From positions 1 through 36,590 of the forward strand of contig JAQVFF010000002.1 of the NCBI GenBank assembly GCA_028697345.1: 36,590 bases of DNA. The letters run 5' to 3'. The DNA comes from Candidatus Shapirobacteria bacterium. GTDB taxonomy: Bacteria; Patescibacteriota; Microgenomatia; 0-14-0-10-38-17. The position numbers were made by a program, and so were the translations under genes. The notes under the pieces were generated by a model. It did no database searches. It was not told the origin of the DNA and worked only from the letters and a program-made list of their open reading frames with translations. Positions 1-36,590 of the stretch are shown one piece after another (within the stretch, counting starts at the first letter, position 1; each line of letters opens with the position of its first letter).

Positions 1-2
1 TA

Positions 3-692
3 TTGAGAGAATTGAATAAATCTAGTAAGCCTTACCCTGAAGTGGTTACAGTTTCGGGAGCAAGTGTTAGTCAAAATTTGGTTCAGAATACTGAACGACT
101 GGCAAATAACATTTGGTATAGTGGAAATATTGACCAGTCTTTATCAACTGTCGGTACATCTTCGGAAGCCCTTAGCGGTATTGCGTTCTCGGCCGTAACC
201 TATTCACCATATAGTTCCAACCCTCCTCAGCCATATTTTGCCCTAAAGCGTGTTTTAGAACAAAGAAGCCAACAGGAGAAGACAGCAGAAAGACTTGGCT
301 GGATTGACCAGAGCTTAAAAGACGAATATCTCAATGTTTGGCGTGGATTGCATACGGCCCAGGATGATAAAGAAAGAGCTCCAATGTTTCTTATTCGAGA
401 AGTTATCAGGCGTCTGTTCGAACATTACGCCCCGGATGAAAAAGTAATGGAAATGTTTGATGAGGATGAGTTAAAGAAGGGTATACACAAAAGTCATAGA
501 ATTAAATATATTGCCGATGCGATAAACCCTTGGCGAAAACAGACTTTTTTAGACCAGGAAAAGGCTTTCAATGACATTTATGGCAAATTATCAAAGGCTC
601 ACAAAGACGGTAGGCTAAATGAGAGCGAAACGAGAAGTATTTTATACCAAGCCGATGGTTTAATCAGGTTACTTTTAGATTCTTTTAATTAA
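3..692 (+). CDS. 5'-truncated hypothetical protein; helical C-terminal region with an Rx4H motif (possible HEPN-like domain)
   Basis: The reading frame is open to the window edge, and the TAA stop lies 4 nt before the next gene. The motif R-RLFE-H is encoded at nt 408-425 within FLIREVIRRLFEHYAPDE. I do not recognise the family with certainty. Confidence 0.55.
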   Translation: MRELNKSSKPYPEVVTVSGASVSQNLVQNTERLANNIWYSGNIDQSLSTVGTSSEALSGIAFSAVTYSPYSSNPPQPYFALKRVLEQRSQQEKTAERLGWIDQSLKDEYLNVWRGLHTAQDDKERAPMFLIREVIRRLFEHYAPDEKVMEMFDEDELKKGIHKSHRIKYIADAINPWRKQTFLDQEKAFNDIYGKLSKAHKDGRLNESETRSILYQADGLIRLLLDSFN

Positions 693-696
693 GACT

Positions 697-1569
697 ATGG
701 TTCCTAAAATTAATCTTATTACAGCTAAAACGATTCTCACCAGGTCGGGACTACCCGGGTCCGATTGGGTGATTAACCCTTACAATGGTTGTTTGTTCGG
801 TTGTATGTATTGCTATGCGGCTCAGATTGCCCTATGGAAACACCCGGATGAGAAATGGGGTACTTATCTGGACGTTAAAACAAATGCTCCGGAATTACTT
901 GGGAAGGAATTAGCCAAGCTAGAAAAGAGAATGAAGACAAAAAATTTCGGTAGTATCTTTTTTAGTTCCGTTACCGACCCCTATGTTGGGCTTGAATCCA
1001 AATACCGGCTTACCAGAAAGTGCCTAGAGATTCTGGCGGACTTTGGTTATAAAGGCGACATCTCTATTCAAACTAAATCCCCGTTAGTGGTAAAGGATAT
1101 TGATATTTTGAACAAAATTAAAGATGTGGCGGTGGGTTTCACCGTCACCACACTTGATGATGAGGTATCAAGGTTCCTGGAAGTGATGGCTCCGCCGGTA
1201 AGTTCCAGAATCAAGGCTCTTAAACGACTTCACGAGGCTGGGATTCCAACTTATGCATTTATCGGTCCTTTGCTTCCCCATTTTACAAGCAACATCAAAA
1301 AAATAAGTGAACTTTTAGATAAATTACAGGAGGTAGGAATTTCCGAAGTTTGGTTCGAGCATATAAATTTAAGCCCGAAAATTAAAGAAAGGCTGTTTTC
1401 TTATCTCAGAAAAAAGTCACCTGAACTAATTGCCGATTTCAACCGGGCGGATACCCAAAAATATAGAGACGAACTGGAGGATGTTATTAGTCAGGCCATG
1501 AAAGGCAGAAATTTAAAAATGGGGTTAGGAAAAGTGATACACCACCGAATCCTGCCAAAGAAGAAATGA
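697..1569 (+). CDS. Radical SAM protein, SPL / COG1533 ('DNA repair photolyase'-like) family
   Basis: The N-terminal NPYNGCLFGCMYCYA carries CX3CX2C (Cys codons at nt 790-792, 802-804 and 811-813). This is the typical context and size (290 aa) for SplB-like radical SAM enzymes. Its stop overlaps the next start (ATGA). Confidence 0.85.
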   Translation: MVPKINLITAKTILTRSGLPGSDWVINPYNGCLFGCMYCYAAQIALWKHPDEKWGTYLDVKTNAPELLGKELAKLEKRMKTKNFGSIFFSSVTDPYVGLESKYRLTRKCLEILADFGYKGDISIQTKSPLVVKDIDILNKIKDVAVGFTVTTLDDEVSRFLEVMAPPVSSRIKALKRLHEAGIPTYAFIGPLLPHFTSNIKKISELLDKLQEVGISEVWFEHINLSPKIKERLFSYLRKKSPELIADFNRADTQKYRDELEDVISQAMKGRNLKMGLGKVIHHRILPKKK

Positions 1570-2375
1570 AAATAAAAATTACACCTTTTAACAATAAAGA
1601 CGAGCAATTAAGGGGAGAATTCAAGGTGGGGAATAATTTTTATTACGGCAAATTTCATTCTTCGGGCGTTGTTACTGAGATAAGGGCTAAAGACGATTGG
1701 CTTGATCAAGAAATGGCCTGGTTAAGCAGGTCAGAAATTCCATTTATCACCGCACTTAGGCACACGAGGGTTAAAATGTATTCCGCTGGCACTTACTTAG
1801 TTTCCGGTGGCACGCCATTTATCAGAAAATTTGGACCGTTCTATAAAACTTTAGAAGTTGAAAAATTTCCATCGAAAGATGAGTGTAGAGATTTAATTAG
1901 AGAATATTGCAGGCTTGCCACAGACGAGTCGTACCATTTTACTAATAAGGGAGTGGCCGTTGGGTCTGTTCTAAAACTTTTTAGACTTTTTGATTATAAC
2001 AATGACTTTTTTATCAGAGCCGGCTCATGTTTGTATAAGGCATATATTTTGCTTAATACCAGTAGCACTTTTGCCGAGGAAATTTACACCAATACCTTTA
2101 TCGCTCTAGAGGCTATTATTGAGTATATAAAACAAAGAGATGGTGTCAAAGACAGGAAAAAAATAGTAGAGAAGATTAGCTCGTTGAAAAGTGTGAATAA
2201 TTTTGAAGACTACGAGGAGGAAATGCGAGACGGAATAAGGAACGACATAATACACCCCTTTAGAGACAAATATGGCGAAGCTATTGCACAACCCTTTATG
2301 ATGGCCGATTTCGTATATGAAGATTTAGCCTTTGTTGATTGGCTCTTTAAGCAAGTTTTAGTGGGCAAACTTTGA
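1566..2375 (+). CDS. Hypothetical protein with C-terminal RNxxxH motif (candidate HEPN-domain RNase)
   Basis: It has a 4-nt ATGA overlap with the radical SAM gene. R225-N-D-I-I-H230 is encoded at nt 2238-2255 in a predicted helical C-terminal ~130 aa. The N-terminal half is unrecognised. Confidence 0.6.
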   Translation: MKIKITPFNNKDEQLRGEFKVGNNFYYGKFHSSGVVTEIRAKDDWLDQEMAWLSRSEIPFITALRHTRVKMYSAGTYLVSGGTPFIRKFGPFYKTLEVEKFPSKDECRDLIREYCRLATDESYHFTNKGVAVGSVLKLFRLFDYNNDFFIRAGSCLYKAYILLNTSSTFAEEIYTNTFIALEAIIEYIKQRDGVKDRKKIVEKISSLKSVNNFEDYEEEMRDGIRNDIIHPFRDKYGEAIAQPFMMADFVYEDLAFVDWLFKQVLVGKL

Positions 2376-2389
2376 CAAAGATATAAATT

Positions 2390-2737
2390 ATGAAAAATAA
2401 ACTTTTGAGCTATTGGCGAGTGTGCTTGTATTTTATCTACGCTTTCGTGGTTCTGCATTTCTTGAAAGACATAACTCAGGATATTTTGCGAATATCAACT
2501 CCTCTGGATATTTTCGGTGACATAAAAGAAGATTTATCTTCCTTGCCTGTTGCTTTCCAAAATATTTATCTTTACGGTCTTGGAGGTTTCTCGATTATCA
2601 CAGAAATAGTGCTTATTTTTACTATTCCCAAAGTGTGGAAAGAAAATAAGTTGTCTAGGCTGGGTAAAATAGTAATTTTTTTAATTGCTTATCTTGCTAT
2701 ATTTTTTATAACAGCGACTCTATTAGATTCGAAATAA
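2390..2737 (+). CDS. Small integral membrane protein (about 3 TM)
   Basis: Three hydrophobic stretches are present (VCLYFIYAFVVLHF, LYGLGGFSIITEIVLIFTI, IVIFLIAYLAIFFITATLL). It starts 14 nt after the preceding gene on the same strand. Confidence 0.55.
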   Translation: MKNKLLSYWRVCLYFIYAFVVLHFLKDITQDILRISTPLDIFGDIKEDLSSLPVAFQNIYLYGLGGFSIITEIVLIFTIPKVWKENKLSRLGKIVIFLIAYLAIFFITATLLDSK

Positions 2738-2954
2738 AGCAAGCCCCTAAGTATTCCCTTCTAATAAGTAAATCCTTTTCAACCTCTCCCTCGCTTGTTC
2801 AACGGCTATCGTATCTGTAAATGCCTTGAAAATAGGGGAAAATAGCTCAGTTAGATTAATCCGAGGATTACGGAGCCGATTAGTCGTTAATATAACTAAG
2901 TTAATTCCATTTTTGATATAATCGACTCAGATAATAAAAATATTACCAATATCT

Positions 2955-3422
2955 ATGAATAAAGTATTAATGGTAATCTTGGTTTTGGGAGCAGGCGCCT
3001 TACTTTATTATTTTCTTGCCGGAAGAACTGACGTTTTACCTCCCGGCGTCAAGATTGATGAAAACATAGACCTGGAACAAGTAGAAGAAGGGCTAAAAGA
3101 GACAGGTAAAAGAACCGTCTATGGGAGCTGTAATGATATTGTCAATTCCAGCAATTGCATAGATTATGTCGGTTCAATGTGGAAAGATAATAATTCAGCA
3201 GAATTAAATTGCGGAGAAGGCAGAAATTTCTCAAAAAATGCTTGCCCTTATTCGGAATTTGGCGGCTGCCAGATGAACGGCGGGTCGGTAATGGAATTAA
3301 TTGCCTGGGTGTATGAAGAAGGTCCGGGTGATTATACAATAGAAACAGTTCCTGATGCGGCAATGGCTTGTAATGGTTTGCCCAATGCCAAATGGGTTAC
3401 CCCGGAAAGTGTTTTAAAATAA
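2955..3422 (+). CDS. N-terminally anchored or secreted Cys-rich hypothetical protein
   Basis: It has an N-terminal hydrophobic helix (VLMVILVLGAGALLYYFLAG) and about 6 Cys in the remainder. No family recognised. Confidence 0.55.
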   Translation: MNKVLMVILVLGAGALLYYFLAGRTDVLPPGVKIDENIDLEQVEEGLKETGKRTVYGSCNDIVNSSNCIDYVGSMWKDNNSAELNCGEGRNFSKNACPYSEFGGCQMNGGSVMELIAWVYEEGPGDYTIETVPDAAMACNGLPNAKWVTPESVLK

Positions 3423-3522
3423 TTAAAACTATTTAATACTATCACTCTCTCTTTGGGAAGTAGGTTCTAGCTTTCCCTGCTATGTGGAGCCAAAAAATTG
3501 TTACCTGATGTAAAATATCTCT

Positions 3523-3927
3523 ATGTGGACATGTATAAAATGCGGAAGAGTTTTCAAGAAAGAAAATCAACCTCATAGTTGTCAGAAGGTATCCATTGAG
3601 TCGCATTTTAGAAATAAAGATGAGACTAGAGAATTATTTAATTTTTTACTTCAACAAATAGAGAAACAAATCGGTAAATGTAAGATTTTTTCTCTTCCGT
3701 GTTGTGTCCATCTATTTGGTACCTATGATTTTCTAGCAATATTACCTAAAAAAGATAGAGTGGAACTTCGCTTTGCATTAAATCGAAAATTGAATACACC
3801 AAGATTAAAGATATCTGTCCCCATGTCAAGCAAAGTGTTTAAGAATTGTTTTGACATTTATACCAAGCAGGAGTTAGACAACGAACTTATGGGTTGGTTA
3901 AAAGAGTCGTATCATTTGAAAGATTAA
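3523..3927 (+). CDS. DUF5655-like protein
   Basis: The N-terminus MWTCIKCGRVFKKENQPHSC and the overall size resemble DUF5655 family members as I recall them. No Shine-Dalgarno site is visible. Confidence 0.5.
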   Translation: MWTCIKCGRVFKKENQPHSCQKVSIESHFRNKDETRELFNFLLQQIEKQIGKCKIFSLPCCVHLFGTYDFLAILPKKDRVELRFALNRKLNTPRLKISVPMSSKVFKNCFDIYTKQELDNELMGWLKESYHLKD

Positions 3928-4108
3928 TCATGGCAACACTTTGTTCATCTTCGCTTTTAGTTGGCTAATGAATCTAAAATCCTCGAAAACATTGATAATC
4001 TGAGCAAAAATCATTAGCTAGAGGGTTGCAAGGTTATGGATTAATCCATTTCGATAACATATTTATGTTTGCTTATACGATAGAAAAAAACGTGTTATTA
4101 TCAAAAAC

Positions 4109-4939
4109 ATGTTAATTTCTAGTAATGATTCACTTGAAAGGCGGTTTACTAAAACATTACTGCGCATTTCTCCATGGAATAACGTTTTTGTAAAAAAAAC
4201 ATTAGCCTTTTTAAAAAATCGTCCCCGATTATTTTCTGGACTGATTAGTACTGTCCAGTTATCAAGCGAGAAACACGAAATGGTTGTATTTAAACAGCTC
4301 ATACGTTCGGGAATGACCGTAATAGACATCGGTGCAAATATTGGTATTTACACGACAGAAGCGGCCCGGTTAGTAGGTAAACAGGGTCGCGTTATAGCCT
4401 TTGAACCAGAAAAATACAACTTTCAATTGTTAACAGAGAGAGTTAGAAAAAGTGGATATAAAAATATCACCCTTGAAAATATAGCATTATCTAATAAAAA
4501 GGGAGAACAAACTTTTTATATAGATTCTGTTAATTTGGGGAACCATTCATTTAGTCAAAAAAATATCTATGATGGTGCCGAGGCTATACGTGTACACACC
4601 ACAACGATTGACAAATACTTGCAAGAGCATGGAATTTCAAAAGTGGATGTAATCAAAATTGATGTTCAGGGCGCAGAACCTCTTGTTCTTGCCGGCGCTC
4701 GAAAGTTGCTAAAAGATCAATCGCCAGCAATTTTATTAGAATATTGGCCGGTGGGTATTAAAAATTTAGGCCAGGATCCAGATAAATTTCTTCGTTCTTT
4801 ATCTGAGTATGGGTTTCGTTTTATGGTTGTAGATAAACACACAAAGGACACTAATCCAATATCCTTATCGGCACTTATCGCGGAAAGCAGAAATTGGCAA
4901 GATTCCACGGATTATGTAAATTTACTTTTAAAAAAGTAA
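4109..4939 (+). CDS. FkbM-family SAM-dependent methyltransferase
   Basis: SAM motif I is VIDIGANIGIYT, with downstream FEPE, NHSF and IKIDVQGAE motifs typical of the FkbM family. Confidence 0.8.
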   Translation: MLISSNDSLERRFTKTLLRISPWNNVFVKKTLAFLKNRPRLFSGLISTVQLSSEKHEMVVFKQLIRSGMTVIDIGANIGIYTTEAARLVGKQGRVIAFEPEKYNFQLLTERVRKSGYKNITLENIALSNKKGEQTFYIDSVNLGNHSFSQKNIYDGAEAIRVHTTTIDKYLQEHGISKVDVIKIDVQGAEPLVLAGARKLLKDQSPAILLEYWPVGIKNLGQDPDKFLRSLSEYGFRFMVVDKHTKDTNPISLSALIAESRNWQDSTDYVNLLLKK

Positions 4940-5215
4940 GAACTGCCCCACAATTGAGATTTTGGCTAAACCCAAGATAAAATCCCGGTCGAACCGCATG
5001 TCTAACATGGCTTCGAATATCTTTCCACCGTTGGTGATATTCATGATCTTTGGCAGGAAGTAACTGAGGATAAAATAAAAGGAACAACACTAAGATTGGC
5101 TATTTTTAGTCTATATTTTTCAAAACATAAATCAGCTTATATTAGATAGCCAGGGAATCGTTCTTCTTATTGTTTTAATAATCTTACAAAAAAGACCCCA
5201 CTTTATATAAAATAC

Positions 5216-5244
5216 TTGACATAATGTAAAGAATATATTACATT
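5216..5244 (+). promoter_or_regulatory. Sigma70-like promoter TTGACA-17-TACATT placed for a leaderless transcript
   Basis: TTGACA is at 5216-5221, followed by a 17-nt spacer and TACATT at 5239-5244. The ATG at 5251 lies only 6 nt after the -10, and there is no SD. Confidence 0.4.
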
Positions 5245-5250
5245 GTTGTT

Positions 5251-5673
5251 ATGGATGATAAGAAATATCGGCAAGTTAGGGTTTTGGTAGTTTTTTTTGT
5301 TGGGGTAATTATGGCCATTTCTCTTCTACGGGAGAGCTTCTTATTATCAACGGCTGGCATTGTCACCGGAATGCTTTTTTTAGCTTTGGCTCGATCAAAA
5401 ACTAGCATTAGTCTTGATGAACGGGAAAAAACCATTAGAGAAAAAGCCGCTAACCTAACCTATGCTATTTTTGCCCCTACTATTGGCATTGGTGCCTTTT
5501 TGTTGCTTTTCCCTACCCATAGCGGTTTATCGGTTTTTGCCAAAGGTGAATTCTATTATCTTGAATCGTTGGGGATGGTGTTTGCTTATTTGGCCTTGTT
5601 TTTAATTGCCATTTATGCCCTCTCCTATCATTTTTTAAATAAAAAATATGGAGGTGGCGGTGATGAAGAATAA
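5251..5673 (+). CDS. DUF2178-like membrane protein
   Basis: It has four hydrophobic helices and a K-Y-R N-terminus like DUF2178 proteins. It sits directly upstream of a small XRE regulator, which is the usual DUF2178 partner. Confidence 0.65.
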   Translation: MDDKKYRQVRVLVVFFVGVIMAISLLRESFLLSTAGIVTGMLFLALARSKTSISLDEREKTIREKAANLTYAIFAPTIGIGAFLLLFPTHSGLSVFAKGEFYYLESLGMVFAYLALFLIAIYALSYHFLNKKYGGGGDEE

Positions 5674-5917
5674 ACAGAATTTGTCTTATGACGATGAGAA
5701 TTTGTCATTTCGAAATAAATTGAAAGTTTTCCGAGCTATGCACGAGTTAACCCAGGAACAATTAGCTGAAAAAATTGGCGTTAGCAGACAGACGGTTAAT
5801 GCCATTGAGGCCGATAAATATCTGCCGTCTTTGGGTTTAGCTTTTAAGATTGCCAAATTATTTAAGGTGAAGATTGAAGAAGTCTTTGTTTGTCGAGGAG
5901 GGACGGATGAAAGCTAG
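5663..5917 (+). CDS. XRE-family helix-turn-helix transcriptional regulator
   Basis: The HTH_3 signature is LTQEQLAEKIGVSRQTVNAIEADKYLPSLGLAFKIAKLF. I chose the ATG at 5663 because GGAGGTGG lies 5 nt upstream; the track ORF starts at 5648. Confidence 0.85.
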   Translation: MKNKQNLSYDDENLSFRNKLKVFRAMHELTQEQLAEKIGVSRQTVNAIEADKYLPSLGLAFKIAKLFKVKIEEVFVCRGGTDES

Positions 5918-6332
5918 AATCATTAAAGAGAAATTATTTTATATAGCTACCATCGGGGTTAGTATTTTATTATTGTTTTTTGTGATTACCTGTTCTTGGA
6001 TTAGCCATGAAGCCAAAAACCAATGTCAAGATGCCAGGAGGGAATATTTGCCTGCCGGTGAGCAAATGGCGGAATTTGATTGTGTGGAGGCCTTGATAAG
6101 TCTTCTTGAAGACGAAGACAGAGGATTTAGAGCAAGGAATAATGCTATCTGGGGGTTGGGACAGTTCGGTGATAGTCGTGCCTTACCGGTTCTTAAAAAT
6201 TACTATACAGGTAACATTCCTGATCGAGAACCGCTAGACGAGATGATCAGTCAATATGAATTGAAAAAGGCGATTAATCTCGTTAGTGGCGGGTTTAATA
6301 TTTCTGCCTTTATATGGAGAGGAAAATTGTAA
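5907..6332 (+). CDS. Membrane-anchored HEAT-repeat protein
   Basis: It has an N-terminal TM (IATIGVSILLLFFVITCSWI) and HEAT/PBS-lyase-like repeats (ALISLLEDEDRGFRARNNAIWGLGQFGDSRALPVLK). I chose the ATG at 5907 after GGAGGGA. Confidence 0.6.
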   Translation: MKARIIKEKLFYIATIGVSILLLFFVITCSWISHEAKNQCQDARREYLPAGEQMAEFDCVEALISLLEDEDRGFRARNNAIWGLGQFGDSRALPVLKNYYTGNIPDREPLDEMISQYELKKAINLVSGGFNISAFIWRGKL

Positions 6333-6442
6333 GTGGAAGATAAATTTTGATTTTTTTAAAAAACTCCGCAGAAAGCGATTTTTTTGGTTATTTTTTTTAA
6401 ATACAGTCAATATCCAACCCAACTAAAGTGCTAAAATAAAGT

Positions 6443-7123
6443 ATGAAAAAAAGCTGTAAAACTTTAACACAAAAGATAAATAATCATAAAAAGACCGTCT
6501 TGTTAATTGTGATAGCCATAGTTGCGGTTGTATTGATTGTTAGCGCCTTGGTATATTCGAGATTAAGTAATGATTCAGACACTGGAGAGGTTATTTTTAA
6601 GAATGAGTTTCAACAACAAATTGATGATCTGCAAGAACAGACTACTCAATCACAAACCTTAAAAGAAGGAGAGAATGACCAATCAGAAAATAATGGCGAC
6701 GATCATCTAGTGTCTGAAGAGGCAGTAGGACTAATTAGAGGTGTTTATGAAAAATCGGGTAAAAAACACCTTGATATCGACTATGTTCAGCTTCTATCGG
6801 GTGAGCTGGCGATAATGGCTGCGGCAGAAGACATTGGTTGCGGCGAAGAAGGAGTTAATCATGAAGATTGTGTTCCGGTTCTTGATAACGATTACTATGT
6901 TAGGAATCAAAACCCCCAAATCAGGACTTTTGAAATTTCAGATGAGGTAATAATTGAGAATTTAGAAAAAACAGGAAACGAATTGACCCAAATTACTCTT
7001 ACAGAGTTTGTTATGATCTTTGAAGATAAAACCATTGAGCGAGAATGGTTGAGGGCCGCTCTTTATAATATTGAAGTTAAGGATAGCAAGGTTATTAGGA
7101 TATGGCAGCAGTATCTCCCTTAG
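6443..7123 (+). CDS. N-terminally anchored hypothetical protein
   Basis: It has a single N-terminal TM (VLLIVIAIVAVVLIVSALVY) and an acidic linker. No family recognised. Confidence 0.55.
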   Translation: MKKSCKTLTQKINNHKKTVLLIVIAIVAVVLIVSALVYSRLSNDSDTGEVIFKNEFQQQIDDLQEQTTQSQTLKEGENDQSENNGDDHLVSEEAVGLIRGVYEKSGKKHLDIDYVQLLSGELAIMAAAEDIGCGEEGVNHEDCVPVLDNDYYVRNQNPQIRTFEISDEVIIENLEKTGNELTQITLTEFVMIFEDKTIEREWLRAALYNIEVKDSKVIRIWQQYLP

Positions 7124-7141
7124 GGACTAGGTGAAAATAGA

Positions 7142-7612
7142 ATGAGAAAAGAAGCGTTAAAACAATTTTTGATTGATTCTAATAATGCCGGTTATGCAGG
7201 CGGTGAGGAGAAAAAGTGGATTAAAGAAACTGATGGCTCAACTACGATTCCTTTTGAGAAAGGACCTTGGAGGTCGCATGATAATTTTTTTGGCGGTGAG
7301 CCATATGGAGGCAGAACAATTGTGTTTTATGAAGGCAAGCCTTATTGGATGATGGTTTACTATGGCTGGGTAGAAGAAGGAATTGAAACGAATCCAGTAC
7401 ACGGGGTTTTGAGAAACGCTTTAAAACAAATGCCAGAAGATTATCCCTTTAGAGGACCAGAAGAATATCAGGAAGGAGAATATATTTATACTAACAGGTG
7501 GAAGGGTGGAATTGATAGGTTTTCAGGAGAAGAACAAATTACTCGAGGCGATAAGCTAATCTACAAGGCAAATTATATTGGGGGTTTAGTTGATCAAAAA
7601 AGAGAAGTTTAG
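7142..7612 (+). CDS. DUF5680-like protein
   Basis: The pattern AGYAGG...HDNFFGGEPYGG..IVFYEGKPYWMMVYYGWV...RGP..Y.EGEYIY...DKLIYKANYIGGLV resembles DUF5680 members as I recall them. Confidence 0.6.
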   Translation: MRKEALKQFLIDSNNAGYAGGEEKKWIKETDGSTTIPFEKGPWRSHDNFFGGEPYGGRTIVFYEGKPYWMMVYYGWVEEGIETNPVHGVLRNALKQMPEDYPFRGPEEYQEGEYIYTNRWKGGIDRFSGEEQITRGDKLIYKANYIGGLVDQKREV

Positions 7613-7617
7613 ATTTT

Positions 7618-7950
7618 TTAATAGTCGTCTTGGTCTTGGCATGGGAGACGCCCCTTTCTAGTTCTAAAAATACCCCCGTTTTCATCATTAATTGCTTGGT
7701 CGTGTCTTTTTTGAAGATTTAGTTGTGTTTCGGCGGCTTCTTCGATACTAACCCTGCCTCCTTTTCTGTACCAATCGGTTGAATCAGGTTCTTGGAGTCG
7801 TCTTGAGTCGTAAGGATCATGAATAACACCAGCAACATTTTCTATTCTTTCTTTTCCTCCCCACTTATCGTGAGTAACACCGCCCCGTAGACCGGTTTTT
7901 AATGTTTTTTTTAATACGCTGGCAATGCTTTTATCTGTTTCTTTTCCCAT
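7618..7950 (-). CDS. Hypothetical small soluble protein
   Basis: This is a 110-aa ORF convergent with the previous gene (5-nt gap). It is charged and Gly-rich. No family recognised. Confidence 0.45.
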   Translation of the reverse strand: MGKETDKSIASVLKKTLKTGLRGGVTHDKWGGKERIENVAGVIHDPYDSRRLQEPDSTDWYRKGGRVSIEEAAETQLNLQKRHDQAINDENGGIFRTRKGRLPCQDQDDY

Positions 7951-8042
7951 AGATCATGATTATATCACAAAAATAACGGTTTTTATATCTTATAATATTT
8001 GCAATTTAGCTATTTTAGAGGTAAGATACTTGTTTAAAAGGA

Positions 8043-9341
8043 ATGAAAGAAACAGCCAAGCTTATCAACTTTTTATCAGCGGCCACCATTGCCTTTTCCG
8101 TTGGTACCGCCAGTGATGTCGGAAAGGCTAAGGCCCAAGAATCGCCGCCACCTTCTGGGCGAAACGTTTGTATTAATATCGATGAAGCCGGTGTAGAACC
8201 ATCGCAAGGTTATGAAGGCGTTTGTCGGGTAGGTTTTGGCGTTGCCGACGGCGACCTAGAAGAGTGTAAAGACAGTTTAGTTACTAAAACCGGTATTCCT
8301 ATGCGAGCGAGCATGATTCCAATCTCTTCTGTTGATCAGGTCTGTCTCCCTGAAAAACAGGTTCAACAAAAAGATGTGCCAGAGTCGGAGAGTGTTTCTG
8401 AAGCAACTGTTTGGAATTTGCCCAATGGAGACACTCTCTTATGTCAGGAAAAGATCGATCCTCAAATAAGTAATTGTGCCGGGCACGAACCTTTGTCTAT
8501 AGTGGAAAATACTAGCGATCCCCGATTTTCTTCCGGAGATTATTTGTGTGATCAGGAAGGCGCTTGGAATGGGCCGTGTCAACAATTGGAAGAGGCGCAA
8601 GAAGTAACGCCTCCTGAACCGGTGGTTGATCCTGCCTTACCAATTGGGACGCCGGTTTCTGTTTCTAATGTTCCTGGCAGACAAGAAACGAGGCGGACTA
8701 TTGCCGGTCAGTGGAGTCGTTCGTTTAAAGAGTGGTCGGAAAAAACAGCTCCTTATAAGGGAATGTTATCGGCTTGCGGGTTAAGTTTGGTAGGAGTTTC
8801 TTTACTTTTATTGGCTTCAATAAAGAATTCCCAAAAGGAAGCTGAAATTGAGAAAAGACAAATGAGAGAACAGCGTATAGAGGACTTAACAGGGGTCTTT
8901 TTTGGTAGAATTAGAAAAGAGTTATCTGATATTACTGGAGACAGGGATTTTGGAAAAGGGTGTTTGGGCCTTGTCAGAGAAGAGGCGGAAATTTTGGCCA
9001 GAAGAGCCGAAGGGCGGTATACTCCAAAAGAGCTTTTCGAAAGCATGAGGGAAGCGGGTATTAACAGCCCGATAACAGGTCTTGCCGATAAGATATTGGC
9101 CCAAAAGGATAGTTCCAGTAAGGACGGGAGTGTTTCTGGTCGGAAGCGAGGGGTTTATGGAGTGGGCGACGGTACCCTGAAAGGAATCGTTGAAGATTTA
9201 ACAGATTCAGGACTCAGTCGGCGCACTGTTTCTTTGTTTGGTTCTCGTGGCCCTCGTGACAAACAACAAGTAATGATGGTTTATCATAACCAAGAAACAG
9301 GCGAGAAGAAGGTGGTTAAGGATGAAATTGGTGACCGCTAG
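8043..9341 (+). CDS. Hypothetical single-pass membrane protein with a Cys-rich exported N-terminal half
   Basis: It has a signal-like N-terminus, about 10 Cys in the first 190 aa, an internal TM (SACGLSLVGVSLLLLASI) and a charged cytoplasmic tail. Confidence 0.55.
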   Translation: MKETAKLINFLSAATIAFSVGTASDVGKAKAQESPPPSGRNVCINIDEAGVEPSQGYEGVCRVGFGVADGDLEECKDSLVTKTGIPMRASMIPISSVDQVCLPEKQVQQKDVPESESVSEATVWNLPNGDTLLCQEKIDPQISNCAGHEPLSIVENTSDPRFSSGDYLCDQEGAWNGPCQQLEEAQEVTPPEPVVDPALPIGTPVSVSNVPGRQETRRTIAGQWSRSFKEWSEKTAPYKGMLSACGLSLVGVSLLLLASIKNSQKEAEIEKRQMREQRIEDLTGVFFGRIRKELSDITGDRDFGKGCLGLVREEAEILARRAEGRYTPKELFESMREAGINSPITGLADKILAQKDSSSKDGSVSGRKRGVYGVGDGTLKGIVEDLTDSGLSRRTVSLFGSRGPRDKQQVMMVYHNQETGEKKVVKDEIGDR

Positions 9342-9383
9342 GAAATTTTTACAGGATAAGATAACAAAATTCAGCAGTTTTTT

Positions 9384-9815
9384 ATGCCAAGAATTCATAT
9401 TGCCATTATGCGTCGGTCTTGGGGATTGACTAAGAAGATACTTAGCGGGGAAAAAACGGTGGAAACTCGCTGGTATATGAATAAGTATAAACCCTGGGAT
9501 CAAGTCTCTAAAGGAGATATCATTTATTTTAAAGACTCTGGAGGCCCGGTAACTGTAAAAGCCAAAGTGTCTGGTGTTAAACAGTATACCAATTTAGACG
9601 AAAAAGGAAGAGAAAAAATTTTTAACAAGTATTCTCAACAAGATTTAGGAGTGTCAGAAGTGATGTCTGAAATTAAGGCGTATATTAAAAACAAGCGCTA
9701 TTGTATTATTATTCATCTTAAGAGCCCCAAAAAAGTAACACCATTTAATATTAATAAAGACGGTTACGGCGCAATGGCCTCTTGGTTAATTGTTGACGAT
9801 ATTCGAGAAGATTAA
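9384..9815 (+). CDS. ASCH-domain protein
   Basis: The N-terminus IHIAIMRRSWGLTKKILSGEKTVETRWY fits the ASCH beta-barrel signature (SGxKTxExR). Confidence 0.7.
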   Translation: MPRIHIAIMRRSWGLTKKILSGEKTVETRWYMNKYKPWDQVSKGDIIYFKDSGGPVTVKAKVSGVKQYTNLDEKGREKIFNKYSQQDLGVSEVMSEIKAYIKNKRYCIIIHLKSPKKVTPFNINKDGYGAMASWLIVDDIRED

Positions 9816-9905
9816 ATTACTGCTCCAGCGATTTAATATAGTGGTTTTTAGGGTAATTATGCCAAGCGGGGAAAAAGCGCTGATAACTTTAATTTAATTA
9901 ATTTA

Positions 9906-10667
9906 TTATTGGGTAAAAGCAAAAGTTAAGAGGATGTTGTCAACGATATTCTGATAGCCTTGTCCGGTAGGGTCGCTGGTTCCATTAATAATTTCTACAG
10001 CCAGGGTTTCATCAGAGGATGATAAGAAAATATATTCAAATTCTCCAAGTGACGAAGCAGTAAAGGTATAGCCGCTTAGTTGGCCAATGTTAATTTCGGT
10101 TACTGGCTTGGTAATTTGGCCATGTTGTTTTAATTCCTCCATTTTACTGATGGCATATTCTTCAAGAGTGATACTATCCAAGGAAAAATGATAAGAAAAA
10201 CTTAGGCTAATACCGTCGTAAAATTCAGTATCTTCCTTTTGGGTTGGTCCGGGAAGCGAAAGGATAATTACCGAATCTCGCTCTTCCAAGCTAATTTCTT
10301 GAGGGTATTTAAAAGCGTAAAAGGTGTTTACGTTTAAATAAGTAAGCCAGTTCCTTGTTTGATCTTCGACAGGAGAAGTGGTAGGTGTCACCACTGAAGG
10401 GGCAGGGCTTAGAAAAAGAGTTGTATCAAGGGTTTGTTGATTAACAGCCCGATCAAGACTTTGTTTTAATTGGTAATTTTGGTAAAAAAAATAACCAGCC
10501 ACCCCCACTAATAAAAGTATTAAAAGGAGTATCAGGCCAGCCACCAGCGGCGATTTTGAGGTTTTGGAAGGAGTCGGTGAAGGAGTAGTCTGGTGAGGTC
10601 GAGGAACCTCCTGGTAATTTGGTTTTGGCTCCGTGTCAGGAGCCTGAGGAGCAGTTTCTTCAGACAT
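9906..10667 (-). CDS. N-terminally anchored hypothetical protein with a Pro/Thr-rich cytoplasmic head
   Basis: A P/T/S-rich first 40 aa is followed by a TM (LVAGLILLLILLLVGVAGYFFY) and a ~180-aa exported domain. No family recognised. Confidence 0.55.
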   Translation of the reverse strand: MSEETAPQAPDTEPKPNYQEVPRPHQTTPSPTPSKTSKSPLVAGLILLLILLLVGVAGYFFYQNYQLKQSLDRAVNQQTLDTTLFLSPAPSVVTPTTSPVEDQTRNWLTYLNVNTFYAFKYPQEISLEERDSVIILSLPGPTQKEDTEFYDGISLSFSYHFSLDSITLEEYAISKMEELKQHGQITKPVTEINIGQLSGYTFTASSLGEFEYIFLSSSDETLAVEIINGTSDPTGQGYQNIVDNILLTFAFTQ

Positions 10668-10789
10668 ATTTTAATATTACCACAAATTTAAAAATTAGTT
10701 AAATTATGGTTTTCAATTGCTTTCTCCTTAAATTATATTAATGTATAATTTTAAGAGAATAGTTAAAAAAAAGGAGGTGAGTTATAAGA

Positions 10790-11482
10790 ATGAAAAGAAC
10801 AATGATTATTTTGTCGATAATTACCTTTTTTATCATTCCGGTGGTGGTTTTGGCTCAAGAGGGTTTAGTTGGCCAGGAAGCTCGACAACAGAATAGGGTT
10901 CAGGATCCGACTACCAACTTGGCAACAGATACTCCTCAGGGTAATCAAATTCAGAACCAAAATCAGATTCAAACTCAAAACCAAAACGAGGACAGCCAGT
11001 TACAGGTTAATACCCAGGAGCAAGAGTCTTTGCAGATTAATAAACCCAATTCAAGGAGTCAAACGGCCAGGGAAAATATGAGCCAAGTAGCTCAAAAAGT
11101 TGAAGAGTTGTTGGCGGTTCCAGGTTATCAGGGTGGCATTGGCGATCAGGTTAGGGAAATTGCCCGAGCTCAGAGACAAGCTCAAACCCAAATTGAGGGA
11201 GAATTGGATAAGCTTGAAACCAGAAGCGGCTTTGTTAAAAGGCTATTTGGTCCAGATTACAAGGCGGTTAAAGGGCTAGATCAACAAATAGAACAAAATA
11301 GATTAAGGATTCAACAGCTTGAGCAGTTAATTAATCAGGTGCAAAATCAGGCCGAACAGGACCAAATACAGGAGACGATCCAGGCCCTAATTGAGCAGAA
11401 TACCGCTCTTGAAGAACAAATTCAAGCAGAAGAAAAAACAGCCAGCCTATTAGGATGGTTATTCCGGTTGTTTAATCGCTAA
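10790..11482 (+). CDS. Secreted Gln-rich coiled-coil protein
   Basis: There is a perfect SD (AAGGAGGTGA) and a signal peptide (MIILSIITFFIIPVVVLA). It has a QNQNQIQTQNQN low-complexity stretch followed by heptad-like Q/E/L repeats. Confidence 0.6.
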   Translation: MKRTMIILSIITFFIIPVVVLAQEGLVGQEARQQNRVQDPTTNLATDTPQGNQIQNQNQIQTQNQNEDSQLQVNTQEQESLQINKPNSRSQTARENMSQVAQKVEELLAVPGYQGGIGDQVREIARAQRQAQTQIEGELDKLETRSGFVKRLFGPDYKAVKGLDQQIEQNRLRIQQLEQLINQVQNQAEQDQIQETIQALIEQNTALEEQIQAEEKTASLLGWLFRLFNR

Positions 11483-11584
11483 ATTACAGCGCCAAACAGT
11501 AACAAAGGTGAGTGGAGTTTATGAAAAAGTTATTTTTTTGGTTGGAGAGTTTTTATTGAGGTCGGGTTTTTAAAAGAAGCAAGG

Positions 11585-12739
11585 TTGAAAATAATTGCTT
11601 ATCAAGATGAAAGAATAATTTTTCAAGAAACAAATTCTATCATGGAACCGCAAATAAACGAAAACAGTTCTCAAAAAATTGAAACAGCCAGAACCAATTG
11701 GCGAAGAGTCGACTATGCCAAGGAGCCTCTTTTTGGTCCCGAAAACGAAGAAGTATTGGAAGTTTTTAGAGGAAAAAATTTCTTAGTTGAAGGTTCTCGT
11801 GAGATAAAAGTTGATCCGTCAACTACTCTACCAGAACAATTTAAAGAAGATTTGGGGGTCATTTGTGAAACCTCTCAATCTTTAAAAAAAGCCGCCGATG
11901 ATTTTGACATTAATGGGATTTCGGCTAATACTGATAGGCTTTTGGGAGTAATGGAAGCCTGGAGACAAAATTCTGGCGACAATAATAACAAGCTTTTAGA
12001 TTTTCTTATATCGGCTCTAAAACATGATGTCAGGAAAAGTCCGGCAGGGATAAAAAGTTATATTTCTTCTTTGGAGGAAGAAAGTTTGATGCTGGTTTTT
12101 AAATCTAATATACAAACCCTTGCCCAAAAGACCAAAAATACAGCCAGTTATTGGAATAATGTCATCAAGCTTATTTCAAGAGAAAGTGATGATTTAGTAT
12201 TTATAAATGCGAGGGAAGAACTTGGAAAAGTTAGAGAGATTATTGGTGCTGGACTTCCTTTTGAGATGACCAAGGCGGGGGGTTTAAATTTAGAGAGCGG
12301 TAGCATTATAGATTCTTCGTTAACAGAAAGGGAGCTTGGCAATATTCAAATACCGAGCGGAATACTATCGCTGATAGCGCTTAACCTTAGGGTTAATTCT
12401 GAGGCGGTGGCGACGGAAAGAGACAGGCCAGATATTTTTAAATATTCGTACCGTTTGGCGACAGAGGCAGATGGTGATCATTGTCTTGTTGTCCGGTTTT
12501 GGGACAAGGCAGGCGGTTTTCCAAGAGAATATTTTGATCAGACAACCGGCTTACCATTGGTCGGTGAAACTATCAGAACTGGTGGTACTGGAGTAGGCAT
12601 GCAAATTATTGGGCACTTAGTGGAAGCCATGAAGGGAACAATTGAGGTTGGTAATTGGAGTGAAAAAGAAGAGAAAGAGGCAAAGGACGGCGCAGTTATT
12701 ACTATTAAAATTCCTCTTTCTCTTGATGTTTCTTCTTAG
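11585..12739 (+). CDS. Soluble histidine kinase (HisKA-like + HATPase_c), no adjacent response regulator
   Basis: The H-box is LKHDVRKSPAGIKSY, the G1 box is WDKAGGF and the G2 box is GTGVGMQIIGHLVE. There is no TM segment. The start is uncertain: TTG at 11585 or ATG at 11642. Confidence 0.7.
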   Translation: MKIIAYQDERIIFQETNSIMEPQINENSSQKIETARTNWRRVDYAKEPLFGPENEEVLEVFRGKNFLVEGSREIKVDPSTTLPEQFKEDLGVICETSQSLKKAADDFDINGISANTDRLLGVMEAWRQNSGDNNNKLLDFLISALKHDVRKSPAGIKSYISSLEEESLMLVFKSNIQTLAQKTKNTASYWNNVIKLISRESDDLVFINAREELGKVREIIGAGLPFEMTKAGGLNLESGSIIDSSLTERELGNIQIPSGILSLIALNLRVNSEAVATERDRPDIFKYSYRLATEADGDHCLVVRFWDKAGGFPREYFDQTTGLPLVGETIRTGGTGVGMQIIGHLVEAMKGTIEVGNWSEKEEKEAKDGAVITIKIPLSLDVSS

Positions 12740-12748
12740 GTTTTTAAA

Positions 12749-13030
12749 ATGAGCAATATTCAACAAAATACTGATCAAAAGATAAAATCTGTAAAAAGGA
12801 TTAATCGGTTAGTTTTGTTATTTTTCTTTCTGGTTTTAATTCTCGTAGGGTTACTATTTTATTGGAGTCTTTGCTATAAAGACAACAGCCAACTGATTGG
12901 CGGAGAGCGTGACGAGGGTGGTTGTTTAATAGGAGCAGGTTATCAATGGTGTGAGCCAAAACAAAAATGTTTGCGTCCTTGGGAAGAAGATTGTTTGGAA
13001 GATTATTCAGATATCCAGCAAGTTCAATAA
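12749..13030 (+). CDS. Small N-terminally anchored protein with a 4-Cys C-terminal module
   Basis: A TM (LVLLFFFLVLILVGLLFYW) is followed by GGERDEGGCLIGAGYQWCEPKQKCLRPWEEDC. Its stop overlaps the next start (TAATG). Confidence 0.5.
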   Translation: MSNIQQNTDQKIKSVKRINRLVLLFFFLVLILVGLLFYWSLCYKDNSQLIGGERDEGGCLIGAGYQWCEPKQKCLRPWEEDCLEDYSDIQQVQ

Positions 13031-14073
13031 TGACCACTTATTTTTCTACCTTCATGTCGGGTTTGCAGGAGGTGGTTGAGGAAGCTTTAAAAAAAGATTT
13101 AAAGAACAGCACAAAAATAGAATTACTCCTTGATGGTTTGGTCGTTTATCGAAGTAATGAGCCGCCAGGAAATATCAAAAAAATTCGCTTTTTAAACAAC
13201 ACTTTCATCTTGTTTCGTTTTTATCAGAAAAAATTATCTCCTAAAGTTTTAATTGAAAAAGTTTTACAAGAACCAAATATTATTACCAGTCTCCCCCTTG
13301 GGTTGGTCAAAAATACGACCAGGTTTAGGGTGATAGCCTCAAGGGAAAACCAGGTGATTGCTCTTGATAAGAGGTTATTGTCAAAAATTGAAACGGTTTT
13401 GTCACGAAGATTGATGCTAAAGGTTAACAGAAAACTTCCTGACATTGAGGTTTGGTTTTTAACCAGAAGGGAAGGATATGCTTTTATTGGCTTAAGGATC
13501 ACCAAAACCCCCAATTATGAAAAAAGCCTTTACAAAGGAGAGCTTCGTCCGGAATTGGCTCATATTATGTGTTTGTTGGCCGATCTGGGGCACCAAGATG
13601 TAGTTTTGGACCCCTTTGCCGGATATGGTTCTATTCCCCTGGAATGCGTTAAACACTTTAGTGTTAAACAAATTTTTGCCGGTGAAAAAGACAAGAGCGT
13701 TTTTAGAATACTTCGCAATAAAGCAGTAAGGCATAGTCCAAAATTAGTAGTTGGTAATTGGAATGCATTAAATCTTGATTTTTTAGTCAAAGCCTCAATA
13801 GACAAGATAATTACTGATCCTCCTTGGGGGTTTTATGGAAAGGAAAAGATCGACATCGTGGATCTTTATAAGAATATTTTAGGAGAATTTTCCAGGATTT
13901 TGAAAGTTAATGGTCTGATTGTTATCCTGACTGCCCAAAAAGAAATATTTGAAAAACTAGTGAGGCAATTGTCATGTTTTAATCTTCAGAAGAAATATGA
14001 CATCTTGGTGTCTGGAAAAAAGGCGGCGATTTATCGGCTTAAGATGATAAAATCTGGTAATTGGCAAAAATAA
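13030..14073 (+). CDS. Class I SAM-dependent RNA methyltransferase with N-terminal THUMP-like region
   Basis: Motif I is VVLDPFAGYGSIPLE and motif IV is DPPWG. The N-terminal ~150 aa resembles the THUMP/ferredoxin-like module of RlmL/Trm14-type enzymes. I chose the ATG at 13030; the track ORF starts at 12967 inside the previous gene. Confidence 0.7.
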   Translation: MTTYFSTFMSGLQEVVEEALKKDLKNSTKIELLLDGLVVYRSNEPPGNIKKIRFLNNTFILFRFYQKKLSPKVLIEKVLQEPNIITSLPLGLVKNTTRFRVIASRENQVIALDKRLLSKIETVLSRRLMLKVNRKLPDIEVWFLTRREGYAFIGLRITKTPNYEKSLYKGELRPELAHIMCLLADLGHQDVVLDPFAGYGSIPLECVKHFSVKQIFAGEKDKSVFRILRNKAVRHSPKLVVGNWNALNLDFLVKASIDKIITDPPWGFYGKEKIDIVDLYKNILGEFSRILKVNGLIVILTAQKEIFEKLVRQLSCFNLQKKYDILVSGKKAAIYRLKMIKSGNWQK

Positions 14074-14258
14074 CGGTTTCGCTAGGAAAGAGGGCGAAAA
14101 TAACGCTTCGTCTTTTATTCTTGACTTTTAAAAAAAGAATTACTATTCTGATGATTAAAGTAGGTGGCTTATTCTTTGAAAAACAATAATGGAAAGTGTC
14201 TTTCTTGTCTTCTTTTAAAATATTTTTTAAAATTCTTTATAAGAAGGAGGTGAAATAA

Positions 14259-14813
14259 ATGAAAAAATCATTAATGTTTGTGGTGGCGGGATTATTAGTT
14301 GTTGTTGCGGTTTTGTTGGTTATCGTTAGTCAAAGATCAAAAATTGCCCCCTTAGTAACTAATAACCTTATTGATAGTGATAGGCAACAAGATTTGTTTA
14401 GCGGCACCCTTAAGGCGGCAATAGCCAAGGGTATTCCTATGAAGTGTTCTTACGAGATTAATGGGGTGGAATATGAGAGTTATGTTAAAGGAAAAAAATA
14501 TCGAGGTATAATTTCAAAAGACGGTCAGACTCAGGAAATTTTAATGGCTGACAATTATATGTATACCTGGCAGGAAGGCAAAACTCAAGGACTCAAAATG
14601 TTCTTTGATCTAGAATCCGACGAAGAAACGGACGAAACCCTTATTAATCCGGATATGGAATACAAGTGTTGGCCGGCGGTGATTTCTGACGACCAATTCT
14701 CTCTTCCAGATGATATCGACTTTGTGGACTTGGATCAAATTACAAGCGGAGAATTATCGGAAAGTCAGCTTCAACAACTGGAACAAATGTCTCAAACAGG
14801 CCAGGAAGAGTAA
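14259..14813 (+). CDS. N-terminally anchored acidic hypothetical protein
   Basis: There is a perfect SD (AAGGAGGTGA, 5 nt upstream), an N-terminal TM and an acidic C-terminus. Confidence 0.6.
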   Translation: MKKSLMFVVAGLLVVVAVLLVIVSQRSKIAPLVTNNLIDSDRQQDLFSGTLKAAIAKGIPMKCSYEINGVEYESYVKGKKYRGIISKDGQTQEILMADNYMYTWQEGKTQGLKMFFDLESDEETDETLINPDMEYKCWPAVISDDQFSLPDDIDFVDLDQITSGELSESQLQQLEQMSQTGQEE

Positions 14814-14840
14814 CGGGTATCGGGTAATTTATTTTGAGAC

Positions 14841-15809
14841 CTAACTTATTATTTTATGTGTCCAAAAGGCGAATCTTTTGTTTTCTGGGGCTGAGGATTG
14901 AGGATTTACTTTTGGATGGTCATCGTTAGGGGGATAACCATGAAAAAGAATATTGTAAGTTGCTTGTGTGATACCAAAACCAGGTTCCCCGGAACCATTT
15001 TCCCCCAAGCCAAAAACCACCAGAGAATGACCAGAATATCTTTCCCCTCTTTCAAGCGCCTTCTTAGTTTCTTCTTTAACAACGTTGTCTGGTGTTACTG
15101 CCAAGCCGATACTTCCCACTAGAGATTGTCTTAAGCTCTCCTGGGAAGTAACTTCCTGCCAGCCATAGTTTATGCCGTATGTTCTTAGCCAAAGGTCAAT
15201 GTCGTTGGAGCTTAAAAAACGATGAGAGCCGGTCTCTGGGTCACATTTTCCCCGCTCTTGCTCAAGTTGGTTTATGCCAATGGAATAGGGTTCTCCGGTT
15301 TTTTTGTCGTATAGCGAGCCAATCACATCGTTTCCTAAAATAAGGCGAAGAAAATCTAAGGCGTAAATGTTACAAGCATAATTGTCTTCTGGGTTTGGAT
15401 TCCATTCGCGATTATAACGAAGACTTTTTTCTACATCTAAAAAACCAATCGCGGCAGCGAACATATGGGGCAAAGAAAGGTTTCTGATTACTGCTACGGT
15501 GGCGTTCCCCCAGTAAGTAAGATCAATTCCTGGTCGAGTTTCGTCAAGCATCTGTGAATCTTCAGGCGTTTTCATATTTCTACCTTGCTCGATCCATTCT
15601 TCAACTGTTTTAACGATCTCAGGATCAAGTTTTTTGACTGTTTCTTGTCTTCTGGTCGTTTCTCCCTGATTTGGCGGGGCTTCCTGAGAGGGTGAGCAAC
15701 CGCTAGCGCTAAGAGCGGTGGCGGCGACAGTAGCCGTTATCCCGGTCAAAAATTTTCTTCTATTTAAAGTAGTTTTTGGACTAGTTCCTTTATTATCAAC
15801 TTCAACCAT
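14841..15809 (-). CDS. Tat-signal exported protein, possibly a papain-fold (Cys/His) hydrolase
   Basis: The twin-arginine motif NRRKFLTGITATVAATALSASGC also has a lipobox-like SGC. The candidate catalytic Cys is in NYACNIYALDF and the candidate His is in YSGHSLVVFG. The fold assignment is an inference only. Confidence 0.55.
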   Translation of the reverse strand: MVEVDNKGTSPKTTLNRRKFLTGITATVAATALSASGCSPSQEAPPNQGETTRRQETVKKLDPEIVKTVEEWIEQGRNMKTPEDSQMLDETRPGIDLTYWGNATVAVIRNLSLPHMFAAAIGFLDVEKSLRYNREWNPNPEDNYACNIYALDFLRLILGNDVIGSLYDKKTGEPYSIGINQLEQERGKCDPETGSHRFLSSNDIDLWLRTYGINYGWQEVTSQESLRQSLVGSIGLAVTPDNVVKEETKKALERGERYSGHSLVVFGLGENGSGEPGFGITQATYNILFHGYPPNDDHPKVNPQSSAPENKRFAFWTHKIIS

Positions 15810-15854
15810 AGAAATTGGATTGTTTTTTCATTTTTAATGTAACCTACCCAATAA

Positions 15855-15870
15855 ATGATAATTTTATCAT
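15855..15870. promoter_or_regulatory. Palindrome ATGATAA-tt-TTATCAT upstream of the Tat-signal gene (Fur-family-box-like)
   Basis: The arms are a 7-2-7 perfect inverted repeat, 46-61 nt upstream of the ATG at 15809. It resembles the TGATAAT/ATTATCA half-sites of Fur-type boxes, but the AT-rich background makes a chance match possible. Confidence 0.3.
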
Positions 15871-15916
15871 AAATAACAGTTTAATATTTAATGTTTTTTT
15901 AGGGAAGTTACAGAAT

Positions 15917-15947
15917 AAAAAAAATGCGGCTGGAAAAACCGCCGCAT
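15917..15947 (-). terminator. Rho-independent terminator (hairpin ATGCGGC/GCCGCAT followed by U8 on the minus strand)
   Basis: Stem 15924-15930 pairs with 15941-15947. The A8 run at 15917-15924 gives a U-tract on the minus-strand RNA. It lies 50 nt downstream of the Lys-rich micro-ORF. Confidence 0.75.
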
Positions 15948-15997
15948 TTTTATCAATCAACCACCACTAACGGACTTATTTTTTTCGGCCCTTTTTC

Positions 15998-16075
15998 TTA
16001 GTGGCCTTTTTTTTTAGTGGTTCTTTTAACCGCTTTCTTAACGGTTTTTTTAGCCTTTTTTTTCTTAACCGGCAT
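15998..16075 (-). CDS. Lys-rich micro-protein (25 aa: MPVKKKKAKKTVKKAVKRTTKKKGH)
   Basis: It is too short for the ORF track. The SD AAAGGTGGTGA lies 5 nt upstream of the ATG (16075-16073) and a strong terminator lies downstream. An A9 run sits near the 3' end. Confidence 0.45.
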   Translation of the reverse strand: MPVKKKKAKKTVKKAVKRTTKKKGH

Positions 16076-16422
16076 TATTTATCACCACCTTTAATTTAAA
16101 AAAGATCAAGAAGTTGATCAAAAGAATCTTTCAAAATAAACGAAGCGCTTGATGATAAATTACCCAGGGCAGTGAGCATATTTATTAAATAGTTTTTCTC
16201 ATAATTTACTTGTGGTGTCAATAGCATTTTATTGCCGATATCAAGGGAAAAAGTTTTCTTTTTAGTCTGATTATCTTTTGGTTTTTTTAAAATAGCTTTT
16301 TAATAAAAATTAAGACATGTGGCAAGAAAATGTTAAAAGGTCTTGCAATTTGGTAAAATTATTATTAATATTAAAAAGAAAAAGGTTTAAGGTTTTGAAG
16401 AATATAAAAAAGGAGGTGAAAA

Positions 16423-16935
16423 ATGAATAAAAATACCATTATTGCTATTGCCGCTTTAGTTTTATTGGTGGTAGCCGGCTTTTTGGTTTTTAATCAAAGT
16501 AGTGTTCAGGCGCCAGAAACGGTTGATATTGGAGAGGCGCAATTACCAGAAGATACTGTAACCCTGGAAGAAGCAGAGGTTCCCCAGACGGTGGTAGAAG
16601 AATTTTTAACCAACCTGGTTAAATCGGCGCCACCGGAATCTGATGAAATAGCTTACGAAACGGCTGTTTCTTTGCTTTCTCAAGATGCTAAAACATTGGC
16701 AACTGACGAGGAAGGCGATATTGTTCTGCCGTTACTGGTTGGTATTCAAGACCTTCCCGATATGGGTTATCAGGTAATCAGCGTCGAATATCAAGATGAT
16801 TTGGTTACCAATGAGGAAGACAGTTTGGCCTTGGTGACTGTGGAAATGAGATATTCCGGTGGAGATATCGAGCGGGTTTTTGCCCTTTCCTTAGCTGATG
16901 GTCAATGGCTGATAGATCGGGTAACTCAGGAATAA
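16423..16935 (+). CDS. N-terminally anchored acidic hypothetical protein
   Basis: There is a perfect SD (AAGGAGGTGA). A possible promoter is TTGCAA (16343-16348)-17-TAATAT (16366-16371). It has an N-terminal TM. No family recognised. Confidence 0.6.
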   Translation: MNKNTIIAIAALVLLVVAGFLVFNQSSVQAPETVDIGEAQLPEDTVTLEEAEVPQTVVEEFLTNLVKSAPPESDEIAYETAVSLLSQDAKTLATDEEGDIVLPLLVGIQDLPDMGYQVISVEYQDDLVTNEEDSLALVTVEMRYSGGDIERVFALSLADGQWLIDRVTQE

Positions 16936-17015
16936 ACAAAAAACTATTTCCTGAAGGATTTTAGGGTTTTTTTGTCGTTTTCTAGTTTGGTTTTTGATGG
17001 TTTTTAAAATTTGAA

Positions 17016-18065
17016 ATGAAGGAAAGGATTGCTCTTGTTTCAATATTGGTTAATTTAATTTTAGCTGGGGGAAAAGTAGCTGTTGGTGTTGCTTCTGGCT
17101 CAGCTTCAGTTTTGGCCGGGGGAATTGATTCCTCTGTTGATATTTTTTCTTCATTGGTTAGTTATTTGGGAATTAGAGTGTCGGCAAAACCGGCTGACGA
17201 GAGCCACCCCTATGGACACTATAAATTTGAAGCCTTATCGGCCACGATAATCACTTTAATCATTTTGGCTACTGGTGTTGGGGTAATTTATAGTGCTTAT
17301 CAAGGCTTTCTTAAACCAGAAAAGATCAATGTTAATTACTTAGTTTTTGGAGTGATGATATTTTCGGTAGTTATTAATGAAACAATGTCTAGAATAAAGA
17401 CTTTTTATGGAAAGAAGGAAGATTCGGTTAGTTTACTTTCAGACGGAGTTCATTCTCGAATTGACGTTTATACTTCTTTGGTAATTTTAATCGGATTGTT
17501 TTTTACTCGATATTGGCCTTGGGCTGATAGTATTTTGGCGGCCTTAATGGGGTGTTACATTATTAAAGAGTCTTTTAGGGTTGGCCGGGAGGCGATTGGC
17601 TCCTTGCTAGATGTTTCGGCCGGGGAAGAAACAGAAGCCAAAATAAAGGCGATTGCTAAAAAAAAGAAAGTGAAGGTCGCCTCTTTAAAAACACAAAAAA
17701 AGGGGTCAATTGTTACTGCTAACCTAGCAATAAGTTTATCAAGTATTCTGAGTGTTAAAGAGGCCACTGATATTTCAACCAGTTTTAGGAAAGAATTAAT
17801 GGGAAAGATTAAAAACCTTAGATTTGTAGCAATTGAGATTATCAGTCATGAAACAACTACTGGTTTTTATCGACCAGCATTGGGACGAGGCTTTGGTTGG
17901 CAAAAACGGGGTCGATTTAAAGAAAAAATCGAGGAAGCCAAAGGTCAAGGTCCTGGCGGTGGTTGTATTTGTCCTACTTGCAATTATCAGGTGTCTCATC
18001 AAAGAGGTATTCCCTGTTCATCTCTTCAATGTCCTAAGTGTAAGACCAACCTGGAGAGAAATTAA
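17016..18065 (+). CDS. Cation diffusion facilitator (CDF) transporter with a C-terminal Gly/Arg-rich linker and Cys-rich ribbon
   Basis: The six-TM CDF core includes SVDIFSS, HPYGHYKFE and HSRIDVYTS, and a cytoplasmic CTD follows. The extra tail (nt 17871-18062) is GRGFGW...GGGCICPTCNYQVSHQRGIPCSSLQCPKCK. Confidence 0.85.
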   Translation: MKERIALVSILVNLILAGGKVAVGVASGSASVLAGGIDSSVDIFSSLVSYLGIRVSAKPADESHPYGHYKFEALSATIITLIILATGVGVIYSAYQGFLKPEKINVNYLVFGVMIFSVVINETMSRIKTFYGKKEDSVSLLSDGVHSRIDVYTSLVILIGLFFTRYWPWADSILAALMGCYIIKESFRVGREAIGSLLDVSAGEETEAKIKAIAKKKKVKVASLKTQKKGSIVTANLAISLSSILSVKEATDISTSFRKELMGKIKNLRFVAIEIISHETTTGFYRPALGRGFGWQKRGRFKEKIEEAKGQGPGGGCICPTCNYQVSHQRGIPCSSLQCPKCKTNLERN

Positions 18066-18138
18066 ACACCTGGCAACTTCTGTCTTATTGAGAGTTTTTT
18101 GCTAAACTAAAAGTAATTTTTTAAAAAAAGGAGGCTTT

Positions 18139-20856
18139 TTGAAAAATTATTCTTATCACCATTTAAGTTTCCGTCAGACCATCAATAAGTTTAAAACAGA
18201 TTCTGATAAAGGGCTTTCTGAAAGAGAAGCTCAAAAAAGGCTGGCTCGTTATGGCTTAAACGAAATCCCCGAAAATAAACCACGGTTTCCGATTTTGACT
18301 TTCCTTTGGCATCAGATCAACAATGCCATGGTTTATATCTTGCTTTCGGCGGCAATAATTACTTTTTTTATTGATCATATTCTTGATACTTATATTATTC
18401 TGGCAGTAATATTAATCAACACCATTATTGGTTTTATTCAAGAATATCGGGCCAACAAGACCGTTGAGGCGCTCAAGGAAATGGTCGTTTCTTTGGCTAA
18501 TGTTTATCGTGACGGTCAGCTGATTGAGGTTTCGGCCAACCAATTAGTACCAGGAGATATTATTTTGCTAGAAGAGGGTGATCGAGTACCAGCTGATGGC
18601 CGTTTGATTGAAGCAAAATCTTTACAAACGGTTGAATCGTCCTTGACCGGAGAAGCATTTTCAGTTAATAAGAATCTTAGAGTTTTACCGGTAAAAACTC
18701 CTTTGGCAGATCGTAAAAATACCGTTTGGATGGGGACTTTTGTTGTTGGCGGTTGGGCCAAGGCGATAGTAACAGCCACTGGGGCTCAAACAGCGATAGG
18801 AAAAATTTCCCAATCTTTAGGAGAGATTGACTCTGGGAAAAGCCACTTTGAAGAAAAAACCAATCATTTAGTTAAACAGATGGCGGTAGTGGCGATTTTG
18901 GGTGCTGTAATTACTTTCTTAGTTGGTTTTTGGGTTCGTCAGTTTGATTTCGGCGAAATTTTAATTTTTTCAGTAGCTTCTTTGGTTTCTGGTATTCCCG
19001 AAGGCCTCCCGGCGGTGTTAATTATTATTTTAGCTGTTGGTGCTAGTAGAATGGCTAAAAAAAATGTTATCGTCCGCTCTTTGCCGGTAACAGAAACCTT
19101 AAGTGTTACCGATGTTATTGCTGTTGATAAAACTGGTACTTTAACCCAAAACAACATGACGGTGGAAAGGGTGGTTGCCGGAGGGGGCGTTTTTAAAGTT
19201 TTAAATGGTTGGCAACAGAAGGGTTCTTTTTTGAAAGGGGAACAAAAAATCGATCCTCAAAATAGCCCAGTTTTAAAAAAGCTGATTATTACTGCCGGTC
19301 TTTGCAGTCGGGCAAAACTGACTATCAAGGAAAATGACCAGGGAAATCTTGATTATCGGGTTAACGGTGATCCTACCGAAGCCGCTTTAACTGTTTTGGC
19401 CCATAAAGCCGATCTAAAAAATGTTTTAGCGAAATTTAATTTAGTTGATGAACTACCCTTTAACCAGAAAACAAGATATAAGGCAGTATTGGTCGAACAA
19501 GATGACAGGAAAGAAATTGTTGTCTCTGGAGCACCGGAAGCGGTAATCGGTTTTTGTTCAAAAAAACTTGTTAATCAAAAAGAGATGGAATTATCCGAAG
19601 ATGATAAGAGACAAATTTTATCCCAGGTGCAGAAAACTTCTCGTCAAGCAATGAGGGTAATTGGTCTGGCTTATAAAAAAACTTCTCCAGAATTGAAAAA
19701 TTTATCTTACTCTTCAGTTGAAGATTTAATTTTCATCGGTTTTGTTGGTATGGTTGATCCACCTCGTCCCGGGGTTAGGGAAGCTATTATTAAAGCCCAA
19801 GAAGCGGGTATTAGAATTATTATAAAGACAGGTGACCATAAGGAAACGGCTTTGGCTATTGCTCGTCAGGTTGGTATTGCAGATGCTAGTTTAGCCAACA
19901 GTAATTTTCCTTCAGTTTTGACCGGGGAAGAACTTTTTTCTTTGCCTGAAAATAAGTTTAAACAGGCGATTGAAACAGTGTCTATTTTTGCTCGATTGAC
20001 TCCCGATATGAAACTGAAGATTCTAGAGGCTTTACAAGAAACTGGTCACTGTGTTGGCATGAGCGGTGATGGTGTTAATGACGCCTTGGCTCTTAAGAAA
20101 GCCGATGTTGGTATTGCTATGGGTAACATGGGCAGTGATGTTGCCCGAGAAGCCAGTGATATTGTCTTGGCCGATGATAATTTTGCCTCGATAGTTGATG
20201 CCATTGAGGAAGGACGAATTGTTTTTAATAACACCCGTCAGGCTAGTGCTTTTTTGGTAACAACTAATTTGGCCGAAGATTTAATTGTTGTTATTTCAAT
20301 TATTATGGGTTTTCCTCTGCCTTTATTGGCAGCTCAAATTCTTTGGCTTAATTTGGTTACTGATGGTGTAACTGATTTAGCCCTAGCGGCTGAGCCTGGC
20401 CATGGTGATGTTTTACTTAGTTTACCTCGAACGAAAGGGGAAAATGTTTTGTCGGCTGGAATGGTTGGTTTTCTGGCGCCGATCGTTTTAGTAATGGTTT
20501 TGGCCACTCTTGGCGTGTTTTTAGTCTTGTTGCCGCAAGGAATTGCCAAAGCCAGGACTGGAGCTTTTGCCGTAATGGCCTTTACCCAACTATTTAATAT
20601 TTTTAACATGCGTTCTTTGGAAAAGTCGCTTTTCAAGATTGGTCTCTTGAGTAATAAATATGTTCTTGGGGCGGTTGGTTTCTCGCTATGTTTGCAATAT
20701 TTGGCTTTAAACAAGTCGTTTTTCAGGGACTTGTTTAATTTTGAGACACTGGCTTTAGCAGAATTGGTAAAAATAATTTTCTTATCTTCAGCAGTTTTTT
20801 GGTGTGGAGAAGCTTATAAACTAATCAGGAATTTCTTGCAGAAAGCAAAGTCTTAA
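18139..20856 (+). CDS. P-type ATPase, type II (Ca2+/Mg2+-transporting, SERCA/PMCA-like)
   Basis: Motifs present are DKTGTLT, TGD, GDGVNDALALKKADVGIAMG, PEGLPAV in TM4 and the N-terminal GLS..EA..RL..YGLNE. The TTG start lies 4 nt after GGAGG. Confidence 0.9.
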   Translation: MKNYSYHHLSFRQTINKFKTDSDKGLSEREAQKRLARYGLNEIPENKPRFPILTFLWHQINNAMVYILLSAAIITFFIDHILDTYIILAVILINTIIGFIQEYRANKTVEALKEMVVSLANVYRDGQLIEVSANQLVPGDIILLEEGDRVPADGRLIEAKSLQTVESSLTGEAFSVNKNLRVLPVKTPLADRKNTVWMGTFVVGGWAKAIVTATGAQTAIGKISQSLGEIDSGKSHFEEKTNHLVKQMAVVAILGAVITFLVGFWVRQFDFGEILIFSVASLVSGIPEGLPAVLIIILAVGASRMAKKNVIVRSLPVTETLSVTDVIAVDKTGTLTQNNMTVERVVAGGGVFKVLNGWQQKGSFLKGEQKIDPQNSPVLKKLIITAGLCSRAKLTIKENDQGNLDYRVNGDPTEAALTVLAHKADLKNVLAKFNLVDELPFNQKTRYKAVLVEQDDRKEIVVSGAPEAVIGFCSKKLVNQKEMELSEDDKRQILSQVQKTSRQAMRVIGLAYKKTSPELKNLSYSSVEDLIFIGFVGMVDPPRPGVREAIIKAQEAGIRIIIKTGDHKETALAIARQVGIADASLANSNFPSVLTGEELFSLPENKFKQAIETVSIFARLTPDMKLKILEALQETGHCVGMSGDGVNDALALKKADVGIAMGNMGSDVAREASDIVLADDNFASIVDAIEEGRIVFNNTRQASAFLVTTNLAEDLIVVISIIMGFPLPLLAAQILWLNLVTDGVTDLALAAEPGHGDVLLSLPRTKGENVLSAGMVGFLAPIVLVMVLATLGVFLVLLPQGIAKARTGAFAVMAFTQLFNIFNMRSLEKSLFKIGLLSNKYVLGAVGFSLCLQYLALNKSFFRDLFNFETLALAELVKIIFLSSAVFWCGEAYKLIRNFLQKAKS

Positions 20857-22790
20857 ATGACAACTTGAGCCAGAAGCTCGTCCATTTGGGCGGTGGCCAT
20901 ACCAATAACTTTATCGCCGCCACCATAGTAAACAAACAAAGTATTCTTGACCAGGATGGCACCACAGGGAAAAACCACATTAGGAACATCGCCCTCTTTT
21001 TCATATTTTTCAGTTGGTTTAATAATAGGATATTGGCTGCGATATAGAACCTTACCAGGATTATAGTGGTCAAGGATCATCATGCCGACACGGTATTGAT
21101 GATCAATGTCAGAAACACCATGGTATAAAAGCAGCCAGCCAGAATCGATTTTGATTGGCGGGCCGGCAATACCAATTTTTTCTCCGTCCCAGCCGTTTGG
21201 TCTGGGGAAAATTGCCTGTTCTTTTTTAAGCCAACTTTTTTCTTCTTTTAAATCTTCTAGATTGTTAACGTAATCAACGGCAATATCCTCTCCGCCGGTT
21301 CGATGCAAAATTACATATTGGTTATTTATTTTTTCCGGTAAAAGACAACTATTCTTATTGTGAATACCAAATTTTGAAATAGCAATTGGCTCGGACCAAG
21401 AAAAACGATGGTTAATAAAATCCTTAACGGCAATGGAGGATATAGCCACTCGGGGATGATCGATGCCGTTGTAGGCAGTATAGAACATATAGAAATAATC
21501 TCCCATTTTGGTAATTCGAGGATCCTCGCAACCCGACAACCGGCCCGGTTCTTTTTTTTGTTCAAAATCACCTCTTGGAGTATAGATCGGCTCGTCAAAG
21601 CGTTTAAAGTGAAAACCGTCATCGCTTTCAGCCAATCCCAAAGTAGAGGTGTGATCAGGAGATTGGGCCCGATAAACTAAATAGAATTTATCTTTTTGAT
21701 AAATAGCGGCTGGATTAAAAACGGAATTGGCTTCCCAGAAATTTTCTTCTCGAGGAGCAAGAATCGGGTTGTGGTGGTATTTAGTCATTAAAAATGTTTC
21801 TTTGACAGGATTATCAGACATATTTTTGAATAAATATTTAATGTTGATTTCAGCCAAGGCGCAATGATTATCGGCGGCGCCATAATAAATACGAAGAGTG
21901 TTCTTTTCTATTAAGGCACCGGAAGGAAAAATAACATTGGTTACTGCTCCTTTTTTTTCGTATTTGGTTTTAGGGGTCAAGATTGGTGAATTAGTTCGAG
22001 CGATAATTTTTTTTGGGTCGTTTTTGTCTAACAGGGCCGCCTCAATGCCGAAGATTCTTTTTTCTGGAGTATAGTAATTTTGAATATAAGCATAGATCAA
22101 CAGCCAGCCATGTTTGGTTTTAATCGGGACCGCACCAACCTCGATTTGATCAGAATTAACCCGACGTAGGTTGATCGAATAGCGATAATGGTCTAGGCAC
22201 TTATACCATTTATTCCAAAAACCGGGTGACCAAATATCAGCCAGTTGATTAAAGTAAGCCAGACCGATTCTGGCTGGCGGCTGGTCAGTGTCGGCAGTTA
22301 AGACAGCGGCGTATTGGCCATTGATTTTTTCCGGGAAAAGAGCCATGGCCTTGGCGTTAAAATGAGTCACCAGATGCTTAGCATCAATGTTTTTTAGGTC
22401 TTTGGTGATAGCCAGGCCGACCCTGATGCCATTGGCGGTGGGCGGGTATTGGCTTAAGGCAGTATAGAAGATGAAATAACGGTCGTCTATTTTGGTGATT
22501 CTGGGGTCTTCACAGCCATATTTTTCCCATTCCTTTTCCGGTTTAATTAGTTGGCCAATTTTGTTGAAGGAAACTCCGTTTCGGCTGACGGCGTGGCCAA
22601 TAGTGGAAACATTCATTTCTTGACCATAGTGATCTTTTTTTGCTGAAACGGCTCGATATAACAGATGATATTTGCCATCTTTGATAACACTGGGATTAAA
22701 GGCCGCCTCTTGCTCCCAATCATTTTTAGGATCAGGAGAAAGAATCGGATTTTTAGGGTGTCGGCTAACCTTAAGATTATTGATTATCAT
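20853..22790 (-). CDS. Tandem double GH130 (DUF377, PH1107-related) glycoside phosphorylase/hydrolase
   Basis: There are two full repeats of the GH130 pattern (NPIL.P...WE...FNP...YRA...G.A.S.DG..F...GCEDPRITK...YTA ... GWLL.YH ... YYGG.D). Confidence 0.85.
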   Translation of the reverse strand: MIINNLKVSRHPKNPILSPDPKNDWEQEAAFNPSVIKDGKYHLLYRAVSAKKDHYGQEMNVSTIGHAVSRNGVSFNKIGQLIKPEKEWEKYGCEDPRITKIDDRYFIFYTALSQYPPTANGIRVGLAITKDLKNIDAKHLVTHFNAKAMALFPEKINGQYAAVLTADTDQPPARIGLAYFNQLADIWSPGFWNKWYKCLDHYRYSINLRRVNSDQIEVGAVPIKTKHGWLLIYAYIQNYYTPEKRIFGIEAALLDKNDPKKIIARTNSPILTPKTKYEKKGAVTNVIFPSGALIEKNTLRIYYGAADNHCALAEINIKYLFKNMSDNPVKETFLMTKYHHNPILAPREENFWEANSVFNPAAIYQKDKFYLVYRAQSPDHTSTLGLAESDDGFHFKRFDEPIYTPRGDFEQKKEPGRLSGCEDPRITKMGDYFYMFYTAYNGIDHPRVAISSIAVKDFINHRFSWSEPIAISKFGIHNKNSCLLPEKINNQYVILHRTGGEDIAVDYVNNLEDLKEEKSWLKKEQAIFPRPNGWDGEKIGIAGPPIKIDSGWLLLYHGVSDIDHQYRVGMMILDHYNPGKVLYRSQYPIIKPTEKYEKEGDVPNVVFPCGAILVKNTLFVYYGGGDKVIGMATAQMDELLAQVVI

Positions 22791-24387
22791 TTGTCATCTG
22801 ATTGATAGTGGTGCTTTCTAGTTTAGCATTTCCAGTAGTTTTTAGCTGGCTTAGAAATTGTTCCAGATTAGCAGTGGCGACACAAACATAGGAATCGGCT
22901 CCGCCGTAATAGACAAAAAGAGTGTCGCTGATAATTACTGCTCCGCAAGGATAAACTACTCCGGCCTTAAAGCCGTCATTGTCATACCATTGGTCCGGTT
23001 CGATAATTGGCTTTCTTGAACGGTAAAGTACTTTGGTAGGATTATCCAGGTCCAAAAGCATCGCGCCAACTTTATAGCGATAACCTTCCTTGTCGTCCAC
23101 AGCCTGATAAATCAATAACCAGCCTTCTCGGGTTTTTAAGGGTGGGGCGCCAGCACCAATTTTTCGACTATCCCACCACATCGGGGAGCGAGGCTTAATT
23201 CGATATTGGCCCTTAAGGTATTGGCCGTTAGAAAAATCTAAGGAATTAACAAAATCGATTAAAATGTCAGGAAAAATTCGATGGAAAACAACATATTGGC
23301 CATTGATTTTCTCCGGCAGAATACAAGCGCTTTTATCGACCACCCCCGGCGGTGAGATTAAAATTGGTTTTTTCCAAAGCCAATTACGATTTAGAAAATC
23401 TTTAACGGCAATTGAGGTTAAGGCAATTCGAGGCTCGGTTACGCCATCAAAAGCAACATAAGTCATATAAATTCTGTCTTCGACTCGGGTTAATCGGGGA
23501 TCTTCGCAGCCGCCACAACCGCCGGAAGTATAGGCAGTGCTTAGTTGGCCAGGTTTTTTAGTACTCTCAAATGGTTGGGTGGGAACAAAGACCGGTTGAT
23601 TAAGCCGTTCCTCAATATTGAGACCATCCTTACTGGTGGCATAACCAATGGAGGAAACATAATCAAAACCCTGAGCCCGGTAAAAAATATGGACTTTTCC
23701 AGATTCGTAAATAGCGGCCGGGTTGAAAGTATTGAAAGCTTCCCAGTCATTATCGGCTTGGGGTTTAATTAAAGGGTTTTCTTTTGGTTTTTGTAATTGA
23801 TAACATTTTCTAATTTTAATTTGTTGACTAATTCGATATTCAGGGTAATTAACAACCCAAATTTCATCATCAATTAGCCAATAAGCCAAATAGCGATCTT
23901 TATTTTTCAATAAATCAATAAAAACCACTTTCCGTTTTGGGGGAAAAGGTCCCATTAGGAAAACTGGCTCATTATGACGCCAGAGAAGTTGGGGATTATT
24001 TCCCTTGGTAAAAGCAACGACACCAATTTCAATCTGATTATTTTTTTGGTAGTGAAAAAAAACCAACAAACCTTCATCAGTAGAGAAAGCATTTTCTATT
24101 TTTAGGTTGTGGGAATCAAGATATTCACTGCCAGGAACTAAGAGGTTAAGATAACGCTCGTTTAAAAAATTTTCCTTTTGAGCCTTAATTTTTGGATAAA
24201 TTTTAACCGCCAGGTTATTAAGACGGCTGGTCTGGAAATTAAAACCATCTCGGCTTTCGAAAGTTTTGGTAATTCGACCGGTTATTTTATCGGTGATTAA
24301 CAAGTAGCTGATTTTTTGGTGACGGCAAAAAAAGAAGGTTTTATTTTTCAAGGACCTTTTCTTAGTAAAATTAAGAATTCTGATCAT
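22777..24387 (-). CDS. GH130 (DUF377) glycoside phosphorylase/hydrolase with a ~200-aa degenerate N-terminal module
   Basis: The C-terminal 330 aa carries GCEDPRLTRV, SIAVKDF, GWLLIYQAV and VYYGGADS. It overlaps the downstream GH130 gene by 14 nt. Confidence 0.85.
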   Translation of the reverse strand: MIRILNFTKKRSLKNKTFFFCRHQKISYLLITDKITGRITKTFESRDGFNFQTSRLNNLAVKIYPKIKAQKENFLNERYLNLLVPGSEYLDSHNLKIENAFSTDEGLLVFFHYQKNNQIEIGVVAFTKGNNPQLLWRHNEPVFLMGPFPPKRKVVFIDLLKNKDRYLAYWLIDDEIWVVNYPEYRISQQIKIRKCYQLQKPKENPLIKPQADNDWEAFNTFNPAAIYESGKVHIFYRAQGFDYVSSIGYATSKDGLNIEERLNQPVFVPTQPFESTKKPGQLSTAYTSGGCGGCEDPRLTRVEDRIYMTYVAFDGVTEPRIALTSIAVKDFLNRNWLWKKPILISPPGVVDKSACILPEKINGQYVVFHRIFPDILIDFVNSLDFSNGQYLKGQYRIKPRSPMWWDSRKIGAGAPPLKTREGWLLIYQAVDDKEGYRYKVGAMLLDLDNPTKVLYRSRKPIIEPDQWYDNDGFKAGVVYPCGAVIISDTLFVYYGGADSYVCVATANLEQFLSQLKTTGNAKLESTTINQMTNDNQ

Positions 24388-24645
24388 CTTTTTGTTAGAG
24401 TGGCAAGTGGTAATAACAGTATAAAGAAAAGGCCGTCTAATGGCAAGTTTTTAAAAATTTATATTAGAATAATAAAGACATTTTTAAAAAGCAAAAAAAA
24501 GTTTTATTTTTTCACTCTGTTAAGCTGGTTGTTGATAAGGGCTTGAAAAGAATTCGCCGGTAAATATGAAAAAGAACCTTTCTTCTCTGTTAAGATTCCT
24601 GTTATACTTGATGAGGAAAGTATTTATAAGAAGGGGGTGAAATTA

Positions 24646-25032
24646 ATGACTGGTTATCACGATAACATTGAAGAAATAACTTTAGAAAATGAAGACTTTC
24701 GTCGGGTTTTGTTTACCGGTGCTCATAGCCAGCTGGTGGTGATGGCCATTGGTCCAGGCGAAGAAATTGGCCAAGAGGTTCACAGTGATGTTGATCAGTT
24801 TTTTCGTTTTGAAGCCGGTGAGGGCAAGGTAGTTGTTGATGGTAAGGAGATGGTGGTTGGTGATGGTGATGCGGTTATTATTCCGGCCGGATCAGAACAT
24901 AATATTATTAATATTTCTGCCCTAGAGAAGCTGAAGCTTTATACTATTTATTCTCCAGCTAATCATCCTGATGGTACTATTCATAAAACCAAAACTGAGG
25001 CTGATAAATACGAGGAAGAACATCACCATTAA
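24646..25032 (+). CDS. Cupin-domain protein with an acidic/His C-terminal tail
   Basis: The cupin motifs are G.E.G.EVH.D.DQ and GD.VIIPAG.EHN, and the tail is EEEHHH. I chose the ATG at 24646, 5 nt after AGGGGGTGA; the track starts at the GTG at 24637 inside the SD. Confidence 0.8.
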   Translation: MTGYHDNIEEITLENEDFRRVLFTGAHSQLVVMAIGPGEEIGQEVHSDVDQFFRFEAGEGKVVVDGKEMVVGDGDAVIIPAGSEHNIINISALEKLKLYTIYSPANHPDGTIHKTKTEADKYEEEHHH

Positions 25033-25066
25033 GGAGAAAATTATTGAGGAAAACAGGAAGAAGTTG

Positions 25067-25348
25067 TTAGTTTTTAGTGGTTATTTTTATTGCCTGTCCG
25101 TTAATTAAAGCACTAGCGATTTTTTTTCGAGCATTGGATAGGATTCGGGCAAAAGTTGGTTGAGAAACTTTCATTTTCTTGCCTGCTTCGGTTTGGTTAA
25201 GGTTAGCGACATCATAGAGCCTTAAAGCCTCCAACTCCTCGGGTAATAAAACTGTTTCTTTGAGTTGGTATAAAGGCACCCCCCGAGGTTTAAAATAGAC
25301 TACTCCGGGGGTGAAATTAATTCGCCGAGGGTTTTTTTGTCTGGTCAT
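25067..25348 (-). CDS. DUF134 (UPF0251) family putative DNA-binding protein
   Basis: The sequence F.P.GVP.....V.L..EELEALRL.D...L.Q.EAG.KM.VSQPTF.R.L..ARKKIA.AL..G.AI is the characteristic DUF134 signature. Confidence 0.75.
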   Translation of the reverse strand: MTRQKNPRRINFTPGVVYFKPRGVPLYQLKETVLLPEELEALRLYDVANLNQTEAGKKMKVSQPTFARILSNARKKIASALINGQAIKITTKN

Positions 25349-25561
25349 ACCTTATAAAATTTATTGTCGGATTGCTGTGTTACCAAATTAGTTTTAGGTA
25401 TAAAAAACAGAGCCAAAGACAATGTGATAAGATAGCCATTGAATAATTTCTACCTTTTTCAGTTGTTAATTACTTGTTATCAATTACTAAACACTGGCAA
25501 CACCTACGCCAGATTATATCAGGTGCTTCTTTTCAAATTAAAAGAGGTGTTCTTTTATACC

Positions 25562-25807
25562 TTATTTTTCTAATTCTTTTTCCTCTTTTTCGACGTCTTG
25601 AAGCTCTTCTTCTAAAGCTTTTTTATATTCGATCAGAGCCTTTTTTTGGTCAGCCTGATTTTGGGGCCAAGCCCAATTAAAATAACGACCCAATCCTCGA
25701 CCTGCTCCAAATCTTCTTCGCCAACCTAAGCCCAATCCTCATGGGCCAACGCCTCGGCCTGTTCTTGGTCCTAAGCCGCTTGGTCCGGTTTTATCAAATC
25801 CTGGCAT
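25562..25807 (-). CDS. DUF5320-family Gly/Arg-rich small protein interrupted by one in-frame TGA (codon 23; Sec candidate or nonsense mutation)
   Basis: It is not in the ORF track because it is split. The SD GAGGAGGTGA lies 6 nt upstream of the ATG at 25807. Translation gives MPGFDKTGPSGLGPRTGRGVGP-TGA-GLGLGWRRRFGAGRGLGRYFNWAWPQNQADQKKALIEYKKALEEELQDVEKEEKELEK-TAA. The TGA is at 25739-25741. Confidence 0.6.
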
Positions 25808-26001
25808 TTTTCTTCACCTCCTCAATTCTGTATTTTGAATACATATTCATTATATTTGATTGATTAAAAATTGTCAAGATATAATTTAAGTTGTTTTTGA
25901 GTCTTAAAAAAACAACAAAATCAACCTGGCACAAACTATTAATTTGTGGTATTCTTTTGTTAGATTAAATAAAGAGGAGGTGAAAAAGCGACAAAATAAA
26001 A

Positions 26002-26325
26002 ATGACAAAAAAGACAAGTAAAGCATCCAGTGACAATAAAATGATTGCTGTTTTGAGTTATATTGGTATTTTGGTGTTAATTCCTCTTTTGGCTGCCAAG
26101 GATGATGAGTTTGCTCAATTTCATGCCAAGCAAGGCTTAGTTCTTTTCTTAGCCGCTTTAGCGGTCGGTTTGGTTGGAATGATTCCTGTTTTAGGTTGGC
26201 TAGTTGCTTTTTTTGGCGGGATTGGCTGTTTGGTTTTATCAGTGATGGGGATTATAAATGTTGTAAATGGCGAGAGAAAACAGCTTCCTTTAGTTGGTCA
26301 ATTTGCTGATAAATTTAATATTTAA
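26002..26325 (+). CDS. DUF4870-like small membrane protein
   Basis: The AVLSYIGILVLIPLL..KDDEF..FHAKQGLVLFL signature and two further TM helices are present. Confidence 0.7.
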   Translation: MTKKTSKASSDNKMIAVLSYIGILVLIPLLAAKDDEFAQFHAKQGLVLFLAALAVGLVGMIPVLGWLVAFFGGIGCLVLSVMGIINVVNGERKQLPLVGQFADKFNI

Positions 26326-26334
26326 AAGCCCTCG

Positions 26335-28491
26335 TTAATTTTTTATTCTTAAAGAATTAAGAATGACCGATAAGGAACTGAAGGTCATAGCACCAGTAGC
26401 AATAATTGGACCGATAGGTGTTGCCAGTAGTCCAAAGGCTGCTACTGGTATCGCTAAGATATTATAAAAAAAGGCCCAGAAAAGGTTTTGTCGGATAACT
26501 TTAAAGGTTTTTTGGCTAAGCTTGATTGCTATAGGAAGAGTTTTGGGGTCTGCTGTTAGTAGAATAATGTCGCCGGTCTCGGCGGTAATGTCGGCCCCGG
26601 TTCCCATAGCAATACCAACATCGGCCTGAGCGAGTGCCGGAGCATCATTGAGGCCATCGCCAACCATAATTACCCCTTTCCCTTCTTTTTGAAGTTTTTT
26701 AATAACCTCAACTTTTTCTTTCGGTAAAACTTGAGCGATGACATTTTTTATCTTTACTTGATCGGCAATTACTCGAGCGGCACTGCTGTTGTCGCCGGTT
26801 AGCATAATTACTTCAAAACCCATTTTTTCTAAGGTTCCAATGGCCCTGGAAGCTGTTTTTTTGGGAGTATCTGCCAAAGCAATTAGGCCGAGCAAATTAT
26901 TTCCTAAAGCGGTAAAATTAACGGTTTTTCCTTCTTTTTCTAGTTTAGTAACAGTATTTTCTATCTTAATAAAACCGTTGATGCCGTTTTCTTTTAAAAA
27001 AGCTTTGGTGCCAATCAGGGCCTTTTCTTTATTAATTGTTCCTTTGATTCCCTTACCAGGAATTGCCTGAAAATCAGTTACCCTAAGTAGTTTTATTTTT
27101 TCCTTTTTAGCTTCCTGAACAATTGTTTTGGCAATCAGATGTTCAGAATTATTTTCTAAACTGGCGGCAATTGTTAAAAATCTTTTCCTGTTTATCTTAA
27201 GGGGTTGAATATCGGTAATAGTCAGTTTGCCCTGAGTAATAGTTCCGGTTTTATCTAAGATAATTGTGGTGGTTTTATTTAATTTTTCAATTGCTTCACC
27301 TCGGCGAAACAAAATTCCTTTTCGAGTGCCTTCCCCAATACCAACCGTTAGGGCGGTTGGGGTGGCCAGGCCCAGGGCGCAGGGGCAGGCGATAATTAAG
27401 ACAGTGATAGCAGAAACAATTCCCTTAAACCATTGCCCCCCCCAAAACCAGACCACTAAAGTAATTAAGGCAATTATTAGTACAATCGGGACAAAATAGG
27501 CTGTTACTTGGTTGGCCAGTTTTTGAATTGGCACTCTGGTTCCCTGAGCCTCTTCAACCAATTTGATTATTTGTGATAAAAAGGTTTTTTGGCCGATTTT
27601 ATCAACTTTTATTTTTAACCGACCACCTTGATTAATGGTTGACTGAAACACTTGACTGCCGGCAATTTTTGTTATTGGTAGTGATTCGCCAGTAGCGATT
27701 GATTCGTTGATTGTTGATTGTCCTTCAAGAACTTTGCCATCAGCAGGAATCATCTCTCCTGGTTTAACTAAAACAATATCGCCGATGGTTAAATTGGCCA
27801 GAGGGATTATTTTTTCCTGGTTATTTTTTAAAATTCGAGCGGTTTTTGGTTTTAAAGCAATTAACTCCTTTACTGCTTTGGAAGCTCTGCCTTTAGCTTG
27901 AGCTTCAAGATATCTACCCGCTAATTGAAAGGAAATAATAAAGGCGGCTATTTCGAAGAAAACCGGGATTTCAATAAAAAAAGCTGCCACTCCAAATAGA
28001 AAAGCCACTGACGATCCCAAAGAAATTAAGACATCCATATTGGCATAAAATTTTCTGATTGCTTTCAGAGCCGATTGATGGATTGGCCAGCCCAACCAAT
28101 AGACGACGATGGAAGTTAACAAAGCTTCAATGGCCAACTGAAGAGGGTGAGGTTTAATAAGGGATTGGCCGAAAAAATGTTTTCCAACCATAATAGCCAT
28201 TAAGGGAAAGCTGAATAGCAGTGCCGCGATTGCCCGATTTTTGTTTTTTCGAATTATTTTTTCAGGTTGATTTAGGGTTGATTTTTTTTCTTCAACTTCG
28301 TAGCCAAGATTTTGAATAATTGCAACTAAGTCGTTTTTAGCAACAGGCTCTTTGGTTTGGGCCAAGAGCTTACCGGTGGTAAAGTTAATTTTTACATCAA
28401 AAATGCCGGGGTGTTTTTTAAGCCGGGATTCGATTTTTTGGGCACAGGAAACACAGCTCATTCCCAATATTGATAAAACGATTTTTTTCAT
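26335..28491 (-). CDS. copA: Copper-translocating P1B-type ATPase
   Basis: It has an N-terminal HMA domain with GMSCVSCAQKIE, CPC in TM6 (ACPCALGLATP), DKTGTIT, and GDGLNDAPALAQADVGIAMG. Confidence 0.95.
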   Translation of the reverse strand: MKKIVLSILGMSCVSCAQKIESRLKKHPGIFDVKINFTTGKLLAQTKEPVAKNDLVAIIQNLGYEVEEKKSTLNQPEKIIRKNKNRAIAALLFSFPLMAIMVGKHFFGQSLIKPHPLQLAIEALLTSIVVYWLGWPIHQSALKAIRKFYANMDVLISLGSSVAFLFGVAAFFIEIPVFFEIAAFIISFQLAGRYLEAQAKGRASKAVKELIALKPKTARILKNNQEKIIPLANLTIGDIVLVKPGEMIPADGKVLEGQSTINESIATGESLPITKIAGSQVFQSTINQGGRLKIKVDKIGQKTFLSQIIKLVEEAQGTRVPIQKLANQVTAYFVPIVLIIALITLVVWFWGGQWFKGIVSAITVLIIACPCALGLATPTALTVGIGEGTRKGILFRRGEAIEKLNKTTTIILDKTGTITQGKLTITDIQPLKINRKRFLTIAASLENNSEHLIAKTIVQEAKKEKIKLLRVTDFQAIPGKGIKGTINKEKALIGTKAFLKENGINGFIKIENTVTKLEKEGKTVNFTALGNNLLGLIALADTPKKTASRAIGTLEKMGFEVIMLTGDNSSAARVIADQVKIKNVIAQVLPKEKVEVIKKLQKEGKGVIMVGDGLNDAPALAQADVGIAMGTGADITAETGDIILLTADPKTLPIAIKLSQKTFKVIRQNLFWAFFYNILAIPVAAFGLLATPIGPIIATGAMTFSSLSVILNSLRIKN

Positions 28492-29084
28492 TGTAATTTA
28501 GCCGGGAAGTTAGTAAAGATGGGTAAATTTAAAATTTCTTCCCAAGAGGTCTCTTGGGGAGAAAAATGTATCCTGAATAAATTAGGAAAATCGAAAACAA
28601 CATTTTTAACGCCTTCGTTTTTTTTAAGTTCGTCAATAATTAATGGAGCATGGCCAGAACAGGGAATTTGAACCGCAACTGTAATGGAGACTAAATTGTT
28701 GGCTTCTCCTAAGGTTTGTGTTCGAGGGTTAAGATTTAGATTGGCGACTTTAGGGAAAATAACCAAGAAAAACAATAAATTGGTAATAATGGTGGTAGTG
28801 TAAAGAATTAAAAGATAACGCCATTTTTTCTGAACACCTTGCCAGGAAAGAAAACGGCTTCTTTTAAGATAAATTATCGCCGAGACAGTGGCAAAAGCGA
28901 ACGAAAAAGCAATTAGTAAATAAAAAAGATAACGGGACAACAGTAGCGGTTTTATAAAGGCGGTAGCGGCAGTGGCTCCCAGGGCGGTAACAATAATAAA
29001 AGCCAAACAAAAAGTATGAGGAAGCAATCCAGACAAGATTGCCGAGACGAAGCTTGATTTATGTTTTTGAATTTTATTGATCAC
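28488..29084 (-). CDS. 3-TM membrane protein with a C-terminal HMA-like domain carrying C-S-G-H instead of CxxC
   Basis: Its TGA overlaps the copA ATG (ATGA). TM1 contains LLPHTFC. The C-terminus ITVAVQIPCSGHAPLIIDELKKNEGVKNVVF aligns to the HMA beta-alpha-beta pattern. I chose the GTG start at 29084; the track ORF extends to 29171 and would overlap csoR by 98 nt. Confidence 0.6.
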   Translation of the reverse strand: MINKIQKHKSSFVSAILSGLLPHTFCLAFIIVTALGATAATAFIKPLLLSRYLFYLLIAFSFAFATVSAIIYLKRSRFLSWQGVQKKWRYLLILYTTTIITNLLFFLVIFPKVANLNLNPRTQTLGEANNLVSITVAVQIPCSGHAPLIIDELKKNEGVKNVVFDFPNLFRIHFSPQETSWEEILNLPIFTNFPAKLQ

Positions 29085-29352
29085 TTTCCGAGTCTTCAAA
29101 TAATAGCAAGATTTCTTCAATTTTTTTCCGTGCCTCAAGTTTATTTTTACTTTTGATTGCTTGAATAACACAGGTGTTTAAATGGTTTTCTAAGATAATT
29201 TTATTAACCTTTTTCAGGGCGGCAATTACTGCCCGGTTTTGTTGAATAATATCAATACAGTATTTATCGGCAATGAGCATTTTTTTAATTCCCTGAATAT
29301 GGCCTAAAATATAATTCATTCGCTTAAGAAGATTTTTTTTAGAGTTGTTCAT
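29074..29352 (-). CDS. csoR: CsoR/RcnR-family metal-sensing transcriptional repressor
   Basis: The DUF156 signature is LLKRMNYILGHIQGIKKM......YCIDIIQQ..AV..AL.KV...ILENHL..CV. I chose the ATG at 29352 because the track's 5' extension runs through the promoter and operator. Confidence 0.85.
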   Translation of the reverse strand: MNNSKKNLLKRMNYILGHIQGIKKMLIADKYCIDIIQQNRAVIAALKKVNKIILENHLNTCVIQAIKSKNKLEARKKIEEILLLFEDSESDQ

Positions 29353-29373
29353 ATTGATAGTTATTAATTTCTT

Positions 29374-29392
29374 ATACCCCCTAGGGGGGGGT
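29374..29392. promoter_or_regulatory. CsoR-type operator: GC-rich palindrome TACCCCCTAGGGGG(GGG)T
   Basis: The perfect core CCCCC-TA-GGGGG is at 29377-29388, flanked by TA and T. It lies between the -10 and the csoR ATG and matches the known CsoR box style (ATACCCC-N-GGGGTAT). Confidence 0.7.
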
Positions 29393-29401
29393 TTAAGAAG
29401 G

Positions 29402-29430
29402 ATAATACTCTTTTTTAAATTATTTGTCAA
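29402..29430 (-). promoter_or_regulatory. Sigma70-type promoter TTGACA-17-TATTAT of the csoR / membrane protein / copA operon
   Basis: On the minus strand, TTGACA is at 29430-29425, followed by a 17-nt spacer and TATTAT at 29407-29402. Confidence 0.7.
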
Positions 29431-29510
29431 GGATGGTTTTTTAAAGGAGGAGAAACAGTATTTTTATTTTCAAATCAAAGGACAAGAAGGGGTGGGTTTT
29501 TTTTGAAGAT

Positions 29511-31457
29511 TTATCCCGCGCCGCCACCGCCGCCACCGCCACCACCGCCGCCGCCACCGGAAAATCCACCCGATGAGCCGGTGCCGGAAGCGCCATAGCC
29601 AGAAGAAACACTGGAGCCGAAATTGCCAAGGGCCAAGCCTAAAGAAGCAATGTTTCGGCTGAAATCATTTAGGCCAGTGGCAGTTATTGTTCCCCAGTAG
29701 GCGTTGGCCAAATCCCGGTCTTTCTGAGGGAAGCTTATCGATAATTGAGTTAATGTTTTGGCTGATATTCCCAAAACAGTTCCGTAAATTAAATATTTTT
29801 CCCAGACTACTAAAGAATCAATTGGGTCGTGCTTGGTTTTATTATAATCTTTGAGATGTTTTTTGAAAGCCAGCCACCCGGCAGCTTCCTGTCGACCCAG
29901 AACAGTTAGTTTTTCTCCTCGTTCCGTTGTTATTGCTGTAGCGGCAACGGATCCAAATAAGATTATAAACCCCAGAAGGTTGCCAATAATTAATGCTTGA
30001 GATTGTCCGGAAGGCCAGATAAGAGCAAAAAGAAGTATTCCATGAAAAATTGTCAACAAAACTAACAGAATAAAAGAATGATCTTTTTGATTAATTTGAT
30101 GGGCCTGGTGGTCGAATAATCCGCCCTTTAAGTTTTCTTTAAAGGTAATATCTTTTAGTTCTTCAAAAAATCGGAGGCTGTTTGCTTGATTTTTTTTAGG
30201 CCAAGAAGTAATTTTTTCTAAACTTAGAGCATTATTGATTGTTTGACTATTATCTTTAATTGTTTCAAAACCAATTTTATTTAAAAAATCAAATACTTGT
30301 TGTTGGATTGGATTGTTTGGTTGTCTTTTTTGATTAATTTTAATCAAGAAATAACGATAGTTTTTTTTTAAAAATCCCTGTTTCTGGCTGGTTCTTTTCA
30401 GCTTTAGAAAACGATCTTGTATTAAGGAAAGAATGGTAGCAGTGAATGATTTAGAGGTTAAAAACTTTTTTTTAACCAATAAAGACTCGATTTGGGCCGG
30501 TTGAATATTGCTGGGCGCCTCCCAAAGCCGGTTAGCCAAATTTACTTTAGGCAAGGGTTGATCTTTTTGATATTTAAAGAAAATAATAATTCGTTTAATG
30601 ACAAAGTAAACTCCAGTCAGGGGCAGTAATAAACTAATTAGAGCCAGAGAATAATTACCCGTTTTGGTTAATTGTTGTTTTCTAATTGTTTCTTGGATAA
30701 ATTTTTCTTCTTCGAGAATAATTTGCTCCTTAGTTTCGCTACCCGCAACCCCTTGATTAAAAATTGCTTTTGGGACCAGAATTCGGGCCTCGATGAAGGT
30801 GCCGGGATTAAGTTGCCTGACCTGGTAAGCGACTAGGTTATTTTTGGGAATTGACACTACTCCATCAAGAGGACCATGGCCCCAGGCTTTTAAATCTTGA
30901 TTGTCCAAACTTTGGGGGAAAATAATTTCAACGCTAATGTTTTTTTGGTTAATTTCCCAATTATCACCGATCAATTGCCAGTAAAGTTCGGCGGTATCTT
31001 GATGAAGAGTGATGGCGTTGTCAACTCGATAAGAAAGCAGAAATTCTTTTTGATTATTAGTGGCCTGATAAAACCATTTGATAAAATAATGGCTGTCTTT
31101 TTCTTCAGAATAAAAGGTTCCTGGTGGTCGAGATTTTTCAGCTTCGTTTTTTTCCTCTGCTTTTAGCTGCCGATAGCAGTCAATTTGATCACAGATTTGG
31201 AAATCGGTTAGCAAATAAGGTTCCTGTCTTGCTGAGCCGATTTTATTGATTTCTTGAAAAGCAAAGGTAAAGTCGCCCGAGAAAGAAAACAATCGCTTTT
31301 CTTCAACGGTCATAGAGCCATCTTGATTGACAGTAGCTTGAATGTTAACCCGATCGATAGAGTAAGATTTAGCTTTTAACTCGGGAGGAAAAATAAAAAC
31401 AGCAGTGGCCAAAAAACAGATGATGATTTTTTTCATGATCTTAACAATCGTTTTCAT
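29511..31457 (-). CDS. DUF2207-domain membrane protein with a poly-Gly C-terminus
   Basis: It has a signal/TM segment, an N-terminal YSIDRVNIQATVNQDGSMTVEE domain, several TM helices and a tail SGGFSGGGGGGGGGGGGGAG, as is typical for DUF2207. Confidence 0.8.
   Translation of the reverse strand: MKTIVKIMKKIIICFLATAVFIFPPELKAKSYSIDRVNIQATVNQDGSMTVEEKRLFSFSGDFTFAFQEINKIGSARQEPYLLTDFQICDQIDCYRQLKAEEKNEAEKSRPPGTFYSEEKDSHYFIKWFYQATNNQKEFLLSYRVDNAITLHQDTAELYWQLIGDNWEINQKNISVEIIFPQSLDNQDLKAWGHGPLDGVVSIPKNNLVAYQVRQLNPGTFIEARILVPKAIFNQGVAGSETKEQIILEEEKFIQETIRKQQLTKTGNYSLALISLLLPLTGVYFVIKRIIIFFKYQKDQPLPKVNLANRLWEAPSNIQPAQIESLLVKKKFLTSKSFTATILSLIQDRFLKLKRTSQKQGFLKKNYRYFLIKINQKRQPNNPIQQQVFDFLNKIGFETIKDNSQTINNALSLEKITSWPKKNQANSLRFFEELKDITFKENLKGGLFDHQAHQINQKDHSFILLVLLTIFHGILLFALIWPSGQSQALIIGNLLGFIILFGSVAATAITTERGEKLTVLGRQEAAGWLAFKKHLKDYNKTKHDPIDSLVVWEKYLIYGTVLGISAKTLTQLSISFPQKDRDLANAYWGTITATGLNDFSRNIASLGLALGNFGSSVSSGYGASGTGSSGGFSGGGGGGGGGGGGGAG
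29517..29559. repeat. GCC/ACC triplet tract encoding the poly-Gly tail
   Basis: The tract gcgccgccaccgccgccaccgccaccaccgccgccgccacc lies inside the 3' end of the DUF2207 gene. Confidence 0.8.
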
Positions 31458-31545
31458 TTTAAATTATATCAACTAATTTTTTTGACAGGGGGCCAATCCA
31501 GATGTTTATCATTAAACAGATTCCTGTTTACTTTTACAATTAACC

Positions 31546-31554
31546 TGTTATAAT
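31546..31554 (+). promoter_or_regulatory. Extended -10 promoter element TGtTATAAT upstream of the RRM gene
   Basis: TG is at 31546-31547 and TATAAT at 31549-31554. This implies a ~100-nt 5' UTR before the SD GAGGAGGTGA. Confidence 0.4.
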
Positions 31555-31656
31555 GTGGTCAGGTCAGGTTACTTAGTTATTTAGTTTTTGTGCCGAAACC
31601 TCTTTTTAATATTCTCCAAGATTATATGTTCCAACACGATGAGGAGGTGATTAATA

Positions 31657-31914
31657 ATGGTTAAAAAGTTATATGTTGGCAATCTCAGCTATGAAGTTGA
31701 TCGCGATAAGATGAAAGATTTCTTTTCTGGAGCTGGTCAGGTCGTTGATAGTGTAGTGATTACTGATCGTGCTACTGGTCGATCTAAAGGTTTTGGCTTT
31801 GTCGAAATGGCTACCGAAGAAGAAGCCAGCAAAGCGCTGGAAATGTTTAACGGTAAAGACTTCGAAGGAAGAACAATTAAGGTTGATTTTGCCAAACCTC
31901 AACAGTCCAGATAA
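31657..31914 (+). CDS. RRM-type RNA-binding protein
   Basis: RNP-2 is LYVGNL and RNP-1 is KGFGFVEM. It is 85 aa with a perfect SD. Confidence 0.9.
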   Translation: MVKKLYVGNLSYEVDRDKMKDFFSGAGQVVDSVVITDRATGRSKGFGFVEMATEEEASKALEMFNGKDFEGRTIKVDFAKPQQSR

Positions 31915-31963
31915 CTCTGGAATAAGCAAAAAAAGAAAGATAAAAAATTTTTATCTTTAAAAT

Positions 31964-31995
31964 AGCGCTCAAAGTTTTTTTGGGCGCTTTTTGGT
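31964..31995 (+). terminator. Rho-independent terminator after the RRM gene
   Basis: The stem is AGCGCTCAAA/TTTGGGCGCT (31964-31988) followed by TTTTTGGTTTTTT. An AT-only 11-bp hairpin precedes it at 31936-31958. Confidence 0.75.
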
Positions 31996-32081
31996 TTTTT
32001 AGAAGTTTATTAATTTATCTTAAGAAGATTGGGGTTGCCGGTCTTGCTCAAGAGAGTATATTTAAAATCAAGAAAGATTTT

Positions 32082-32795
32082 ATGTTGGTCAATATTATTT
32101 TAGCCTCCATTTTAGTAAGCCTAATTGCTTTTATCGGTATTGTTTTTCTTCTTTTTCAAAAAGTTCTTTTAGACAAGATCTTATCTTTATTGGCGGCTTT
32201 GGCCGCCGGTGTTTTAATGGGTCAGGTTTTTTATCATTTGCTTCCTGAGGCGGTGTCAGAATTTCCGGCTGACAAGGTTTTTTCTTTAACGGTTCTGTCT
32301 TTTGTAATATTTTTCTTTTTGGAGAAAGTTTTTTATTGGCGGCACTGTCATGATACTGGCTGTCTTGAACATCCTTTTGGCTATTTGAATTTAATTGGCG
32401 ACGGTTTTCATAATTTTTTGGACGGAATGATTATTGCCGCCGCCTTTTGGGAAAACGTTTCTTTGGGCTGGACGACAACCTTGGCAGTTATTCTTCATGA
32501 AATTCCTCAGGAAATCGGCGATTTTGGTGTTTTATTACTGGCAGGGTTTAGTCCTAGAAAAGCCTTGATAGCCAACTTCTTAACGGCAATTTTGGCTCTA
32601 CTTGGAGCAGTTACTGGCTATTTTTTAATTAATAAAATTACTGGCTTAGAGGGAATACTTTTACCTTTTGCCGCTGGCGGTTTTCTTTACATTGCGGCGG
32701 TTGATTTATTACCAGAAATTAGAACCAAAGCCCCTCATTCTTGGCAGATTTTGTTGACCTTTTTATTGGGTTTAATTGTTATGGCGGTAATTTGA
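32082..32795 (+). CDS. ZIP-family divalent metal (Zn/Fe) transporter
   Basis: The motifs HNFLDGMIIAAAF and HEIPQEIGDFGVLL are present. I chose the ATG at 32082 because the track's upstream extension covers the RRM terminator. Confidence 0.85.
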   Translation: MLVNIILASILVSLIAFIGIVFLLFQKVLLDKILSLLAALAAGVLMGQVFYHLLPEAVSEFPADKVFSLTVLSFVIFFFLEKVFYWRHCHDTGCLEHPFGYLNLIGDGFHNFLDGMIIAAAFWENVSLGWTTTLAVILHEIPQEIGDFGVLLLAGFSPRKALIANFLTAILALLGAVTGYFLINKITGLEGILLPFAAGGFLYIAAVDLLPEIRTKAPHSWQILLTFLLGLIVMAVI

Positions 32796-32921
32796 AGACA
32801 AAATTATTGCTATCCATTGGTAAGAATTTCCTAAGAAATTTAAGACTTGAAATAATATTTTTTTTCAGTTTAAATAGGAGGCGGGGAGGTGAACATTTGA
32901 GTAAATTTTTTTTAAAAACTT

Positions 32922-33128
32922 ATGATGGTTAATCAACTTTTTTATTATACCGGGTCAGCACTTTTTATTTTATTATTTTTGGTGACAGCCCTAATAGCTT
33001 ATAAATTAATAGTAATCTTAACTATTTTGCAAAAAACTGTTAAAAACACTTGGCGTTTGATTGATGAGACCGGAACGGGAATTAAGATCAGGTTATTGGA
33101 AATGCTTTTAAAAATTTTAGGGAGGTGA
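32922..33128 (+). CDS. Small single-TM protein
   Basis: It is 68 aa with one hydrophobic helix (ALFILLFLVTALIAYKLIVILTIL). The TGA stop lies 6 nt before the next start. Confidence 0.45.
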   Translation: MMVNQLFYYTGSALFILLFLVTALIAYKLIVILTILQKTVKNTWRLIDETGTGIKIRLLEMLLKILGR

Positions 33129-33134
33129 ATAAAG

Positions 33135-33380
33135 GTGAGTAATGACAGGAATGGAGGCTGGATAACGGCCGCTTTATTTGGTGCCCTGGCTGGGGCAGCG
33201 GCGGTAATTTTATTAAATGAAGATACTCGAAAAAAGGTTCATCAGAAAATTGATCAAACAGTTAAAACTGGCGGGAAAGAAATAGACCGTTTAAAGTCGG
33301 AAATAGAAGACTTAAAAGTTAAACTTCAAGATCGGGCCGCCAAAGAATTGGCTAAAGCTAGTAAAAAATTAACCCGATAA
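33135..33380 (+). CDS. YtxH-like small stress protein
   Basis: The GTG start lies 6 nt after GGGAGGTGA. An N-terminal Gly/Ala helix (GWITAALFGALAGAAAVILL) is followed by a charged coiled coil. Confidence 0.55.
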   Translation: MSNDRNGGWITAALFGALAGAAAVILLNEDTRKKVHQKIDQTVKTGGKEIDRLKSEIEDLKVKLQDRAAKELAKASKKLTR

Positions 33381-33395
33381 ATATTGTGGTAAAGT

Positions 33396-33428
33396 GAAAA
33401 AACCTCCGCTCTCTTTTTGAGCGGAGGT
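33396..33428 (-). terminator. Rho-independent terminator of hsp20 (10-bp stem ACCTCCGCTC/GAGCGGAGGT)
   Basis: The hairpin is at 33402-33428, and the A-run at 33397-33401 gives a U-tract on the minus RNA. It also sits just after the YtxH-like gene, so it may act in both directions. Confidence 0.8.
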
Positions 33429-33458
33429 AATCAAAATGACAGTTTTCCCCAAAAAAGA

Positions 33459-33878
33459 TTATTTTTGAGGTTTAACCTTAACTTTTTGTGGTTTGGCTTC
33501 CGGAGCTTTAGGAATGATGACAGTAACAATACCATTTTCTACATCAGCCTGAGCTTTTTCACCAATTACCGGACAGGGAATAGAAGTAGTATAAAGATAT
33601 TTAGCTGCTCGTCCTTCTCGATAGACTACTCTTTTGGTCTGTTTTTCCTCCTTAGTTTCTTCATGCTCCGCTCGAATAGTAACCACTCCTCGATCGATGG
33701 AAATATCGACTTCGCTAGCCGGCACTCCAGCGACATTAGCCTTAACGACGAAGTCGTTTTCGGTTTCGTAAGAGGTAAGACTATTATTTTCTAAGAAGCC
33801 AACTTCTTCTTCGTCGAAAAAGGGGCGAAGGAAATTTCTGGTCCAAGGATCAACTTTGACTATAGCCATTGTTTTCAC
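33459..33878 (-). CDS. Hsp20/alpha-crystallin small heat-shock protein
   Basis: The alpha-crystallin domain motifs are FVVKANVAGV...VDISIDRGVVTIRAEHEE......ENGIVTVIIPK. The SD is AGGGGGTGA. Confidence 0.9.
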   Translation of the reverse strand: MKTMAIVKVDPWTRNFLRPFFDEEEVGFLENNSLTSYETENDFVVKANVAGVPASEVDISIDRGVVTIRAEHEETKEEKQTKRVVYREGRAAKYLYTTSIPCPVIGEKAQADVENGIVTVIIPKAPEAKPQKVKVKPQK

Positions 33879-33908
33879 CCCCTTTTACTATTTGTTGCTA
33901 TTATTAGC

Positions 33909-33938
33909 AGAATAGCATATTGATTGCCAAAATGTCAA
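33909..33938 (-). promoter_or_regulatory. Candidate hsp20 promoter TTGACA-18-TATTCT with an overlapping 7-bp inverted repeat
   Basis: On the minus strand, TTGACA is at 33938-33933 and TATTCT at 33914-33909. The inverted repeat TGCTATT...AATAGCA spans the -10 and the start region. It is not a CIRCE or HAIR consensus. Confidence 0.4.
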
Positions 33939-33983
33939 GCCAAATACATGATATAATAATAGTTGTCAAAAAAGGCGATATTT

Positions 33984-34520
33984 ATGGTTGAATTAGAATT
34001 GGGCAAGCTAAAAATTGGTGATAAGATCATTGACTTTGGTCGAGTTTATAGGGTTTTTAAGATTTCTTGTCACAAAACTCCTGCCGGGGAAAAGCGGGTA
34101 ATTCATTTTCGACCCTATTTTAAAAGAAGCGGCAACCGCAGCTTAGTATGTACTATTCCCGAAGAAAGCTTGCTAAAAACTAATATTCGCCGGCCTGTCG
34201 GCAGTGGGGAAGCCCGAGTTTTATTGAGAAAAATTTCAACACCTGCCCAAACAACCAAAGGGGCAGATCTTGATTGGGCTCGACAAGTGATTGCCGAAAA
34301 CGACCTAGCCTCTATGGTCGATTTTTTGAAATATCTTTACTATGGCCGCAAAAGAGAAGAAAAAGACTTTACTACCAGCCAGAAGAGGATTATTAATTCT
34401 TTGATTAATCGGATTGCTGGAGAGGTGGGTTTGGCCTTGAGAAAAAAACCGGAGCAAGTCAGGGAAAGCATTAATTGTAATCTAAAGAAGGGTTTGAAAA
34501 TTAAACCCAAGGTTTCTTGA
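33984..34520 (+). CDS. CarD/CdnL/TRCF-RID-like RNA-polymerase-binding regulator (tentative)
   Basis: The N-terminal L.IGDKII.FGRVYRV.KI...........I.F.PYF and the helical C-terminal half fit the CarD_CdnL_TRCF layout. The start could instead be the TTG at 33963. Confidence 0.5.
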   Translation: MVELELGKLKIGDKIIDFGRVYRVFKISCHKTPAGEKRVIHFRPYFKRSGNRSLVCTIPEESLLKTNIRRPVGSGEARVLLRKISTPAQTTKGADLDWARQVIAENDLASMVDFLKYLYYGRKREEKDFTTSQKRIINSLINRIAGEVGLALRKKPEQVRESINCNLKKGLKIKPKVS

Positions 34521-34593
34521 AGATAATTCTTTCTTATTCTGTCGTGGGAGAATAGCCCAGTCTCATTTTTTATTGTTTATTACTTAGTTTGGG

Positions 34594-35607
34594 ATGAAAA
34601 AAATGAACAAATTTGAGCGATTGAGGTTGTTTCTTTCCTCGATTCAGGAGCCTAGTTATCGTTTTGATCAGATTATTGGCAGCATTTTTTTAAAAAAAGA
34701 AGCCGATTTTGAATCGATGTTTTTTTTATCAAAAGAACTGCGGTCAAAACTAAAACAGGAATTTACCCCCTTCTTAGCGGTTAGTCGGGTTGGTGAAAAA
34801 GTTTCTTCTCAAGGGGAAAAAGTGCTATTTTCTTTATTCGATTCTGAAAAAATAGAATCGGTTAAAATGATTTATCGTGATTGGCAGTCTTTTTGTCTTT
34901 CTTCTCAGGTTGGTTGTTTAACGAACTGTCTTTTTTGCGCCACCGGGAAAATGGGCTTTAAACGTAATTTGACCACTGATGAAATTGTTGATCAGCTGCT
35001 TTATTTTCATCTTAAAGGAGAAGAGATTGATACGATTTCTTTTATGGGTATGGGTGAACCATTAGCTAATCCTAATTTTTTTGAAGCCTTAGGCGTTTTG
35101 ACTGCTTCTCAATTTTTTAATATTAGTCAAAGAAAGATAAATATTTCTACGGTGGGTTTCTTACCAACACTAAAACAACTGATTAATGATTTTCCCTCAA
35201 TAAACGTTGCCTTGTCCTTGAATAATCCATTTCCCCAGGAAAGACAACGCCTAATGCCTATTGAAAAAAGGTTTCCTCTTAAAAAAGTATTACCAATTTT
35301 AACTTATCATGCCCGAAAAAATAGACGAAAAATCTTTTTGGCCTACATTCTTTTTTCTGGTGTCAATGATGCCCCCAGGCATATTCAGGGCTTATCTGGA
35401 TTAATCCGTGACCAAGGTGAAGCCGCTTATTTATATCATGTTAATTTAATTGATTATCATCCAGTTGCTGGTTGCTCTTTGACTGCTTCCGGGCGAAAAA
35501 AAATGACCTGGTTTAAAAGCCAATTAGAAAAACAAGGTATCAAAACAACTATTCGCCGCTCGCTAGGACTATCTTTTCAAGGCGCCTGTGGTCAACTAAG
35601 AACTTAG
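34594..35607 (+). CDS. rlmN: 23S rRNA/tRNA (adenine-C2)-methyltransferase, RlmN/Cfr radical SAM family
   Basis: Motifs present are SSQVGCLTNCLFCATG (CX3CX2C), GMGEPLAN, and the C-terminal catalytic Cys in GACGQL. Confidence 0.9.
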   Translation: MKKMNKFERLRLFLSSIQEPSYRFDQIIGSIFLKKEADFESMFFLSKELRSKLKQEFTPFLAVSRVGEKVSSQGEKVLFSLFDSEKIESVKMIYRDWQSFCLSSQVGCLTNCLFCATGKMGFKRNLTTDEIVDQLLYFHLKGEEIDTISFMGMGEPLANPNFFEALGVLTASQFFNISQRKINISTVGFLPTLKQLINDFPSINVALSLNNPFPQERQRLMPIEKRFPLKKVLPILTYHARKNRRKIFLAYILFSGVNDAPRHIQGLSGLIRDQGEAAYLYHVNLIDYHPVAGCSLTASGRKKMTWFKSQLEKQGIKTTIRRSLGLSFQGACGQLRT

Positions 35608-35659
35608 CTGTTAATTATTATTTTCCCGATACAACCCTGTTATGTTAAAATTGTTTTAA

Positions 35660-36097
35660 ATGATGAAGGAGAATGGGACTTTAATTACTTTGTTTGTTTT
35701 AGTATTTCTAATTTTAGGTATTTTTTGGTGGCTTAATCGACAAGGCGAAGATCTGACCCCAACCCTGCTAACTACTACCTCATCAACTCCGGCCGTTGAG
35801 ACCGATGAGACTGCTATTAAAAACGATCTGTTAAAAAATTATAACCAATCTCAGGATAAAATGGAATTTAATCTTTTAGAGGTTGTCAATAACTATGCTC
35901 GTGGTTTAGTTAGTTTTTCAGAAGATAGTCGGGTTTGGTTGTGGTTGGCATATCGGGAACAAGAATCCGAACAATGGCGAATACTCCATGACGGCCAAGG
36001 ACTGGTTGGCTGTCAGGTTTTAGAACAGGCTGATTTTCCAAGTAGTTTAGCGGCTGAGTGTTGGGATCAAGAAAGAAACCAACTAGTTACCCGATAA
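35660..36097 (+). CDS. N-terminally anchored hypothetical protein
   Basis: It has a single N-terminal TM (LITLFVLVFLILGIFWWL). No family recognised. Confidence 0.55.
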   Translation: MMKENGTLITLFVLVFLILGIFWWLNRQGEDLTPTLLTTTSSTPAVETDETAIKNDLLKNYNQSQDKMEFNLLEVVNNYARGLVSFSEDSRVWLWLAYREQESEQWRILHDGQGLVGCQVLEQADFPSSLAAECWDQERNQLVTR

Positions 36098-36136
36098 ATG
36101 AAGCGGCTCCTTTTAAGAAGATTATTTGGCCGATTC

Positions 36137-36445
36137 TTACCTGTTAATTAATTTTTCTTTATATTCTTTGATTTGTATTATTGTTTGTTTTCTTATTGTT
36201 GTTAAAACCGACAGTAAATCTTTTCCTTGGGCTTTGGCGAAGATTTGACCTTTCTCTGGCAGGTTAAGCTTTAAGCTAGCACCAAAACCCCAGCGAGCGC
36301 CTTTTTTAAGGGTTAATCGAGCAATCCTAATCCCTCGATTAAATTTCTCCAAATATTTATCAATTTTTTGACCAAGATGCTTATCGGCCAGCTCCTTGAT
36401 TTTAGTGTTAATTGACAGTTTGTCTCCGGTAATAATTAGTTTCAT
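36137..36445 (-). CDS. hpf: Ribosome hibernation promoting factor / RaiA (short form)
   Basis: The sequence MKLIITGDKLSINTKIKELADKHLGQKIDKYL fits the S30AE/sigma-54 modulation protein family. I chose the ATG at 36445; the track begins at an upstream in-frame TTG. Confidence 0.8.
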   Translation of the reverse strand: MKLIITGDKLSINTKIKELADKHLGQKIDKYLEKFNRGIRIARLTLKKGARWGFGASLKLNLPEKGQIFAKAQGKDLLSVLTTIRKQTIIQIKEYKEKLINR

Positions 36446-36590
36446 GTTTTTAGTAACGCAATAAAGCGGCCGCCTCAAGAGTGTTATTTTTACTTTTTGA
36501 TCCAGGATAATAATTTGGCCATTGGCAGTTAAAACCTGATGAACTAACCAAGGAGCAATGTTATTAACTAATCGCGAACCTTGGACAGGA

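Follow-up and report, generated by a model that had tools for sequence, protein, structure and literature searches.

An in-frame TGA at the conserved cysteine codon of a Shapirobacteria DUF5320 gene is very probably a plain premature stop within a clustered three-base change

The in-frame TGA at codon 23 of a DUF5320 gene in a contig of Candidatus Shapirobacteria (the window, i.e. the whole stretch of 36,590 nt that was analysed) is very probably a plain premature stop that stems from one clustered three-base event, and not a recoding site. An intact allele is present in a near-identical genome, the TGA allele is confined to a single assembly, and no compensating features accompany it. The ancestral gene, which is still present in the population, is an 81-aa Cys-containing DUF5320 gene with a consensus promoter, a strong Shine–Dalgarno sequence and a place in a two-gene unit with DUF134. 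A single clustered event in the deposited contig would then have introduced the changes TTT>GTT, TGT>TGA and GGC>GGA within 15 nt. If the mutation is real, translation should stop after 22 residues, leaving at most traces of the full-length protein through near-cognate read-through, or a 57-aa remnant through re-initiation at TTG 25735. There is no novel feature at the TGA site. The case calls for caution, since a selenoprotein call requires a UGA at a conserved Cys but needs far more than that; here, one comparison with an independent assembly sufficed to expose the codon as a private, clustered change.

A sequence-only reading of this DNA had described a minus-strand gene with a perfect Shine–Dalgarno sequence 6 nt before its ATG, a frame that stays open past the TGA up to a TAA, and a product of the DUF5320 type. 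All three elements were recovered. The open reading frame (25807..25562) comprises 22 codons (MPGFDKTGPSGLGPRTGRGVGP), the TGA, 58 further in-frame codons and a TAA at 25564..25562. Translated through the TGA, the product matches PF17253 (DUF5320) with 57.6 bits (E = 3e-15) across profile positions 1-98 of 99, i.e. above the gathering threshold of 27 bits and over the full profile. The TGA-bearing motif occurs once in the window against 0 occurrences expected from shuffles, and the codon is a genuine in-frame stop within a recognisable gene as opposed to a chance ORF. Taken together, the consensus promoter and the strong Shine–Dalgarno sequence (Table 1) would imply high expression of the small DUF5320 protein. 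The remnant that represents this gene in the public record is listed for one contig alone, the window's own 36,590-bp NCBI contig, and exact look-ups of the remnant, a DUF4870 protein and a cupin protein revealed no other contig that carries any of them. This 57-aa protein should not stand as the annotation of the DUF5320 gene; the locus is better recorded either as an intact 81-aa DUF5320 gene that contains a suspect base call or as a pseudogene specific to this strain.

Table 1 Positions of the features at and around the DUF5320 locus within the window
Feature	Position	Strand	Details
DUF134 (HTH) gene, intact	25067..25348	-	Pfam PF02001, E = 3.8e-21; downstream partner of DUF5320
Terminator-like hairpin	25494..25512	-	In the 213-nt spacer between DUF5320 and DUF134
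DUF5320 gene, broken at codon 23	25562..25807	-	81 codons plus TAA stop; from translation and Pfam PF17253
TTG-initiated 57-aa remnant ORF	25562..25735	-	Sole product of the DUF5320 gene in the public record (P0122)
Second GAGGATTGGG copy, codons R37-G40	25689..25698	-	Possible template or misalignment partner; weak statistics
GAGGATTGGG 10-mer	25731..25740	-	Created by the derived bases 25739 and 25736; identical to the copy 42 nt downstream
Codon 24, third base	25736	-	GGC in L001, GGA in the window; synonymous (Gly)
Codon 23, third base	25739	-	TGT (Cys) in L001, TGA in the window; C23stop
In-frame TGA, codon 23	25739..25741	-	TGT (Cys) in the L001 allele; the difference lies at 25739, T>A on the coding strand
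Codon 20, first base	25750	-	TTT (Phe) in L001, GTT (Val) in the window; F20V
Shine–Dalgarno sequence GAGGAGGTGA	25814..25823	-	Read from the sequence; 6-nt spacer to ATG 25807
Sigma-70-type promoter, TTGACA-17 nt-TATAAT	25849..25877	-	Consensus match at 12/12 positions; directly upstream of DUF5320

The position of the TGA was evaluated against the orthologous proteins. A protein search returned 298 matches, the best 120 of which are DUF5320 proteins of 77-89 aa; those among these 120 with a named source all belong to Patescibacteria (Shapirobacteria, Beckwithbacteria and Microgenomates), and the identity between the DUF5320 gene product and its orthologues of 80-89 aa from Patescibacteria amounts to 70-85%. 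The TGA had been placed exactly at a conserved Cys of DUF5320, and the alignment bears this out: residue 23 is Cys in 27 of the 27 closest aligned orthologues, inside an invariant G-x-G-P-C-G-x-G-L-G-W core. The Cys-containing protein MDD3531791.1 (P0001) from Candidatus Shapirobacteria has the same length as the window gene at about 85% identity. Proteins of this type from Patescibacteria and Microgenomates share with the window gene the N-terminal motif MPGFD.TGP.G.GP.TGRGFGPCGLGLGWR, the coiled-coil tail and the downstream DUF134 gene. Unlike these Cys-DUF5320 proteins, the window allele has Cys23 replaced by a stop and Phe20 by Val, so that the N-terminal motif of the subfamily (G19, F20, G21, P22, C23) is not intact; the intact form of this very gene, motif included, is encoded on the contig L001 described below.

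A degenerate nucleotide pattern (G-R-G-(NTN)-G-P-TGA-G-L-G-L-G-W) was used to look for further TGA alleles, with the same pattern carrying TGY as control. The TGA pattern retrieved 0 loci from 185,579 species-representative genomes and 0 from 241 million metagenome records, whereas the TGY pattern retrieved 24 and 110 loci from the same two collections, respectively; a hit of the TGA pattern on the window itself serves as a sensitivity check. Across 135 orthologous loci, codon 23 reads TGC in 71, TGT in 64 and TGA in none, where 134 loci (L002-L135) stem from the TGY scans, in which TGY at this codon is fixed by the pattern, and the remaining one is L001. Codon 20 encodes Phe in 135 of 135 loci, although here the pattern (NTN) permitted Leu, Ile, Met and Val as well. 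As Phe20 and Cys23 are invariant in the 135 loci, both amino-acid-changing differences of the window allele strike invariant residues.

The protein encoded by the neighbouring DUF134 gene is found with identical sequence on one other public contig, L001 (Logan, SRR22315506, 1,356 bp). Of its 1356 bases, 1353 agree with the window (99.78%); it carries an intact 81-aa DUF5320 gene, and all three differences fall inside 15 nt around the stop (Table 1). Because the near-identical L001 carries TGT, the Cys allele exists, and the TGA allele is either extremely young or not real. Two readings had originally been offered for the TGA, namely selenocysteine and a recent nonsense mutation or sequencing error, with a genome devoid of Sec machinery, combined with TGC or TGT in close relatives, named as the outcome that would speak against the former. 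The latter reading is supported by the TGT of L001 and by the codons of the orthologous loci, which supply the second half of that outcome; the selenocysteine reading was not sustained (see below).

To describe the strain background, the window was compared with seven additional Logan contigs from this organism. L136, L137 and L139 are identical (100%) to it over 11.8 kb, and the contigs from SRR22315504 as a set show a 100% match over 11.8 kb save for two sites of disagreement within the final 100 nt of the deposited contig. Two contigs from SRR22315506, L138 and L140, likewise show 100% identity. A third from this run, L141, differs from the window (14633-18948) by 31 substitutions, 28 transitions and 3 transversions, which are confined to the patches 14640-14777 and 17719-18477 with identical sequence elsewhere. 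By their distribution the patches look like recombination tracts, and the 31 patchy substitutions indicate that SRR22315506 also contains a second strain with slight divergence. The three-base cluster in DUF5320 has a different spectrum, with 0 transitions and 3 transversions against 28 and 3 in the strain background (Fisher p = 0.0033). Ordinary strain divergence and an imported recombination patch were both considered as its source and are ruled out by this difference in spectrum, combined with the invariant residues that were struck. The two discrepancies noted above are seen in L142, which shows one single-base indel and one substitution relative to the last ~100 nt of the contig (36487, 36544), is identical elsewhere over the ~1 kb shared, and runs 2.9 kb past the contig end into genes of the S30AE family, Sua5/YciO/YrdC and MazG. 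These discrepancies suggest low-support sequence at the contig end.

For the origin of the cluster, two explanations were weighed. We consider the chances slightly better than even that the reads or the assembly consensus are in error here, at a G-rich spot with thin coverage that can form a hairpin. The three changes consist of transversions only, T>G and C>A among them. Illumina sequence-specific errors are triggered by GGC motifs and inverted repeats, with a miscalled base that repeats the one or two bases before it (Nakamura et al. 2011, PMC3141275), and the site is G-rich with both GGC motifs and an inverted repeat. The likeness to such errors in MAG consensus sequences thus extends to the clustering, the GGC-rich context, the inverted repeat, the exclusive transversions and the restriction to one assembly. 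It does not extend to the derived bases, which do not copy the one or two bases that precede them: no more than one of the three sites shows the signature, and this mechanism is not demonstrated. The Logan contigs of the organism are short, which presumably reflects low coverage, none of the recovered SRR22315504 contigs covers the locus, and the contig's own end disagrees with Logan as well. Against an error stand the otherwise error-free sequence of the contig over 11.8 kb and the fact that short-read assemblers working with good coverage do not usually produce a three-base consensus error. The rival origin, a multi-nucleotide mutation that is real and very recent and for which the GAGGATTGGG repeat 42 nt downstream possibly served as template, comes somewhat short of an even chance. 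Two of the three derived bases complete a 10-mer identical to the downstream copy, where the ancestral allele has no match of at least 6 nt spanning 25739 and 25736, and the third derived base, too, matches in the register 42 nt downstream. On the other hand, agreement with all three derived bases arises by chance at 41 direct offsets, and the mismatches in between were left unconverted. The 10-nt direct repeat is thus mildly suggestive, and fits a templated mutation or a misalignment artefact. As in recent nonsense pseudogenes formed by multi-nucleotide or templated mutation, a single event would account for three substitutions within 15 nt, an intact allele is found in a sister population, and two of the changes raise the identity to a repeat 42 nt away, albeit with weak templating statistics.

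Whichever origin applies, the premature stop has to be weighed against readings in which the UGA is translated. Selenocysteine insertion, whereby SelB and tRNA-Sec would recode the UGA to yield an 81-aa selenoprotein with Sec in place of Cys23, is judged exceedingly unlikely. The gene does share the exact alignment of an in-frame UGA with an invariant Cys, the classic Cys/Sec signature, and the intact downstream frame with bacterial selenoprotein genes (Cys/Sec pairs dependent on SelB and SECIS, e.g. formate dehydrogenase alpha), and about 13% of the selenoprotein entries in BSepDB are without a canonical SECIS (PMC13326102). It differs from these genes in that no TGA orthologue was found in the two very large collections, against 134 TGY loci. 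A SECIS-like hairpin is lacking as well. The sequence-only reading had noted a hairpin with the UGA in its loop (GGCCCA-UGAGGAU-UGGGCU), which is indeed present in the predicted fold, and had seen no convincing bacterial SECIS downstream. Folding, hairpin enumeration and Rfam searches concur and gave no SECIS stem-loop directly after the UGA. Relative to dinucleotide shuffles, the RNA after the UGA yielded z = +0.57 (62 nt) and +0.20 (102 nt), and the 101-nt segment that holds the UGA-loop hairpin z = -0.38. The 60 nt after the UGA fold with -8.1 kcal/mol as compared to a mean of -13.1 for 132 Cys orthologues, 106 of which are more stable. A lenient enumeration of bSECIS-like hairpins returned one 6-bp mini-hairpin with G-U pairs, which is non-discriminating because 72 of the 132 Cys orthologues meet the same criteria. 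Rfam returned chance-level matches to unrelated families alone (25300-26000, E <= 10). Moreover, from +6 nt past the UGA onwards the window is identical to the TGT allele of the near-identical strain (L001), so that no SECIS or other insertion element can have co-evolved with the UGA. The TGA arrived together with a second damaging substitution, the loss of the invariant Phe20, for which a Cys-to-Sec switch would give no reason. Within the 36.6-kb window there are no SelA, SelB or SelD domains, no tRNA or tRNA-Sec, and no other interrupted gene. The literature searched held no paper linking DUF5320 to selenium, "DUF5320" being mentioned in an unrelated context alone, and none that settles the use of Sec in Patescibacteria, CPR, Microgenomates or Parcubacteria; nor did any paper mention the run accessions.

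Reassignment of UGA to Gly (code 25) or Trp (code 4) is effectively refuted by the stop-codon usage of the window itself, and its probability is regarded as vanishingly small. The site lies within a Gly-rich stretch, and certain relatives among the Patescibacteria (Gracilibacteria and Absconditabacteria) read UGA as Gly. However, the position is that of an invariant Cys, which is neither Gly nor Trp, and the ~40 plausible genes of the contig (G+C = 38%) end in TAA (29), TAG (6) and TGA (5). Read-through of the five TGA-ended genes would add 1-12 codons, and two of these stops are part of ATGA overlaps with the next gene. No other long ORF in the window is interrupted by an in-frame TGA. With five genes ending in TGA and no other interrupted ORF, UGA is a normal terminator here, in line with the earlier view of TGA as a rare but genuine stop and of global reassignment as unlikely. 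A real allele kept functional by leaky termination, with near-cognate tRNA-Cys or tRNA-Trp, or by a 57-aa fragment from TTG 25735 that works with DUF134, is very unlikely. UGA is the leakiest stop codon, and with the strong promoter and Shine–Dalgarno sequence even 1% read-through could be appreciable; the 57-aa ORF is annotated in the public record, and the post-TGA fragment by itself still scores 28.8 bits on Pfam DUF5320. Yet the fragment is without the entire invariant N-terminal motif (M1...G21 P22 C23), its only Shine–Dalgarno-like sequence (GAGGA) ends 1 nt before the TTG, which is probably too close, and the arrangement was found in no other genome searched. It is similarly hard to credit that the TGA allele is real, dominant and translated without a canonical SECIS, be it via Sec or via efficient near-cognate Cys/Trp read-through. 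If this were true, a Cys-to-Sec or recoding transition would have been caught at its first mutational step.

Apart from the premature stop, the locus provides a side result that is perhaps more useful than the TGA itself. Most orthologous loci, 102 in number, have a co-oriented DUF134 gene directly downstream of DUF5320, in 97 cases within about 400 nt of the motif; 102 loci have room for such a gene. By this gene order, DUF5320 and DUF134 form a tightly conserved two-gene unit in Patescibacteria. The spacer of the window is at the long end of the range among the orthologous loci. Searches of PDB and NCBIfam gave no solved relative or curated function for DUF5320 or DUF134, and the pairing of DUF5320, in which a Cys and a Phe are invariant, with DUF134, an HTH protein, offers a lead that can be tested for both of these uncharacterised families.

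Metal-homeostasis genes are concentrated at 17016-20856, 26335-29430 and 31980-32795 of the window. These neighbours of the DUF5320-DUF134 pair comprise a CDF cation efflux protein, a P-type cation ATPase, an HMA-domain P1B ATPase, a CsoR/RcnR-type repressor, a ZIP transporter and a 227-aa membrane protein; as these are common to only 1-3 of 134 orthologous DUF5320 loci, the association is not conserved. Two adjacent genes of the GH130 (mannoside phosphorylase) family are found at 20853-24387 on the minus strand, the first encoding 645 aa with two GH130-like halves. At the start of the contig (3-1569, plus strand), an ORF contains a predicted pPIWI-associated nuclease domain (E = 8e-8) and is followed after 4 nt by a radical-SAM gene resembling spore-photoproduct lyase; the two may belong to a defence or repair module of which only a part is present. 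A DUF2207 membrane protein (29511-31457, minus strand) ends in a Gly/Ser-rich tail with an unbroken run of 13 glycines.
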